A DNA stretch of 64,000 nucleotides, taken from contig CBDCJH010000002.1 in NCBI GenBank assembly GCA_965217775.1, forward strand, positions 864,001-928,000, in the 5' to 3' direction. The DNA is from Acidobacteriota bacterium (lineage in GTDB: Bacteria; Acidobacteriota; UBA6911; RPQK01; JAJDTT01). The notes under the pieces are model-generated. The model was not told the origin of the DNA. It worked only from the letters and a program-made list of their open reading frames with translations, and did no database searches. How positions within the stretch are numbered: the stretch's first letter is position 1; each line of letters opens with the position of its first letter. Of the stretch, positions 1 to 64,000 are shown piece after piece. The position numbers and the translations under genes are program-made.

Positions 1-11
1 TGGGTAGAACC

Positions 12-737
12 GTGGCCGACCGTTTCGGCTGGAAGCTGGGTCAGACGATTCATACCGGCAGCAATCTCTTCCCGACCGAGCTGGAATTGACGATCCGCGC
101 CATCTATGAGGCCGGTGGCGACGAGGGCGGCAGCATCTATTTCCATTGGGACTACTTCAACGAACTCATGAACGACAACGGCGTTACCGGAACTTTTTCG
201 ATCCGGGCCTCTTCACCGGAGGTGTTGTCCGGCATCGCCGAAGAGGTGGACGGCCTCTTCAAGAATTCGATGGCTCCCACCAAGACCGAAACCGAGAAAG
301 CCTTCATCATGGGGTTTGTCTCCATGCTGGGAAACGTTCAGTTTCTGATCAGCAGTATCTGTCTGGCCGTGATCTTTGCCGTCAGTCTCGTAGCCGCGAA
401 CACCATGGCCATGTCCATCCGCGAGCGTGTACGGGAGATCGGGATTCTAAAGACCCTTGGTTTCCGGAAGGCCCAGGTTTTGGGTTTGTTGTTGAGTGAG
501 TCGCTTTTCCTGGCAATGAGCGGGGCAGGCTTGGGCGCGCTGAGCGCTCGCCTGATTTTCCAGTACGTGCCGATGCAGGCCATCAGCAACGGGTTCATCC
601 AGAATTTCGAAGTCCAATTCTCCACCATCGCGGTCTGCATTTTGATTGGAGCCGTGATCGGACTGCTCGCCGCCGGCCTGCCCGCTTGGCAGGCGGCCCG
701 GCGGCCGACTCTCGAGGCATTGCAAAGTGTGGGCTAG
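12..737 (+). CDS. ABC transporter permease (FtsX/MacB-like), 5'-truncated by window edge
   Basis: FtsX-type C-terminal motif SIRERVREIGILKTLGF and TM helices. Confidence 0.85.
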   Translation: MADRFGWKLGQTIHTGSNLFPTELELTIRAIYEAGGDEGGSIYFHWDYFNELMNDNGVTGTFSIRASSPEVLSGIAEEVDGLFKNSMAPTKTETEKAFIMGFVSMLGNVQFLISSICLAVIFAVSLVAANTMAMSIRERVREIGILKTLGFRKAQVLGLLLSESLFLAMSGAGLGALSARLIFQYVPMQAISNGFIQNFEVQFSTIAVCILIGAVIGLLAAGLPAWQAARRPTLEALQSVG

Positions 738-811
738 CGGTTCGTGGTGAAGGACGGACGCAGCACCAAGACGGCGGTTGGAACACGGTTCGGAACCGGC
801 GCGGATAGAGC

Positions 812-1978
812 GTGATGAAGATCCCCATTCGATACAACTTGCGGAGTCTCTGGGTAAGGCGAGTCGGCACCCTGATGACCGCATTGGGAATTGGGCTCAC
901 AGTGGCCATTCTAGTCGCGATGATGGCCCTCATCGACGGCCTCGACTCGACCTTCGTCAACACCGGAAACCCCAATGACCTGGTGGTCATTCGGCAAGGC
1001 TCCCAGAACGAGACCAACAGCTATCTGGACCGGAACCTCTTTCCGAAGGTCCGCTTTCTGCCGGAGGTGGCTCGCGACCAGGACGACGAGCCGTGGGCTT
1101 CCGGCGAGCTCATCGTCGTCATCAATCATGAGCGCATCACCGGAGCAGGTGAGACCTCGAACATCGTCGTTCGCGGCACCGGCAACCGGGGCTTCGAAAT
1201 GCGGCCGGAAGTCCGGATCGTCGAGGGACGACGCCATGCAAAAGGGGTGCGGGAACTGATCGTGAGCCGTTCACTGTCGCGCCGCTTCAAGAACATGAAG
1301 CTGGGCGATACCCTGCCCATTGCGCAGAATGAGTGGGCCGTGGTGGGTATTTTCGACGCCGGTGGCACGGCCTACGATTCCGAAATCTGGGGGGACTACG
1401 ACGAGATCGCGTTGGCCTGGAATCGACCGATCTACACCTCTTTCCTGGTGCGCGCCAATAATGCACAGGCTCGAGCGGATCTGGCGAAACGGATCGAGGA
1501 GGATCGGAACATCGAGCTGCAGGCCATCCCCCAAGACGAATACTACGAGGGACAAACGATATCCTCCATTGGAATCAAAGCTCTGGGGATCTTTATCGCT
1601 GTGGTGATGGGAATCGGTTCCTGCTTTGCCGCCATGAACATGATGTACGGTACCGTCATGGCCCGGTTCAAAGAGATTGCAACCCTGCGAGCACTGGGAT
1701 TTCGCAGACGGAGCATCCTGGCATCCTTCCTGGTAGAGTCCGTCCTGTTGGCGTTGCTGGGAGGAGTCGTGGGCTGTGTCATGGCCCTGCCGGTCCACGG
1801 CATTACCACGGGGACCACCAATTTCGCCAGTTTCAGCGAAGTCTTGTTCCATTTTCGAATCACCCCCGAAATCCTTTTCAAAGCGATTCTATTCGTCGGT
1901 TTGGTGGGGATTGCGGGAGGTTTGCTCCCGGCTGCACGAGCCGCCCGGGTGCGCTTGATCGACGTGATGCGAGACTGA
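812..1978 (+). CDS. ABC transporter permease (FtsX/MacB-like)
   Basis: N-terminal TM, periplasmic domain, ARFKEIATLRALGF motif. Confidence 0.9.
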   Translation: MMKIPIRYNLRSLWVRRVGTLMTALGIGLTVAILVAMMALIDGLDSTFVNTGNPNDLVVIRQGSQNETNSYLDRNLFPKVRFLPEVARDQDDEPWASGELIVVINHERITGAGETSNIVVRGTGNRGFEMRPEVRIVEGRRHAKGVRELIVSRSLSRRFKNMKLGDTLPIAQNEWAVVGIFDAGGTAYDSEIWGDYDEIALAWNRPIYTSFLVRANNAQARADLAKRIEEDRNIELQAIPQDEYYEGQTISSIGIKALGIFIAVVMGIGSCFAAMNMMYGTVMARFKEIATLRALGFRRRSILASFLVESVLLALLGGVVGCVMALPVHGITTGTTNFASFSEVLFHFRITPEILFKAILFVGLVGIAGGLLPAARAARVRLIDVMRD

Positions 1979-3135
1979 TGGAAAAAGATTTGAAAGCGTT
2001 GCGCATCGACCGCAACCGTCGGCGTTCCAGGCCGTCCCCCAACTTGTGGCTGATCGGACTGGCGGCCTTCCTTGCGGGCGCCGTCCTGACCGCGCTGCTT
2101 TTCCACAACCTTTCCCGGCAGACACCCGATCTGGCTCGGGCCGAAGCCCAGGCGGACCCGGGCGCGGTTGCCGCGGCCGGTGCTGCGGTCGATCGGGCGT
2201 CGGATCGGGACGGACCGTTGCTGATCGTCTCGGGCTACATCGTCCCTCACCACCGGATCGAAGTCAGTTCCCGAATTATGGGGAAGGTCGCTTGGGTCGG
2301 AGTCGATAAATCGGATCGAGTCGAAAAGGGTCAATTGCTGGTCCGGCTGGAGGACGCTGAATTCCAAGCCCAACTCCAGCAGGCAGAAGCCGGTTTTCAC
2401 TCGGCACGGGCCCGCCTCAGCGAACTGGAAACCGGTTCACGGCCCGAAGAGATCGAGATCGCAAAGGCGGAGTTGGAAAGAAGCCGCGCCGAATTCGACA
2501 ACGCCGATCTCGAGTATCGCCGCTTCATCCAACTCATCGAAAGTGGAGTCATCGCTCAACAACGGGTCGACAATGCCCGGTCTCGCCGCGACATGGCCAA
2601 GGCCGCCGTTGCCGTCGCCGAGAAAAACCACCTGCTCCTGGAGATCGGCCCCCGAACCGAGCAGATCCAGGCTGCCCGTGCCGACCTCGAGCGAAGCCAG
2701 GCGGCCATCCGATACGGGCAAACCCAACTGCAGGAGACGGAGATCCGGGCACCCGTCAGCGGGACCATTCTGGAACGGGTCGTTGAAGTCGGTGAAATGG
2801 TCTCGGCCTACTTCATGGGGGGAGCCGTCCTGGTGGCGTTGGCGGATCTGCGAGATTTACAGGCGGAGCTGGATATCAGCCAATCCGATTTTCACAACAT
2901 CTCGCCCGATAACGGGTGCAAGATGTCTCCCATCGCCTATCCGAGGCGGGAATACGAATGTGAGTTGGAAGAGATTGCACCCGAGGCCAACCGGCAGCGA
3001 GCCACGATCCAGGTAAAGGTCCAGATTCTGGAACCGGATGAATACCTTCGGCCGGAGATGGATGTTCAGGTCACTTTCTTTCGCAAACGGACCGCTTCCG
3101 GGGCTGAAGACACGACCGCTGAGGACACGGGATGA
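1978..3135 (+). CDS. Efflux periplasmic adaptor (MacA/HlyD-like)
   Basis: TM anchor, lipoyl halves ([10 protein letters not shown]; IRAPVSGTI), coiled coil. Confidence 0.9.
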
Positions 3136-3854
3136 TGAAGGTATTGATCGAAATGCGGCATCTGAGCCGGGTGTTCCAGCGCGATACCGTCCAGGTCGTG
3201 GCGCTGAAGGACATCAACCTGGACATCCGTGAAAAGGACTTCATCAGCTTGATGGGACCGTCCGGCTCGGGAAAGAGCACGCTGCTCAACCTGATTGCCG
3301 GCATCGACCGGCCGACCGGCGGCCAACTCCAGGTCCTGGGCGAAGATCTGACCGCCCTCAACGAAGACGAGCTGGCTGCCTGGCGCAATGAACACGTGGG
3401 ATTCGTGTTTCAGCACTTCAACCTGATCCCTGTCCTGACCGCCTTCGAGAACGTCGAACTCCCCTTGCTGCTGACCTCACTCTCCCGGCAGGAACGGCGA
3501 GAGCATGTGGAGACCGCCCTGCGGCTGGTGAACCTCTCGGACCGGATACGCCACTATCCGCGCCAGCTCAGCGGAGGCGAGGAACAGCGGGTAGCCATCG
3601 CCCGTGCAATCGTCACCGATCCCACCTTCATCCTGGCCGACGAACCGACCGGTGACCTGGACGCCGACTCGGCTGGGGACATCCTCAAGGTGCTGGACGC
3701 CCTGAACCGGAGCTTCGGAAAGACCATCGTGATGGTCACCCACGATCCCCGCGCCGCGGCTTTCGCCCGGATCAACCATCATCTGGAAAAAGGGTCCCTG
3801 CTGGGAAAGGCCCCGGCCACGACGCTCCATCCATCCACCGCTGACGGCTTATAG
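3132..3854 (+). CDS. ABC transporter ATP-binding protein (LolD/MacB type)
   Basis: [28 protein letters not shown]. Confidence 0.95.
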
Positions 3855-3895
3855 CTCCCTAATCTCGAATTCTTGTGCAACTTGACGAAGAATAG

Positions 3896-3987
3896 TAGGT
3901 AGGGGCGCCCCTTGTGGGCGCCCTCTTCGGTCCAAAGCGGAGCAAGACGTTAGGAAGGGGGACATTCTTGTCCCCCATTCTTCCTCC
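3896..3987. repeat. Two REP-like palindromes
   Basis: GTAG-GGGCGCCC-CTTGT-GGGCGCCC and GGGGGAC-ATTCTT-GTCCCCC hairpins in an intergenic region. Confidence 0.55.
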
Positions 3988-4238
3988 ACGTTCCATTCGA
4001 AATTCCAAGTAATCACGAAGACGCTGTTGAGTTTGCCGATTCTGGTTTCCAACGGGCCACTGGACACTCTCGGTCGCGGACTTTTCGTCTGAGAACTTTT
4101 CGAACCACTGAAGGATCGTGATTCCATTGCGGTTCGCTTTCCCGGGTGCGTTGTAGCTTGCTCTCTACATCATGAGAGGAGTGTACAAGTGAGGTGTTAT
4201 CTTGACAGGATTTCCTTATAATCTCCGATTTATATTTC

Positions 4239-6518
4239 CTACACCGGAACCATAAGGCCGTCTTGGAATCTCCGATTGGGGCCGTTGTGTACTGCCATCA
4301 AGAGTTCCTCTGCTAATTCGATCCCTTTTACCTTGTCAATATTCGCATTGCTAATGTCCCAGGACTTGGCTGGCTCAATACAGTTCTGGCAACCCAACGA
4401 GCACTTGCAGTTACGGGCAATCTCAACACCTTTCTTCAGAGCTACATGCCACACGCTAAACAGCTTTTTGGAAACACCGATTCCTCCTGGATAATTCTCG
4501 TAGCAATACGCGGCCAGTTCACTTCCCGTCCGAGAGTAGGTACTCGTGTCGAATCGGTCTGCCGGGATCACGAACATTGCGCCTACACGAATCATGTGCT
4601 CCAAAGCACCAATCCCATCAACGGCGACTACGCTTTGTGGGACATCAATCCAAAACGAGTGCAGGTTGTTCAGAAAAAGGGCGCCTTTGTCGCCCCCAGT
4701 CCTGAGAGTTTCACCAGAACGTTCATCCACTAGCTTAAAGCCTGTGAAGTTCATCACGATATTGAGAGAGCCGTAATAAACGCTAATGTCCCCATAACTG
4801 AAACCATCGAAAAAATCCGACCTCGAAAACACTGGGTAGAATCCTGGCTCGGTTCTCAGATATTGGTCAGTATCTTCAAGAACAATGGCTTGCTCTTCAT
4901 GGGACCTCACGTGATAACGTTGACCGAAGAAAGGGAAAATCGCTCCGATATAGGCCTCACGGAATCGGCGCATAGCAGAAATTTGGCCCAACTCCTGATT
5001 GTTTTTTCTTAGAGTGAAAGACTGCCCAATACCTCCGCGAAGGTTCAGGCGAGGCTGTGGCTTAAAACCCGTAGGCACTGTTCCTTGGTTCTTTCTGGCC
5101 GCACTGAAAAATGGACTGCCAAGTATAGTTTCTTCGGGAGGCAGTACCTGTCCGCCTGTTTCTTCCATAAGCGAGGGAATGTGTTTCGCGATTAGCTCTT
5201 CGTTGGCCGGATCGACCACCAGTTCGTCAAAGGGCTTTTCCAGAAAGGCTTGCAAATTCCCCACGAAGAAACGATCAATCGGGTCATTCATCGCGTAGAA
5301 CAGCACGAAAGCGTCCTTGTCCCAACCTCGTCCAGCCCGGCCAATCTGCTGCCAAGCGGACATTATGCTGGGGGGGAATCCGCCTAATATCACGCCGTCC
5401 AGACCGCCAACGTCCAGTCCTATTTCCAGAGCATTGGTCGTGAATACCACTCGAACCTGACCTGTTTTGATTCGCTCTTGGATTTCCTGGCGCCGCTCGG
5501 GTCTCAAGTCGGCATGGTATGCTGAAATCTGCTCAGGCTCCAAGCCACATTCCGAGGCTGTGCGCCTACAGTTGCTAAAAGCCGCCTCCAGAAATCGCTT
5601 TGTTGGGCAAAACACCAATACTTGTAAGCCTTCCACCAAAGCCGTTATTGAGGCTTGCTCAACTCGCAACCTGAGAATATCCCAATATTTGAAATCAGGG
5701 ATTTCAGGATCAATGAACACGAAATGCCGTTTGGGACGAAGCACATCTCTTGCCGATACCACCTCCGTGTCTCGTCCGGTGAGAGATTCGGCGTGTTCCT
5801 GCGGATTTGCACAAGTGGCGGTGGACAGAAACACCTGGGGGTGTGCTTTGATACGATTTAAATACAAAAAAAATCGCCGCAACAGAAGAGCCATGTTGCT
5901 GCCGAAAAACCCACGATATTCATGCATCTCGTCGATCACGACATACCGTAGATTACGCAGGTATCTAGCGCCGTCGGTATGCTTGTCCCACGACTCCCGA
6001 CTGCCCAGAAATGACATATTTAAGTATTCGGGATTAGTGAGTAGGATGTGGCAAGGATTCTGGCGAAGGCATGCCTTGATTTCTTCTCCCGTATCCCCAT
6101 CATAAGGCCAGGACTCGATGTCGAGTGGTTGGCAAATCTTCCTGATCTGCTCTCGCTGGTCGAAAGCCAACGCCTTCATCGGGTATATCATCATTGCGTG
6201 GGAGCCCGGGTTTTCCTTTAGAACATGAAGCATTGGTGCGGCGAATCCCAGTGTCTTTCCGCTGGCAGTCGGCGACTCCATCACCACATCAGCTCCGCTC
6301 AGGGACTTGGTGATTGCATCGGCCTGATGCTGGTATGGCTGTGATATGCCAATCTGAAGTAATGCACCGCGGACAGCAGGATTGAGTTGGGCTGGCCAAT
6401 CCTTCGCATAGTCGGGTTGAATTCGATCAACTACTTTTCGGTTTATCCTATCGTTGTCCCGTAGCGCGCCAAACTCCTTCAACTTTGACAGGAAGTCGTT
6501 AATGCTGACTCCACTCAT
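4239..6518 (-). CDS. DEAD/DEAH helicase with C-terminal DUF1998 Zn motif (YprA/MrfA/Hrq1-like)
   Basis: PYQHQ, PTASGKT, DEMH, SAT, QQIGRAGR, C-terminal CKCSLGCQNC; GGAGG RBS before ATG 6518; visibly lower GC than flanks. Confidence 0.9.
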   Translation of the reverse strand: MSGVSINDFLSKLKEFGALRDNDRINRKVVDRIQPDYAKDWPAQLNPAVRGALLQIGISQPYQHQADAITKSLSGADVVMESPTASGKTLGFAAPMLHVLKENPGSHAMMIYPMKALAFDQREQIRKICQPLDIESWPYDGDTGEEIKACLRQNPCHILLTNPEYLNMSFLGSRESWDKHTDGARYLRNLRYVVIDEMHEYRGFFGSNMALLLRRFFLYLNRIKAHPQVFLSTATCANPQEHAESLTGRDTEVVSARDVLRPKRHFVFIDPEIPDFKYWDILRLRVEQASITALVEGLQVLVFCPTKRFLEAAFSNCRRTASECGLEPEQISAYHADLRPERRQEIQERIKTGQVRVVFTTNALEIGLDVGGLDGVILGGFPPSIMSAWQQIGRAGRGWDKDAFVLFYAMNDPIDRFFVGNLQAFLEKPFDELVVDPANEELIAKHIPSLMEETGGQVLPPEETILGSPFFSAARKNQGTVPTGFKPQPRLNLRGGIGQSFTLRKNNQELGQISAMRRFREAYIGAIFPFFGQRYHVRSHEEQAIVLEDTDQYLRTEPGFYPVFSRSDFFDGFSYGDISVYYGSLNIVMNFTGFKLVDERSGETLRTGGDKGALFLNNLHSFWIDVPQSVVAVDGIGALEHMIRVGAMFVIPADRFDTSTYSRTGSELAAYCYENYPGGIGVSKKLFSVWHVALKKGVEIARNCKCSLGCQNCIEPAKSWDISNANIDKVKGIELAEELLMAVHNGPNRRFQDGLMVPV

Positions 6519-6699
6519 GTGAACCTCCATAGGTGAGGGCTGATTTCGCGTGCATGTGCGTCAAAAACTCGGTCCCGAGCTTACCAATTGTTACCTCTCT
6601 TGAACAGGAATCGAATTGACTCATAGTAAATCGGCCCGGAACGTATTCTTTGTCTCAAAAAAGAAATCTTCCCGAAATGAATAAAGAAAGGGCTCCAGG

Positions 6700-6896
6700 A
6701 AAGTGGCCTGGGGAGATATTGGAGATATGGGAACGGCGGGTTCTGGTGAAGGAGTTTGCGGCGCAATATCGGAGAGCAGGCATGAAGGAAAAGGGGAAGA
6801 TCCTGGACCGGTTTGTGAAGGCGACGAACTGCCGCCGCCACGACGCGTCTTGGCTCCTTCACAACCACGGTCGGCGGGGCAGGTTGAGGTCGGGAG
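6700..6896 (+). pseudogene. Transposase N-terminal remnant
   Basis: ERRVLVKEFAAQYRRAGMKEKGKILDRFVKATNCRRHDASWLLHNHG resembles N-termini of integrase-core IS transposases; it abuts a truncated CRISPR repeat. Confidence 0.55.
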
Positions 6897-8127
6897 GGCG
6901 GGGAACACAAGGGAATCGACAAGGGGCTGCGGAACCAGTGCGGTCCATCCCCGCGTAGGCGGGGAACACGCAGGCACAGGATCTTCCGGTTCTCCGAACA
7001 TCGGTCCATCCCCGCGTAGGCGGGGAACACTCCAGCTTCAGCTTCTTCAGCTTCTCCTTCAACGGTCCATCCCCGCGTAGGCGGGGAACACCGGATCCCC
7101 CCGCTTTGCGTTCTGGTCGCAGGCGGTCCATCCCCGCGTAGGCGGGGAACACTCCGTCGTCTCGTCCTGGGCCTGGCGCTGCAACGGTCCATCCCCGCGT
7201 AGGCGGGGAACACGACTCCCGCGAACAGGTGGAGCTGGGCGTATCCGGTCCATCCCCGCGTAGGCGGGGAACACCCTATAATCGGGGGTGGCGGGGGGGC
7301 GTAGGTCGGTCCATCCCCGCGTAGGCGGGGAACACGATATCGAGATCATCCTCCCCAGCGACCACACCGGTCCATCCCCGCGTAGGCGGGGAACACCGAT
7401 GTCGTCTTTGTCCACTCCGACGGTCCATCGGTCCATCCCCGCGTAGGCGGGGAACACTCAACTCGCTCGACCAGGATCTCAGCGACGACCGGTCCATCCC
7501 CGCGTAGGCGGGGAACACAACAGTCGTCCAAGACCTAGCTGAACTTCAACGGTCCATCCCCGCGTAGGCGGGGAACACTGCTGGGGGAATATCCAGTACA
7601 GCGTCGACGTCGGTCCATCCCCGCGTAGGCGGGGAACACGTGGAGAATCATCGTGACGAGGAACTGGTGCCCGGTCCATCCCCGCGTAGGCGGGGAACAC
7701 ATCCAGACCAGTGCATCTCGTAGCACCGGCGTCGGTCCATCCCCGCGTAGGCGGGGAACACGTTCTTTCCGTCGAGGTAGGTGACGCCGAACACGGTCCA
7801 TCCCCGCGTAGGCGGGGAACACGACTTCAGCGAGAGCGCCCGCGCCAATTCGTCCGGTCCATCCCCGCGTAGGCGGGGAACACCCTCTCCTCGCTCTCAG
7901 GTTCGCCACTCGATACGGTCCATCCCCGCGTAGGCGGGGAACACCCGTCCAGAAGAGCTCGCACAGCGTCCAGATCCGGTCCATCCCCGCGTAGGCGGGG
8001 AACACTGCAATCGGACAGATTCCTCCTGGTCAGGGAGCGGTCCATCCCCGCGTAGGCGGGGAACACTCCTCAGTTCAAAGTACTCACGAACAGTTCAACG
8101 GTCCATCCCCGCGTAGGCGGGGAACAC
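6897..8127 (-). CRISPR. Type I-E CRISPR array: 20 identical 29-bp repeats plus one truncated trailer repeat, 20 spacers
   Basis: Repeat GTGTTCCCCGCCTACGCGGGGATGGACCG (minus strand) starting at 6941, 7002 ... 8099; 32-bp spacers (one of 31 bp at 7519-7549); 12-bp partial repeat at 6897-6908. Confidence 0.99.
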
Positions 8128-8214
8128 TCTTGTTACAATCGTCTGATTCTAAAAGACTTGGTCCCAGTTAAAAAAGGTACCAACTCAGATGGGGTTATTT
8201 CGATCCGAACCACT
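8128..8214 (-). promoter_or_regulatory. CRISPR leader with IHF site
   Basis: AT-rich; AATCAGACGATTG (8148-8136) matches WATCARNNNNTTR, 8 bp from the first repeat; upstream TTGGTAC-T-tract motif. Confidence 0.8.
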
Positions 8215-9427
<1,213 letters not shown>

Positions 9428-9431
9428 AGCT

Positions 9432-10142
9432 TCAGGCCCTGCGGATCAGCATCAACCCGCACCCAAATGACTTCGCCCGGCCCAAACCCCTGGCGAGGGC
9501 TGTGACGAAAGTACCGGGCTCCGTTACGGTCAGGATCCCTTTCAAATCGATTAAACCCAACGTGATGCGGTTTCGTCCGCCACGGGGAATACGACGAACC
9601 GAGTAGTTTTCAACTAGTATCTGCTCTACGAGAAATCCTTTGCTCTTTCCTTGGGCAGCTAGCCAGTCGTTTGCGACTTGACCCGCGACCTCCATCCGTA
9701 GGCCGGCCCGTGCGCTGACCGGATTACTGACATTGGTATTCTGACTTCGTGCTCTGTGTAAAGCATCCATGACGAGATCGACGCGCCGGTTGGGCTTGCG
9801 GCCGTTCTTGTCTTGCAGCACTCGGCGGTCCTTAGTCGCGTTCGCACGTAGGATAAAAGACAGGCGGTCACCAGGGGCCAATACCGGTGCGAAATCCGTC
9901 GTTTCCAGGGGCTGAAACACACCTGATTGAGTGGGCGCTCGACGTGAGAGTATGAAAAAGCGCCCGCTCCCGTCGGCCCGCCAAAGGAAGTCGCGAACCT
10001 TGTCCTTGCCTGGAAACAGTGTCCAGATCAGGCGGTGATGCGCGTCGAGCGCCCGGTTGAGATCGGCTGGATCCAAAAGAGGGGCGAGTGCCGCCATTCC
10101 TGCGTCTCGATCCAAAACAGCACGGGTCAGATAAAGGTTCAT
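9432..10142 (-). CDS. cas6e: Cas6e/Cse3
   Basis: HHRLIWTLF, G-loop GLGRAKSFGCGLM. Confidence 0.95.
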   Translation of the reverse strand: MNLYLTRAVLDRDAGMAALAPLLDPADLNRALDAHHRLIWTLFPGKDKVRDFLWRADGSGRFFILSRRAPTQSGVFQPLETTDFAPVLAPGDRLSFILRANATKDRRVLQDKNGRKPNRRVDLVMDALHRARSQNTNVSNPVSARAGLRMEVAGQVANDWLAAQGKSKGFLVEQILVENYSVRRIPRGGRNRITLGLIDLKGILTVTEPGTFVTALARGLGRAKSFGCGLMLIRRA

Positions 10143-10834
10143 GTACTCGTATCGAGATCGAAGCGCCAGACTTCAGCTTGTCCAAAATGCCATTTGACTC
10201 GATCCACCGGTTCAACGGGTAGGATCTCAATTTGGTCCGGGCTTTCTCCAGGGAACGGGTCGCATGTCACGGCGCCCGGAGAAGTGCGACGGAGCCAGGA
10301 TGGGGGAGAGACAGAAGTTAACGCGGCCACCGGATTCGGCGCGTCTATAAGGACTGGTTTCATTGGTGCCGCCAGCGGACAGGATTTTCGCCCCAGATAG
10401 AGCACGAACATCGGCCGCCGTAAGGCCATTGCAAGTTTCCGCAGAGGCCACCGTCCATTCTCACGCCACACCACGACGGCAAAAGCCACGTCTGTGCGGT
10501 AGTCGCGTAGCGTGATGATTGTATTGGGAACGTGCTCAAGTTCCTCGAATGCGGCGCGGCGGCTGTCAGGGTGTTTGATCTTCGACGGAATCGTCTGGAC
10601 GGTGTGATAATCGCGCAGTGGCAAGCTCTCCGTCAGCGGGCGAACACCGACACGGTAGTTTAGTAATTCGGCCTGCCGGTCAGAATCTGTCCGTTCAATG
10701 CCCAATGCAGCGCCAAGTAATCCGAGAATTGCGGAACGTGATGGAACAATATCCGAGCCGCGTCGTTCCTGACCCGCATAGGTCCCGAAAGCTCCCATTG
10801 GGCCACACAGGATGAAAACGAGATGCTCATTCAT
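10139..10834 (-). CDS. cas5e: Cas5e/CasD
   Basis: PSRSAILGLLGAALG, RDYHTVQ, LYLGRKSCP. Confidence 0.95.
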   Translation of the reverse strand: MNEHLVFILCGPMGAFGTYAGQERRGSDIVPSRSAILGLLGAALGIERTDSDRQAELLNYRVGVRPLTESLPLRDYHTVQTIPSKIKHPDSRRAAFEELEHVPNTIITLRDYRTDVAFAVVVWRENGRWPLRKLAMALRRPMFVLYLGRKSCPLAAPMKPVLIDAPNPVAALTSVSPPSWLRRTSPGAVTCDPFPGESPDQIEILPVEPVDRVKWHFGQAEVWRFDLDTST

Positions 10835-11897
10835 CTGATATCTGCCCTGATGCAAAGGCCTTGATCGTGCGCAGGTCTCCGTTTCGGCTCTCTACGTTCA
10901 TGATTTTGAATTCTCTCGCTTGTGGACCGTATGCGTCGTCGATTTTCTCTGCCATCGTTTCGAGTGCCACGACGGACGCCCGCATCAGATCGCTTCCTGT
11001 TACCGGCTTGAGAAATGCAGCCGCAAGGCTGCGAGGTTGGATCTGTCCTGCCTCGGCACGGATATATCCCGCACGTACATGATGATTGTAGCTGTTGCGC
11101 TTTCCGGACGGGCTCGACGTCGCGAACGCTTCCACTGCTGCCTCTATGGCTTGGCGTGCCAGAGCGCGGTCACCGTTGAGGTTTCTTACCAAGAGGCTCG
11201 TGTCGATGCAGGTGTAGAGGTAATAAACGCCTGAACCAAATCCGGCATCTCCTACGAAGCCCGCGCCCATGTCCTCTGCGGGCCGGCTCAGATCATCGAC
11301 CGCAGTGTAGTAGTCATCCTCGACAACGGCTCTGTGGGTCGTGATCGCATGCGAAACTTGTACTGCCGCTTCGCGATTGAAATTGGGGTCGTCCGCGAGC
11401 ATCCGACCGAACATGGCCACATCAACAGCGCCGTCTGCGGTGCGCAGTATGACTTGGTTGAGTTTGTCCGGCTTGGCTTCTCCGGCTAGCATCCTGTTCG
11501 CCCAATCGATCGCTGCCGCGCGCTCTTCCGGCGAAACGAACGCAAGCTGGCGGATACGAATGTGGGCGGGATTTTTCTTGATCGCCGCCTTATCCAATTT
11601 GCCGAAAATGGCAGCGACGGTTTGAGCGATCTTGCGCGCCTTGCTTTCGGACGCGCCCTTTCCCAGGAGATGTTTGCAGACTTCTTCTCCGATGCGTCGG
11701 GTGCGTTCGCCCATATGTCCCTGTAGCTCCCTCTTCATCGCATCTGACAGGCGTGCTGCGCGTTTGATCGATTGTGAAGACAAACGGAGGCGCGGTATGC
11801 CGCCGTAGATAGCAGTTTTCGGGCGACCCTGATCGTCACGGTTCGGATTGGACGGTGGATACACAGTCAGGAAATGTAACTGAATGAAACAGGTCAT
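10827..11897 (-). CDS. cas7: Cas7/Cse4
   Basis: NPNRDDQGRPKTA, RLSSQSIKRAAR, VDVAMFGRM. Confidence 0.96.
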   Translation of the reverse strand: MTCFIQLHFLTVYPPSNPNRDDQGRPKTAIYGGIPRLRLSSQSIKRAARLSDAMKRELQGHMGERTRRIGEEVCKHLLGKGASESKARKIAQTVAAIFGKLDKAAIKKNPAHIRIRQLAFVSPEERAAAIDWANRMLAGEAKPDKLNQVILRTADGAVDVAMFGRMLADDPNFNREAAVQVSHAITTHRAVVEDDYYTAVDDLSRPAEDMGAGFVGDAGFGSGVYYLYTCIDTSLLVRNLNGDRALARQAIEAAVEAFATSSPSGKRNSYNHHVRAGYIRAEAGQIQPRSLAAAFLKPVTGSDLMRASVVALETMAEKIDDAYGPQAREFKIMNVESRNGDLRTIKAFASGQISDE

Positions 11898-12421
11898 GAG
11901 TCGATCTCCAGTGAAATCCGTTTGGGGGCTGCGTCAGTGGCACCGAAATACTGGAAGCACCATGCCGTGCGGGTACCCTCGTTCCAGTGATAGAGGTCGT
12001 TGCCCAGAGCACTGACATTGACAGGAGTCCGTCGAACGATGGACATGGCCCTGCGTAGCGGGCGGATGAGATCCGCCTGAGTGGTCGTTTGGATGAGGTT
12101 CTGAAAGCGCATTTCGCTCAATGCACGGGGGCTGTTCCTGGATTCGCGCCGGCCCAAGACCGTAGCGAGTCTTGGGCGTCCGTCTTCCGTGACGCGAGCC
12201 AGCACGATGGCGACGAGCGCCAAGCGATCTGCCCGCGGGTGATAACCAGCCGACCGAAGCCGCCCGTTGAGGTCATGCGTAGCCTCGACGGTTAGCGCCT
12301 CCGCGGGGGTGGCGCAGCGACGAAATCGGGCGCGGGTCATACGTGCAGTACCGTCATCTGCATTGAACGTATGCCACCACCAGTCTGCGCAGACCATACC
12401 CGGGGATTTCTTGTCCCTCAT
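11894..12421 (-). CDS. cse2: Cse2/Cas11
   Basis: LSEMRFQNL; position between cse1 and cas7. Confidence 0.9.
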   Translation of the reverse strand: MRDKKSPGMVCADWWWHTFNADDGTARMTRARFRRCATPAEALTVEATHDLNGRLRSAGYHPRADRLALVAIVLARVTEDGRPRLATVLGRRESRNSPRALSEMRFQNLIQTTTQADLIRPLRRAMSIVRRTPVNVSALGNDLYHWNEGTRTAWCFQYFGATDAAPKRISLEIDS

Positions 12422-13902
12422 TTGCCGGTCTCCGTTACTTTCGCGTCCAGATTAAGCGTTCGTCGGATGGGGCCGGTGGTAAACGCAGACAGCAGCTTCT
12501 TCCGTGCGTTCACGATTTTCTCAATGTCAGCCGCGCTACGATCGACCAGTGATGGAACGGCATGGAGGTCGAACAACTCTAGTGCTGTCCGCCGCAGGGT
12601 ATTCAGCCACTGCTCTTCAACCTCCGTTCCGTTTGGCATCGGTGCCGCCTTCGTAGCGTTGACAAAGTCGGACTCAGTTGTGGCAAAAAAGGTTTCCGAA
12701 ACAGTCTCAACGGCGTTGCCCTTCATTCCGACCGACGTTCTCAATAGCCTTTTCAATGTGCTGGCTGCGGCGTTGGCGGCCTCAACCAGCGCGCCCACGA
12801 GGAGTTCCGTATTCTGGTCCGATGGAAAAGTCGGGTATACGTGCAGGCTGAAATCCCTGGCTTGCATATTCTTCGTCGCCCAGCCTCCAGCGAAAACCTC
12901 GGTGGCCGGTGGGTTGTAAAGAGAATTGAACCGATGGATCGATGTTGCGACTACACGGGTCTCGTTGCTTTCTCCAAAGGTGAGTCCCAGCCAGTTGCGG
13001 TAGCTCACCTTGCCTGGCTGCGCAAGTTGTGGAAGGAATTCATCACCGACTTTTTTTCGATAATAGGGCGACAGCGGATGTTTCCAACCGTGGTAGTTGG
13101 TTCCGTGTCGCTTCTGCACGACTCCGGTCATCTTGTTCGCCTTGAACAGTAGCCGCAGCCGTCTGGGCATTCCGAAGAATGCTTCGGCGGAGTGGGACAT
13201 ACCTGGAGTTGCGAGTTCGCCTTTTGATGATGTCCGGGTTTTGCGTAGCCACGGCAATGCTTCGCTCGCTCGCTCGGCCGGGAGCGGCGCTCCTTCCGGT
13301 ACGTTGCACCAGACCATCCGCCAAAGTGCATGCGCGTCTGCGTCGACGGGTTGCACCAACGTCACCAAGGGGCCGCCACCACGCATCGAGGTGCGATTTC
13401 CCGCTCCGCCGGTGGGTGCGAAGTCTTGAAGTGCGTAGAGCGCCATTGCCGCTAACGGGAGGGGTAAGTTGGTGTATCGATCACGCTTGACCGTCAAGTC
13501 GGCATTTTTTTTCTTTGTGAGTTCTCCTGCACCGTCGATGAACAGCATGTCCGGTGGTTTGATCGCACTCGGTTTCGCCCCGACCTCAAATGGTTCCATG
13601 TCCTGCAGGAAGCGGGGACCATCTCCGGTCAGCTCGAAGTGCGGCGTGAAGGGTTTGAGGGCGCAACGTAAGCGGCCCGGATCGGGCGTTTCGTAGCGCT
13701 CATGCCAGTCGGCGTCGTGACACGGGGGATCGGCGAGGAACACCAATCCGATTAGCAGTTCGAGGCAGGCAAGGTTCAGATCGCCCCGGGGCCAGTCGAG
13801 GCGGACGACCCCTTCTCTCGCAATCTCGTCTGGCCGAAGCGTGATCCGCCCTCCATCCCGGATTGCGGGGATCCATCGGTCGCTGATGAGATTAAGGGGC
13901 AT
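12418..13902 (-). CDS. cse1: Cse1/Cas8e
   Basis: NLISDRWIP, FAPTGGAGNRTSMRGGGP, HPLSPY. Confidence 0.93.
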   Translation of the reverse strand: MPLNLISDRWIPAIRDGGRITLRPDEIAREGVVRLDWPRGDLNLACLELLIGLVFLADPPCHDADWHERYETPDPGRLRCALKPFTPHFELTGDGPRFLQDMEPFEVGAKPSAIKPPDMLFIDGAGELTKKKNADLTVKRDRYTNLPLPLAAMALYALQDFAPTGGAGNRTSMRGGGPLVTLVQPVDADAHALWRMVWCNVPEGAPLPAERASEALPWLRKTRTSSKGELATPGMSHSAEAFFGMPRRLRLLFKANKMTGVVQKRHGTNYHGWKHPLSPYYRKKVGDEFLPQLAQPGKVSYRNWLGLTFGESNETRVVATSIHRFNSLYNPPATEVFAGGWATKNMQARDFSLHVYPTFPSDQNTELLVGALVEAANAAASTLKRLLRTSVGMKGNAVETVSETFFATTESDFVNATKAAPMPNGTEVEEQWLNTLRRTALELFDLHAVPSLVDRSAADIEKIVNARKKLLSAFTTGPIRRTLNLDAKVTETGK

Positions 13903-14143
13903 CTTGGCCTACGGCTTCTGTATAAAAGAAGTCCGTTCATTCGGACGCAATTACTATCGGAATACGTCTCGCTGCTGGGCGATACATACTACGGAGTGCG
14001 CGTAGAACCACCATCGATCTCCGCGATAGTCGGGTTGTTTTCGACACGTCACAGTCAGAGATCCCAATCTAAGGAGACGACCATACAGGGATGCTCTGTC
14101 AACTTTCACGACATGGTGAGTAGATTCACACGACCGGGACATT

Positions 14144-16678
14144 TCACGTCGAAAACATCAGTCCCCATTCGGGATCGTATCGCACTCCTTCGCAGACCAG
14201 GCCATCCTCGCCTACGGGGCAGAGGACGAGGTGATCGCGCTTCCCCTTTGACCACGCGGCCTTGATCTCGGCGATCTCAGGCTCCGATTGATCGGGCAAC
14301 TCGACGGGGCGGAGGCGTCGGCCAGCGCAGCGCACTTCCGAAAGTACCCAGGCGCTCACCGATGTCTCCGCATCGCACCAGGGTGACAGCCGGTGGGCCT
14401 TTCGGCGGGCCAGGACCAACGTTTTCTCTTCTTCGCCAAGGCGAGTAGGAAACTTTTCCTCGCTCCAGACCCTGCCCTTTGTGCCTTTGAGGTAGCCGTC
14501 GTCCGGGATTACCACGTTCTGTTGAGCTATTGCGGACTCAGCGAGCGCCCTACCCTCGGCGTCAAAGAGCGCGTTGGTGAGTGGCTCCGGTACTTCCAGC
14601 GGATTTGAGCCGTGAACGGACTCGATCAGAGTCCTCAGTTTTTCGGGCGAGTTGATCGTGCCGGCGTCGAACACGGACCGAGCGGTTCGCCACTGATGGT
14701 CGTGCCGGTAGACGTAGGCACCTTTGCAGAGCACCCGATTGAGCCAGCGAGCATCTGTCACCCTGTCTGGATCGGGAGAAAGGATTACCAGCTCTGGACC
14801 AGGCACCGGGCGGGCTGTAATGGGGCGCCGGTCCATGTGACGCCAGAGCCGACCTGTACGCTGGATCAACGCGCCGATCGGCGCGAGGTCTGACACCACC
14901 AGATCGAAGTCCAGGTCCAGCGACGTCTCGACAACCTGTGTGGCTACCAGCACTCGACCCCCACGACCGATCCCGTCCCGCCCGAATCGGGCCATCGCCG
15001 CGGCCTCGTGTCGGAGACGGTCTCCAAGGACGAAGCGGGCGTGTAACAAGCTGGCCGGGCAGCCTTGATCATGGAGACTCTTGACCGCGGTGATAGCGTC
15101 ATCGACGGCGTTACGAACCCATAAGCAGGCCGCGCCTGCCTCGGCGCCTTTCACCAGCATTTCGATCGCGACCTCCTCGGAGTCGATCCGCGTGACGCGA
15201 ACGGAGCGACAGGTAGTCGGTACGGGCTCAACAGAGCGAGTTCGGATTTCCGTACCGACAAGGGCGAGCGCCGGGTAGTCTTTGTGGCTCAAGTGGACCG
15301 CCGGCCGACCCATTCCGCTGCGGAATGCCTGAGCGTACGCTTGTCTCATCCTCATCGGTAAAGTCGCCGTCATGACGATCGCAGAACCGCCGCTCATCGC
15401 CTGCATCTTGAGCAGCATTTCGAGTTGGCACTGCATATACGGGTCGTAGGTGTGCGCTTCGTCCACGATTAGAATTCGGTCCACCAATCCAAACAATCTC
15501 AACGTGGCAAATCGCGTCGGCAGGATGCCCATGAGCGCTTGATCAATGGTTCCCACTCCGATCTCCGCTAGCAGCGAACGACGGCGGTCATCTGCGAGCC
15601 ACCGCGTGCAACCGGCCTCAGGGGTCGCGTCGTCTCCGGCACCGATAAGAGCGCGGAAACCTTCATGCAGCGCTGCTCGACCATGAGCCAGAGTCAACGA
15701 GGGAGGAGCCTCGAAGAGGCGCGCCGCCACTTTAGTCATCCGCTCAAACATGGCATTTGCCGTGGCCATCGTTGGTAGCGCGAAGAAAATGCCGCGCGCG
15801 CGCCCCAAAGCAATCATCCGATGCGCAAGGATCAGCGCGGCTTCGGTTTTTCCGGAGCCTGTCGTGTCCTCGATTAGAGCGAGGACAGGACCGTCAGGAA
15901 GAATGACGCTTTCTGTAGCGGACTGCATAGGCCGCAGATCCGGTAGGTGCGTCAGAGTCTGGGCGTTAATCCCCAAAGACACCGAGACGGTGTCCAGTCC
16001 GGCCTTCGCCACCGCCTTTTCGGCTTGGGCGCGCGCGCACTCCAGATAGTCTGCCGGGACGATGTCTGACGAGGCGGGAGGGAACCAATCCGTGTTCGAC
16101 CCCACCCAGTCCGATGCAACGGTAAGCCCGGAAAGCGCCCAACTCAGTCTCCGTGCGCCACGCTGGTCCATTCCCGCCAGTGATCCGCCCGGCAGTAGTT
16201 TGAGGAGGAGCGACGTCCACACCGATGCGGCTTTCGTCGCCGCATATCCGATGGCGTTCCTACGTCTTTGTATCTTCCGCCGATTGTTCGATCGATCCGG
16301 TGGGCCACCGTGGTGCCCGGACACGGCAGCATACAATTCACTTCTCGTGTAGCCGTCGCCACCGAGTGCCCGGCCAATGATCGGGTCGAGCACCGTTGTC
16401 AGTAGCAGGTCCGACAAAGTCCAGTGGCGATACGCGCTTGGACCTTGGTCACGAAGCATCGCGCGGAATGTCTGGGATAGTTTGCCCACGTCGTGCAGCG
16501 CAACCAATACAACCAATCCGCGTCGCTGGGAGGATGACAACCTGGAAAAAGCCCGGTGACCGTCGATCAGACGCTCGGCGCAGGCGGCGACATCCAGCAT
16601 ATGCCAGATGGCGGGATGTTCGCGGGGCTTGCTCTTACCTGGCCAGTCGCGGGCCAGCGAAAAAGAGTCTTCGATCAT
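14144..16678 (-). CDS. cas3: Cas3 HD nuclease-helicase
   Basis: HMLDV...LHDVGK HD domain, TGSGKT, DEAH, QRTGRLWRH. Confidence 0.97.
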   Translation of the reverse strand: MIEDSFSLARDWPGKSKPREHPAIWHMLDVAACAERLIDGHRAFSRLSSSQRRGLVVLVALHDVGKLSQTFRAMLRDQGPSAYRHWTLSDLLLTTVLDPIIGRALGGDGYTRSELYAAVSGHHGGPPDRSNNRRKIQRRRNAIGYAATKAASVWTSLLLKLLPGGSLAGMDQRGARRLSWALSGLTVASDWVGSNTDWFPPASSDIVPADYLECARAQAEKAVAKAGLDTVSVSLGINAQTLTHLPDLRPMQSATESVILPDGPVLALIEDTTGSGKTEAALILAHRMIALGRARGIFFALPTMATANAMFERMTKVAARLFEAPPSLTLAHGRAALHEGFRALIGAGDDATPEAGCTRWLADDRRRSLLAEIGVGTIDQALMGILPTRFATLRLFGLVDRILIVDEAHTYDPYMQCQLEMLLKMQAMSGGSAIVMTATLPMRMRQAYAQAFRSGMGRPAVHLSHKDYPALALVGTEIRTRSVEPVPTTCRSVRVTRIDSEEVAIEMLVKGAEAGAACLWVRNAVDDAITAVKSLHDQGCPASLLHARFVLGDRLRHEAAAMARFGRDGIGRGGRVLVATQVVETSLDLDFDLVVSDLAPIGALIQRTGRLWRHMDRRPITARPVPGPELVILSPDPDRVTDARWLNRVLCKGAYVYRHDHQWRTARSVFDAGTINSPEKLRTLIESVHGSNPLEVPEPLTNALFDAEGRALAESAIAQQNVVIPDDGYLKGTKGRVWSEEKFPTRLGEEEKTLVLARRKAHRLSPWCDAETSVSAWVLSEVRCAGRRLRPVELPDQSEPEIAEIKAAWSKGKRDHLVLCPVGEDGLVCEGVRYDPEWGLMFST

Positions 16679-16825
16679 TTCGGGTCTTCCTGATCAGGCG
16701 GACGCTCTCCATCCTCAGTCGTTCGATTCGTTTCCGAGGCCGATGGGTGAGGTTGGCGATAGTGCTTTTGCCTGAAAGGGAATCAACACTTGGTATAGAT
16801 TTCACAGGGCAGGAACGCCGGAACT

Positions 16826-17824
16826 TCAGGTCAGCATGCGGAGGAACATCGCAACGCGTTCCAACTTCTCGACCTCGTTTGGGTCCAGGCCGTCAGGTGC
16901 AAAATGCATCACCTCGTTTCGCATCTCCCTCACTTGGCCCAAATTGTGTGTGAAGGTGGCGCGGTCCACTCGCAATCCCAACCTGTCCCATCGATCCGGG
17001 TTTTCAAGGAGTCGGCAATAGGTGCCGAAGTTGAGGTCCCAGGAGCCCTCTATCGGTGTGCTCGGATCATCGGACGCCTCCGCCATCTCTTCGAGAGTGA
17101 ATTTGCTCACGAGATTACGCAGATGAAGCTCGATTTCGCCTATGACCAGGAACGGTTGGGCAAGCTGCGCGAACTGTCTGGCGAAATCGCTTGCCGTCAC
17201 GATTCCTGAGATGGTCCGGTCGACGTCTCGCACCAGAACGTATCCATGTTCCCAGATGTCCTTGATCGCATTGAACAAGGGTGCGTTGATGGCTATTTCC
17301 CGATGAGGCTCCATCCAGTGGCGGACCTCGTCGCTCTGGCATCCTAGCGTGAACGCCGTTCCGATCGACCGCCAACTGACCACGCCCTTCACGTCGCGTT
17401 CGTTTGCCATCACGGGGAGCTGCGAGAAATCCTCGATCAGCATGATCGTCGTCGCCTTGGCGAGCGGGTTGTTCGGCCGCACGCTGGTCAGTTTGCAGCG
17501 GGCTGTCGGAAGTACGCGGATACGCACGGTCGGATCGACCGGCTCTTTCCGGACGTCCGTCGCCTCCATGTCCAGCTCGATCGAGATGTCGCCGTCGATA
17601 TGCTCGCGCTCGAAATCGGGGACCGTGCGTAGATTCAGTTCCGCGAATTTGGTCCTGATCCGCCGGATAAGCCTGTCGCTTCGGCGCGCGTAATTGAACC
17701 AACCCAGAAGCTCGCGGACCGTCGTGGGTTCCGCAACAGGCATAGCCCCACTATCCCGTTCGGCTTTCATCCTGTCTGCGAGTTTTTGAAGTTTCTCGTC
17801 AGCTTGATAGGGCATCTCTCTCAT
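16826..17824 (-). CDS. CBS-pair plus HEPN (RxxxxH) protein
   Basis: CBS motifs FSQLPVM..VKGVVSW and VLVRD..ISGIVTASD; C-terminal helical domain with RNEVMH. Confidence 0.8.
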   Translation of the reverse strand: MREMPYQADEKLQKLADRMKAERDSGAMPVAEPTTVRELLGWFNYARRSDRLIRRIRTKFAELNLRTVPDFEREHIDGDISIELDMEATDVRKEPVDPTVRIRVLPTARCKLTSVRPNNPLAKATTIMLIEDFSQLPVMANERDVKGVVSWRSIGTAFTLGCQSDEVRHWMEPHREIAINAPLFNAIKDIWEHGYVLVRDVDRTISGIVTASDFARQFAQLAQPFLVIGEIELHLRNLVSKFTLEEMAEASDDPSTPIEGSWDLNFGTYCRLLENPDRWDRLGLRVDRATFTHNLGQVREMRNEVMHFAPDGLDPNEVEKLERVAMFLRMLT

Positions 17825-17860
17825 TCCACAAATGTTGTTGAATCGGGCCGGACCTTCAAA

Positions 17861-19540
17861 TCAAAACCCCGGAGGTCGCCGGGAGTGATGGTCGGTGACC
17901 TGCTGGTAGGCTTGGCCCAGGGCCAGGATCCGGGACTCGTCGAAGAGTCGCCCGGTCACGGTGATGCTGGTGGGACGGCCCTCGGGGTCGAACCCATTGG
18001 GCAGGCAGAGGCTGGGGAGCCCCGTCAGGTTGGTGAGCCGCACATTCTGGCTGAAGCTGGGGGCCAGGTAGGCGTCGATCCCGGACATCAGGCGGGCCAT
18101 GTCCTCCATGAGCAATGAGCGCAGCCGGTTGGCCTGAATGTACTCGACGGCCGGAACGAAGCGGGCCTGACGGAACATGTTGGGCCAGTTGTTCTCCTCC
18201 TGTTCCCTCAACAGGTCGTCCTGGTTGTTCCGCGTGAACTCGTCGAAGGCCGCCGCCGCCTCGGTGTAGAGAATCAGCTCCGGCGCGAGAGGACGCTTCG
18301 GCAGCTCGATGGGGACCAGGTCGACCCCCAGGGATCGGAAGACCTCCAGGCTCCGGGCATCGTTCTCCTTGGCGGCTGCTTCCTCCTGTTCCTGAAAGGG
18401 GCTCTCGGCGTAGCCTACCCGGAGCCCCTCCAAATTGTCTCCGACGGGCCACACGAAGGGACGATCGCAGGTGGTCCGGTCGTGGGGATCGAGTCCATGG
18501 ATGGCGGCGAACACCAGGGCGCAGTCTTCGGCGCTGCGGCAGATGGGACCGAGCTTGTCCAGGCTCCAGCTCAGGGTCATGGCGCCGTGACGGCTGACCC
18601 GTCCGAAAGTCGGTCTCAGGCCCGTGACTCCGCAGGTGGCGGAAGGATAGACGATGGACCCCATGGTCTCGGATCCGATGGAGAAACCCACCAGGCCGGT
18701 GGCCGTCGCCGCGGCCGAACCGGCTGATGACCCCTTCGAGCCTTCGTCCAGCTTCCAAGGGTTGCGGGTCTGCCCGCCGTACCAGACGTCGACTGCGGCC
18801 AGAGCCCCCAGGCTGAGCTTGGCGATCAGCACCGCGCCCGCGTCCTCCAGCATGCGGACCACGGTGGCGTCCAGGTCCAGGGTCTGGTCGCGATGGGAGG
18901 TGGCTCCCCAGGTGGTTCGATATCCTCGGACCGCCAACAGATCCTTGGCGCCCCACGGGATTCCGTGGAGCGGCCCCCGGTAGCGTCCACGAGCCAGCTC
19001 CCGGTCGGCGCGGCGCGCCTGTTCCAGGGCCAACTCCTCGGTGTAGGAGATGACGCATTCGAGCTTTTCGGCGTATTTCCTGAGGCGCTCCAGATAGAGG
19101 CGGGTCAGTTCCACGGAGCTCACTTTCCGGGCCTTGACCGCCGGCGCCAGACGGGAGAGGGGCCAATAGGCCAGATCCTCCGGACGGCCGGGAACGTCAG
19201 GGATCGGAGACGAGAGTTTGGCCGCTGTCCCGGCGGGCGGTTGCGGCACGCTCCCGCGGGGAATGGGATCGAACTGGATGGCGGGAGGCACCGAATTGTC
19301 CAGAGAGAACTCCCGGAGGTTTCCGAAGAACTCCAGGCTCTGATTGACCCGCTTGAGCATCTGCTCCCGTTCGGGGAGCGTGAAATCCAGGCCGATGACC
19401 TGTTGGGCCGCTTGCAGAATTTCCGCGGTGATTCTCATCTCCGTGTCCACGGGAGACTCCTCCCGGCAGGAAGCCAGAACCAGGCCGCTTCCCGAAAGGG
19501 AGGTGAGCGCCTGCCTGCGCGTCCACTTGGAGTCACTCAC
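17861..19540 (-). CDS. Amidase signature family enzyme (Tat-type signal)
   Basis: TRRQAL signal, HGIPWGAKD, GSSAGS, GSETMGSI. Confidence 0.9.
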   Translation of the reverse strand: MSDSKWTRRQALTSLSGSGLVLASCREESPVDTEMRITAEILQAAQQVIGLDFTLPEREQMLKRVNQSLEFFGNLREFSLDNSVPPAIQFDPIPRGSVPQPPAGTAAKLSSPIPDVPGRPEDLAYWPLSRLAPAVKARKVSSVELTRLYLERLRKYAEKLECVISYTEELALEQARRADRELARGRYRGPLHGIPWGAKDLLAVRGYRTTWGATSHRDQTLDLDATVVRMLEDAGAVLIAKLSLGALAAVDVWYGGQTRNPWKLDEGSKGSSAGSAAATATGLVGFSIGSETMGSIVYPSATCGVTGLRPTFGRVSRHGAMTLSWSLDKLGPICRSAEDCALVFAAIHGLDPHDRTTCDRPFVWPVGDNLEGLRVGYAESPFQEQEEAAAKENDARSLEVFRSLGVDLVPIELPKRPLAPELILYTEAAAAFDEFTRNNQDDLLREQEENNWPNMFRQARFVPAVEYIQANRLRSLLMEDMARLMSGIDAYLAPSFSQNVRLTNLTGLPSLCLPNGFDPEGRPTSITVTGRLFDESRILALGQAYQQVTDHHSRRPPGF

Positions 19541-19628
19541 GATGAAAACCGGGAGTTGGAAGAATCAGGAGCATTCCGGCGGATGAGCGTGAATCGGAGC
19601 TTTCTCATCCCGGGATTGCGCACTGGGA

Positions 19629-20735
19629 TCACGGACCCGTCGTTTCCAGGGCCAGCCGGCCGCAGCTCTCCAACGCCAGCAGCGGGTAGCAGGTTCCGCT
19701 GTAGGTGATGAAATGGAATTTGTCCGTGTTGAGGGATCGGGTCCACCAACGGCCCGACTCCCGCTGGTTGGACAGGAGCCAGTCGATGGCTCGCTGAATT
19801 CGCGGATCGTCGGCTGGGACCCCGGCTCGTCTCAGGACCAGGACGCAGAGGCCGGTCTGGTGGCCGTCACTGGGCGGATTATCGAAATCGTCTTCGGCTC
19901 GGAGCTTCTCGGCGCGGTTTCCCCGGCCCCAGGTCTCGGGAGTGGCGAAAGTGCGGATCGACCAGCCCCCGTCCGCGCGTTGATGCCGCCAGACCATCTC
20001 GACCAGTTCCTGCTTCTTCTCATCCTCCAGAAGTCCGGGCCAGCGGGTGGAGACCCAGAGCAGGAGGAGGCGCCCGTAGTCATGGGGCGCCCGGGTCCTC
20101 ACGTATTCCCTCGTCTTCCGCACCGCTTCCCGGCCGCCGTTGGCGGCCATCCATCCGGGAGCCGCCGCCATGGCCGTCGCCGCCACGGTGGCCGATTGAT
20201 ACTTGCTGGACTCGAACGGTGGCCAGGTGTCGACGTTGTGCCAACCACCCTCCGGGTCCTGGAGATCGAGCATCAGGTTCAAGGCCTCCCGGGTCTCCGG
20301 GGAAAGCTCGCCAGTGACGTGTGCGTCCCATTCGGCCAGACCCTGGGCCGCATAGGCCACCTGGGTCGGATAGACGCTGGAACGAAGTTTCCGGGACTCC
20401 ATGGCCCGCAGTTCGTCGAGTTCCTCGATGATGAACTTCCGAAGCTCTGCCGGCGGCTGACCCAGGGTTCCGGTCAGGGCCGGACGCGTCACGAAATAGG
20501 TGCCATTGGTGTGACAGGAGATGCACTCCCGCTTCCGGGTCCAGGCCAGAGCCCCCTCCTCCATGTAAGCTACGGCTCGGCTGGGAGAGAATTGGTCCCG
20601 GATCGGCTCCTGGGCCGACGCGGGAGGGATCAAGATCTGCTCCCATTCATATTGCGGCTTGGGCGCTTGGCCGTCCTTTTCCGCCGCGGCCGTTCCGAGG
20701 AAGAAGATGGCGAGGAGGATTCTTGCCGGTTTCAT
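19629..20735 (-). CDS. Squalene-hopene cyclase/prenyltransferase-repeat secreted protein
   Basis: QW motifs QDPEGGW, QRADGGW, QRESGRW; CISCH. Confidence 0.75.
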   Translation of the reverse strand: MKPARILLAIFFLGTAAAEKDGQAPKPQYEWEQILIPPASAQEPIRDQFSPSRAVAYMEEGALAWTRKRECISCHTNGTYFVTRPALTGTLGQPPAELRKFIIEELDELRAMESRKLRSSVYPTQVAYAAQGLAEWDAHVTGELSPETREALNLMLDLQDPEGGWHNVDTWPPFESSKYQSATVAATAMAAAPGWMAANGGREAVRKTREYVRTRAPHDYGRLLLLWVSTRWPGLLEDEKKQELVEMVWRHQRADGGWSIRTFATPETWGRGNRAEKLRAEDDFDNPPSDGHQTGLCVLVLRRAGVPADDPRIQRAIDWLLSNQRESGRWWTRSLNTDKFHFITYSGTCYPLLALESCGRLALETTGP

Positions 20736-20926
20736 AATGGCCGCAAGGTTACTATAGGATCCCGAAGATTCCCAAACGAGGCACCCGCCGCCTGCCTGAA
20801 GTCCGAGGGCTCCCAGTTGCTGCACCGGGTCAGACCTGATTGCGGCGGAGGTTCTCATCGACGTACCCTCGGAGTCAGCTCAAGGTTTTTCGAACCTTGC
20901 CAGTAGAGTTTCAGGAGGGTCCCGTC

Positions 20927-22153
20927 ATGAAGAGATGGTGTTCCAGACGTGAGGGCTGTCCGGCCCCGCTGATCCACGTTTTGTGGATCGCGATCCTGCT
21001 TCCGGGGGGAGCCTGCTCCGTTACCCGCACTCCCGCGCCCGCCGAACCGGACCAGAAACCGATATTCGTGAGCGGCCGGGACGGGTATGACACCTACCGG
21101 ATCCCGGCGCTCCTGACCACGGGGAAGGGAACTCTGCTGGCCTTCTGCGAGGGGCGCAAGGACAGCCGGCGCGACCACGGAAACATCGATCTCCTGATCA
21201 GACGTTCCACCGACGGGGGAGAGACCTGGAGCCGACAGGAGGTGGTCTGGGATGACGGTGGCAACACCTGCGGCAACCCTTGTCCGGTGGTGGACCAGGA
21301 GACCGGCACCATCTGGCTGTTGCTGACCCACAATCCGGGAGACGAGGGCCTGAGGGAGATCCGGTTACCCGGAGCCCGAGGGACCCGGACCGTGTGGGTC
21401 ACCTCCAGCGAGGACGATGGGAAGACCTGGGCACCGCCTCGGGAGATCACCGCGACCACCAAGAAACCGGGCTGGGACTGGTATGCCACCGGGCCCGGCG
21501 TTGGGATCCAGCTTCGCCAGGGTCCCCATCGGGGCCGGCTGGTGATCCCGTGCGACTATTCCTATCCGACATCGAATCCGGATGAGGTGGTTCACCAATA
21601 CGAGGGCCCCCCGATCGGATTCGGCTCCCACGTCATCTACAGCGACGATCACGGCAAGAGCTGGCATCTCGGTGGGAACATCCAGCCTCAGGCCAACGAG
21701 TGTCAGGTCGCCGAGCTGACCGGCGGCCGGATTCTGCTGAATTTCCGGTCCTACTTCGGGAGGAATCTCCGGGGCCGTTCCTGGAGCAGCGACGGTGGCA
21801 TGACCTGGTCGGAGTCGCAGGACGATCCCCAGTTGACCGAGCCGGTCTGCCAGGCTAGCCTGCTTCGCTACGGTTGGCCCGAGGCGGGACGCCGCAGCCG
21901 TCTCCTCTTCTCCAATCCCGCCGCCACCGAGCGGGTCCGGATGACCGTACGCCTCAGCTACGACGAGGGGGAATCCTGGCCGGAGTCGCGCCTCTTGCAC
22001 GCCGGTCCGTCCGCCTATTCGAGCCTGGCCGTCCTGCCGGACGGTTCCATCGCGTGTCTGTATGAGCGCGGGGATGAGTCTCCCTATGAGACCATCACGC
22101 TGGCCCGATTCGGCCTCGACTGGCTGAGCCAGGGGAAAGATACGGGGGACTGA
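20927..22153 (+). CDS. Sialidase (GH33)
   Basis: YRIP motif; Asp boxes [40 protein letters not shown]. Confidence 0.92.
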
Positions 22154-22275
22154 CGATCATCCGAATTCGTCCAGAAGTTCATCTGAAAGCGGTTCGAAAA
22201 AGCTGGAGAGAATCTCCATCCCTCGATCGATGCCGACCCGCCGCGGATTGACCGGCAGCTTTGGAATCGGTCCCG

Positions 22276-23181
22276 CTAAATAATTCTGTGTTCCTCGAGG
22301 AATTCGAGCGCCAGGTCAGCGCATACCTCCGGCTTTTCGATCTGGAGAAAATGGGTCGTCTCGGGTACGAAGTCATAATCGACGAGTAGGAGGCTCCCGA
22401 GGTCCATGCTTGGCATATACGAGTGCGGAAGGGTGGGATCGGCTCCGATGGCCTTTATGGGGCAGTGAACGCTCTCCAGGTCCACGGTCATGGACCAGCA
22501 AAAGACATACTCGTTGATCTGGGCTTCGTATTCGCGTGGGCAACGAAGTTCATAGCCTCTCCCGTCGGCACAACGGCGGAGCGTCGTCCGGGCAAACAGA
22601 TCCACTCCACCTGGGCACACGCGCTCGAAAACGTGCTTGCTGGTGAGTTGCTCCGCGAAATGCTCCGGAGTCTCGAACCAGTTCCGGCGCTTGCGAGCGA
22701 TTTCTCCCAGCCGTTGGCCGATGTGCTCCATGTCGTGGGGGAAGCCGCCAGGGGGAAAGACGGGCGGATCGAACAGGACCAGGGCTGAGAAGCTGTCTTC
22801 GGCCGCAGCCTGCCGGAGGGCTACCAGCGACGAAAGAGAATGAAACAGGCCGATCAGCGGTTTCGTTCCGAAGCGCTGGTCAATATCCCGCACAATGAAC
22901 TCACTGTCGCTGACGAAGGTTGGGACATTGTGTGTACGCCGGTCTCCGACCGGGTTCCAGCCGTGGCTCCGGAGATCGTAGATGAAGAGATCGAAACGGT
23001 CGGTGAGTCGTGACCAGAAGGGATAGTAGGAATCGATCGAAAACCCGTTGCCGTGGCTCAGAACGAGCCGCGGGCCGTCCGGGGTGCCGTGGCGCCGGAC
23101 GCTGATCGGAAAACCATCGGTCGCACGCACCTCAAATTCCACGATCGGTTCCGGAACATCCCAGCGCGCAGGAACAATCAT
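22276..23181 (-). CDS. Alpha/beta hydrolase
   Basis: SHGNG, YDLRSHG, FHSLS, HFLQIEKP. Confidence 0.8.
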   Translation of the reverse strand: MIVPARWDVPEPIVEFEVRATDGFPISVRRHGTPDGPRLVLSHGNGFSIDSYYPFWSRLTDRFDLFIYDLRSHGWNPVGDRRTHNVPTFVSDSEFIVRDIDQRFGTKPLIGLFHSLSSLVALRQAAAEDSFSALVLFDPPVFPPGGFPHDMEHIGQRLGEIARKRRNWFETPEHFAEQLTSKHVFERVCPGGVDLFARTTLRRCADGRGYELRCPREYEAQINEYVFCWSMTVDLESVHCPIKAIGADPTLPHSYMPSMDLGSLLLVDYDFVPETTHFLQIEKPEVCADLALEFLEEHRII

Positions 23182-23945
23182 CGTGTCTTCGAGGCCGGAT
23201 GAGGAACCTTCAGGAGGCGGGCCTGGTAGCGGGCCAGATCCCACATGTAGTGGCCGATCCGCTTCTTCTCGGCCGCCAGGATGTGTGTCTTTCCGCCCTC
23301 CTGGTCGCCTTGGCCGAGCAGGAACAGCCCGATGTAGAGGTGGGCGTAGAAGAGGCGTCCTTCGAGCTGCGCCGATCCAGGATTATCGGCGCGGGCGGTC
23401 TCCAGGACCTGCTGCGGCGATCCCTCTCCCCGGAACATGTCGTAGACGGCCATCATGGGAATCCGGGGGTCGTTCCGAATCGGCATCAGGGTTGACCGGG
23501 CCTTCTCCGTACCCTCGGTCCGGGCGATGCACAGATAGCGCCAGACCGAGTTCTCCACGTCGTTGTCGTGGTAGGTCTGATACAGCTCGAACTGCCTCGC
23601 TCCCTGCTGGAACTGGCCGGCGTAGTAGTAGGAAAGACCCAGCTCCCACTGCCTCGGCTCCATATCAGGACGGAGCCGGACGTACTGTTCCAGGTCGGCG
23701 ACGGATTCCGTGATCTTGCCCAGTCGAAAGTGCTCCCGGCCCCGCAGGTAGTAGGCATAGGCCAACTCCGGGTTCCCGGCCAGAGCACCCGTGGCCAGTT
23801 CCACGGACTCGGAACTCCGGCCCCGGTTGGACGCCTCCACGGCGCGGTTCAGAAGCGCTTCAGGCCCCTGGCTCACGGCGGCAGACGTGGAGTTGAGGAA
23901 GACGCCCAAGGCAAGAAGGAATGCAGAAAACCTCACGCGAAACAT
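23178..23945 (-). CDS. TPR protein (NlpI-like)
   Basis: Signal peptide, TPR helices AYYLRGREHFRLG, GLSYYYAGQF. Confidence 0.75.
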   Translation of the reverse strand: MFRVRFSAFLLALGVFLNSTSAAVSQGPEALLNRAVEASNRGRSSESVELATGALAGNPELAYAYYLRGREHFRLGKITESVADLEQYVRLRPDMEPRQWELGLSYYYAGQFQQGARQFELYQTYHDNDVENSVWRYLCIARTEGTEKARSTLMPIRNDPRIPMMAVYDMFRGEGSPQQVLETARADNPGSAQLEGRLFYAHLYIGLFLLGQGDQEGGKTHILAAEKKRIGHYMWDLARYQARLLKVPHPASKTR

Positions 23946-23979
23946 GCCTCATTCTACTCCACGATGCGGTCCGGCCGCA

Positions 23980-24148
23980 TCACTGTGAATTCGTGGACGC
24001 GCCGTTCGGTTCCGTGTCTCTGCGCCTCGACTGCGGCGACCACATACCGGCCGACGAGTCGGTGAGAAAGCAGCGTTGGCAACGATTCCTGGCGGTGAAG
24101 CCCGTGGAGCAGCGGACCACTCACCCCGAGGAGGCGAGCGAAAACTGA
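23980..24148 (+). pseudogene. Possible 3' remnant of a MarR-type regulator
   Basis: HCEFVDAPFGSVSLRLDCGDH resembles a Cys-containing C-terminus I associate with MarR regulators upstream of small thioredoxins; no start found. Confidence 0.3.
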
Positions 24149-24188
24149 TTTCCGAGAACCAACCATCAACAGGAAAGGAGACGCAACC

Positions 24189-24425
24189 ATGTCAAAACAG
24201 GCCACCTTCTACCACGCCGGCTGCCCGGTCTGCGTCGATGCCGAGACCCAGTTCGCGCAGGCGCTCAACCCTCAGGACTATGCTGTGGAAGTTGTTCACC
24301 TGGGCGAAACGCCCGACCGCATCGACGAGGCCGAAGCGGCCGGCGTTGCGTCGGTCCCCGCGTTCGTCGTGGACGGCAGGCCGTATCACATCAATTTCGG
24401 CGCCTCCATCGCTGACCTGAAGTGA
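24189..24425 (+). CDS. Small thioredoxin/glutaredoxin-like protein
   Basis: CPVC, SVPA; strong RBS. Confidence 0.85.
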   Translation: MSKQATFYHAGCPVCVDAETQFAQALNPQDYAVEVVHLGETPDRIDEAEAAGVASVPAFVVDGRPYHINFGASIADLK

Positions 24426-24535
24426 ACTGAAAGACACGCCCGGTCGCCCGTCGCGGCCGGGCGCCCTCCCTCCAACGGGCGACATTTCGTCGCAGGGCCG
24501 GGCCGGCTCTTGCCCCGGGCTCGTATACTACCCTC

Positions 24536-25927
24536 ATGAAGGAAGCCAAGGATCAGGATCCCAGCGACCTCGGTCTGGCCGGGTACGCGAAGCTCCTCTG
24601 CTCGGCGGTGTTCGTCACCCGAACCGGTGAAGAAGCGGCGCGAAGGCACAGCCGAAACGTGGCCGTGGACCTGCTGAAACTGCCCGAGTCGGACCTGGAG
24701 CACCTCGACGACGTCATCGACTACGACCGGAAGCGGGTTCACGCGACCCTCCCCGGCGGCTACCGTCGCACCGCCGGTTTCTACGGCGACCAGGGATGCA
24801 TCGTTCATCCCCGGGACCACGACGGAATCTACTTCGACCCGGTTCCGGTGCGGACCGCTCTGCCCCCGGCCGATACCCGGCCCTGGCCCATGGGGGACCT
24901 CCTGCCGGAGAATCCTCTCCCTTCTGAGGTGAGTGAGGAGAAACTGCAGGCGGCAGTCGATCAGGCCTTCGAACCGCCGGCCCGGACCACTTCTCTGGCA
25001 GTGGTCTACAAGGGCCGTCTCATCGCCGAGCGCTATGCCCCGGGGATTACCAAGGACACGCTGCTGGAGAGTTGGTCCATGGGCAAGAGCCTCACCGGCA
25101 CGCTGGCGGGACGCCTGATTCAGGAGGGGCGTCTGAAGATGTCCGGACCCGCGCCTGTGCCCGAGTGGCAGGCGCCGGACGACCCACGCCGCGAGATCCG
25201 GATGGAAGACCTGTTTCGCATGTCCAGCGGCCTCGACTTCACCCTCTACGAAGTGATGGAGCAGACGCCGCAGGGAACCTACCGCATCTCCACGGCCTAC
25301 CCGGACCACTACTACGTCTATCCCTGCGCCCTGGACGTCTTCCGTTACGCCGTCTCGCGGCGGCTTCGCTTTCCTCCCGGCACCGTCGGACGCTACCGCA
25401 ACTGCGATCCCCTGACTCTGGGATACTTGGTCCGCCAGGCTGTGGAGGCACAGGGTGAGGAGTACCTCACCTTCCCCCAGCGATCCCTCTTCGACCGGAT
25501 CGGGATCCGCAGGATGGTGCTGGACACGGACCCCTACGGCAACTTCATACTCTCCGGCTACGAGTACGGGACGGTCCGGGACTGGGCCCGGATCGGTCTG
25601 CTCTATCTGCAAGGGGGCGTCTGGCAGGGCGAGCGGCTGCTGCCCGAAGAATTCGTGGAGTTCGTCCGCACGCCGGCGCCGGCGTGGTTCAACGAGGAGG
25701 GGGAACCGAGCGAGTCGCGCTACGGCGCCATGTGGTGGCTCAATACGACCGGCGTCTGGGACGCCCCCGCCGATGCCTTCTATGCCGCCGGGGCCGGCGG
25801 CCAGAACACGCTGGTGATCCCGTCGCGAGATCTGGTGGTGGCCCGTCTCACCGAGTATGACGTCCTGAGCGTCAGCGTCCCCGCCTTCAACGCCGCGTTG
25901 CGAGGGATTCAGGACGCCCTTGGATGA
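24536..25927 (+). CDS. Serine hydrolase (beta-lactamase family)
   Basis: SMGK (SxxK), YRN, AAGAGGQ. Confidence 0.88.
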   Translation: MKEAKDQDPSDLGLAGYAKLLCSAVFVTRTGEEAARRHSRNVAVDLLKLPESDLEHLDDVIDYDRKRVHATLPGGYRRTAGFYGDQGCIVHPRDHDGIYFDPVPVRTALPPADTRPWPMGDLLPENPLPSEVSEEKLQAAVDQAFEPPARTTSLAVVYKGRLIAERYAPGITKDTLLESWSMGKSLTGTLAGRLIQEGRLKMSGPAPVPEWQAPDDPRREIRMEDLFRMSSGLDFTLYEVMEQTPQGTYRISTAYPDHYYVYPCALDVFRYAVSRRLRFPPGTVGRYRNCDPLTLGYLVRQAVEAQGEEYLTFPQRSLFDRIGIRRMVLDTDPYGNFILSGYEYGTVRDWARIGLLYLQGGVWQGERLLPEEFVEFVRTPAPAWFNEEGEPSESRYGAMWWLNTTGVWDAPADAFYAAGAGGQNTLVIPSRDLVVARLTEYDVLSVSVPAFNAALRGIQDALG

Positions 25928-25945
25928 GCGCCCCCGTCCGGGAGA

Positions 25946-27835
25946 TCATGGGCCGATAATCTGGTTGGCCGCAAAGGCCGAGACATACGCCAGCAGCGTC
26001 ATGTAGGCGAACTGAGCCACCGGCCAGCGCCATCCGGCCGTCTCTCTCCGCACCACCGCCACCGTGGACATGCACTGCATGGCGAAGGCGAAAAAGATCA
26101 GGAGCGCCACGGCGCCGCCCAGATCCAGGTCGCTCCTGAGCGCCTGTTGCAGATCACGGGAGCCTTCGTCTGCTTCCATTCCGTAGATGGTCCCCAGCGT
26201 TCCCACGATCACCTCTCGGGCCGCCAGGGAGGTGATCAGTCCGATCCCGATCTTCCAATCGAATCCCAGGGGCTCGATGACCGGTTCGATGGTCCGGCCC
26301 ACCGTCCCGATGACGCTTTCCGAAATCGGCGGATCCTCGCCATTCTGGCGCGGCAGGCTGGCCAGGAACCAGAGGACGATGGCCGTGGCGAGAATGATGG
26401 TACCGGCGCGCTTCAGGAAGATCTTGGCGCGGTCAAGAAGCCGCAACGCCAGCGATTGGATGCCTGGAACCCGGTAGGGAGGCATCTCCAGGGAGAAGGG
26501 AGCTCCCGTGCCACGAAGGATCGACGACTTGAGCACCCATGCGGTCAGGACGGCTGCCAGGAATCCGAGCGCATACAGTCCCAGCATGGTCGCCGCCCGG
26601 GTGCCCAGGAACCCGCCCAGGACCGGGCGTTCCGGTATGAAGGCGGCGATGACCAGGGTGTAGACCGGCAACCGGGCCGAGCAGGTCATGAAGGGCGCGA
26701 TCATGATGGTGGCGATCCGGTCCCGCTTGTTCTCGATGGTACGGGTGGCCAGGATGGCCGGAACAGCACAGGCGTAGGCCGAGAGCAGGGGAATGAACGA
26801 CTTGCCCTGAAGGCCCACCCTGGCCATGGTTCTGTCAGCGATGAGGGCCGCTCTAGCCATGTATCCCGAGTCCTCGAGCACGCCGATGAAGAGGAACAAC
26901 AACAGGATCTGGGGCAGGAAGATCACCACCGATCCCACGCCGCCCCAGACGCCTTCGATAAGAAGACTGCGGAACCAGGTGTCTGGCAGCAGGGCGTGGA
27001 CCCACTCTCCCGAGGTGGAGACCATGGCGTCGGTGGCGTCCATGAGCGGGATGGCGAAGGTGAAGATAGTCTGGAAGACCGCAACCACCACCGCGGCGAA
27101 GATGAGAAGGCCCGCCACCGGGTGGAGCAGGACGGCGTCGAGGCGCCGAGTCCAGAGCGGAGGAGCGGGGGGACGGTATTCCGCCGCATCGCCGATCTGC
27201 GCCGACCACTCCCGGCAACGGCGAACGTCCTGGATCACGGGCAGCTCCAATGGAGTGGGAACGGCCAGGGCACCAACCAGGAACTCCCGGATTGCCTCGG
27301 TACCCTCTCCGGTCCGGGCACTGACCAGGGCCACGGGGGCCCCGATCTGTTGCGCCACCGCGTCCAAGTCGAGACCTCCGCCGCGGCTTCGGAGCGAGTC
27401 GGCCATGTTCAGGACCGCCAGGGTCGGGATTCCCAAGCTGAGTATGGGAGCGGCGAATCCGAGATGGCGCCCCAGATTGGTGGAATCGAGGATCAGAATG
27501 ACGGCGTCCGGACTGGAGACGCCCGGCATCCGGCCGGTGAGGACGTCTCGAGCCACTCTCTCGTCTTCCGACCGGGGCTCGAGGCTGTAAATGCCCGGCA
27601 GATCGATCAGGTGGACCTCGATCTCGCCGGGGAGGCGGGCGCGCCCGATCCGTTTCTCCACCGTGACTCCTGGATAGTTGGCCACGCGCTGGCGGAGTCC
27701 CGTCAACCGGTTGAACAGGGTCGACTTCCCGGTGTTGGGCGGGCCCACGACGGCGACGGTGCGCAAGCGGGTGGAGTCTCCAGGCCGGGCCTTCGAATCG
27801 GGGACGGCCACGCCGGCCCCATGGCTATGGCTCAT
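25946..27835 (-). CDS. feoB: Ferrous iron transporter B
   Basis: GPPNTGKS, NYPGVTVE, DLPG, CSARLP. Confidence 0.95.
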   Translation of the reverse strand: MSHSHGAGVAVPDSKARPGDSTRLRTVAVVGPPNTGKSTLFNRLTGLRQRVANYPGVTVEKRIGRARLPGEIEVHLIDLPGIYSLEPRSEDERVARDVLTGRMPGVSSPDAVILILDSTNLGRHLGFAAPILSLGIPTLAVLNMADSLRSRGGGLDLDAVAQQIGAPVALVSARTGEGTEAIREFLVGALAVPTPLELPVIQDVRRCREWSAQIGDAAEYRPPAPPLWTRRLDAVLLHPVAGLLIFAAVVVAVFQTIFTFAIPLMDATDAMVSTSGEWVHALLPDTWFRSLLIEGVWGGVGSVVIFLPQILLLFLFIGVLEDSGYMARAALIADRTMARVGLQGKSFIPLLSAYACAVPAILATRTIENKRDRIATIMIAPFMTCSARLPVYTLVIAAFIPERPVLGGFLGTRAATMLGLYALGFLAAVLTAWVLKSSILRGTGAPFSLEMPPYRVPGIQSLALRLLDRAKIFLKRAGTIILATAIVLWFLASLPRQNGEDPPISESVIGTVGRTIEPVIEPLGFDWKIGIGLITSLAAREVIVGTLGTIYGMEADEGSRDLQQALRSDLDLGGAVALLIFFAFAMQCMSTVAVVRRETAGWRWPVAQFAYMTLLAYVSAFAANQIIGP

Positions 27836-28089
27836 GAGTCTGTCCGGCCGGCCGAACCGGGTCTGCGCAGAATCAGGCGGGCCGCCGTCTCACGGCGCAA
27901 CGCGACTTCCGAGCCGTCTACCCGGTACACACGCGGATCGCCGAACGGCGACCGTCCGGCAGCCGAAACCACCGAGCCGGGGAGGAAGCCCAGCTCCATG
28001 AAACGCCGCGCGTCCCGCTTCGGCAGGTCGATGGAGTCCAAGATGGCTTCTTCGTGCTTCCCCAAGTCTTTCAGTGTGAACCTGGCCAC
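27832..28089 (-). CDS. feoA: FeoA
   Basis: RFMELGFLPG, SPFGDP, VALRR. Confidence 0.92.
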   Translation of the reverse strand: MARFTLKDLGKHEEAILDSIDLPKRDARRFMELGFLPGSVVSAAGRSPFGDPRVYRVDGSEVALRRETAARLILRRPGSAGRTDS

Positions 28090-28132
28090 GATACTGACTC
28101 CTCTCTATCCTCCAACCCGCTCACTTCATCGC

Positions 28133-28256
28133 GGGAGGGGCGACTTTCTTGTCGCCCGCTCTTCGGTGTTGCTATGCGATTCGGTGGCCGGGAAGTGTAG
28201 TGGGACTCCGTCCCCCCTAACCGACCCTGGTCGGCGGCAAGAAAGCCGCCGCTCCT
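28133..28256. repeat. REP doublet (REPIN-like) element, intact copy
   Basis: Inverted GGAG-GGGCGAC-TTTCTT-GTCGCCC hairpins; homologous to the IS4-interrupted copy at 58164-59628. Confidence 0.8.
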
Positions 28257-28266
28257 ATTTCCTCTC

Positions 28267-29352
28267 TCACTCCCCAACTCCGTTGACCCGGGGCAGAACT
28301 TCCTCCTGGAGGAGCCTCATGGACTCGACCCAGCGATCCTTCGGGTCCCATTCGTGACCCAGGACCAGGAGGACCCCAAAGCCGCCCAAGTCGTCCTGAA
28401 GCCGCTGGAGCTTCTCGGCGACGTCGTCGGGACTGCCCACGAGCCAAAGATTATCCAGCAGGTATTCCGGGGTCACCTCCGAATCGGCCATGTCGAGATC
28501 GGTCTTCATCAGGTCGAGCATCTTGCACTTGGGGAGCAGGCGGAGGAAGTAGTCCTCGAAGTCCCGCGCCATGGTCCCTTCCAGGACGCAACGTCTGGCT
28601 TCCTGTGTCGTATCCGCAACGAACACGTTGCGGGCCACCCGCCACTGGCTCCTGTCGGGAGACCGTCCGGTGGTGGCGGCTCCTTCCAATACCGCCTCCC
28701 AGTGGGACTTGAGGATCCGGGTCGGTACGATGTTGATGCTCATGGGAATCCAGCCCTGCTCTCCGGCCCGCACCAGAGTTCCGGATTTGACCGACACGCC
28801 GGCGACTCCGATGGGCGGGTGAGGTTTCTGGTAGGGCTTCAGGTGGAACCGGAGACCGATGTCCGATTCAGGCTCCGGCACGGTAAAACACCAGTGCTTG
28901 TGTTCGTACAGGCCGGGCCGCGGATCTTCCCAGAGCTGGAGGACCAAGTCCACCGCGTCACGGGTCATCCCCCTCTGCTCGCCAGTCTTGGGATCGAATC
29001 CGAAGACCTCGAAGTCGCCTGGAAAACCACCCGATCCGACTCCCCAGTAAAATCTTCCGCGGCACATGTGATCCAACTGGGCGATGCGGCTGGCAATGAC
29101 GAAGGGGTTATGGTTGGGCATGCAGGTCACGCCGGTGCCCAGGATGATCTGTTCGGTCTGGGGGATGGCGCTGGCCAGCAGCAGGTCGGGAGCGGGGATG
29201 TTCTCCCAGACGCTGGTGAAGTGCTCGCCGAGCCAAGCCTCGTGAAACCCCAGTTGGTCCAGGGTGATGATCTGTTCCAGGTCGCTTTCCAGGGTCTCGG
29301 TGAAGTTCGACCCCGGCGGATGGAGGGGCATGGTGAAGAATCCCAGTTTCAT
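28267..29352 (-). CDS. Luciferase-like flavin monooxygenase (LLM)
   Basis: AWLGEHF, IAQLDHMCRGR, LVGSPDDVAEKL. Confidence 0.9.
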   Translation of the reverse strand: MKLGFFTMPLHPPGSNFTETLESDLEQIITLDQLGFHEAWLGEHFTSVWENIPAPDLLLASAIPQTEQIILGTGVTCMPNHNPFVIASRIAQLDHMCRGRFYWGVGSGGFPGDFEVFGFDPKTGEQRGMTRDAVDLVLQLWEDPRPGLYEHKHWCFTVPEPESDIGLRFHLKPYQKPHPPIGVAGVSVKSGTLVRAGEQGWIPMSINIVPTRILKSHWEAVLEGAATTGRSPDRSQWRVARNVFVADTTQEARRCVLEGTMARDFEDYFLRLLPKCKMLDLMKTDLDMADSEVTPEYLLDNLWLVGSPDDVAEKLQRLQDDLGGFGVLLVLGHEWDPKDRWVESMRLLQEEVLPRVNGVGE

Positions 29353-29374
29353 GGCAGGTACTCCTTTTGCGGCC

Positions 29375-30388
29375 TCATTCTAGAGCCCCGGGCCGTCGAC
29401 CGCTACTGCTTGCAGACTGAATGATTCCTGCGGAAGGACTGCGCCTGAAGAACAACCTCTCGGCCGTTCCTGCCAGGATCTGCTGCTTGTCCGAGGAAGA
29501 GAGGAAATCGGCATGGTCCCGGATCACGGCGACGGCGGCCTCGATGGTGTGACCGTTCCTGGTCTGCAGTGGAGCATCGCTTTCCCACATGCAACGGTGC
29601 GGGCCGAAGGCGTCCACCAGCCGGCGAATCAGCGGGAGCATGTCCAGGTAGGGCGGTTGCTTCTTGCCCAAGGCGTAGAATGCGCCCAGCTTGAGCATGA
29701 CCCGGGGGTGTCGCGCCATGCGGCACAGCGCCCGAGTCTCCTCTTCCACCCGATCGGCCTGCTTGCCGATCAGGCAAAAGTGGTCGATGATCACAGGAGT
29801 CTCGGGGAAGCGCCGGCACATGCGATCCAATTCGGGCAGGTCCGCCGGGTTCATGAGGAAACTCAGGCAGAGGTCGTGCCGGGCTCCGGCGGCGAACATC
29901 TTGTCGAACCCCGGATGGTCCATCCAGCGTTCCCCGTTTCTCAGGGCCGGACGCGTCGATCGGCCCCGGATCCGGAACGCGTAGATGCCGCCGCGGGCCA
30001 GCGCCGTCATGGTCCGGTCGGGACTGGGAAGGGAAACGTCGCTGACGGCGGGAACGATTCCGGTGCCGACGAACCGGGTGGGGTCGTCGGCGATGGCGTC
30101 GAGGATGTAGCTGTGGTCGAGTCCGTAGCAGGTCATCTGAATCAGGTTGTAGCGGGTCACTCCGGCGCGGCTTCCCCGCTGGACCAGTTCCTCGATCGTG
30201 AAGCTGGGAAACCAGAGGTCCTCGCTGGTCAGTCCCGGCGCCAGAGGATACTTTTGGAGGTCGGGGGACCAGACGTGGGCGTGGGCGTCGACGACCGCGG
30301 GTCCGGGCGGTGTGGCCCGGCCCCCGCGTCCGGCCGCCGCGGCCAGGGCCAAGCCGGACATCCAGCGGCGTCGGGTCAGGGTCTGCAT
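29375..30388 (-). CDS. Amidohydrolase_2 family protein
   Basis: DAHAH, IIDHF, MWESDAP. Confidence 0.88.
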   Translation of the reverse strand: MQTLTRRRWMSGLALAAAAGRGGRATPPGPAVVDAHAHVWSPDLQKYPLAPGLTSEDLWFPSFTIEELVQRGSRAGVTRYNLIQMTCYGLDHSYILDAIADDPTRFVGTGIVPAVSDVSLPSPDRTMTALARGGIYAFRIRGRSTRPALRNGERWMDHPGFDKMFAAGARHDLCLSFLMNPADLPELDRMCRRFPETPVIIDHFCLIGKQADRVEEETRALCRMARHPRVMLKLGAFYALGKKQPPYLDMLPLIRRLVDAFGPHRCMWESDAPLQTRNGHTIEAAVAVIRDHADFLSSSDKQQILAGTAERLFFRRSPSAGIIQSASSSGRRPGALE

Positions 30389-30489
30389 GCGTCGCTCGTT
30401 CGGCGTGGGATCTGCCGCATCGTGCTCCGGCCCAGTCTACTACGGCCCGGGGATTGAGAAGCGTGTGTTGAATAGGAAGGAGAAGGAAA

Positions 30490-31836
30490 ATGCACAGACG
30501 TGGACTTCTGGGCGGCTTGGCTGCCGGCGCTCTATCGGGTGTCATCTCCCCGAAAGAACTTGAAGCCCGGGCGCTGGTGGAGAAGAGGACCCGGGGAATG
30601 CCTCCTCCCCGGATCCGGGACATCCAGGTCATCGCCACCGCTCCGAGAGGCCTGCGCCTGGCGGTCGTGAAGGTACTCACCGACCAGGATGGCCTCTACG
30701 GCTACGGATGCGCCACCTTCACCCAGCGGGCCGACCTGGTGGTTCCGGCGGTGGAGAATTACCTGAAGCCGTTTCTGGTGGGCAAGCCGGCCGACCGGAT
30801 CGATGACACCTGGCAGGCCTGCTACAACAGCTCCTATTGGCGGAATGGTCCGGTCCTGAACAATGCCATCAGTGGGGTGGATATGGCCCTCTGGGACATC
30901 AAGGGGCGCCAAGCCGGGCTGCCGGTCTATCAGCTTCTGGGTGGAAAATGCCGGGAAGCGGCCGATTGTTACCGGCATGCCAGCGGAGCCGAGATCGGCC
31001 AAGTCATCGAAATGGCCCGGTCCTATATGGAGGATGGCGTCCGCCACGTCCGGGTACAGGTGGGTGTGCCGGGGATGTCAGGCTACGGAGGCGGCGGCGG
31101 AGGCCGCTCGGCGGAAAAGCTGCACCAGGATCCGGTCTTCGAACCGGCCCCGTATATACGCCGGGTCCTGGCCCTGTTCGAGGAGTGCCGGAAACAACTG
31201 GGGGACGAGGTGGAACTGCTCCACGACGTGCACGAGCGGATCACCCCCACCCAGGCGCTCCAACTCTGCAAGGACGTGGAGCCGTTTCGCCTTTTCTTTC
31301 TGGAGGACCCCCTCTCTCCCGAGGACATCGCCTACTTCCGGTTGATCCGGAACCACTCGACGACCCCCATTGCCATGGGAGAGCTCTTCAACAGCCCCCA
31401 CGAGTGGATCCCCCTCATTTCGGAAAGGCTCTTCGACTACATCCGCATCCACATCTCCCAAGCGGGCGGGCTGACCCCCTGCCGTAAGATCGCGGCCCTG
31501 GGGGAACTCTTCGGCGTGCGCACCGCCTGGCACGGGCCCGGCGACGTCTCACCCGTCGGACATGCCGCCAACGTCGCCCTGGATCTGGCCTGCCACAACT
31601 TTGGGATCCAGGAGTTCTCCGGGTTCTCGGAGCGGGAGCTGGAAGTGTTCCACGGTTGTCCCGAATACCGCAACGGATACCTGTTCGCCAGCGAGAAACC
31701 CGGCTGGGGTATCGAGGTGGACGAAGCGGCGGCGCGCAAGTACCCCTTCGGAAGCTTCGAGTCGGGAGAGAGAAAGGAGTACAACGGCGGCTGGGGCGTG
31801 ATCCGGCGGCGGGACGGAACCGTGATCAAGCAGTAA
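30490..31836 (+). CDS. Mandelate racemase/enolase superfamily dehydratase (RspA/ManD-like)
   Basis: YWRNGP, LLHDVHE, FLEDP, MGE, WHGP. Confidence 0.9.
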   Translation: MHRRGLLGGLAAGALSGVISPKELEARALVEKRTRGMPPPRIRDIQVIATAPRGLRLAVVKVLTDQDGLYGYGCATFTQRADLVVPAVENYLKPFLVGKPADRIDDTWQACYNSSYWRNGPVLNNAISGVDMALWDIKGRQAGLPVYQLLGGKCREAADCYRHASGAEIGQVIEMARSYMEDGVRHVRVQVGVPGMSGYGGGGGGRSAEKLHQDPVFEPAPYIRRVLALFEECRKQLGDEVELLHDVHERITPTQALQLCKDVEPFRLFFLEDPLSPEDIAYFRLIRNHSTTPIAMGELFNSPHEWIPLISERLFDYIRIHISQAGGLTPCRKIAALGELFGVRTAWHGPGDVSPVGHAANVALDLACHNFGIQEFSGFSERELEVFHGCPEYRNGYLFASEKPGWGIEVDEAAARKYPFGSFESGERKEYNGGWGVIRRRDGTVIKQ

Positions 31837-31939
31837 GGTCCGTCCCCGGTGACGCTCCGCCAGATGGGATACCGTGGTCTACCAGACACGGCTTCGAGAA
31901 TGAGCCGGTCTCGGCACACACCGAAAACGGGGTCTCCAG

Positions 31940-32464
31940 ATACAAATCGACCGACCAACTACGGCCGGCTTCAGGTACGCGGACACCGGTGGCGACGGAC
32001 CGGTCGTTGTGTTGCTGCATGGGGTGCTCATGAACCAAAGCTTGTGGGACGAGGTGGTCGACGGTCTACGAGATCGCTACCGTTGCATCGTCCCGCTGCT
32101 GCCTTTCGGCGCACACCAGTCGCCGATGCCCGATGATTCTGACCTTTCCCTCGAATCGATCGCGACCATGATTGCCGAATTCCTCGTGGAACTCGACCTA
32201 TACAACGTCACACTCGTTTGCAACGACTGGGGCGGCGCGCAACTCGTCATCAGCCCCGGAGGGTCCGATCGTGTCGCAAATCTGGTCCTCGCCTCCTGCG
32301 AAGCCTTCGACAACTACCCGCCGGCCCACGCCCAACGACTGTCCGAGCATTTCGAGAACTCGCAGTTGGTGTGGGTCGACGACAGCTGGACCCTGATTCC
32401 AATCGACCAGCCGGAGATCCTGACGAACCATCTCCGTGCATTCCTTGCTGCGCACACACTCTGA
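31940..32464 (+). pseudogene. Alpha/beta hydrolase with internal deletion
   Basis: YADTGGDGPVVVLLHG, NDWGG, then FDNYPP joined directly to the C-terminal AHAQRL; cap domain and a clear start are absent. Confidence 0.6.
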
Positions 32465-32502
32465 CCGAAAACCTGCTTCCGAGAAGAATGTAGGGGCACC
32501 CT

Positions 32503-32526
32503 GGAGGGGCGATTTCCAGTCGCCCG
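32503..32526. repeat. Single REP copy
   Basis: GGAGGGGCGATTTCCAGTCGCCCG. Confidence 0.55.
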
Positions 32527-32802
32527 TTCCTCCGTTTCTCCGTACGTTCATTCCCCCATGCTCCGTCCGGAGTTCGGCGGATGCAAACCGCCGCCCCCAT
32601 CCCATTTCTTCCGGGATTTCGCCGAGCCCCGACCGGTGGAAGAGCTTCCAAGAGGGGACCTATCGATAGACAGGTCCGCCTTCAGGGCATAGTGGCTCGT
32701 TTCAGGGTTGAGAGCGGCCTACTTCGAGAGCGCCGGGTCTGGGGCATCGCCGGTGAATTGATTGTCGACGGTGGGAAAGCCGACGCCGGCGTCGAACGAA
32801 CA

Positions 32803-33945
32803 CTATCCCGGCTTGGCGAAGGTCAGAACCCGGCGCGGGTTCTCCACCATGATCTGATGGAGGGCCTCCTCCGGAGCCCCCAAGCGCCTCAACTCGGGCA
32901 GGACGAACTCCATCACGAAGGAAAATCCCATGCCTCCGTAGGTCTTCATCATGGTCTTGGTGCAGACGTCCTGCGAGAGGAGCAGCCGGTCCGCATATCC
33001 ATCGCGGATCAGTTGGACGATGGACCGGACCGTGTCGTAGTCGTGGACCCGTCCCAGCCGGGGGATCACCTCGCCCAAAAGGTCGAATTGGATATAGACC
33101 CCCCGCTCCAGCAGGCGCTTCATGTAGGGGATCTGGGTGGCGATGTGGTTGGAATGTCCGATGATGACCCGGTTCAGATCGGCGCCCTCCGCCTCCACCA
33201 TGTCCAGGACGGTGAATTTCCCCTCGCCCCGGCCGGCATGGTGAAAGGAAATGGCGGCTCCGGTGGCCCGGCTGGCGCGGGCGGCGGCACGGGTGCTCTT
33301 GAGCTCATTCGGATTGAGTGCCGTTCCCACGCCCACTTCACCGATGATGCCGGACTGGACCGCCGTGCCCTCGGCTCCGACGGTGATGTCTCGGATGATG
33401 ATCTCAGTCAGGTCCTCGACCGTACGGGAATCCATGTCCGGCGGATGAAAGCTGTGGGTGTACCAGCCTGCGCCCATGACGATGTGCAGGCCGGTGGCGT
33501 TGGACACTTGGAGCAGACCCGTAGGGTCGCGCCCCAGTCCGATGCTGGTGCAGTCCACGATCCCGCTGCCCCCCCAGCGCTTGAACTCCAGGACTTCGCG
33601 GATGGCCACGTCCACGTCGCCCAACAACATGTTGTCTTCGTTGGGCGAGACCCAGGAGCGAAGCCGGCTCAGATTCCGGAGGGAAACCGGTTCTTTGTAG
33701 TACGCCGCTTCAGTGGCTGTGAGCCCCTCCTTCGGCTTCCCGCGATAGTCGAGCAGGACGTGCTCGTGCATGATGGTGGGACCCACCTCGGCTGGATCGA
33801 CGGGACCCCTCACCGTCAGGATCTTTCCCGAAATGTCGGGAATGGCGTGACCGGCGCCACCGGCCACGGGAGCCCAGATCAATCCGGCAGCCACGAGTAG
33901 CCCGGCCACGAGCAAGAGTCGTCCTTGGAAAAGGGTCATAAGCAA
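32803..33945 (-). CDS. Phosphotriesterase-family protein
   Basis: MHEH, GIIGEVG, IGH, LLLSQD. Confidence 0.9.
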   Translation of the reverse strand: MLMTLFQGRLLLVAGLLVAAGLIWAPVAGGAGHAIPDISGKILTVRGPVDPAEVGPTIMHEHVLLDYRGKPKEGLTATEAAYYKEPVSLRNLSRLRSWVSPNEDNMLLGDVDVAIREVLEFKRWGGSGIVDCTSIGLGRDPTGLLQVSNATGLHIVMGAGWYTHSFHPPDMDSRTVEDLTEIIIRDITVGAEGTAVQSGIIGEVGVGTALNPNELKSTRAAARASRATGAAISFHHAGRGEGKFTVLDMVEAEGADLNRVIIGHSNHIATQIPYMKRLLERGVYIQFDLLGEVIPRLGRVHDYDTVRSIVQLIRDGYADRLLLSQDVCTKTMMKTYGGMGFSFVMEFVLPELRRLGAPEEALHQIMVENPRRVLTFAKPG

Positions 33946-34168
33946 CCTTCCTCAGTTTGGCTGAATCGTAGAATCCCGCAGGGCAAGTATCAAGCGATAT
34001 AGGACCTGGACTTCCCCAAATTTTTCAAGGTCGGGAGAACAAGAGGAGCAGGTTCAGGCGAGGATCGGGTCGAGGCGGTGCAATTCTCGTGTTTCGGCCA
34101 AACAAGAGCTGCTTGATCCCATCCGCAATGGCGTAGAAACGGAACTCGTTATGTGGTTAGCGACATAT

Positions 34169-34236
34169 TATGCGGGAGAACCGCACCTGTGGTTCGGAGG
34201 GAGGGGAGCCGGGTAACCGTGCTTCCCTACCCCTAT
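34169..34236 (+). mobile_element. Group II intron 3' remnant (partial DV plus DVI)
   Basis: TATGCGGGAGAACCGCACCTGTGGTTCGGAGGGAGGGG...CTTCCCTACCCCTAT; no RT ORF. Confidence 0.75.
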
Positions 34237-34335
34237 CGCCGGACCCGATCCACAACTGCGCCGATCGTGTTGACTCCTGACTCGATAGCCATTTAACATC
34301 CAACTGCAAACGACAATTTCCCGCTTCTATACCTG

Positions 34336-35613
34336 ATGGATCGCCGCAATTTCTTACAGGCAGGCTTGATGAGTTCGATCAGCACTGCCGCGCTCTGGGC
34401 CCAGAAAAAGGAAGGCGTCATGCCAACTACTCCTTCGCCGCCGTTCTCCGAGGAACGAAGCAAGCTGAAGATCACCGGTGTCCGTATGGTTCGCCCCAGG
34501 CCAAGACGACCGCTGCCCACCTACAAACCAGCTCCCGGCTCCTGGTCGACAGGTAACGTCGAAGTGGCGAATCCGATGTCTATCTATCCTGAATACAAGG
34601 CTCGTCGATCACTGTTCATGGCCCCGGACCTGGGGCCGTCGGCAGTAGAAATCACGACGGACAAGGGAGTTCGAGGGATTGGTTATGGGGGGCCAGGTGC
34701 GGGTTTTGTGATTGAGAAACACCTGGCTCAATTAATGGTCGACGAAGATCCGTTCAACCTGGAGCGACTTTGGGACATCATGTGGCGCTCGACGCTCTAC
34801 TACGGTCGCAAGGGAATGGTGGTGCACGCCATCAGCGCGGTAGACAACGCCCTTTGGGACCTCGTCGGTAACGCCCTGAAGATGCCCGTGTACCAACTCC
34901 TGGGAGGAGAAACCAAGTCACGCATTCCGAGTTATTGCACCGGTAACGATCTGGAACAGCACATCGAGTTTGGTTACACCAAGCTCAAGCTCGCGGTCCC
35001 CTACGGGCCGGCGGACGGCCTTCAGGGAATGAAGAAGAACGTGGAGTTGGTAGAGCGGGCGCGCAAGCTCCTGGGACCCAGTGGCGAGATCATGCTCGAC
35101 TGCTGGATGGCCCTCACCGAACGTTACACGCTCGAATTCGCCGAAGCTCTGGAGCCCTACCGTGTGTATTGGATGGAGGAGTGCTTGCCACCCGACAACT
35201 ACGCCGGCTTTGGACGCCTCAATGCTCAAATCAGCTCGACACGGATGGCCACCGGGGAACACGAGTACACACGCTACGGCTTCCAATTGCTTCTGGAATG
35301 CCAGGGGGCCGACATCTGGCAGCCGGATATGAACTGGTGCGGGGGGCTGACCGAATTGCGTCGAATCGGAGCCCTGGCTGCGACCCACGACATTCCCGTT
35401 ATTCCTCACGGTGGCTGGCGTGGAGGTGGTCCCCACTACATCATGGCCACGCCCAACAGCCCCTGGTGCGAGATGTTCCTGCCCTCACCCGGTGGCCCTG
35501 ATGAGGTCTACCAGCGATTCGAGGAAGAGAACAACATCAGCCGCGGCCCCGAGGGAATCTACATGCGACCCTCAGATCGGCCGGGTTTCGGATGGGACCT
35601 GGTTGTGGATTGA
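34336..35613 (+). CDS. Enolase superfamily dehydratase (L-rhamnonate dehydratase-like)
   Basis: MLDCWM, WMEE, TGEHE, IPH; Tat signal. Confidence 0.85.
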   Translation: MDRRNFLQAGLMSSISTAALWAQKKEGVMPTTPSPPFSEERSKLKITGVRMVRPRPRRPLPTYKPAPGSWSTGNVEVANPMSIYPEYKARRSLFMAPDLGPSAVEITTDKGVRGIGYGGPGAGFVIEKHLAQLMVDEDPFNLERLWDIMWRSTLYYGRKGMVVHAISAVDNALWDLVGNALKMPVYQLLGGETKSRIPSYCTGNDLEQHIEFGYTKLKLAVPYGPADGLQGMKKNVELVERARKLLGPSGEIMLDCWMALTERYTLEFAEALEPYRVYWMEECLPPDNYAGFGRLNAQISSTRMATGEHEYTRYGFQLLLECQGADIWQPDMNWCGGLTELRRIGALAATHDIPVIPHGGWRGGGPHYIMATPNSPWCEMFLPSPGGPDEVYQRFEEENNISRGPEGIYMRPSDRPGFGWDLVVD

Positions 35614-35895
35614 TACAGCAGCCAGCACCGACGGTCCCGGACTCGAGCCTCGCATCAGTTGAACGTCGTACTCGTCGCTCGGTCGTAAGCCCTGTCAGGA
35701 TGGCGCTGGCGACGCCTCGCCGCGCACACCTGTAGTTCCTTGGTCGAGAAAAAGTTCACAAACTGGTCAAGTTGTGGAATACAAGAGAAAGTCTCGGGAC
35801 CTTGAGGGAACACTCGTAGAGATCGTGCTGACGCAGAACCGGCAGATTAGAGGGGTCTTTGCGAGGCAGGAGCCGCTGCAAGTCGTTGAAAAGAT

Positions 35896-35933
<38 letters not shown>

Positions 35934-36018
35934 CTTTCAGTCCTCCTTACTATCTCCGATTTGCTCACGGCTTCTTGTGCGATGGACTCCACGTGACCAG
36001 TTGGTTGCTCGAATCGCA

Positions 36019-39000
36019 ATGACGAAAATCTGGGTTCCCTTGTTCGTTTTGTTGCTGTTGCCCGCCTCCTATTCGGAGCAGAGACCCGCTGAGCGGTTGG
36101 AGACCGCTCAGCCCCCGTTCGATGATTCCATTCAATACCAGACTCAGGAGCCGGAGGAGCCGACTCTGTACTTCCCGGATTACGTGGACGGAGGCGGATG
36201 GTCCGTCCAGTTGGCGCTCAGCAATGTCGACCCGGACACAGCCGCCGAGGTAGTCGTTGAAGTCTACGACCAGGACGGCGGGTCGATCGTGGATCTGTTC
36301 GACACGGGATTGACCTTCGAGATCCCGCCCCTGGGCAGCCGAGTGTTGAAGAGCTCGGGCACGGGGGCGATTCGACGTGGCTGGATTCAGGTCCGGACCG
36401 GGACGGACTCGGTCAGTGGGCTGTTGACCTACAGGGAGGGAACGACCGGGATCGAGGTGAGCGTGGAACCGGCCGAGCTGGGCGACCTTTTCGCCCTGTT
36501 CGTCGAGGAGTCGGCCGACGTGGGCGCCGGCGTGGCGGTGTTCAAGCCGGAGGCCCCGCCCAGCATCCAGCTCCGAGTCCGCGACGACGAGGGAGACGAC
36601 CCGTTGGATGGGGCGTTCGTCTCCCGGGGAAACTTTCACCAAGACGCGCTCACGCTTCCGGAATGGTTCACCGCAGAAGGCATCGACAAGGGATTCGCGA
36701 GCGACTTCCGGGGTCTCCTGCTGCTACAGACCGAGGACGAATCGCTCTTCGCCCCGCTGGGGTTGCGGTTCGGCAAGAGAAACCAATCGCTTTCGTCGGT
36801 TCCCGCCATTCGGGATGAGACTCCGGAGCCGACGGAGACGACCCTGTACTTCCCGGACTACGTGGACGGAAGCGGCTGGTCCGTGCAGTTGGCGCTTAGC
36901 AACGTCGACGCCGAGAACGCCGCCGATATCCGCGTGGAGGTGTTCGACCAACCCGGCCAACGGGTCTCGGACCTGTTCGATTCCGAATCGGCGTTCGAGA
37001 TCCCGTCGCTGGGCAGCCGGGTGCTGCGGAGCGCAGGCGCGGGGTCGATCCGGCGCGGCTGGATCGAGGTGGAGTCAGATTCGGCGTCGGTCAGCGGGTT
37101 GTTGACCTACCGGCAGTCCGAGACGGGAGTCGAGGTCAGCGTGAAGCCGGTGGAGTTGGGAAGCCAATTCGCCCTGTTCGTGGAGGAATCGTCAGCGATC
37201 GGCGCCGGGGTGGCCATCTTCAAACCGGATGCTGCCCCGAATGTCGAGCTGCGGATTCGGGACGAAGAGGGAAACGACCCGTTGAACGGGGTGTTCATCC
37301 CCCGGGGAGACTTTCACCAAGAGGCGCTCACGCTGCCGGAATGGCTCGCCGTGGTGAATACGGGATTCCTGAGCGACTTCCGAGGTCTGCTGTTCATTCG
37401 ATCGGAGGACGATTCGCAATTCGCCCCGCTGGGCTTGCGATTCGGGAAGACGAACTCGTCGCTCTCGTCGGTGCCGGCGATCCGGATCAGGGACGAAGGC
37501 GGGACTGGCGGCCAGACTCCTGCGCCGACAGTGACGCTGTCGGTTGCTCCGAGCTTGATTAATTTGGGCGAGAGCGCCACGTTGACGTGGTCCTCGACGA
37601 ATGCGGAGAGCGTGGAGATCACACCGGACCTCGGCACAGTCCCGGCAGCGGGCTCGCGAAAGGTGTCGCCGCGCACGACGACGACGTACCGAATCACGGT
37701 GCGCGGCGCCGACGGCCAGACGCGGACGGCATCCGTTACGGTCAGAGTGGCTGTAATAGTGGTCTCCCAGCGGGACGCGCTGACGGCGCTCTACCAATCC
37801 ACCGGCGGACCCGATTGGTATGACAGCGGGAGCTGGGGGACCAGCCGGCCTCTCAGGGATTGGCATGGGATCACCGTAGATGATCAGGGACGCGTGACGG
37901 AGTTAAATCTCTATCGCAATGGTCTGGGCGGGCCCATACCGCCCGAGCTCGGCAGCCTCACAAGCCTGAGGGAACTGGATCTCGGGGATAACGGCCTCAC
38001 GGGATCGATCCCGTCCGAGCTCGGCAACCTCACAAACCTGACGAGGTTGCGTCTCCTCGACAACCATCTCACGGGGCCGATCCCGCCCGAACTCGGCAAC
38101 CTCACAAGCCTGAGGACGCTGGATCTCGGGGAAAACCGCCTCACGGGACCGATCCCGCCCGAGCTCGGCAACCTCACAAACCTGAGGGATCTGCTTCTCG
38201 GGAGAAACGGCCTCGCGGGATCGATCCCGCCCGAGCTCGGCGACCTCACAAACCTGACGGAACTGCGGCTCGACGGGAACGATCTGACGGGGCCGATCCC
38301 GCCCGAACTCGGCTACCTCACAAACCTGACGGAACTGCGGCTCGAAGAAAACCATCTCACGGGGACGATCCCACGCGAACTCGGCGATCTCACGCGCCTG
38401 AGGGAACTGCCGCTTGCGGGGAACCAGCTCACGGGACCGATCCCGCCCGAACTCGGCAACCTCACGAACCTGACGGAGCTGAATCTCGGGCAGAACGATC
38501 TCACGGGACCGATCCCTCCTGAACTCGTCAACCTCACAAGCCTGACGGAACTGAATCTCTCGGGGAACTCCGGCATGGCGGGGATCCTTCCAACCGAATT
38601 GACTGGTCTTGGCCGGCTCAGAACGCTATTGGCCGGCGGAACGGATCTTTGCGCACCCTCGAATCCCGACTTCCAGACTTGGATCGAAGGCATCTACCGG
38701 CTGCGGGTTGCTACTTGTGCGAATGATAGCGCAGCCAATGCATACCTCACCCAGACGGTGCAGTCACGCGAGTATCCGGTTCCGCTGGTCGCCGGAGAGA
38801 AGGCGCTGCTGCGGGTTTTCGTCACCGCCGCGAGTCCCACGACGGCGGGCATCCCTCCCGTTCGAGCCCGGTTCTACGTGGACGGAACGGAGATCCATGT
38901 GGCCGACATTCCGGCGCGTACGGCGTCCATCACAACCGAGGTTTACGAGGGAGAACTCTCACGATCGTCCAACGCCGAGATCCCCGGCGAGATCGTGCGG

Positions 39001-40245
39001 CCGGGTCTTGAGATGGTCGTCGAGATCGACCCGGAAGGAACGCTGGATTCCGGTCTCGTGATGGAAAGTCGGATCCCGGACACGGGCCGCATGGCGGTCG
39101 ATGTGCGGGAGATGCCCGCGCTCCACCTGACGGTGATTCCCTTCCTATGGAGCGCCAATCCCCATCGGGCGGTCGTGGAAACAGCCGAGGCTATGGAGGC
39201 GGACCCGGAGGGCCATGAGCTACTGTGGAAGACTCGTACGCTGCTGCCGATAAAAGACCTCGAAGTGACGGCCCACGCACCCGTGATGACTTCGAATTCG
39301 CCCGACGAATTTTACTCGCTATTCGAGGAGACGGAAGCGATTCGGGCCATGGAGGGCGGGAGCGGCCACTACATGGGCACAATGTCGAACCCGGGTAAGG
39401 TAGGGCGGGCAGGATCGGCGACCATCGGCGGACGGGTGTTCATCTCGAGACTAAACCCGTTTACCATAGCTCACGAACTCGGCCACCTCATGAGCCTCTA
39501 CCACGCTCCCTGCGGGGGCGCAGGGGGACCGGACCCGGCGTTTCCCTCCCCGGGCGGATCGATCGGTGCCTGGGGGTACGACTTCCGCTATGGGGGCACA
39601 TTGACGTCACCAAGCAGGCCGGACATTATGTCCTACTGCGTCCCTGCGTGGATCAGCGACTATCACTTCGCCAACGCACTCCGCTTTCGCCTCTTCGACG
39701 AGGGGCCGCCCCGGCCGGCGAGCCTGATCGCTCAGGACGAGAGACCGCCCCGGCCGGCGAGCCTGATCGCTCAAGAAGCAAAGTCCCTCCTCCTATGGGG
39801 TGGGATGGATGCGGAGGGCCAACTCTTCCTCAACCCATCCTTCGTCGTCGATGCCTCCACTACGCTGCCCAGGGCCACCGGTGAGCACCGGATCATCGGG
39901 CGGAGCGGTAGCGGCGACGAGCTCTTTTCCGTCGGCTTCACCATGCCCGACGTGGCCGACGGTGACGGGAGATCATCCTTCGCCTTCGTCCTCCCGGTTG
40001 AGCCCGGCTGGGCGGTCAGCCTGGCAAGCATCACGCTCTCCGGGCCCGGTGGGTCGGTGACGCTCGACAGCGACACCGATATCCCCCTGTTTATCCTGGT
40101 CGATCCGAACACCAGGCAGGTGAGAGGAATCCTGCGCGACCTGCCTCAGGCAGGCGCGTCGGCGCTCGTCCATCAAGCAGGCACCGACCGTCTCGATGTG
40201 CTCTTCAGCCGCGGGATCCCCGACGCCGCAGCGTGGGGTCCGTGA
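36019..40245 (+). CDS. Large secreted protein: two tandem ~220-aa repeats, Ig-like domain, plant-type LRRs, zinc metalloprotease
   Basis: Signal peptide; LYFPDYVDGxGWSVQLALSN twice; about 10 LTGPIPPELGNLTNL 24-aa repeats; HELGHLMSLYH and DIMSY Met-turn. Confidence 0.85.
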   Translation: MTKIWVPLFVLLLLPASYSEQRPAERLETAQPPFDDSIQYQTQEPEEPTLYFPDYVDGGGWSVQLALSNVDPDTAAEVVVEVYDQDGGSIVDLFDTGLTFEIPPLGSRVLKSSGTGAIRRGWIQVRTGTDSVSGLLTYREGTTGIEVSVEPAELGDLFALFVEESADVGAGVAVFKPEAPPSIQLRVRDDEGDDPLDGAFVSRGNFHQDALTLPEWFTAEGIDKGFASDFRGLLLLQTEDESLFAPLGLRFGKRNQSLSSVPAIRDETPEPTETTLYFPDYVDGSGWSVQLALSNVDAENAADIRVEVFDQPGQRVSDLFDSESAFEIPSLGSRVLRSAGAGSIRRGWIEVESDSASVSGLLTYRQSETGVEVSVKPVELGSQFALFVEESSAIGAGVAIFKPDAAPNVELRIRDEEGNDPLNGVFIPRGDFHQEALTLPEWLAVVNTGFLSDFRGLLFIRSEDDSQFAPLGLRFGKTNSSLSSVPAIRIRDEGGTGGQTPAPTVTLSVAPSLINLGESATLTWSSTNAESVEITPDLGTVPAAGSRKVSPRTTTTYRITVRGADGQTRTASVTVRVAVIVVSQRDALTALYQSTGGPDWYDSGSWGTSRPLRDWHGITVDDQGRVTELNLYRNGLGGPIPPELGSLTSLRELDLGDNGLTGSIPSELGNLTNLTRLRLLDNHLTGPIPPELGNLTSLRTLDLGENRLTGPIPPELGNLTNLRDLLLGRNGLAGSIPPELGDLTNLTELRLDGNDLTGPIPPELGYLTNLTELRLEENHLTGTIPRELGDLTRLRELPLAGNQLTGPIPPELGNLTNLTELNLGQNDLTGPIPPELVNLTSLTELNLSGNSGMAGILPTELTGLGRLRTLLAGGTDLCAPSNPDFQTWIEGIYRLRVATCANDSAANAYLTQTVQSREYPVPLVAGEKALLRVFVTAASPTTAGIPPVRARFYVDGTEIHVADIPARTASITTEVYEGELSRSSNAEIPGEIVRPGLEMVVEIDPEGTLDSGLVMESRIPDTGRMAVDVREMPALHLTVIPFLWSANPHRAVVETAEAMEADPEGHELLWKTRTLLPIKDLEVTAHAPVMTSNSPDEFYSLFEETEAIRAMEGGSGHYMGTMSNPGKVGRAGSATIGGRVFISRLNPFTIAHELGHLMSLYHAPCGGAGGPDPAFPSPGGSIGAWGYDFRYGGTLTSPSRPDIMSYCVPAWISDYHFANALRFRLFDEGPPRPASLIAQDERPPRPASLIAQEAKSLLLWGGMDAEGQLFLNPSFVVDASTTLPRATGEHRIIGRSGSGDELFSVGFTMPDVADGDGRSSFAFVLPVEPGWAVSLASITLSGPGGSVTLDSDTDIPLFILVDPNTRQVRGILRDLPQAGASALVHQAGTDRLDVLFSRGIPDAAAWGP

Positions 40246-40439
40246 AGGATCGGTCGGTCAGGCGACCATCGTTTCGCGCTCGGTGACGATCTGTGCCGCG
40301 GCTGTTTTTGGCGTGGCCGACAGGCCCAAGCTCAAAATCAGGGTCTGCAGACGAGTCATGGATCGCGGCCGGAAAGATGCAAGATCTTCGGGGAGTGGAC
40401 TGACATCCGGAACGGGTCCTTCAGGTTGACGGTCGCGGC

Positions 40440-40540
40440 GGCTCGTCAGCCGGGCACCCCACGCACATGACGCCTCACTCCTTCTGCGTCATCGTCGTTA
40501 CCGCCCTGCTGTCCCAGAAGGTACCCGCCGAGGAGGTCCC
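40440..40540 (+). pseudogene. Tyrosine recombinase C-terminal fragment (second copy)
   Basis: Diverged DNA repeat of about 47815-47915 (TPHSF.V.VVTALLSQKVP). Confidence 0.65.
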
Positions 40541-41037
40541 GTCAGCCGGATCAGCCGGACCGAATACGTGACTGTCCCCTTTTCGCCCCGCGCATGAGGC
40601 GCCGCCGGGGCGGGTTGGAGGACTTCATTCTCCGCAGTCGGAAGATCCTGACTCCGATGAGGGGACCTATGCCGGAATGAAACCAGGGAGGGTGGTGGAA
40701 TAGAATATCTAACAGGCTGGCTCTTCCTCCGGCATAGGTCGAGTTGGCTTAGAGCCTGCCGGGTGCTGCTACACTTGGCGGGCTCGCCTTCGGGAAACCA
40801 AGAATACCGCAGGGGAAAACTCAGGACAAGAAACGACCGATTGGGTTGGCGGCCTAAACCTTCTGCCCCGGCGGCCGGCCCGCGCCCAGTTGTCACTCGG
40901 GTTCCCCTCTGAACTGTTCTCGACAGGTCATCGCTGTGGTTTCCGTGCTCTTCCTCCGGAACGACACCCATAGATGTGATTTTTCCGCTGGAATGGGCTC
41001 ACCGAGGCCAGGAGTGGAGGGCGGTTCGGGACCAGAT

Positions 41038-41553
41038 CTATTGTGGAGCTTCGTAGACCACGATGGTCTCGCTCTTCGTGCCAGCATCGGCAGCTGCGCC
41101 GATTCCGGCTCCAATTGCTGTTGCAAGCCCAATTGTTATCAAGGTTCCCACCAACAATTGGCCCCCACTAGCGTCAACAGTTCCGCTAGTGGCAATTCCG
41201 ATAAAAGATACCCCGGCTCCCACTGCGGCTCCCACTGTGGCTCCCACTTCGGCTCCGTTGCCCCCGCCATCCTGCTTCCCAGTTGTAATGGTCTGGATGT
41301 CCACTTTCGGAACGACCGCCCGAGCGGAGCGGGTCTCGATGTCCACCTCTGACTCTGACAGGCCTTCTAATTCCCCTTCGACCCGATCCCCGTTCTTGAA
41401 CTCCACTATAATAGGTGTTCCCAACTCCAGGTCGGAGACCTTCTCCCACCTCCCTGGGATCACCTCCGCATGTGCTGGCATGGAGATCAATCCGGCCAGA
41501 ATCAAAGAGACGATTTGGATCCGGCCTGGTTTCATTGTCTGGGATATCATCAC
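41038..41553 (-). CDS. Secreted/membrane protein with glycine zipper
   Basis: Signal peptide, small beta domain, GATVGAAVGAG and GAGIGAAAD. Confidence 0.7.
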   Translation of the reverse strand: MMISQTMKPGRIQIVSLILAGLISMPAHAEVIPGRWEKVSDLELGTPIIVEFKNGDRVEGELEGLSESEVDIETRSARAVVPKVDIQTITTGKQDGGGNGAEVGATVGAAVGAGVSFIGIATSGTVDASGGQLLVGTLITIGLATAIGAGIGAAADAGTKSETIVVYEAPQ

Positions 41554-41744
41554 GGCACCTCCTTCTGCCCGGGTCTCCTGCCCCCGACGGGACATCCCCA
41601 CAGAGGGCAGGAGGTACGCATCAGGAAATGTGATTTTGTCGCCGGGATGGGCTCACCGGGTTGGAAACAAGGGGAGATCGAGCGCCCCGGCCGACGGAGA
41701 ATATGGGAAGTCAGGGGGGTGGATCAGGCTCCAATAAGTTGATC

Positions 41745-42017
41745 TTATTGGACTCTGGCTCCTCTTGGAGGAGTCTCAAGCGGCATGCTCTTCCGGTCCA
41801 TCGCCCAGCCCGCCGCATATCCGAGTGCCCCTCCCCCGGCGGTGCTGCCGATCAGGGCAACCGCATTCCATCCATTTAAGGATTCACCAAAGGGACGCGA
41901 CGATCCCGCGATCCAAAGCCCTCCAACGATTCCGGTCACCAAACCGACCGTGAAGAGAATCTTTCGGTTCTTCGATCCTTCCGTCCAGCGCACGGTGGAA
42001 ATCCGCCCATCTGTCAC
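41745..42017 (-). CDS. Small glycine-rich membrane protein (possibly a fragment)
   Basis: Two hydrophobic Gly-rich helices. Confidence 0.4.
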   Translation of the reverse strand: MTDGRISTVRWTEGSKNRKILFTVGLVTGIVGGLWIAGSSRPFGESLNGWNAVALIGSTAGGGALGYAAGWAMDRKSMPLETPPRGARVQ

Positions 42018-42105
42018 GCAGCCAACACCAAAATGTTCTCAAGCACTCCTGAATCTCGCCGCTGTGGATGTCGTTCAAGCCGTCTCTCGCCTCTCTTCGG
42101 TTAAA

Positions 42106-42414
42106 TCAAGCGGAGGGCTCTTCAGGCCAGGGATCGACCACCCGGAAATCCAGCCGCCGTACCAGAGACCGGTTCCAGAACTCATTGACCTTAGACATCA
42201 AGGGTTGAGCCATCCCCTGGAGCACCCGCTCCCACTCGCGACCGGAGACGCCGATCTCCAGAGTGCGGTTGCGCAGACGTAGCGGCGGCGTCGATTTCGC
42301 CAATCCATCCCCCACGATCCGGGGCCAGAACTCCTTCAGGAAGATCACCGCCACCTCTTCATCCCGGATCACCTCCTGCACCCACAGGAGGAACAGCGGA
42401 CCCACCACCCTCAT
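42106..42414 (-). CDS. DUF721/DciA-like protein
   Basis: WPRIVG..LA..T.P..L....L.IGV...W...L pattern. Confidence 0.65.
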   Translation of the reverse strand: MRVVGPLFLLWVQEVIRDEEVAVIFLKEFWPRIVGDGLAKSTPPLRLRNRTLEIGVSGREWERVLQGMAQPLMSKVNEFWNRSLVRRLDFRVVDPWPEEPSA

Positions 42415-42736
42415 TGCGGTCGCTCGTGGGTTCCCCAACGGGGACGTCAAGGTCTGCCTTTGGCCTTGAGCTCCAGACTCCGACGGTCGCATGCTTTCGG
42501 CAGTCTAGCAAAAGATCCTGGGAGGTCCTCCGGTCGGCCGGGCTAAGGGGGGGCGAAGAGAACTTTCCCGGTCGGAATCATGGAGGGTCTCGGGGACCTC
42601 CCCGAAACGCTCGTAGTCCTGGGAACCTAGTCTGACTCGAAAGTCTCAGCATCGAGCATAGGTTCGCTCAATGCTCATGGCCGCGCGTTTCCTCTTCGGG
42701 AACGGTATCATCACAGCGGAGAAGGGGGACGGACAC

Positions 42737-43456
42737 ATGTTGGGAAGAAACGGGAAACTGTTAAATCTGGTGATTGTGACAGTTGCAATTGTCGGCGGCA
42801 CCATGCAATTCCTGTCATCCAAAGAAAATGAGTACGAGCGCGTCTATTGGGATCGTGGGGACGCACGCAAAGTCATTAAACGGGCCCATGTCACGGATAG
42901 TGGCAGCGTCGGAGAACTCTTCGCCGCCGCCGCCACTTTTGGGGTATCTCCACGCACACACGGCATCTGGCTCACAGACGATGTCTGTTGGTCGTTAGGA
43001 GTTTTCGTGCAGCATGAAGAGCGACGGACCGATGAAGAAAAGGAGGCGATTTACAAAGACTGTAGGGCTCACGCATCCGAGTACTACACGATCTACGTAT
43101 CGGCGCAGATAGCCGCTGGCGGATCACCCCTCGATACCTACCCCGACGTAACCGACACGCATCGCGTCGGGCAGATTTTCCTCCAGCAGCGCAAGAACAA
43201 GGACAAGTTCGTACGCCCGGCCAGGATCGACACACCACCAGATTATTTCATGCATCTCAGGATCGTAAGCAATGCCACTAAGATGGCGGATTTTGATATC
43301 GAACGGGACATCCTCATCAGGTTCCCGCGCAACGAAGAACTCTTGAGAGGCCAGAAGGACATCGACCTCGAGCTCCGCCAAGGGGGCAACAAGCAGCGGC
43401 TCAAGTTCAGCCTTAAGAAGCTGCGCGCCAACAAAGGGCGGCTGGACAACCTATAG
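42737..43456 (+). CDS. Hypothetical exported protein
   Basis: ORF with RBS and N-terminal hydrophobic segment. Confidence 0.6.
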   Translation: MLGRNGKLLNLVIVTVAIVGGTMQFLSSKENEYERVYWDRGDARKVIKRAHVTDSGSVGELFAAAATFGVSPRTHGIWLTDDVCWSLGVFVQHEERRTDEEKEAIYKDCRAHASEYYTIYVSAQIAAGGSPLDTYPDVTDTHRVGQIFLQQRKNKDKFVRPARIDTPPDYFMHLRIVSNATKMADFDIERDILIRFPRNEELLRGQKDIDLELRQGGNKQRLKFSLKKLRANKGRLDNL

Positions 43457-43460
43457 GGGC

Positions 43461-44468
43461 GTGAGCACGATAAAGCCCCTTACCGCATTCTATCCGGGAA
43501 CCGAATCACCACAGGGGGAGCGTAGCGTCCCTCTGATAGAAGAGGATATGCTTCGTCCCATGACCCCCCAAGACCCCCGAATGGCTAGGCTCCCGCGCCG
43601 GCTCCTTTCCCTTGTCATTCTGGCTGCGTTTCAATCTGAACCTGCCGAAGCCCAGGACATCGGGCCTCTACAAACGGCGGCGGAGCAAGGCGACGCCAAC
43701 GCTCAATTCAACCTAGGTCTCAGGTACGACGATGGTGACGGCGTACCTGAGAATGATCGGGAAGCGGTGAGGTGGTATCGGATGGCTGCCGATCAGGGTC
43801 ACGCTGCCGCCCAATTCACTCTTGGAACAATGTACTCTGGTGGTCGAGACGTGCCGGAGAATGACCAGGAAGCGGTGAAGTGGTATCGGATGGCCGCCGA
43901 TCAGGGTCACGTCGACGCCCAATTCGACCTTGGAGTCATGTACGCCAATGGCGAGGGTGTGCCGAAGGACTACGTGAAAGCCTATGCCTGGTCGAATCTC
44001 GCCGCCGCCCAGCGACAGCCCCTCGCCGCCCGCCAAAAAACCTTGCTCAGATCAGAAATGTCTGCCAAGCAAGTCGACGAGGCGCAGAAACTCTCCAGTG
44101 AGCTTTGGGAGCGCATCGGCCGAGGTAAGAGTCTGGGCGAGGGCTCAGGATCTGAGGCTGGAGACGGCGGCCGCGTCTATCGATATGGGGAGAGCGAAGT
44201 TACCAACCCCGTCCCCATAGTGCAGACGACTCCCAGTTACACCCAGGCCGCCCAGGCCGCCAAGGTTCAGGGTGTGGTCTGGATCCAGGCCATCATCCGA
44301 AAGGATGGCAGACTCGACTGCTTCAAGGTCATTCGGGGATTGGGCCACGGACTAGATGAAGAGGCCATCCGGGAGATCGAGACCAACTGGCGCTTTCAGC
44401 CCGGAAGGCTCAATGGGAAACCGGTGGATGTCCTTGCGACCATCGAAGTCCAGTTCAACCTGAGATAG
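43461..44468 (+). CDS. Sel1-repeat protein fused to a TonB C-terminal domain (start uncertain)
   Basis: Three AQFxLGxxY..G.GVP Sel1 repeats; PSYT..A..AKVQGVV...GLGHGLDEEA...WRFQPG..NGKPV. Confidence 0.85.
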   Translation: MSTIKPLTAFYPGTESPQGERSVPLIEEDMLRPMTPQDPRMARLPRRLLSLVILAAFQSEPAEAQDIGPLQTAAEQGDANAQFNLGLRYDDGDGVPENDREAVRWYRMAADQGHAAAQFTLGTMYSGGRDVPENDQEAVKWYRMAADQGHVDAQFDLGVMYANGEGVPKDYVKAYAWSNLAAAQRQPLAARQKTLLRSEMSAKQVDEAQKLSSELWERIGRGKSLGEGSGSEAGDGGRVYRYGESEVTNPVPIVQTTPSYTQAAQAAKVQGVVWIQAIIRKDGRLDCFKVIRGLGHGLDEEAIREIETNWRFQPGRLNGKPVDVLATIEVQFNLR

Positions 44469-44528
44469 AAGAAGACGGTCAGCCGGAGCGTCCTCGCGGC
44501 TCAGGGGGCTGTATCCGTCCTTCTCCTT

Positions 44529-44867
44529 CTACTGGCGGGGACCGGCACCCCGTCTCAGAGAGTCGAGCAAAACACGAGGCGGATCGGCCGGCCGATCCGT
44601 GGGGATGCCGTGGCGGCGGCAGATCCTCTGGACAGCAGCCGCTGTCCACTTCCCGACTGCGTACCCTGCCCGGCGGCCAGGGGGCGCGATCGACCCTTCG
44701 AGAGACGCCGCGATGCGGCGCAGAGACCAGCCCAGAACCCGGCCGCCCCAAATCAACAGCACCACCTGGTTATCGTGCTCACTGACCAGTTCCCGGACCC
44801 GCTCACGGGCCGCCCGCCGGCCGGGCTTGGTGTTGATCTTCCGGCACCTTGTCCTCAATCTAGACAT
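44529..44867 (-). CDS. Small protein resembling a recombinase DNA-binding module
   Basis: GWSLRRIAASLE..IAPPG...GKWTAAAVQRI. Confidence 0.45.
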   Translation of the reverse strand: MSRLRTRCRKINTKPGRRAARERVRELVSEHDNQVVLLIWGGRVLGWSLRRIAASLEGSIAPPGRRAGYAVGKWTAAAVQRICRRHGIPTDRPADPPRVLLDSLRRGAGPRQ

Positions 44868-44905
44868 GATACACAGCCGCCGTGACCAAGTTCGCGCCGA
44901 CAAAC

Positions 44906-47050
44906 CAGGGCCATCCCACGCTAGGAATATCTGACGATTCGCCCCAACAACCGCAGAGGTTTGCATTCTCCGCTGGCTTTTTTTCGCCCCAGGCTTCATC
45001 CTGGGGGTATGAGCGCTCCAGCAGACGACGAAGTGATCTTCAAGGAAACCCCGGAAGGCTTTTTCCTCAACGATGCCCAGGTGCGACTGGCCCGCCCCGA
45101 CGAGCGGGTGAAGTGGGACCGACGGGTTCACCAACACCATTACCTCGGCTTCAAACGGTTTGCCGGTCGCGGTCTGCGCTACGTCGTCGAATGGCGCGGG
45201 AAGTGGCTGGCGCTCGCCGGCTGGCAGTCGGGCGCCTTCAAGTGTCGGCATCGGGACCGCTGGATCGGGTGGAAGCCCGACCTGCAGTACCGGCGTCTGC
45301 ATCTGATCGCAAACAACACGCGATTCGTGATTCTCGCTTCCAAGGGCGTCTTCCCGGGTCTCGGCTCCTGGACGCTGGCCCGGATGCTGCGGCGTCTCGG
45401 TGACGACTGGCAGGCGCACTATGGACACCCGGTACTGATCGCCGAGAGCTTTGTCGACCCCGCCCGCTTCGACGGCGCCCTCTACCGCGCTTCCAACTGG
45501 CGTTATCTCGGCGACACGCGGGGGTTTGCGCGTCACAACGGTCGCTATACCGATCCTCACGGCCAGCCGAAGCAGCTGTACGTGTCCCCGTTGCGGCGCA
45601 ACGCCTGCCGTCGTCTGCGCGACCCTCGCCCGCTGACCTCGAAGTGGGAGCCCAAGGGTCCGACCCGGAAGGGCGCGAGCGAGTTGCGCTCGCTGGTTCA
45701 GGAGTTGGCCGAGATCAAGGATTTCCGGCGTGCCCAGGGGCGCAAGCATTCCGTGGCCTCGGTGCTCACCGTCTACCTGCTCGCGAGGCTGGCGAACCTG
45801 CGCGGTCCGGTCGCGGCCGCCGAGTATGCGCAGAAGCTCTCGCAGCCGGAACTCGAGGCGATCGGCGCCTGGAAGAACCCCCGGACCGGCCGCTACGTTC
45901 CGGTCTCCAAGTCCACCCTGCACCGCGTGATCTCCTCGGTGGATCCGGACCAGATCGAGGCCGTGCTCCGGCGGTTCTCGATGCCGAGACTGCAACTGGG
46001 CCGCGCGATTGCGGTGGACGGCAAGCGGATTCGCGGCGCCAACCGCAACGGAGACGGACATTTCGAGACCGCGACACTGGTGGAGCACACCACCGGATTG
46101 CCCCTCGCCACCCTCAGCTTCAATGAAGAGGGCGGGGAGATCGCTGCCGTGCGCGCTCTGCTGGAGAAGGTCGATGTCTCGGGACGCGTCCTCACGGTCG
46201 ACGCCTTGCACACCACCCGCGAGACCGCGCGCGTCATCGTCGAAACCCACGGGGCCGACTATCTCATGACGGTCAAGGAAAACGCCCCCGAAACCCATGA
46301 GATGCTCTCGACCATCGACTGGAACCGGGACGCGACCGGGTCTTTCCAGGAAGAGACCGACTTGGCCCATGGGCGCATCGAGCAGCGCTCCATCCAGGTC
46401 ATGACTCCTCTGGAGGGCCTCCTGAACTACCCCCACGTCGCCCAGATCTTCCGCATCACACGCCGGCGCACCGACGCCCGGCAAAACGGAACCGGAAAAA
46501 CCAGCCGCGAGCAGGTCTACGGCATCACCTCGGCGCCGGCTTACCGCGCGTCCCCCCGGCAACTCCTTGCCGACAACCGCGGCCACTGGGCGGTCGAAGT
46601 CAATCACAACCTCCGGGACACCCTCTTTGCCGAAGACGACTGTCTCGCCCGCACCCGATTCGCGCCGGCGAACAATGCGACCTGCACCAACCTCGCGATC
46701 GCGATCATCATTCACCAGACTTCGTTTGACAGCTTCGCCTCCGCCACTCGCCACTTCGCACTCCAACGCCAGGACGCCTTCACCGCGCTGCAGTCTCCGT
46801 GAGCACCGGCCCAACTCCCATCCCCACACGGCGACGATCCGATCCCTCCCGCCGTCCCTGAGACGGAACTTCTACTCGTCCGCAGCCCGACCGGGCCGCT
46901 CGGGACCCTCAGCGGCAGGAGCTCAGGGCCCTGACGGCCCCATGGTGGCGCCCCCATTCGGACCGACCCAACGCCCAGGCCGACAGCAGCGCGCCCTGAT
47001 CTCGAAAATCAACTCAATTCACGGCAATGTCAGAGCGTGGGATAGTCCTG
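44906..47050 (+). mobile_element. ISAs1-family element
   Basis: TIRs CAGGGCCATCCCACGCT / CAGGACTATCCCACGCT; perfect 10-bp TSD GCCGACAAAC (44896-44905, 47051-47060). Confidence 0.93.
45009..46802 (+). CDS. DUF4338 (DruA-like) plus ISAs1 DDE transposase fusion
   Basis: HHYLG, RDRWIGW, NNTRF, YRASNW; then AVDGK, TVDALHT, VKEN, HGRIE, HWAVE. Confidence 0.88.
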   Translation: MSAPADDEVIFKETPEGFFLNDAQVRLARPDERVKWDRRVHQHHYLGFKRFAGRGLRYVVEWRGKWLALAGWQSGAFKCRHRDRWIGWKPDLQYRRLHLIANNTRFVILASKGVFPGLGSWTLARMLRRLGDDWQAHYGHPVLIAESFVDPARFDGALYRASNWRYLGDTRGFARHNGRYTDPHGQPKQLYVSPLRRNACRRLRDPRPLTSKWEPKGPTRKGASELRSLVQELAEIKDFRRAQGRKHSVASVLTVYLLARLANLRGPVAAAEYAQKLSQPELEAIGAWKNPRTGRYVPVSKSTLHRVISSVDPDQIEAVLRRFSMPRLQLGRAIAVDGKRIRGANRNGDGHFETATLVEHTTGLPLATLSFNEEGGEIAAVRALLEKVDVSGRVLTVDALHTTRETARVIVETHGADYLMTVKENAPETHEMLSTIDWNRDATGSFQEETDLAHGRIEQRSIQVMTPLEGLLNYPHVAQIFRITRRRTDARQNGTGKTSREQVYGITSAPAYRASPRQLLADNRGHWAVEVNHNLRDTLFAEDDCLARTRFAPANNATCTNLAIAIIIHQTSFDSFASATRHFALQRQDAFTALQSP

Positions 47051-47609
47051 GCCGACAAACGCCCCGTAGCTCGTTTTCGGGTCCGAACCGGCCAGATCCC
47101 ACGCTCGATGGAGCGCTGCAGGGTCTCTGGACGTCCAAATTGTCCCGGTGGAACTCCCCGCGGCCGCCGCGGACCGCCGATGGCTAGTGTATCAAGTCCG
47201 AGATTGGGGAACTTTCTGCCCGTCGGGTGTTTTTCGTTTCCGCAAACCCCAGGAAACAAACCAATCCCCGACCGAGTTCCGGAAGCAGGACCGCGTTTTC
47301 CCGATTGTCCGAGGGCTGGAGTTCGCGGCCGAAAAAACAGTCTGCGCCCGGTTGGAGAAATCCCCACTCGACCGCGAGGCTCTGGCGGAGCCTGGCCGCC
47401 GCCCAGGGGCCTATACCCTATCTTCGTCCGCCCTCGCCAAGCCAACATAGGCCCTCAGAGGGCGTCTTTTTTCCCGGGATCGGCCCCATTCGGTCCGGGA
47501 GCATCGAAACTGCCCGAATCCTGGCGCTCCAGTGCCAGGCCCTGAAGCGTTACGGACCTCCTATCCGATTCGCCCCGGGTGAAGATCCCTTCTCCACGGG
47601 CCGTGAATT

Positions 47610-47637
47610 ATTGTCGGTAAAGTACGTTACCGTAAAC
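47610..47637. other. Xer/dif-like tyrosine recombinase site
   Basis: CGGTAA-AGTACG-TTACCG: inverted arms around a 6-bp spacer, immediately before the recombinase start. Confidence 0.6.
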
Positions 47638-47640
47638 GGT

Positions 47641-48013
47641 ATGTCCAACTCGCTTCCCGCCCTCGCCCCCCTCAAACCCGCCCGCGGGCAGTTACACGCA
47701 GAAGTTCTCCCGGCCGTGCTCGATTGGGCCAGCCGCGCCGCCTGCTTCGCGGCGGACGAGTTCTTCTCCGCCCGGATCTCCAACGCCGAGACCCTCCGGG
47801 CCATGCTTGAGCGGCGGCTCGTCAGCCGGGCTCCCCGCCCACCTGACGCCTCACTCCTTCCGGGTCATGGTCGTCACCGCCCTGCTGTCCCAGAAGGTCC
47901 CCGTCGAGGCGGTCCAGCACCTGGTCGGGCACTCCCACCCGTCTACCACCCAGTTCTACAACCGGCGCCGCCGGCGCATCACCCGAAACGTCGTCGAGCG
48001 CATCCCCTTCTAG
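47641..48013 (+). pseudogene. Internally deleted tyrosine recombinase
   Basis: N-terminus (EFFSARISNAETLRA) joined out of frame to C-terminal HSFR...LVGH...TTQFY. Confidence 0.75.
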
Positions 48014-48108
48014 GCCACCACGAACCGGGCGAACAGGCCTCTCGATCTCCGACTTGAGCGCCTTAGACACCGCCAGATCCCAAATTCCGCAGGCAATTAC
48101 CAAGGGAT

Positions 48109-51100
48109 ATGAGACAAGCAGGGGAACGGTGTAGAATAGACACTATCTTGCCTGCAGGTTTGGGTTTCAGACGGATTCCAGCGGCTATTGTGGCGGTTCT
48201 CACCGGTGTTGCGGTGTTGAGCGCGGCCCCCGTGGCGGGCTCGACTGCGGACGAGGCGCCCGTGGATTTTCAGTCGCAGGTGCGCCCCATCCTTTCCGAC
48301 ACCTGTTTCGAGTGCCACGGCCCGGACCCCAAGGCTCGGCTTGCGGATTTGAGGCTAGACCTGGAGGAGGGAGTCTTCTCCGAGCGGCCGACCGGTTCGC
48401 CGGTCACTCCAGGGGAACCGGATTCGAGCCTCATCTACCAGCGGATCACTCACCCGGATTCCGCCCTGCGGATGCCGCCCAAATACGCCCACAAGGAGCT
48501 GACGGAGGATCAGATCCATTTGGTGCGCCGTTGGATCGAGGAGGGGGCACCGTGGGAGGAGCACTGGTCCTTCGCGCCGCTGACCCGGCCTGCGCCGCCC
48601 CTGGTCCAGTCCCCAGAGTGGGTTCGCAATCCCATCGACCGCTTCGTCCTGGCCCGTCTCGAGAAGGAGGGATTGACGCCGGCCCGGGAGGCGGACCACC
48701 GCACTCTGGCCCGGCGGGTCTCCCTGGATCTCACCGGTTTGCCACCCCTGCCGGAGGAAGTGGAGAAGTTCGTGGCGGATGCCTCTTCGGACGCCTACGC
48801 CAAGTGGATCGACGGGCGAATGCGATCCCCGGCCTACGGGGAGCACCGGGGCCGCTATTGGCTCGATGCGGCCCGCTACGGCGACACCCACGGCCTGCAC
48901 ATCGACAACTACCGCGAGATGTGGGCCTACCGGGAGTGGGTCATCCGGGCCTTCAACCGGAACCTGCCCTTCGACCAGTTCACGGTGGACCAGTTGGCCG
49001 GCGACCTGCTGCCCGATCCGACTCCGGAGCAACTCGTCGCCACCGGCTTCCATCGCTGCAACATCACCACCAACGAAGGGGGCGTGATCAAAGAGGAAGT
49101 GGAGGTCATGTACGCCAAGGACCGGGTCGACACCACCGGCACGGTCTGGCTGGGCCTGACGGTCGGGTGCGCCACCTGCCACGACCACAAGTTCGATCCC
49201 ATTACCCAGAAGGATTTCTACTCGTTGGCCGCCTTCTTCCGCAATACCACCCAGAAGCCTCTGGACGGAAATGTCTTCGACCCGCCTCCCGTGATGATCG
49301 TGCCGGCCAGAAGCGACACCCTGCGATGGGATCAACTGAAGCAGGAGGAGCCGGCCGCCAGAGACAAGCGAGACGAGGTCGAGCGGACCGCCGATAAGGA
49401 GTTCCTCCGCTGGTTGGACTCGGACTCGCGCCTCGATTTGAACCTGCATGAATTCGACGCCTCGCAGGCCTTCTCCCTGGAACTGGGAGAGGCACCACAC
49501 CTCCGCGTCGGTTCGGAGAAGAGAGAACTGGTGTTGTCCGGATCCACGCGGATCGACCGGTCCGGTCCCATCCCGTCCCTGGAACTGCCCGAAGACTCCT
49601 TCGTGGAGATCGAGGATTTCCCGGGCCTCGAAGCGGACCGTTCCTTTACCGTTTCAGTGACCTTCCGGTTTCGGAAAGCGGGCTCCCGCATGATCCTGGC
49701 CCGGCAGATCGATCCGGACAAGGACAACCGCGGCTGGAGTCTGGAGATCATCGGCGACCGGCCGTCGCTGATGCTTCAGGTGAAGGATGGCCGCAACCTG
49801 GGGGTCCGCGGCGTCGAGGAGAACAAGTTGGCGCCGGATCAGTGGCACAACGCGATCGTCACCTACGATGGCCTGCGCCAGCGTACCGGCATGAACCTCT
49901 ACCTCGACGGTGTTGTCGTTCCCACCCAGAGCTTCGGCCGGGCCATCCGGGTCCTGGAGGGATCGATCCGGAACAGCGAGCCTCTGGTGCTCGGCGCGGG
50001 GGACCGGCCGTCCGCCGGCAAGTACGACTTTCTGAACGGTTCGATTCGCCAGTTCAGGATTCTGGGCCGGGCGGTGGACGAGGCGGAGGCCCGGCTGTTG
50101 GCGCGTTGGGATACGCTGGCCGCCGTTCGGAAACGGGATCGGGAGGAGTTGGATTCCGGAGACCGGGAGGCGCTACGGGCCTATTTTCTGGTTCGCCGGC
50201 ACGCCGCGTTCGGGCGGGCGGCTCGGGACTTGAAATCGCTTCAGGACGAGCGCCGCGCGATCCTGCGCCGGAGCAGTCTGACCCACGTGATGCACGAGAA
50301 CACGGACAGCGATCCCATGGCCCACATTCTCCGGCGGGGGATGTACGACCAGCGAGGCGAGGAGGTGCGGCCGGCCACCCCGGGCGTTCTCCCTGCCATG
50401 GACCCGGACCTCCCGCGGAACCGGCTGGGATTGGCCCGGTGGCTGGTGGCGGACGACAACCCACTCACCAGCCGGGTCATGGTGAACCGCTTCTGGCAGG
50501 AAGTCTTCGGTACGGGTCTGGTGAGGACGTCGGAAGATTTCGGGTCCCAGGGAGAGGCGCCCACGCATCCTGAGCTCCTGGACTGGCTCGCGGTCGAGTT
50601 TCGGGATTCGGGATGGGACGTGAAGCATCTCTTCCGCCTGATGCTGGACTCGGCCACCTACCGGCAGTCGGCCCGCGCGACCGACGAGAAGATCAAGAAG
50701 GATCCGGGAAATCGCCTCTTCTCCCGGGGGCCCCGATTTCGCATGGACGGGGAGATGGTGCGGGATTACGTCCTGGCCGCCAGTGGACTGTTGGAACCTC
50801 GAATCGGCGGACCCAGCGTCAGGACGTATCAGCCGGAGGGACTGTGGGAAGCGGTGGCCATGGAGGGCAGCAACACCCGTTTCTACAAACAGGACTCGGG
50901 ATCTGACATTTACCGGAGGAGCCTCTACACCTTCTGGAAGCGGGCCGCGCCCCCGCCGCAACTGATGGTCTTCAACGCTCCCACGCGGGAGGAATGCACG
51001 GTTCGGCGCGAGCGCACCAACACGCCCTTGCAGGCCCTGCTGACGCTCAACGGGGTCCAGTTCTTCGAAGCCGCCCGCCATTTGGCCCAGCGGGCCATGC

Positions 51101-51363
51101 AGGCGGCGCCGGGACCGGAACAGCGTATCGACTTCATGTCCTCTCGCCTCCTGGCGCGTTCCCTCCAGGGGCCGGAGCAGGAGGTGGCCCGGAAAGCCTA
51201 TAAGGATTATCTGAATTACTACGGGGCCCACCCCGACCAGGCCGAGAAGGCCCTTTCGGTCGGCGATTCCGAAGCCGACGGGAGCCTGCCCAAAGCCGAG
51301 TTCGCCGCCTGGACCATGGTGGCCAATCAGCTCATGAATCTGGACGAGGTGTTGAACAAATGA
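48109..51363 (+). CDS. Planctomycete cytochrome c / DUF1549 / LamG / DUF1553 protein
   Basis: [49 protein letters not shown]. Confidence 0.9.
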
Positions 51364-52853
51364 CCTGCCATTGGACTCCTCCCTGCATTCTCTCCGACGA
51401 AGCGGTTCGAATCGAGACCCGCCGGCAGCTCTTCGCCCGTGGCGCCCGAGGTCTCGGGCTCGCCGCCCTGGCCACGCTTCTGGGCGAGGACGCCACGGCA
51501 GCGGGCGCCGGAGCGCTGGATCAGACGGGTGGACTTCCCCACCTGCCCCACTTTGCTCCCAAGGCCAAGCGGGCCATCTACATGCACATGGTGGGGGCGC
51601 CGCCGCAGATGGAGACCTTCGACTACAAGCCGGAGCTGGAGAAGTGGCTGGACAAGGACCTGCCCGACTCGATTCGCAAGGGGCAGCGGTTGACCACCAT
51701 GACCTCGGGACAGGAGCGATTTCCCATCGTTCCGTCGGCCTTCAAGTTTCAGCAGCATGGCCGGAGCGGGGCCTGGATCTCGGAGCTCCTGCCCTACACG
51801 GCCCGCATGGCGGACGATCTGGCCATCATCCGTTCCATGCACACGGAGGCCATCAACCACGAGCCGGCCATCACCTTCATCCAGACCGGCCGTGAAGTGG
51901 CGGGACGGCCCTGCATCGGTTCCTGGCTGGCATACGGACTGGGGAGCATGAACCGGGACCTGCCCACCTTCGTGGTTCTCAACGCCTCCCACAGCCATCC
52001 CAAGGCCAACGTGCAAGCCATCTCCGCCAAGCTCTGGACCTCCGGCTTCCTCTCCTCCAAGTTCGCCGGGGTCTCCCTGAGGTCCACCGGCGACCCGGTC
52101 CTGTACGTGAACAATCCCGACGGCGTGCCCAGCCGGATTCGCCGCCGAATGCTGGACTCGCTGGCCGAGATGAACCGGCTCCAGCACCGGCAGATCGGAG
52201 ACCCGGAGACCCTGTCGCGGATCGAACAATACGAGATGGCGTTCCGGATGCAGAGTTCCGTCCCCGAGTTGACGGACCTTTCCAAGGAACCGGAGAGCAC
52301 CTATCGCCTCTACGGCGAGGACGCGAAGGTCCCCGGAACCTTCGCCCACAGTTGCCTGATGGCCCGCCGCTTGGCCGAACGCAACGTCCGTTTCGTCCAG
52401 ATCTACCATCGGGGATGGGACGTGCACCGCGAGGTGCCCCAGGTGCTACCGAGCCAGTGCAAGGACGTGGACCAGGGCTGCTGGGGGCTGGTCCAGGACC
52501 TGAAGCAGAGAGGGCTCCTGGAAGACACCCTGGTGATCTGGGGCGGCGAGTTCGGCCGCACCGCCTACTGCCAGGGCAAGCTCACCGACACGACCTACGG
52601 ACGGGATCACCATCCCCGCTGTTTCAGCCTCTGGATGGCCGGGGGCGGTATCCGGGGAGGCGTCGTCCACGGCGAGACCGACGACTTCGCCTACAACATC
52701 GTGCGCGACCCGGTCCATGTGCGCGACTTCCAGGCCACCATCCTTTCGCTCTTCGGCATCGACCACGATCGCTTCACCTTTCGCTACCAGGGCCTGGACA
52801 ACCGCCTGACCGGAGTCGACCCGGCTCGGGTGGTGAAACCCATTCTGGCCTGA
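51360..52853 (+). CDS. DUF1501 protein
   Basis: [26 protein letters not shown]. Confidence 0.9.
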
Positions 52854-52883
52854 CGCGCAGCGCGTCGATTTCAAGGAGAAACC

Positions 52884-54506
52884 GTGAGAACAACTCGGGA
52901 AGGGAAGTGGACTGCCTGGGTCTTCCTCGCCGTCCTTCTGGGCGCGTGCGGCGGAGGGGCGCCTCCGAACGACGCACTGGAGATTTCCGGCCAATTCCAG
53001 CTCTTCGTGGACGACCACGTGGTGCAGGAGATGCATCAGGTCGCACGGCGCCTGAATCCCCTGAAGAAGCATCCCGCGAATCCCATTCTAAAGCCGGACC
53101 GGTCCTGGGAGGGGCAGCACACGACTCCCACCTTCGTGGCCTTCGACCGGAAAGACCGCCTCTACAAGATGTGGTACGTCTACATCTACCGGAACCAGAA
53201 GCCGGGGGAGAAGTACCTGCGCGTCGGCCGGTCCCGCGCCGGCCGGGCCTATGCCTTCTCGCGAGACGGAATCGTCTGGGAAAAACCGGACCTGGGCCTG
53301 ATCGAACTGCCCGGTCACGGACGCAAGAACAACGCCGTCCCCTATCAGCCCTCCCTCTACGATCTGCAGGATCCCGATCCCCAGAGGCGCTACAAGGCGG
53401 TCATCGGCATCGGCGACCGCTCCCGGAACATGGGCGTGGCCTTCTCTCCCGACGGTCTCCACTGGACTCCGTACGAGGGGAATCCCGTCATCGACCAGAG
53501 GGTCGGCGCGGGAAAGGTGATCTGGGACGACCGGATCCGGCAATACGTGGGATACCTGCGGCCTCTGCCGTCCCCTCCCGTCGCATTCATGGGGAATGTC
53601 TCGATCCGGGTCATCGGCCGGACCACCAGTCCCGACTTCCTGCAGTGGGAGTTGCCCCAGAACCAGGTCGTCCTGGTGCCGGATGAGCTGGATCCGCTGG
53701 ACACCCAGTTCTACACGGCCTCCGTCTACAAGGATCGTGGAGTCTATTTCGCGTTCCTGAGCGTCTACCACGTCAACTCCCTGATGGTGGACATCCAACT
53801 GGCCTTCAGCCGGGACGGGATCGAGTGGCAACGGGTCGGGAAGAGGCAACCGGTTCTCACCTACGGCATGCCCGACCGGTTCGATTCCCACGGCATCTAC
53901 GTCTACAGCCCCCCGGTGGTCCTGGAGGAGGAGATCCGGGTCTACTACCAGGGGCAGGACGAGGCCCATTCGCTGACGCCGGGAGACCTGTCGGTCCTGG
54001 CCCACCGTCCGGCGGCGCTGCCGACCGGGACCGAAAAGGCGCTGTCCGATTATCAGGGCGCAGCTTGGTGGTACGGAGTGATGCCCCAGCCCTGGACGCT
54101 GCACGGCGGTGCGGGCGGTTTGGCGGTGGCCCGGCGCGACGGCTTCGTCTCCCTGGACGCCGGCGCCGATCCCGGAGAGGTCGTGACCCGGACCCTCTGG
54201 TGCCGGGGTGGGAACCTGGTGGTCAACGCCGACGCCTCCGACCCTTCCGTCTGGAGGCGGGAGTGGAACCGTTGGAAGAAACATCCCGGGGGCCAGGGCG
54301 AAGTCCGAGTCGAGTTGCTGGACGAAAACGGCTCGGTCCTGCCCGGCTTCGAGGCCGCGCGTTGCGAACCGCTCCGAAGCGATGCCTTGGCCCAGACCAT
54401 GAGCTGGGAGGGTCAACCGGATCTGAACTCGTTGAAGGACCGGAAGATCCAAGTCCGGTTCCTGCTCCGGAACGCCAAGCTCTATTCCTTCCGATTGGGA
54501 AGCTGA
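52884..54506 (+). CDS. Lipoprotein, GH32/GH43-like beta-propeller
   Basis: Lipobox LGAC; SRDGIVW, SPDGLHW, RRDGFVSL. Confidence 0.7.
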   Translation: MRTTREGKWTAWVFLAVLLGACGGGAPPNDALEISGQFQLFVDDHVVQEMHQVARRLNPLKKHPANPILKPDRSWEGQHTTPTFVAFDRKDRLYKMWYVYIYRNQKPGEKYLRVGRSRAGRAYAFSRDGIVWEKPDLGLIELPGHGRKNNAVPYQPSLYDLQDPDPQRRYKAVIGIGDRSRNMGVAFSPDGLHWTPYEGNPVIDQRVGAGKVIWDDRIRQYVGYLRPLPSPPVAFMGNVSIRVIGRTTSPDFLQWELPQNQVVLVPDELDPLDTQFYTASVYKDRGVYFAFLSVYHVNSLMVDIQLAFSRDGIEWQRVGKRQPVLTYGMPDRFDSHGIYVYSPPVVLEEEIRVYYQGQDEAHSLTPGDLSVLAHRPAALPTGTEKALSDYQGAAWWYGVMPQPWTLHGGAGGLAVARRDGFVSLDAGADPGEVVTRTLWCRGGNLVVNADASDPSVWRREWNRWKKHPGGQGEVRVELLDENGSVLPGFEAARCEPLRSDALAQTMSWEGQPDLNSLKDRKIQVRFLLRNAKLYSFRLGS

Positions 54507-54543
54507 GGCCCCGTACGGGGCACTGCCTGCCTTCGTAGCGAAC

Positions 54544-56097
54544 TCACGGTCCGGAACGATCACCCGGTCGGCCGGGTCTCCGAATCCGGCGAACGTGCAG
54601 AACGTAACTGACGGCGAGTCCTACGGCCAGGTTCGCCACCAGGGCTCCAGGGGCGATCCAGATGAAGCTCACGGGATCCTCGCCGGTCACCGGGTGCATG
54701 CCGAAGATTGGTCCCGAGTAGGCCAGGAGGATCGCCGTGGTCATGCCGGAGACGGTGCCCGCGGCCACGCCGGCGGGCCGGGCGAAGGGCACGAAGAAGG
54801 CGAAGAAGAAGAGTCCGAACATGGGTGTCATCAGCAATCCCGAGGTCTTCTTGGCCACCGCGAAGATGTTACCCGGGACCGCCCCCATGTAAGAGCTTCC
54901 CCCCACCACGACGGCGCCGACGACGAAGGCCAGGATCTTGGCCCAGCGGGCTTGGGTCCGGGGATCGGAGGGCAGCCAGCCGAACCGGTCCAGGAAGTCG
55001 CGGTTGACGACGGCGGTGATGGAGTTCACCCCCGAGTCGATGCTGGACATGGCGGCGGCCAGCATGGCTGCCGCCACCAGGCCTGAGATTCCCGGTGGCA
55101 ACAGGTGGGCGATGAAGTAGGGAAACAGGCTGTCGCCGTTGCGAACGATGTCCATTCCGGCGGGCAGGATGTCAGGATGGCTCCGGACCAGTCCCATCAG
55201 AGCGAACCCCACCACCCAGAGCACCAGAACCACCGTCACGCCCACGATCTGGTTGACCAGGTAGGCCTGCCGGGCGGCCCGGGCGTCGACGGTGGCCATC
55301 AGGCGCTGGATCTTGGTCTGGTCGCCTGCCAATCCGCAGCTCGCCAGGACGAAGGTGGAGAAGGCCGTGCCCAGGACGCTGAGGCGGACGGAAGGATCGA
55401 AGCTGATCAGGGGCTGCTCGTCCCAGTGAGGTTGCCAGGAGGTGGGGAACCATCCGAAGTCCCCCACTCGATAAGTCACCAGGCCGATCACCAGGATCGC
55501 GCCGCCCAGCATCAGGAGGGTCTGAAAGCTGTCGGTGATGACCACGGCCCGGAGGCCGCCCAGAGAGGTGTAGGTCACGGCCACCATTCCGGTGATCAGG
55601 CTGATCCAGGGAATCCAGGATTCGTCCAGGCCCATCATGATGGACAGGGCGTTGGCGCCCAGAAAGACCAGGAGCGACATCCAGACCAGGCGAAAGATGA
55701 GGAACAAGAAGGCGCCCAGCATCCGGATGCCCAGACCCAGGCGAGCCTCCAGCAGTTCGTAGGCGCTGATGACCCGTTTCCGCATGAAATGGGGAATGAA
55801 GACGAAGCCGACCACCAGGAAGATGAAGGGATGCGCGAGCTGATTGGCCAGACCCACCGGCCCGTTGGCGATGGCCTCACCCGGAATGGCGAGGAAGGCG
55901 ATGGTGCTGAGCGAGGTGGCCATGAGGGAGACCCCGATCAGATTGGGGTTCATGCGGCCGCCGCCGGTGAAGTATTCCTCCAGGTTGGTCTGCCGGCGGG
56001 TGTAGTAGCTCCCCAAAAGGATGGTGCCTGCGGCGTAGAGGACGATGATGATCCAGTCGATGGGCGCCAGGCCCCCGCTGCTCTCGAACAGGTTCAT
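54544..56097 (-). CDS. Sodium:solute symporter
   Basis: SAYELLEARLG, GGLRAVVITD, AAAMSSIDS. Confidence 0.92.
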   Translation of the reverse strand: MNLFESSGGLAPIDWIIIVLYAAGTILLGSYYTRRQTNLEEYFTGGGRMNPNLIGVSLMATSLSTIAFLAIPGEAIANGPVGLANQLAHPFIFLVVGFVFIPHFMRKRVISAYELLEARLGLGIRMLGAFLFLIFRLVWMSLLVFLGANALSIMMGLDESWIPWISLITGMVAVTYTSLGGLRAVVITDSFQTLLMLGGAILVIGLVTYRVGDFGWFPTSWQPHWDEQPLISFDPSVRLSVLGTAFSTFVLASCGLAGDQTKIQRLMATVDARAARQAYLVNQIVGVTVVLVLWVVGFALMGLVRSHPDILPAGMDIVRNGDSLFPYFIAHLLPPGISGLVAAAMLAAAMSSIDSGVNSITAVVNRDFLDRFGWLPSDPRTQARWAKILAFVVGAVVVGGSSYMGAVPGNIFAVAKKTSGLLMTPMFGLFFFAFFVPFARPAGVAAGTVSGMTTAILLAYSGPIFGMHPVTGEDPVSFIWIAPGALVANLAVGLAVSYVLHVRRIRRPGRPGDRSGP

Positions 56098-56146
56098 GTC
56101 GCAATAACGCCGGCGATTCCCTCGAATTCAGGACAGAGACTGGCAC

Positions 56147-56566
56147 TCAAATGATCGGAGACAAAGTGGGTATTCGTTGGCGCCGATACTTGCGGTAGAG
56201 TTTGAAGTCGTTGTCGAGAGTGAAGACGACGCTCTCCGGATGCTGTTCGGCCATTCGGACCAGGCAGCCGTCCGCGAGGGACATGGGCACGTTCTGGTAC
56301 TTCTTCAGCAACCGGGAGACGGCGGCGGTTTCTTCGGCAAGGCGAAATGACAGGTCCAAGACGTTGCGGCGGACCATTTCCAGCACGGCCATATGTCCTC
56401 CCGCGAAGGGTCGGACCAGAAAGCAAGCTTCCGCCAGGACGGATTCACAAGTGAGCAGGGGCGGGGCGATCTCAGCCCATTGGTATTTCGCCCAGCGATG
56501 ATGCCGGTCGCGCCGGTTCAACAACGCCACCAGTGGGCCCGTATCCAGGATGACGTCTTTTTTCAT
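56147..56566 (-). CDS. PIN-domain toxin (VapC-like)
   Basis: ILDTGPLVA, LAEA, SLADGCL, TLDNDF. Confidence 0.9.
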   Translation of the reverse strand: MKKDVILDTGPLVALLNRRDRHHRWAKYQWAEIAPPLLTCESVLAEACFLVRPFAGGHMAVLEMVRRNVLDLSFRLAEETAAVSRLLKKYQNVPMSLADGCLVRMAEQHPESVVFTLDNDFKLYRKYRRQRIPTLSPII

Positions 56567-56802
56567 CGGCCGAATTCTTCCAGGTAGTCCTGGTTCGCCG
56601 ACAAGTTTTCGGGCCCGCACAGTATGCCCTCGAGATCGGCCACGCGCGACAGAGCCGACCCGGGTCGTTCGGTCTCCAATCTCCCCAGATACGCGGTCAG
56701 AGCCTCGCGAATCAGTGCGGACTTGCTCATGCCCTTCCGCCGCGCCGTCGCGGTCAACTCAGCGGCCAGAGGGTCAGGCACCTTCAATGAAACGGTATTC
56801 AT
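56563..56802 (-). CDS. CopG/RHH antitoxin
   Basis: VSLKVP...SKSALIREAL; ATGA overlap with the toxin gene. Confidence 0.88.
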   Translation of the reverse strand: MNTVSLKVPDPLAAELTATARRKGMSKSALIREALTAYLGRLETERPGSALSRVADLEGILCGPENLSANQDYLEEFGR

Positions 56803-56860
56803 GGCGTCCTCTGGTAATATCGGATAAGTTTATAGGTATTACCAGGGCCGGCGGCGGACG

Positions 56861-57244
56861 TCAATCCACCACGGCGATCGCCTCGATCTCCACCAGTAGC
56901 GATGGCAGAACCAGACCCGACTGGACGGTGGAGCGGGCGGGCGGCCGTCCTTGAAAGTACTCGTTAAAGACGGCGTTCATCCCTTGGTAGTAGACCATGT
57001 CGCTCAGGAAGACGGTGACCTTGACCACGTCGTCCAACGACGAGCCGGCCGCTTCCAGGGCGGTCTGCAGGTTGTCGAGGGTTTGCCGCGTCTGGGCGCC
57101 GATGTCGCCCTCGCCTACCAGGTTGCTGTCGGCGTCGAAGGCGATCTGTCCTGCCGTGGTGACCACCATCCCTTTCCGAACCACCTGGGAATAAGCGGCG
57201 GCCGGGGTCGGCAGCGACGGGGGATTCAAGCGTTGTGCGTTCAT
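56861..57244 (-). CDS. RidA family protein
   Basis: YSQ, AGQ, PPARST, VEIEAIA. Confidence 0.92.
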   Translation of the reverse strand: MNAQRLNPPSLPTPAAAYSQVVRKGMVVTTAGQIAFDADSNLVGEGDIGAQTRQTLDNLQTALEAAGSSLDDVVKVTVFLSDMVYYQGMNAVFNEYFQGRPPARSTVQSGLVLPSLLVEIEAIAVVD

Positions 57245-57296
57245 GGGCGTCCTCCTTTGCAAGGATTAGATGATCTGTCCCGCATCTTTCATCGGG

Positions 57297-58136
57297 TCAA
57301 CGCGGCGGGATCAGCGCGACGATCCGCACCGGGGCGCCGGTGCCGCCTTCGATCTTCATCGGCAATGCAGCGAGCAGGAATCCGGTCGGCGGCAATGCGG
57401 ACAGATCCGCCACGTTTTCCAGGTTGGGAACATCGGCCTCGGCGCCGATCTGGTGGACGATGAAGTCGGTCGACTGACCGTAGTCGACGCTGGCGGTGTC
57501 GATGCCCAGGAGCCCCACGCCGCGGTCTTCCACGAGCAGGCGCGCCGCCGCTTCACCGATCCCGGGGAAGTGCAAGTTTCCGGTCTCGCCCGGTGTGTCG
57601 TCGCCGAGGTAGGCGAGCGCGTCGGGCCAACGGGGGGCCCAACCGGTCCTGATCAGCACCGCCGATCCCTGTGGCACGCGGCCGTGGGCCTCCTCCCATG
57701 CCAGAACGTCATCGGGGGTGACCAGGTAGTCCGGATCGGCCGCCGCCGACTGGCTGACGTCCAGCACGACGCCCGGCAGGATGAGCCGCTCCAGGGGAAT
57801 CGACTCGGCGGTGGCGCCCCCTTGCGCGAAATGGAAGGGCGCATCGAGGTGCGTGCCGCCATGCTCAGCCGTGGAGAATCGCTTGGCGGCGTAGAAGTAT
57901 CCGCCCGGCGTCTGGCCCTCGGCCAGCGATTCGAGCTGGAAGCCGGTGGTGTCGGTCGGCCAGTAGAGGGTGTCGCCGCCGTAGGCGTGGCTGAGGTCGA
58001 CCATCCGCCAACCGGCGAGGGCCTCCGCTGCGAGAGGCTGCGGCGTTTCGTCAGGCGGAGCACCCCCGCAGGCGGCGAGCTGAACGGCAAGCGCGAGACC
58101 AACAGACAAAGAGAGCGTGCATCTTGGCGCTTGCAT
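57297..58136 (-). CDS. Cyclase family (kynurenine formamidase-like) lipoprotein
   Basis: EHGGTHLDAPFHF, GIDTASVD, GTGAPVR. Confidence 0.9.
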   Translation of the reverse strand: MQAPRCTLSLSVGLALAVQLAACGGAPPDETPQPLAAEALAGWRMVDLSHAYGGDTLYWPTDTTGFQLESLAEGQTPGGYFYAAKRFSTAEHGGTHLDAPFHFAQGGATAESIPLERLILPGVVLDVSQSAAADPDYLVTPDDVLAWEEAHGRVPQGSAVLIRTGWAPRWPDALAYLGDDTPGETGNLHFPGIGEAAARLLVEDRGVGLLGIDTASVDYGQSTDFIVHQIGAEADVPNLENVADLSALPPTGFLLAALPMKIEGGTGAPVRIVALIPPR

Positions 58137-58216
58137 TGACGCCCATCATAAACCGTCCACGCCGGGAGCGGCGACTTTCTTGTCGCCGACCAGGGGGGTT
58201 AGGGGGGACGGAGCCC

Positions 58217-59544
58217 CATAAGAGCTAACTTGATTGCCTGACCACTATCTTGTATAGTGTCGGCATGAGCCAAACGGTAATAAAAGCGGCTGCGAATGAG
58301 GACTGGGACTTGCTGGTGTCATTTTTCCCAGCCAATTGGCTGGATCTGGCGGCCTCGACCGGAGCCCTGAAGGGCCTGCGCAAGGACAAGTCGCCGGAAA
58401 ACCTGTTGCGGACCCTGCTGATCCATCTCGGCTGCGGGCATTCCTTGCGCGAAACCGTGGTGCGGGCTCGGCAAGCGAGCCTGGCAGATCTGTCCGACGT
58501 GGCCCTGCTCAAGCGGCTGAGGAAATCCCGCGACTGGCTCTACGCCCTCTGCGTGGAACTGTTCCGGGAGCATGGCATCGCCGTCTCCAAGAGCGCAGGC
58601 TTCCAAGTGCGGGCGTTCGATGCGACGACCGTGCACGAGCCCGGCCGGACCGGGTCGGTGTGGCGCCTTCACTACAGCGTCAACCTGCCTTCGCTCGGCT
58701 GCGATTTCTTCAAGCTGACCGCATCGCAGGGGCGCGGCACTGGCGAGTCGTTCAGGCAGTTCCCGATCCGGCCGGGCGATTACGTGCTGGCCGACCGCGG
58801 CTACTCGACTGCGGTCGGGATTCAGCACGTCGCGGCTGGCGGAGGGTACGTGACGGTGCGCGTGAACACCGGATCGCTGCTGCTGGAAACCGAGGCTGGC
58901 CAAGCGTTCGACCTGCTCGCAGCCGTGGAAACGCTGCCGCGACCGAGGCCTGTCGGCCGTTGGAGGGTCCGCACCGTGGCCCGGGCCGGGCCACCCGTGG
59001 CGGGCCGGATCTGCGCGGTGCGCAAGACCGACGAAGCCATCGAAGTCGCGCATGCCAAGATCCGCCGGACGGCTCAGCGCAAGGGCAAGCAGGTCCGGCC
59101 CGAAACCCTGCGGTTCGCGCGCTTCGTCATCGTTTTCACAACCTACCCAGCGGAGGCATTCCCAGCGGCCGATGTGCTGGAGTGGTACCGCCTCCGCTGG
59201 CAAGTCGAACTGGTCTTCAAGCGCTTCAAGTCCCTGGCCCAGCTCGGGCACCTGCCGAAGCACGATGACGCAAGCGCCCAGGCTTGGTTGTATGGCAAGC
59301 TGCTGGTGGCGCTGCTGGTCGAAAAGATGGTCCGCCATGCGCGGACCATTTCCCCCTGGGGATACGACGTCGCGACCGGACAGGACTCCCAGCCCGTGGC
59401 GTGACTTCAAATTCGCATTGAACCAAGTCACGCGAGCCATCGAGCGGGCGTATTCCCTAAGACGCATGGTCGCCGAATGGCACGAAATCTCGGCGTCTTT
59501 GGCAGAACCTCCCCGGAGAAGGTCCAATCAAATTAGCTCTTATG
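58217..59544 (+). mobile_element. IS4-family element
   Basis: 20-bp TIRs CATAAGAGCTAA(C/T)TTGATTG; 11-bp TSD GGACGGAG(C/T)CC. Confidence 0.92.
58265..59404 (+). CDS. IS4-family DDE transposase
   Basis: FDAT, LADRGY, YRLRWQVELVFKRFKS (YREK). Confidence 0.92.
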   Translation: MSQTVIKAAANEDWDLLVSFFPANWLDLAASTGALKGLRKDKSPENLLRTLLIHLGCGHSLRETVVRARQASLADLSDVALLKRLRKSRDWLYALCVELFREHGIAVSKSAGFQVRAFDATTVHEPGRTGSVWRLHYSVNLPSLGCDFFKLTASQGRGTGESFRQFPIRPGDYVLADRGYSTAVGIQHVAAGGGYVTVRVNTGSLLLETEAGQAFDLLAAVETLPRPRPVGRWRVRTVARAGPPVAGRICAVRKTDEAIEVAHAKIRRTAQRKGKQVRPETLRFARFVIVFTTYPAEAFPAADVLEWYRLRWQVELVFKRFKSLAQLGHLPKHDDASAQAWLYGKLLVALLVEKMVRHARTISPWGYDVATGQDSQPVA

Positions 59545-59709
59545 GGACGGAGTCCCCCCTCTACACTTTCCGGCCACCGAATCGCATAGCCACACAGAAG
59601 AGCAGACGACAAGAAAGTCGTTTGTCCCAGGAGGCGGCAAGAAAACCGCCTCTCCCAGTGGGCGACAAGAAAGTCGCCTGTACCCTTCTCAAGTAGTCTT
59701 TAGGGAACT

Positions 59710-59880
59710 TCGCCCACGGTGGGTGAAGAGGGCCAACCGGCCGGGAGCTACCATAAAGCCGCAGCGCTCTCAGAGCACCTGGAGGGGACTCGTGCCCCGG
59801 CCGGTTGCCGCGATGGAGGCCCCGTGGGAAGTTTGGATCCACGAATGCCAGTACAGGAATTGGTCCGGATCGCGGCGGCC
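59710..59880 (+). ncRNA. Predicted IS110 bridge RNA
   Basis: Two stem-enclosed internal loops whose segments match the target (AAAGCCGC, GGAGGGG) and the donor (GGGAAGT, GTACAGG); ends approximate. Confidence 0.8.
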
Positions 59881-59911
59881 CGACGTCCATTTAATCACTA
59901 GGAGGTTCGGG

Positions 59912-61159
59912 ATGAAACCAAGTCAATGGTTTGTGGGGGTCGATTGGGCGTCCCAGGCGCACCAAGTCTGCGTCGTGGATGAGCGAGGCACCTGTCAGGG
60001 ACAGCGCAGCTTCCCGCACAGCGGTTCGGGCCTGGCCCAGATGGCCGACTGGATCCTGCAGCAGACGGGGACGAGAGCGGAGGCCGTCTCGGTGGCGATT
60101 GAAGTGCCGCACGGTCCGGTGGTGGAGTTTTTGATGGGGCGATGCTTTGTCGTGTATGCCATCAATCCAAGGCAGGTGGATCGATTCCGCGACCGCTTCT
60201 CGCCGGCGGGCGCCAAGGATGACCGCCGCGATGCCCGGGTGCTGGCCGACGCGATCCGAACCGACGGGGATCGCTGGCAACAGCTCGAACCGGTCGATTC
60301 TGAAATGATCCAACTGCGCGAGTTGTCCAGACTGGGTGCGCAGTTGACCCGCGATCGGACCCGGCTTCTCAACCGCCTGCGCCAACAACTCTGGCGCTAC
60401 TATCCGCAGTTCCTACACCTGAGTAAGGATCTCGCCGAGCCCTGGGTGATGGCAGTGTGGAAGCTGGCCCCGACACCGGATGCGGCCCGGAAGCTGCGTC
60501 CGAGCCGGGTCGCCAAGATGTTGAAACACCATCGGATCCGGCGCATCGACGCCCCCGAGGTCCTGCGTCGCTTGCGGGTACGCTCCATCCCGGTCGCCCC
60601 GGGCACCACCCAGGCGATGAGGGTCCACATCGAAAGTCTCGGTGAGCGCCTGGCCGTGGTGCGGAACCAACTCCGGGACATCTCTCGTGAGCTCGACCGT
60701 TTGATCCGGGCTTGGGAGAAGCGGTGCGAGTCGACCCCGGGGCCCCAAGGACCGTCCCGGGACGTGGCGATCCTCGCCTCCCTGCCCGGGGTCGGCCGAA
60801 TCGTTCTGGCCACCCTGCTCTCGGAAGCCTTCGATCCGCTCCGGCGCCGAGATTACGCCGCCTTGCGCTGTCTGTGCGGGGTCGCCCCCGTGACCCGGCG
60901 TTCCGGCAAATACACCCGGGTCGTGCGCCGCCAGGCCGTGCATCCTCGTTTACGGGAGGCGGCCTATCATTGGTCCCGCGTGGCCACGCAACACGACCTC
61001 ACCAGCAAGGCCAAGTACGCTGCCCTGCGGGAGCGCGGCCACGGCCATGCCCGGGCCCTGCGGTCCGTTGCCGATCGCCTGCTGGCGGTGGCCTGCGCCA
61101 TGTTGAGAAACCAGACCGTGTACGATGCGAATCATGTGAGGCAGCGCCGTGCTGCTTGA
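59912..61159 (+). CDS. IS110 DEDD recombinase
   Basis: VGVDWA, AIE, AKDDRRDA, SLPGVG, APVTRRSGK; AGGAGG RBS. Confidence 0.95.
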   Translation: MKPSQWFVGVDWASQAHQVCVVDERGTCQGQRSFPHSGSGLAQMADWILQQTGTRAEAVSVAIEVPHGPVVEFLMGRCFVVYAINPRQVDRFRDRFSPAGAKDDRRDARVLADAIRTDGDRWQQLEPVDSEMIQLRELSRLGAQLTRDRTRLLNRLRQQLWRYYPQFLHLSKDLAEPWVMAVWKLAPTPDAARKLRPSRVAKMLKHHRIRRIDAPEVLRRLRVRSIPVAPGTTQAMRVHIESLGERLAVVRNQLRDISRELDRLIRAWEKRCESTPGPQGPSRDVAILASLPGVGRIVLATLLSEAFDPLRRRDYAALRCLCGVAPVTRRSGKYTRVVRRQAVHPRLREAAYHWSRVATQHDLTSKAKYAALRERGHGHARALRSVADRLLAVACAMLRNQTVYDANHVRQRRAA

Positions 61160-61428
61160 TCCGGATCTGGACCGAGGGACGTTATAGGCTCCACCCTGGT
61201 GCGGTCGCTCCAGAAGCTCAAGAGCGATGTCCATCCGGGCGACCATGGACTGGACCCGGGGATCGCTTCACCAGGTCAATGGGAACCACCGTACCAGAGA
61301 GGACCCCCAGGGGGAGGCCCGGCGAAGGGAGCGTAGCGACCGCAGCGGGGCCTCCCCCTGGGGGTCAAATCTCGCTTGAAGAAGGGTGGGAAGTCCCCTC
61401 CTAGTAGACGACAAGAAAGTCGCCTCTC

Positions 61429-61778
61429 CTAGTCGTAGCTCCTTGTCCGGCGCTGGCCCATGTAGAGTTCCCGGATCCGGGCCAGGTCCCGGTCGTAGCG
61501 GCCGTCTCGAAAGTCGGGGAACGCCCACTCCAGAGGCCGGTACCGGCCCTTCCGGTAGCGGCTCATCAGGTCGGCGTAGACGCCCTGGCCCAGGTGGATC
61601 TTCTGGCCGGCGAACTTCATGCTGGCCAGGACCACCTTGCTGTGGTCTAGATAACCCGCGTCCAGATTGACCCGCCGCCGGCCCTGACGGGCCAAGCGCT
61701 CCTCGATCCGGTTGCACGTCAGCTTCATCTCCGGAAGGGATTCCGGCGGAATCATTCGGGAGAAGCTCATGAGGCGCC
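61429..61778 (-). pseudogene. Duplicated 3' part of the DUF4416 gene
   Basis: Diverged direct repeat of 63164-63495. Confidence 0.85.
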
Positions 61779-61937
61779 TTAGTCGGCGACTCGGGCCCCC
61801 TGTTGGCGGGCGTAGAGACGCGCCGCGGTAGAATTATGAATAGAGGTCAGTTCGGATGGACATGTAGTCCCATTCAAAGACCGTACCTTGCCTTCGAGTC
61901 TTGGGCTCAGTGGATGGATCGGAGTTAATCCAGAGTA

Positions 61938-62388
61938 CTATCGTTTTTCTTCCACTGCCGGATGAATTGCGGTTATGCATTCGGCAATCATGTCGCCAAT
62001 CAGCTCCGCCTCTGGTGAGTCTGCCGGAGGCAGTCCCAAGATCTCGCTATGGGACGGGTCGTCTGTATAGGTATCTTCTGCGGCTAACGGCCGGTTCACA
62101 AACCGGACGCCATCCAGTTCATCATGAACATATTGCTTTGTGGAGCCCACGTGTAGTTCAGCTAATCGGCCATTCCTGCCCTTTTGCAACCTGATCAGCT
62201 GCCTCACACGCTGAAGTTGCCGAGGTTTGGAAAGCCCTTCAAAACATTCCAGCCAATGGACGGACAAGCCGGCCTCTTGACGATCGGAGTTGGAATGCCT
62301 CGCCGCCTACGGTCCCGTCTTCGCGAACCAGAGTAGGTCTGGCATAGCGGACCACGTGGCTGTCGTCTGTCAGGTCTTCGCATGTCAT
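61938..62388 (-). pseudogene. Frameshifted small toxin-like gene
   Basis: MTCEDL..HVVRY..AFQLR continues in another frame as EAGLSVHWLE..DPSHSEI, with the shift near 62280. Confidence 0.55.
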
Positions 62389-62819
62389 GCGTTCAACAAT
62401 GGTTCCAAGCCGAAAGCTCGAATTTGGCTCTTGACTCCGTCCAATGTGTCCGTGCCGGCCACGCGAGAAATGCCCGATGCAGACGAACGACGTTTGAATA
62501 TTACGCAACTCACGGTCTGCCCGCCGCGAAACTGTATTCCGACATGACTTCCATCATCGTTACGCCAAACGGCTCGAAGATTCCCATTATCGATAAGTAC
62601 CAACGATGCTCTGCCAGAAAAAGGTGCCGATTTTACAAAGGAGTAAAAGTCCTCCTCGGACGGAGAGTGCAGCTCGATCCCTTCAGCTTCTCCCTCGCAG
62701 CAGAGCATCTGGACTCGATCCCGATAAGTGTTGATAGTATCTTGTAACCTCTTGATATTATGGAACTTGTGAGGAGTATATTTATTCAACAGATTCGTGA
62801 GCGAGCAACTATCCAGCAT
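62385..62819 (-). CDS. Hypothetical protein (low GC), coupled to the downstream gene
   Basis: 144-aa ORF with ATGA overlap at 62385-62388. Confidence 0.55.
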   Translation of the reverse strand: MLDSCSLTNLLNKYTPHKFHNIKRLQDTINTYRDRVQMLCCEGEAEGIELHSPSEEDFYSFVKSAPFSGRASLVLIDNGNLRAVWRNDDGSHVGIQFRGGQTVSCVIFKRRSSASGISRVAGTDTLDGVKSQIRAFGLEPLLNA

Positions 62820-63154
62820 TGATACCGGGACGTTAGTTGAAAATCCTGTCGGTGACCGGCAACTTCATCATGCAGACGACTTCCTACGTTTGCCGCCGTT
62901 CCGGATGTGTTACCCACCCGCAACCGACAGACTACCCGTTTCCGCAAGTTGGTCCCCTGAGGCTGCGGCTTTGGCCGATAAAGAGTTCCTGGTGGTCCTC
63001 CCGCACATGCAGTCTTTCGCCAATACAGATGGGACGTGCCTTGAAGATCTCCACCTGAGCGTCGTCTCGAACGTATGAAAAGTTACCGCCATTACTCCAA
63101 GCGCGTCAAATCCACCGCGCGAGAGTGTATGAGGTCCGAGCGATATTTGCGGGC

Positions 63155-63682
63155 CTATCGGGCCCGGCGCCAAGCCATGTAGAGTTCCCGGATCCGGGCT
63201 AGGTCCCGGTCGTAGCGGCCGTCTCGAAAGTCGGGGAACGCCCACTCCAGAGGGCGGTACCGGCCCTTCCGGTAGCGGCTCATCAGGTCGGCGTAGACGC
63301 CCTGGCCCAGGTGGATCTTCTGGCCGGCGAACTTCACGCTGGCCAGGACCACCTTGCTGTGGTCCAAATAACCCGCGTCCAGATTGACCCGCCGCCGGCC
63401 CTGACGGGCCAGCCGTTCCTCGATCCGGTTGCACGCCAGCTTCACCTGCGGAAGGGATTCCGGCGGGATCATTCGGGAGAAGCTCACGAGGCGCCGTCGC
63501 AGCGACGGTCCCATCTCTTTTTCGTAGTAGTCGGTGACGTCAAATGGATGGTCGGCTCCACTGAAGTCGATGGTTCCCCACTTGAGTTCCAATTGCTCCA
63601 GCGCCATGTCGCGGGATTGAACACCAGCCCAGAGGAGGGCCACCAGGAGCTTGACCGGCTCCACCGCTTCAACTTGAGCCAC
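63155..63682 (-). CDS. DUF4416 family protein
   Basis: TDYYEKEMG, RRVNLDAGYL, IHLGQGVYADL, WAFPDF. Confidence 0.85.
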   Translation of the reverse strand: MAQVEAVEPVKLLVALLWAGVQSRDMALEQLELKWGTIDFSGADHPFDVTDYYEKEMGPSLRRRLVSFSRMIPPESLPQVKLACNRIEERLARQGRRRVNLDAGYLDHSKVVLASVKFAGQKIHLGQGVYADLMSRYRKGRYRPLEWAFPDFRDGRYDRDLARIRELYMAWRRAR

Positions 63683-63998
63683 GGGAGGCGTCGTCCAAAA
63701 TGGAAAGAGCCGTACGGACCACGGGCACGGCGATTCCGAAGGTCGAGGCGATCTGCCGCTGAAGCTCTTCCGGGTCCAACTCCTTCCGGACCACTTCGGT
63801 GTGGGTCCGGATCTGGAACCGCCGGCCGTTGAGATAGATCTGTTTCCCCGCCCGAACCCGGGTCAGCAGGGGGTGGGTCATCATCTTCCAGGAAAAGGAT
63901 TCGTCCCAGGCCTTCAGGAACTGTCCCGGATCGGCGGACGAGGTCTTGAACGTCAGCCGATGACTCCGTCCGCCCTGTTGCCGCGTGTAGAGACGCAT
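63669..63998 (-). CDS. C-terminus of a probable arylamine N-acetyltransferase-like protein (runs off window)
   Basis: Open frame to the window edge, overlapping the DUF4416 start; family call tentative. Confidence 0.45.
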   Translation of the reverse strand: MRLYTRQQGGRSHRLTFKTSSADPGQFLKAWDESFSWKMMTHPLLTRVRAGKQIYLNGRRFQIRTHTEVVRKELDPEELQRQIASTFGIAVPVVRTALSILDDASRGSS

Positions 63999-64000
63999 TC

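Follow-up and report, generated by a model that had tools for sequence, protein, structure and literature searches.

A predicted stand-alone DS-11 family anti-phage gene beside an apparently inserted type I-E CRISPR-Cas cassette in an Acidobacteriota genome

Main finding

The gene directly upstream of cas3 in the window (the whole 64,000-nucleotide stretch of Acidobacteriota DNA that was analysed) encodes a 332-residue protein of an already described kind, DS-11, and is named as such by a curated NCBIfam model. The reading that is preferred here, with a probability of roughly 85%, is that the gene is a stand-alone, single-protein homologue of the DS-11 anti-phage system, independent of the neighbouring type I-E CRISPR-Cas system. 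The adjacency of the two appears to be incidental and to stem from the insertion of a cassette in one genome. The features on which this reading is built are collected in Table 1.

Table 1. Features of the DS-11 locus and of the adjoining cassette (positions in the window)
Feature	Position	Strand	Basis or remark
DS-11 family gene, 332 aa (N-terminal domain, CBS pair, HEPN)	16826..17824	minus	ORF
N-terminal domain, residues ~1-95	17540..17824	minus	AlphaFold2 secondary structure
CBS pair, residues ~100-215, including F133 and G207-D213 (GIVTASD)	17180..17527	minus	Pfam CBS, Foldseek, alignment to E. coli homologue
HEPN-like helical domain, residues 216-332	16829..17179	minus	Domain model and VIA-align
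RNEVMH motif (R302-H307), predicted HEPN catalytic Rx4H	16904..16921	minus	Conservation
Amidase, upstream neighbour of DS-11 kept in genus	17861..19540	minus	Pfam Amidase 5.3e-77
Spacer, 147 bp, DS-11 stop to cas3 start	16679..16825	minus	Homology of relatives ends at ~16790, right cassette edge
Cassette of ~12.7 kb (cas3, cse1, cse2, cas7, cas5, cas6e, cas1, cas2, array, helicase)	4077..16788		Absent at same site in congeners
cas3 (type I-E), 844 aa	14144..16678	minus	Pfam Cas3_HD 2.5e-25, Cas3-like_C_2 1.9e-29, DEAD 3.2e-9
cse1	12418..13902	minus	Pfam
cse2	11894..12421	minus	Pfam
cas7 (Cas_CT1975)	10827..11897	minus	Pfam
cas5	10139..10855	minus	Pfam
cas6e	9432..10142	minus	Pfam
cas1	8489..9427	minus	Pfam
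Probable cas2, 97 aa	8215..8508	minus	Position and size alone
CRISPR array, ~20 repeats	6941..8127	minus	29-nt repeat, 32-nt spacer, 61-nt period
DEAD/DEAH helicase with MrfA Zn-binding (MZB) domain, 763 aa, in cassette	4239..6530	minus	Pfam DEAD 1.6e-31, Helicase_C 7e-17, MZB 5.4e-10
GC hairpin GGGGGACA-AGAA-TGTCCCCC, likely original DS-11 terminator	3957..3976	minus	Sequences compared by eye

Membership of the DS-11 family

DS-11 is a one-protein anti-phage system that joins CBS and HEPN domains and was validated in E. coli, as described in the DefensePredictor report (DeWeirdt, Mahoney and Laub, Science 2026; preprint of January 2025, PMC13092281). According to that report, DS-11 was the first defence system with CBS domains to be characterized, the gene defends when cloned alone, and defence is lost upon the CBS mutation Y157A or upon mutation of the HEPN catalytic residues. 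An AlphaFold3 model of the DS-11 dimer with ATP is also given there, with an ipTM of 0.59 for the protomers and 0.88 for ATP. CBS-HEPN fusions had been noted as early as 2013, when ligand-regulated cleavage or stability of RNA was proposed for them (Anantharaman, Makarova, Burroughs, Koonin and Aravind, PMC3710099). A literature search on CBS-HEPN defence proteins returned the DefensePredictor preprint and paper only.

The window protein was found to score 336.7 bits (E 1.1e-100) against NCBIfam NF053863 'DS11_antiphage', an equivalog model with the title 'CBS domain-containing anti-phage protein' and a cut-off of 260 bits. The match extends over residues 37-328 and over profile positions 1-305 of 305, and the score above the equivalog cut-off is hence one for the whole profile. 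It is the single match above the cut-off within the 6.43-Mb genome. The Met at residue 4 is the start in close relatives, whose proteins are 329 residues long. PADLOC-DB v2 (2023), a library that is older than DS-11 and holds no model for the family, returned no family at E ≤ 10 for the 332-residue protein. Phage defence by the window copy is predicted from its membership of the family, the tested protein being DS-11 of E. coli.

Domain architecture and conserved residues

The initial annotation had described a 332-residue gene that lies 147 bp upstream of cas3 in the same orientation, with an N-terminal domain followed by a CBS pair and, at the C-terminus, a helical domain that holds an intact RNEVMH (RxxxxH) motif. 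This description was borne out by the reading frame and the gap in Table 1, by Pfam PF00571 and the AlphaFold2 models, and by the conservation of the motif; the strand, which the annotation had left out, is the minus strand. Its interpretation of the protein, a defence effector in which a HEPN RNase is joined to a CBS domain that senses adenosyl ligands, agrees with what is described for the DS-11 family.

In the AlphaFold2 model, the N-terminal domain consists of helices 6-24, 36-42 and 50-62 and strands 32-35, 65-68 and 79-84. Judged by the order of secondary-structure elements alone (helix-strand-helix-helix-strand-strand), it may be winged-helix-like. R48, L65 and D70 are the same in all 30 aligned homologues; the domain had no Pfam match, and a protein-atlas search with residues 1-100 gave no usable match.

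PF00571 (CBS), found in two stretches with an E value of 1.7e-8, is the sole Pfam family on the protein, and no HEPN family was found in the same scan at E ≤ 10. The full-length AlphaFold2 model, built with 30 homologues, had a mean pLDDT of 90.6. When it was compared with the PDB by Foldseek, the best matches were CBS pairs, at a probability of 1.00 and over about 122 aligned columns; 2p9m was matched with E 8.8e-8 and 7msu, the CBS pair of CorB with Mg-ATP, with E 2.2e-7. The ligand-bound CBS pairs among the best PDB matches were CorB with Mg-ATP and DarB with AMP. In the CBS pair, G207 and D213 of GIVTASD are invariant among the 30 aligned homologues, and we take this segment to fit the ribose-binding motif of CBS domains, G-h-h-T/S-x-x-D/N.

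A tblastn search of a plasmid collection gave 10 records, three of them with a query coverage of 80% or more. Among the matches was the E. coli chromosome record NZ_CP141089.1, which encodes a 365-residue 'CBS domain-containing protein', WP_000257686.1, in a neighbourhood of an integrase and IS fragments and not near CRISPR. It shares 37% identity with the window protein across 98% of the query, and its Y157 (HDYSQLPVM) aligns with F133 of the window protein (EDFSQLPVM). WP_000257686.1 presumably carries the numbering of the DS-11 paper, given the matching residue number 157. On that correspondence, which follows from the residue number, the aromatic residue of the first CBS domain that contacts adenine in DS-11 would be F133 in the window protein.

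The replacement of the Tyr mutated in the DS-11 paper by Phe might be taken to mean that the window copy is an inactive relic, conserved in sequence but with a nuclease or sensor that no longer works. This is most improbable, since the reading frame is intact, every family-invariant residue is present, and F and Y alternate at this column throughout the family, in the homologue alignments, with the aromatic side chain kept. Over the locus, moreover, the seven closest relatives show 83-97% identity in the protein against 85-95% in the DNA, which suggests purifying selection. An active member of the DS-11 family remains the preferred reading.

For the C-terminal domain, residues 212-332 were folded alone with 36 homologues and gave an all-helical model with a pLDDT of 90.3 and a pTM of 0.83. 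Foldseek comparison of this model with the PDB returned nothing at E ≤ 0.001, and Csm6 (8jbc, 5fsh) and MntA-HepT appeared at E 1.4-3.5 only. A profile search against the sequences of solved structures likewise gave nothing meaningful, with a best E of 0.14 (NalD). When the model was aligned exhaustively with 48,161 chains by VIA-align, HEPN proteins were found at the top of the list and throughout it. The first match was the HEPN protein 2hsb (AF_0298) with a Z of 8.1, and the list also holds Csm6 (6tug, Z 7.3; 4rgp, Z 6.8; 8jbc, Z 5.9; another, Z 5.5), Roquin (Z 7.2), AbiF (8vz6, Z 6.7), the sacsin HEPN domain (3o10, Z 6.0), AbiA (Z 6.0), the HEPN toxin 7ae2 (Z 5.8), Swt1 (4pqz, Z 5.4), RnlA, LsoA and Cas13b. 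Values of Z up to 8.1 are middling, and in helical domains they may arise by chance.

All 30 aligned homologues, which are 47-87% identical, have R302, N303, M306, H307 and F308 unchanged. The 36 C-terminal domains of a second set all share R, N, H and F, and M is nearly invariant among them. E230-I-E232...R236, which belongs to the first helix of this domain, is likewise invariant (30/30). A strict regular expression for the C-terminal domain matched 64 of 80 loci, a figure that is no measure of motif loss in the other 16. The domain is predicted, with moderate fold support, to be a HEPN Rx4H RNase domain, because the enrichment of HEPN proteins among the structural matches and the RNEVMH motif are taken together, the Z values being weak for helical domains. 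A HEPN domain with a catalytic Rx4-6H motif, as in DS-11, is in this way indicated by the invariant motif and by VIA-align.

Predicted dimer and mechanism

Prediction of a homodimer with two ATP gave an ipSAE of 0.47 (0.44, 0.47 and 0.51 in the runs) against 0.00 for the best control; in calibration, 20 of 30 solved homodimers and 1 of 23 solved monomers had attained that ipSAE. At least 73% of the contacts were common to the runs, and the partner pLDDT was at least 79. The predicted interface is symmetric and involves CBS helices 122-159 and 183-194 as well as helix 210-234, the first of the HEPN domain; the residues on either side of H307, 306 and 308, also take part in it. Such an interface would fit the need for a composite HEPN active site. 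The prediction supports pairing of the protein, and the pass may partly reflect likeness, as CBS-pair dimers are common among solved structures.

Beyond a CBS-gated dimeric HEPN RNase, we infer the following mechanism. The protein would form a symmetric homodimer through the CBS pair and the first HEPN helix, and the CBS pair would bind an adenine-containing ligand, for which the basis in E. coli is the mutant phenotype and a predicted ATP pose only. A change in the ligand status during infection may then switch on the paired HEPN Rx4H sites. From the biology of HEPN domains, it may be expected that the activated protein cleaves RNA and halts phage replication, probably at a cost to the growth of the cell.

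The type I-E cassette as an insertion

The cas locus of the window is a complete type I-E system. Its position was compared with the seven closest genomic loci, all from Acidobacteriota (L005-L011), and the amidase was found by tblastn directly upstream of DS-11 in all seven, at 91-96% identity. By blastn, five of them (L006-L010) are collinear with the window from about 28000 to about 16790, which is 36 bp past the DS-11 stop, and again from about 4076 downwards. One of these (L008) represents the empty site; its two flanks lie 12 bp apart, and a GC hairpin, GGGGGACA-GGAA-TGTCCCCC, stands about 50 bp past the DS-11 stop, with its counterpart in the window at 3957..3976. Synteny is lost precisely at the two edges of the cassette. 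From the synteny of the flanks and the empty site, it follows that the window carries an insertion of about 12.7 kb between DS-11 and its presumed terminator.

A stub of the start of cas3 (98 bp, 27-28 residues) was found at the DS-11-adjacent site of L006, and the cassette was therefore once present in that lineage and was later lost. At the same site, L005 carries a different insert of 8.8 kb with IS1595-type and DDE_3 transposases and a 1357-residue ORF that has no Pfam match. The site just downstream of DS-11 is a recurrent insertion hotspot.

In the genus as a whole, DS-11 was found above the cut-off in 8 of 8 other genomes, in each beside the amidase and without the cassette. Homologues of the window Cas3 occur in three of these eight genomes, and none adjoins DS-11 apart from the stub: two lie megabases from DS-11, one is on another contig of a fragmented assembly, and the remaining match is the stub. 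Adjacency of DS-11 and cas3 is hence confined to one of nine genomes of the genus. It was also observed that the gene holds a fixed locus beside metabolic genes across the whole genus, which is unusual for a defence gene.

A scan of 16400-18100 with promoter and terminator consensus sequences gave no promoter-like site, and none of either kind between DS-11 and cas3. The sole terminator-like site, at 17867-17884, lies upstream of DS-11, and such sites are no more frequent than in shuffled sequences. Since no such site was found between the two genes, read-through transcription from DS-11 into cas3 is possible, as an accident of the insertion. Because the cassette separates DS-11 from its terminator, the gene may by now be transcribed as one unit with cas3. 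Accidental read-through is the only plausible consequence of the cassette lying beside DS-11.

Absence of cas linkage among homologues

The initial annotation had favoured the view that the CBS-HEPN RNase is an ancillary effector of the type I-E system, in which an adenine-nucleotide signal, produced or consumed during the degradation of target DNA by Cascade-Cas3, would set off an abortive-infection arm. The orientation and closeness of the two genes fit such a view, as does the lack of a terminator-like site before cas3; with the presumed DS-11 terminator displaced by about 12.7 kb, a shared transcript is possible, and the ligand of DS-11 is not established in the available part of PMC13092281. 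Yet, in eight of the nine genomes of the genus DS-11 stands without the cassette, and DS-11 defends as one protein cloned alone (PMC13092281).

The gene neighbourhoods of homologues argue against it as well. From 482 genomic relatives of DS-11, the best 80 loci were kept with flanks of up to 10 kb. When these were searched by tblastn with the window Cas3, Cse1, Cse2, Cas7, Cas5, Cas6e and Cas1 (E ≤ 1e-3), none of the 80 had a cas gene within 10 kb, the only match being the stub of L006. For Cas1 of any type, the Pfam model was run on 40 genomes, chosen from those of the 80 loci whose records are at chromosome level or consist of large contigs; Cas1 was found in 28 of these DS-11-bearing genomes and not in the other 12. 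Among the single-chromosome records, 25 of 35 carry Cas1 on the DS-11 chromosome, and in three multi-contig genomes Cas1 could not be placed relative to DS-11. The Cas1 nearest to DS-11 in the 25 chromosomes lies 70 kb away, followed by distances of 97, 99, 123 and 152 kb (linear distances). Recurrent linkage of homologues to type I-E cas genes, the mark of a type I-E accessory gene, was thus not found.

Taken with the eight congeners that lack an adjoining cassette, these results speak against an ancillary effector gated by products of Cas3, a reading that we regard as very unlikely. The survey of homologues for cas3 linkage that the initial annotation had suggested ended without any (80 loci; 25 chromosomes), an outcome that the annotation had itself listed as refuting its idea. 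What the evidence supports is its second option, namely that the gene is a defence gene of its own within the island. Little credence can be given to functional coupling of the two systems, for instance one in which the CBS pair of DS-11 would read a shift in adenine nucleotides caused by ATP-driven degradation by Cas3 and would start a backup abortive response when interference is overwhelmed. If true, such coupling would mean that a type I system has gained, in this lineage and recently in evolution, a second arm of a 'type III-like' kind.

Flanking genes and distribution

The immediate neighbours of distant homologues were tallied with Pfam for two ORFs on each side, giving 256 ORFs at 69 loci; a crude greedy ORF caller was used, and the tally left out four loci at which the caller did not keep the DS-11 ORF (L040, L056, L065 and L076), the seven close relatives and ORFs of more than 1100 residues. 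No recurrent partner was found among the 256 ORFs, the commonest Pfam family being Aminotran_3 in five ORFs (4+1), and no Cas family was seen among the 25 commonest of 85 families and the 25 commonest of 82. As in DS-11, a single gene without a conserved partner is indicated by these 256 flanking ORFs. The distant flanks are mostly metabolic, with scattered McrBC/AAA_5, DndB, Uma2, GmrSD and IS elements. Nine large neighbours were scanned singly and comprised two McrB-like ATPases, a type IIG methylase, a TrwC relaxase, an SMC-like ATPase, an acetyl-CoA-carboxylase-like protein, a trypsin-RCC1 protein, an LRR protein and one protein without a match.

Metabolic neighbours, together with the constant locus beside the amidase in all eight other genomes of the genus, would also suit a housekeeping role, in which the protein is a nucleotide-responsive RNase that tunes RNA stability to the energy state and does not serve defence in this genus; ligand-regulated RNA stability was suggested for CBS-HEPN fusions in PMC3710099. 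Such a role is nevertheless unlikely. The protein passes the equivalog threshold of a family that takes its name from a validated anti-phage protein, and an insertion hotspot lies just downstream of the gene. Beyond the genus, the distribution is patchy: DS-11 was found above the cut-off in 0 of 6 genomes of the sister genus and in 0 of 26 sampled genomes of other families in the order, yet relatives of 40-53% identity occur in Chloroflexota, Proteobacteria, Verrucomicrobiota and others. Patchiness of this kind is typical of defence genes that move horizontally, and some homologues stand beside McrBC, DndB, GmrSD, a type IIG methylase, a relaxase or IS elements. A stand-alone DS-11 defence gene remains the preferred reading.

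Comparison with known systems

The window protein shares with DS-11, as described in PMC13092281, a single gene with a CBS pair and HEPN, the retained Rx4H motif and a predicted homodimer like that in the AlphaFold3 model of the paper. It differs in that the copy comes from Acidobacteriota and not from E. coli; relative to WP_000257686.1, the window protein has Phe in place of Tyr, and the linker from its N-terminal domain to the CBS pair is shorter. The CBS-HEPN fusions of PMC3710099 likewise combine HEPN with a nucleotide-sensing CBS for which ligand-regulated cleavage was proposed; the examples given in that article, alr3009 and a protein of Pelobacter propionicus, may also carry HD domains and are likened here by description only.

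Csm6/Csx1 proteins (CARF-HEPN) of type III systems are similar in joining a ligand sensor to a dimeric HEPN RNase, and Csm6 is among the structural matches of the C-terminal domain. The sensor of the window protein is, however, a CBS pair and not CARF, no CARF family having been found in Pfam or NCBIfam scans of the 332-residue protein at E ≤ 10, and the operon here is of type I-E. DS-11 homologues also show no conserved cas linkage in the loci and chromosomes searched, and the genes of the adjoining operon include no Cas10 cyclase. HepT/MntA and minimal HEPN toxins likewise possess HEPN with Rx4H (Z 5.8 for 7ae2, 5.5 for 5yep and 7.3 for 1wwp), whereas the window protein has no MNT antitoxin partner, and the fused CBS pair presumably provides control within the protein itself.

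Significance

The architecture has been known since 2013 and was validated as DS-11 in 2025-2026, and there is little that is new in the window copy. The case illustrates that adjacency to cas3 can be a by-product of the insertion of a cassette at a hotspot and not the sign of a functional module. The insertion point downstream of DS-11 has received CRISPR-Cas here, and IS elements with a 1357-residue ORF without a family match in a relative. The copies found throughout this Acidobacteriota genus, with F at the position of Y157 and an undescribed and perhaps winged-helix-like N-terminal domain, may serve as comparative material for the ligand and the trigger of DS-11.

The insertion site downstream of DS-11

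The site downstream of the DS-11 gene, which encodes a CBS-HEPN protein of an anti-phage family, is an insertion hotspot. In L005, a locus from a 97%-identical relative, the position occupied by CRISPR-Cas in the window holds a different insert of 8.8 kb (11036-19875 of that locus). Its genes include IS1595-type and DDE_3 transposases as well as HTH proteins, and an ORF of 1357 aa in it (13223-17296) has no Pfam match. In another close relative, L006, a 98-bp remnant (11222-11319) was found with 89% identity to window positions 16598-16695; it spans the cas3 start together with the final bases upstream of it and codes for Cas3 residues 1 to 27-28. The persistence of this cas3 start shows that the L006 lineage lost the cassette by deletion.

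Since the repeat of the array within the cassette has the usual I-E form in its reverse complement, the array is read on the strand of the cas genes. A degenerate terminal repeat copy lies at ~6880-6908. Immediately past the array, still within the inserted cassette, a helicase is encoded, which may be another defence or repair gene carried along with the I-E system.

Features in and around the DS-11 locus of the window
Feature	Position	Strand	Remark
DEAD/DEAH helicase, 763 aa	4239-6530	-	C-terminal MrfA Zn-binding (MZB) domain
CRISPR array	6941-8127		~20 repeats
N-terminal domain, DS-11 protein residues 1-95	17540-17824	-	Conserved
Terminator-like hairpin	17867-17884	-	Sole such site in the region

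Transcription and neighbours of DS-11

The hairpin upstream of DS-11 is located in the final codons of the amidase gene, ~40 bp ahead of the DS-11 start, and its position at the amidase 3' end suggests that DS-11 is transcribed from a start of its own, very near or within that end. Among the best 80 of 482 homologues, a co-oriented ORF of ~810 aa stands directly 3' of DS-11 (~11070-13530, + strand) in three loci: L061, which bears the label Holophagales, L071, which belongs to a Thermoanaerobaculia genome, and L080, labelled 'Candidatus Multivorans'. The ORFs of L061 and L071 are McrB-like AAA_5 proteins; that of L080 was assessed only in the pooled tally, where AAA_5 counted three members. 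There are McrBC family matches nearby, and the arrangement may reflect synteny kept within a lineage, or else the genes may form a small defence island.

The N-terminal domain

The secondary-structure elements of the DS-11 N-terminal domain follow a winged-helix-like order, and its conserved positions include R48, L65 and D70 as well as an LRTVPDFE block. Passages on DS-11 in the paper that describes it (PMC13092281) make no mention of this domain, which could be the part of the protein that senses the trigger or binds nucleic acid.

What the first reader, a model, noticed from the sequence alone, without database searches (positions are those of the whole stretch)
59677..61396. IS110 with a readable bridge RNA programmed against the host REP, CC core
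Seen: the left junction is AAAGTCG-CC-TGTAC and the right is GGGAAGT-CC-CCTCC. This gives target AAAGTCG CC CCTCC (the REP, same as the reverse complement at 28134-28147) and donor GGGAAGT CC TGTAC. In the left non-coding end, stem AACCGGCCGGG/CCCGGCCGGTT encloses AAAGCCGC (59755-62, one mismatch to target-left) and GGAGGGG (59781-87, reverse complement of CCCCTCC). A second stem CCGCGAT/ATCGCGG encloses GGGAAGT (59826-32) and GTACAGG (59851-57, reverse complement of CCTGTAC). Established: this is the target-loop/donor-loop layout of IS621-type bridge RNAs, which use a CT core. Inference: a distinct orthologue with a CC core, potentially reprogrammable.
Basis: partly seen in the sequence, partly recalled or inferred. 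Interest (0 to 1): 0.78.

Follow-up and report, generated by a model that had tools for sequence, protein, structure and literature searches.

The report
IS110 element with CC-core bridge RNA
This is an ordinary-looking IS110-family insertion sequence sitting in a host repeat, whose left end encodes a two-loop bridge RNA that matches its target and its own ends around a CC, not CT, crossover dinucleotide, as do its many relatives.

Summary
Window 59677-61396 is a 1718-bp IS110-family element plus one extra CC. It sits in the 3' arm of a host REP hairpin, and the rebuilt empty site occurs 17 times in the genome.

It encodes an intact 415-aa DEDD/Ser recombinase. Its predicted fold is closest to IS621 and ISCro4, at about 20% identity.

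The left end folds as a 5' hairpin followed by two stem/internal-loop modules. On 50 relatives, 90% of cells pair against 34-48% in slid controls, and 26 of 35 pairs show compensatory changes.

Loop sequences track the flanks in two separate sets of relatives, with 0 of 5000 permutations as good in each of four tests. The core is CC at 49 of 50 and 24 of 24 left junctions. One relative uses CT, and its core-reading guide bases are switched to match.

CC is a trait of a large clade, not of this copy. No RNA or activity is shown. This is a new member of a known kind, with a notable core.

The parts
59661..59678 (+). Host REP hairpin GGCGAC-AAGAAA-GTCGCC. Its last 9 bases are the left target (AAAGTCG, 59670-59676) plus the core CC (59677-59678).
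   Evidence: The REP family has 150 pattern hits in the genome, with compensated stem variants (GGCGGC/GCCGCC, GGGGAC/GTCCCC).
59677..61396 (+). It is 1718 bp plus the second copy of the CC core.
   Evidence: RNA-library contigs of related REP sites join 59676 to 61395, skipping 1718 bases, but with sides of only 20-21 letters.
59679..59911 (+). Left non-coding end (233 nt) that encodes the bridge RNA.
   Evidence: Alignable across relatives of 55-81% protein identity.
59681..59686 (+). TACCCT, a candidate -10 box of a promoter that exists only when the right end is joined to the left end.
   Evidence: Read from the sequence. TAnnnT stands at this place in 39 of 50 relatives. Inference only; it is a weak match.
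59708..59728 (+). 5' stem-loop (9 pairs, 3-nt loop).
   Evidence: 9 of 9 pairs are kept in 4 close relatives, 2 of them through one-sided changes.
59730..59734 (+). 5' half of a basal helix (GGGCC) that pairs with 59877-59881 and encloses both loops.
   Evidence: helix 1: 67% of cells paired and 4 of 6 pairs with compensatory change. This is the weakest helix.
59735..59806 (+). Target-binding module: outer stem 59737-59748 with 59794-59804, internal loop, and a small inner hairpin at 59764-59778.
   Evidence: helix 2: 95.6% paired and 8 of 11 pairs compensatory. The inner hairpin is lengthened in L070/L076.
59755..59763 (+). Left target guide AAAGCCGCA, in the same sense as left target plus core (AAAGTCGCC); 7 of 9 bases are identical.
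   Evidence: Covariation of this position with the left flank is shown.
59781..59789 (+). Right target guide GGAGGGG, the reverse complement of CC+CCTCC, followed by the handshake bases AC, the reverse complement of GT at right-end positions 6-7.
59807..59876 (+). Donor-binding module: outer stem 59807-59814 with 59869-59876, middle pairs, and an inner hairpin at 59835-59848.
   Evidence: helices 5-7: 97%, 89% and 98% paired.
59826..59834 (+). Left donor guide GGGAAGT, identical to the last 7 bases of the right end, followed by UU where the core would pair.
59851..59859 (+). Right donor guide GTACAGG, the reverse complement of CC+TGTAC, followed by AA. These two bases are not complementary to left-target positions 6-7 (CG) in this copy.
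59900..59905 (+). Ribosome-binding site AGGAGG, 6 nt before the ATG.
59912..61159 (+). Recombinase gene, 415 aa, open and full length.
   Evidence: Pfam PF01548 at 6e-36 and PF02371 at 2e-15. D11, E64, D104, D107 and S331 are invariant in 25 relatives. Fold is nearest IS621.
61160..61394 (+). Right non-coding end (235 nt), ending in the left donor GGGAAGT (61388-61394).
   Evidence: The right end is as short as 12-15 nt in relatives, so most of it is dispensable.
61297..61373 (+). Long hairpin in the right end; role unknown.
   Evidence: Free energy -66.4 kcal/mol, z -7.7, 0 of 200 shuffles as stable. Shared with L009 with a compensated change. No run of T follows it.
61376..61381 (+). TTGAAG, a candidate -35 box. 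It lies 17 nt before TACCCT once the right end, one CC and the left end are joined.
   Evidence: Read from the sequence. A TTG/TTT-initial hexamer stands at this offset in 26 of 32 relatives, and is TTGACA itself in 5. Inference.
61395..61401 (+). Second core copy CC (61395-61396) and the right target CCTCC (61397-61401).

Best explanation
An IS110-group insertion sequence that chooses its insertion site with a bridge RNA encoded in its left end.

**Shown**
- An intact DEDD/Ser recombinase gene.
- A conserved RNA scaffold: a 5' hairpin, a target module and a donor module.
- Four loop segments that read left target plus core, core plus right target, the right end of the element, and core plus the left end.
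- A 2-nt CC crossover, so that the rebuilt empty site is the host REP.

**Inferred by analogy with IS621**
- The element excises as a circle.
- The right-end/left-end joint makes a promoter (TTGAAG, 17 nt, TACCCT) that drives the bridge RNA and the recombinase.
- Recombinase tetramers hold the donor joint on one loop and the REP site on the other.
- The top strands are cut after the core and exchanged. Two bases 3' of the right target guide then pair with the incoming donor strand.
- The element ends up in the 3' arm of the REP hairpin with no duplication beyond the shared CC.
For: **Protein**
- Pfam PF01548 and PF02371.
- IS621 chain by sequence, E 1.3e-7, with D11, D104, D107 and S331 aligned to the IS621 catalytic residues.
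- These residues and E64 are invariant in 25 relatives.
- AlphaFold model with mean pLDDT 87.7. Its ten best PDB matches are IS621 and ISCro4 synaptic complexes, E 8e-12 to 2e-10.

**RNA scaffold (50 distinct left ends)**
- 90.2% of 1741 cells pair, against 34-48% when partners are slid.
- 26 of 35 pairs have compensatory changes.
- 0 of 500 shuffles reach any of the five measures.

**Guides, genome set**
- 54 of 56 distinct left ends were used.
- 50 of 54 have an exact reverse complement of their own right donor guide upstream. It is a single hit in 48.
- The 7 bases before it match the left-target-guide region at a mean of 5.87 of 7, against 4.18 for permuted pairs (0 of 5000).
- The right target matches the right target guide at 4.29 of 5 against 2.21 (0 of 5000; 28 unique).

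**Guides, separate metagenome set**
- Left: 5.57 against 4.19, 0 of 5000, 23 pairs.
- Right: 16 of 18 perfect and 2 at 4 of 5, 0 of 5000.

**Core**
- CC at 49 of 50 and 24 of 24 left junctions.
- CC at 26 of 28 and 18 of 18 right junctions.
- The core predicted from the right target guide agrees in 27 of 28 and 18 of 18.
- L074 has CT at both junctions, with the left target guide reading CU and both right guides reading AG.

**Handshake**
- The base after the right target guide is A, opposite T7 of the right end, in 28 of 28.

**Same ends and same kind of site**
- Seen in both paralogues and in L006-L009, where the guide follows the host's REP variant (ACAG against AAAG).
Against: - No RNA, circle or transposition is shown. 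The RNA-library data are contigs of 90-99% likeness and cannot show a transcript.
- This copy's left target guide mismatches its own site at 2 of 9 positions. Its donor-loop handshake bases (AA) do not fit its left target (CG).
- The element is single-copy at this sequence; its two paralogues are only 82% identical.
- The joint promoter is weak. The -10 matches TATAAT at 3 of 6 positions and would fail the scanner's rule (criteria).
- The left donor guide does not pair with the core by Watson-Crick pairs in most relatives (UU in 26 of 54, CC in 9).
- The basal helix pairs in only 67% of cells.
- Junctions were located with the elements' own donor guides, so donor-guide matches are partly by construction. 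Only the target-side tests are independent.
Confidence: 0.9

Rival explanations
1. The architecture is real, but this copy is a relic that no longer moves. The guide matches record a past insertion.
For: - The left target guide differs from the occupied site at 2 of 9 positions, and the donor handshake bases do not fit.
- There is only one copy of this sequence in 6.4 Mb.
- Only 4 genomic sites match the guide perfectly, against 17 of the occupied type.
Against: - The recombinase frame is open and all catalytic residues are present.
- The scaffold helices are intact.
- One or two guide mismatches are tolerated by IS621 according to passages of PMC11208160.
- Relatives of 90-99% likeness appear in RNA-library contigs of two studies, so near-identical copies are widespread.
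Confidence: 0.3
2. The site is chosen mainly by the REP hairpin's shape or by protein-DNA contacts, and RNA pairing is only a secondary check. This is the 'sequence-structure dual match' proposed for ISPpu10.
For: - In this clade the core is always the last two bases of the REP hairpin's 3' arm (window, L003, L006-L009).
- Passages of preprint 10.64898/2026.03.19.712850 argue for a role of the target stem-loop.
Against: Relatives with the same scaffold sit in sites without such a hairpin, for example runs of C in L010, L042 and L054, or the unrelated sites of L046 and L051. Their guides still match.
Confidence: 0.12
3. The crossover is not CC. The C runs at the junctions hide another core, such as CT, a single C, or three bases.
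For: In the window's clade the left flank ends in C-rich sequence and the right flank starts with CC, so the register could slip. L009's junction is one C short of its REP consensus.
Against: - Junctions without C runs leave exactly CC shared. L046: TTTT-CC-TGTAC and AAGT-CC-ACAGG. L051: GATC-CC-TGTAC and GAGT-CC-ATTTG. L014: GGTC-CC and GAGT-CC-GGCTC.
- The window itself shares only CC (G against T before it, T against C after it).
- With one CC, the rebuilt site equals 17 genomic REP copies.
Confidence: 0.03
4. The left end is only a 5' leader or regulatory region, and the four matches are chance.
For: For the window copy alone the fold is not unusual: z -1.22, with 19 of 200 shuffles folding as well. 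Rfam has no matching family.
Against: Covariation of helices and of loops with flanks in two separate sets of relatives, 0 of 5000 permutations in each of four tests.
Confidence: 0.02

Closest known systems
IS621 / IS622 (ISCro4) bridge recombinase systems (Durrant 2024, PMC11208160; Hiraizumi 2024, PMC11208158; passages read)
   Same: - RuvC-like DEDD domain plus a Tnp domain with a catalytic Ser.
- RNA encoded in the left end.
- 5' hairpin plus a target loop and a donor loop.
[quoted passage not shown]
- A 7+2+5 site.
- Handshake bases 3' of the right guides.
- A REP target.
- A -35-like box at the end of the right end.
   Different: - About 20% protein identity, and 415 aa against a 328-residue chain.
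- Core CC instead of CT. The second core base, T, is called 'almost invariant' and is read by the backbone of G63 in IS621.
- Here the loop after the catalytic Glu reads VPHGP.
- The left donor guide mostly has UU at the core positions.
- The right target guide reads 7 bases.
- A basal helix may enclose both modules.
- The right end is long (235 nt) and carries a hairpin.
ISPpu10 (IS110 group, Pseudomonas putida; preprint 10.64898/2026.03.19.712850, passages read)
   Same: Inserts into REP hairpins present in a hundred or more copies, with a bridge RNA and a joint promoter.
   Different: ISPpu10 has a CT core. No protein or RNA comparison with it was made here.
IS1111 group (seekRNA; Siddiquee 2024, PMC11187229, passages read)
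   Same: A DEDD recombinase that selects its target through an RNA.
   Different: There the RNA lies downstream of the gene, the elements have subterminal inverted repeats of 7-17 bp, and the order of the two strand-matching regions is reversed. Here the conserved RNA lies upstream, and only GGT...ACC flanks the donor site.

Membership tests
IS110 family (DEDD recombinase insertion sequences) | N-terminal PF01548 domain followed by a C-terminal PF02371 domain | tested here: met
   6.3e-36 (residues 8-165) and 1.8e-15 (residues 286-369), both above the curated cut-offs.
IS110 family (DEDD recombinase insertion sequences) | Catalytic D, E, D, D and Ser | tested here: met
   D11, D104, D107 and S331 align with the IS621 residues. 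There E64 is placed by eye (AIE against CIE), because HMMER's alignment is shifted at that point. All five are invariant in 25 relatives.
IS110 family (DEDD recombinase insertion sequences) | Fold of the solved IS110 recombinases | tested here: met
   Model pLDDT 87.7. Foldseek ranks 1-10 are IS621 and ISCro4 chains, E 8e-12 to 2e-10, target-normalised TM 0.55-0.58.
IS110 family (DEDD recombinase insertion sequences) | No long terminal inverted repeats; a short core repeated at both ends; site-specific insertion | tested here: met
   The ends are TGTACCC... and ...GGGAAGT, with CC at both junctions. The same ends and the same kind of site are seen in paralogues and relatives.
IS110-group bridge RNA (IS621 type) | Structured RNA in the left end: a 5' hairpin plus two stem-loops with internal loops | tested here: met
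   35 pairs, 90.2% paired, 26 compensatory.
IS110-group bridge RNA (IS621 type) | Target loop covaries with the left and right target | tested here: met
   0 of 5000 permutations in each of four tests.
IS110-group bridge RNA (IS621 type) | Donor loop matches the element's own ends, core included | tested here: inconclusive
   The 7-nt left and right donor guides match the ends, and they vary together (ATACAGG with TGTAT; GAACAGG with TGTTC in L088). However, the junctions were found with these guides. The left donor guide's core positions are CC in only 9 of 54.
IS110-group bridge RNA (IS621 type) | Handshake bases that pair with position 7 of the other substrate | tested here: met
   Target loop: A opposite T7 in 28 of 28. 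Donor loop: G opposite C7 in 39 of 45, with C:G in L078 and A:T in L046; 12 of 5000 permutations are as good. The window copy itself fails on the donor-loop side.
IS110-group bridge RNA (IS621 type) | CT core dinucleotide | tested here: not met
   CC at both junctions here, at 49 of 50 and 24 of 24 left junctions of relatives, and CT only in L074.
IS110-group bridge RNA (IS621 type) | Promoter rebuilt across the right-end/left-end joint | tested here: inconclusive
   A -35-like box stands at a fixed offset in 26 of 32, and TAnnnT in 39 of 50. There is no sigma-70-like site inside the integrated element. The -10 is weak and the host's promoter rules are unknown.
IS110-group bridge RNA (IS621 type) | The RNA is made, binds the recombinase and is needed for recombination | not testable with these tools
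   Only contigs of RNA libraries were on hand.
IS1111 group | Guide RNA in the right end and subterminal inverted repeats of 7-17 bp | tested here: not met
   The conserved structured RNA is upstream of the gene. Right ends of relatives are as short as 12-15 nt. Only a 3-bp GGT/ACC pair flanks the donor site.

The most novel reading that the evidence does not exclude
A large clade of bridge recombinases, spanning several phyla, natively crosses over at CC. Relatives occur in Acidobacteriota, Alphaproteobacteria, Gemmatimonadota, Rhodothermales, Chloroflexota and rhizobial plasmids.

These enzymes accept C at core position 9, where the IS621 group has an almost invariant T read by the protein backbone. 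The core is nevertheless specified by the RNA, because the one CT member has switched its core-reading guide bases.

Such enzymes would open CC-centred sites to bridge editing. They would also show whether the core is fixed by the protein or by the RNA.
Probability: 0.55. Interest if true: 0.6.

Novelty: new member of a known kind. Interest (0 to 1): 0.42.

Why it matters
Bridge recombinases are being developed as programmable DNA-rearranging tools. The characterised ones (IS621, IS622/ISCro4, ISPpu10) use CT cores, and IS621 was tested only with NT cores.

A natural, well-populated clade with CC cores offers two things:
- ready-made orthologues for sites the present tools reach poorly;
- a natural experiment on what fixes the core, in the single relative that has switched to CT with matching guide changes.

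For the genome itself the finding is ordinary. It is one of three related IS copies parasitising a REP family of about 150 copies.

Tried and rejected
- **Rfam:** no family at E up to 1 other than chance microRNA-like hits on the right-end hairpin. Rfam 15 seems to hold no bridge RNA model, so this says nothing.
- **Single-sequence fold of the left end:** z -1.22, not informative alone.
- **RNAalifold on four close relatives:** too little variation, and it paired the two target guides with each other.
- **Promoter scan:** 0 sites in the integrated element. I did not scan a joined right-end/left-end sequence, because joined sequence may not be typed.
- **RNA runs:** four metatranscriptome runs from two studies hold contigs 90-99% like the left end and the gene. 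They are contigs of relatives and show no start, end or strand, so they give no verdict on expression.
- **The three 'skip' joints:** they have sides of 20-40 letters and are probably other REP copies.
- **A loose pattern for the hairpin apex motif:** it hit 85 unrelated places in the genome and missed the window's own hairpin, so I dropped it.
- an empty guide string for L075 flooded the output. L068 and L075 were left out of all later counts because their left ends did not align.
- the left-donor-guide columns were off by one, so no right junctions were found. This was corrected.
- **Papers:** 'CC core' together with 'IS110' finds 0 papers. Searches and the passages read mention no CC-core clade.
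  - Durrant 2024 kept 'only ... CT core guides' for one analysis.
  - The October 2026 preprint treats the core as a variable of length c.
  - So other cores are implicitly known.
- **ISfinder names of relatives** could not be looked up.
Full report
**The observation**

- Left junction: AAAGTCG-CC-TGTAC (59670-59683).
- Right junction: GGGAAGT-CC-CCTCC (61388-61401).

Only CC is shared by the two junctions. With one CC removed, the flanks give AAAGTCGCCCCTCC. That 14-mer is at 28134-28147 on the minus strand and has 3 matches in the window at up to one mismatch, against 0.05 expected. It has 17 exact copies in the 6.4-Mb genome.

It is the 3' part of a REP: a 6-bp hairpin, GGCGAC-AAGAAA-GTCGCC, followed by (G/C)CTCC. 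A degenerate pattern finds 150 copies, with compensated stem variants. The core is the last two bases of the hairpin's 3' arm.

**The gene**

An ATG at 59912, six bases after AGGAGG, opens a 415-aa frame that ends at 61159.
- It has the two Pfam domains of IS110 recombinases.
- By sequence it finds only the IS621 chain in the PDB (E 1.3e-7). There D11, D104, D107 and S331 align with the catalytic residues.
- These residues and E64 are invariant in 25 relatives.
- A model built on that alignment (pLDDT 87.7) has IS621 and ISCro4 synaptic-complex chains as its ten best PDB matches, at about 20% identity.
- The protein family is very large: 7813 of the 8000 scored candidates had E up to 0.001.

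**The RNA scaffold**

I fetched 80 related loci from species genomes. 537 of 564 candidate stretches encode a relative, and the best 80 were kept. To these I added the two paralogues and the window.
- This gave 56 distinct left ends among 83 loci.
- Two, L068 and L075, did not align and were dropped.
- The left ends align across 55-81% protein identity.

On 50 distinct sequences I counted a structure of 35 pairs: a basal helix, the outer and inner stems of a target module, and the outer, middle and inner stems of a donor module.
- 90.2% of cells pair, against 34-48% when partners are slid by 1-3 columns.
- 26 pairs have compensatory changes.
- None of 500 shuffles reaches any of the five measures.
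- The basal helix is the weakest, at 67% paired.
- A 5' hairpin (59708-59728) precedes the modules.

This is the layout described for IS621: a 5' stem-loop and then two stem-loops with internal loops (passages of PMC11208160).

**The guides**

In each left end the reverse complement of its own right donor guide occurs upstream in 50 of 54 cases, and exactly once in 48. I took that as the left junction.

| Test | Set | Observed | Permuted pairs | Permutations as good |
|---|---|---|---|---|
| 7 bases before the left junction vs left-target-guide region | genome, 45 unique pairs | 5.87 of 7 | 4.18 | 0 of 5000 |
| 5 bases after the core vs right target guide | genome, 28 unique | 4.29 of 5 (16 perfect) | 2.21 | 0 of 5000 |
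| Left, as above | metagenome, 23 pairs | 5.57 | 4.19 | 0 of 5000 |
| Right, as above | metagenome, 18 | 16 perfect, 2 at 4 of 5 | 2.66 | 0 of 5000 |

- Right junctions were taken where the left donor guide matches exactly after GGT. 39 loci qualified, 28 of them unique.
- The second set is separate: 40 metagenome contigs, of which 27 held a bridge-RNA match long enough to use.
- Examples are L046 (GGTTTTCC guide, GGGTTTT-CC flank; CCTGTGG guide, CC-ACAGG flank), L051, L014, L078 and L110.
- In the window's own clade the guide follows the host's REP: ACAGTCCCC in L006-L008, whose REP loop is CTAACA, against AAAG in the window genome.

**The core**

- CC stands at 49 of 50 and 24 of 24 left junctions.
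- CC stands at 26 of 28 and 18 of 18 right junctions.
- The core predicted from the right target guide agrees with the junction in 27 of 28 and 18 of 18.
- Junctions free of C runs (L046, L051, L014) leave exactly two shared bases.
- L074 has CT at both junctions. Its left target guide reads CU there, and both right guides read AG. The core-reading bases of the RNA therefore change with the core.

In IS621 and its relatives the second core base, T, is 'almost invariant' and is read by the backbone amide of G63 (passage of PMC11208158). IS621 was tested only with NT cores, and ISPpu10 also uses CT. Here the segment after the catalytic Glu reads VPHGP (consensus). That this explains the different core is my speculation.

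**Other points of likeness and difference**

- The two bases after the right target guide are AC in the window, complementary to GT at right-end positions 6-7. The first is A in 28 of 28 relatives.
- The corresponding base of the donor loop is G opposite C7 of the left target in 39 of 45, with C:G in L078 and A:T in L046. 12 of 5000 permutations do as well.
- The window copy has AA against CG and so fails this test on the donor-loop side.
- The left donor guide is followed by UU in 26 of 54 and by CC in 9. It mostly cannot pair with the core except by wobble. This differs from IS621, where all four guides include the core.
- The right end finishes with a TTGACA-like box at a fixed offset: 26 of 32 begin TTG or TTT, and 5 are TTGACA. 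The left end begins TG-TAnnnT in 39 of 50.
- Joined through one CC, these give a 17-nt spacer. The integrated element has no sigma-70-like site. This fits the joint promoter of IS110 elements, but the -10 is weak and nothing shows that it fires.

**State of this copy**

The frame and helices are intact. However, the left target guide (AAAGCCGCA) differs from the occupied site (AAAGTCGCC) at two positions. It would match AAAGCCGCCCCTCC, of which the genome has 4 copies.

The genome holds two paralogues at 82% identity.
- L003 is in the same REP type, with the same junctions.
- L002 is in the GTCCCC variant, which its guide matches perfectly.

I cannot say whether the window copy still moves.

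**Expression**

Runs labelled as metatranscriptomes, from two studies, hold contigs that cover the left end and the gene at 90-99% likeness. They are contigs of relatives and cannot show a transcript, so I draw no conclusion from them.

**What is known, and the verdict**

Bridge RNAs (2024) and seekRNAs are established. Bridge RNAs were predicted in 85.7% of catalogued IS110-group elements. An October 2026 preprint clusters bridge RNA variants at scale and treats the core as a variable.

I found no text naming a CC-core clade.

I therefore file this as a new member of a known kind, with one notable parameter.

Noticed in passing
L086 (G000:C2:4640300-4644700); the element spans about C2:4640370-4644534: The paralogue L002 is 4.16 kb instead of 1.69 kb. 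Its right end is interrupted by about 2.4 kb. The insert carries, on the opposite strand, a 726-aa ORF with DruA (1e-32), Tnp_DNA_bind and DDE_Tnp_1 domains, so it is a nested transposase or cargo inside an IS110 element.
   Followed up: partly
window 61297-61373, and L009: There is a very stable hairpin in the right end (-66 kcal/mol, z -7.7). It is shared with L009 with a compensated change and is unique in the genome. Its apex (GGCGAAGGGAGCGTAGCGACC) resembles the apices of hairpins inserted in the long left ends of L011, L015-L017, L022, L026-L033, L046-L050 and L085. Its role is unknown.
   Followed up: partly
L074 (MAG of an uncultured alphaproteobacterium): This is the only relative with a CT core at both junctions. 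The core-reading bases of three guides are switched to match.
   Followed up: yes
L038 (Azospirillum canadense): The right end is followed by CC and then TGTACC, which is a left-end start rather than the site its target guide predicts. This is a donor-donor type joint or a tandem remnant. The recombinase frame there stops early.
   Followed up: no
L010, L011, L022, L039, L042, L044, L045, L054 and others: Many relatives carry a right target guide of GGGGGGG and a left target guide ending in CCCCC, and they sit in long runs of C (over 20 C in L054). They form a sub-group aimed at poly-C tracts.
   Followed up: partly
L088 (Sinorhizobium meliloti plasmid) and L087 (pNGR234a): Cultured rhizobia carry members of the same clade at 51-55% identity. 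In L088 the flank reads GGTGATC-CC-TGTTC, with the right donor guide changed to GAACAGG. In pNGR234a the gene is split into two annotated CDS.
   Followed up: partly
G000:C2 near 1656706, 3135874, 5760285 and 6039680: There are four identical copies of a second IS110-family element, 31% identical over the C-terminal domain.
   Followed up: no
window 58250-59404 (+), and 59600-59680: A 384-aa ORF that looks like a DDE transposase ends just upstream. Two further REP-like units lie between it and the element, so the IS sits in a patch of mobile and repeated DNA.
   Followed up: no
L006-L009, window and L002/L003, left end positions 3-30: The window, L006 and L009 have 13 extra bases at the start of the left end that look like a duplication of GTACC(C/A)TTC. 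L002 and L003 lack it.
   Followed up: no
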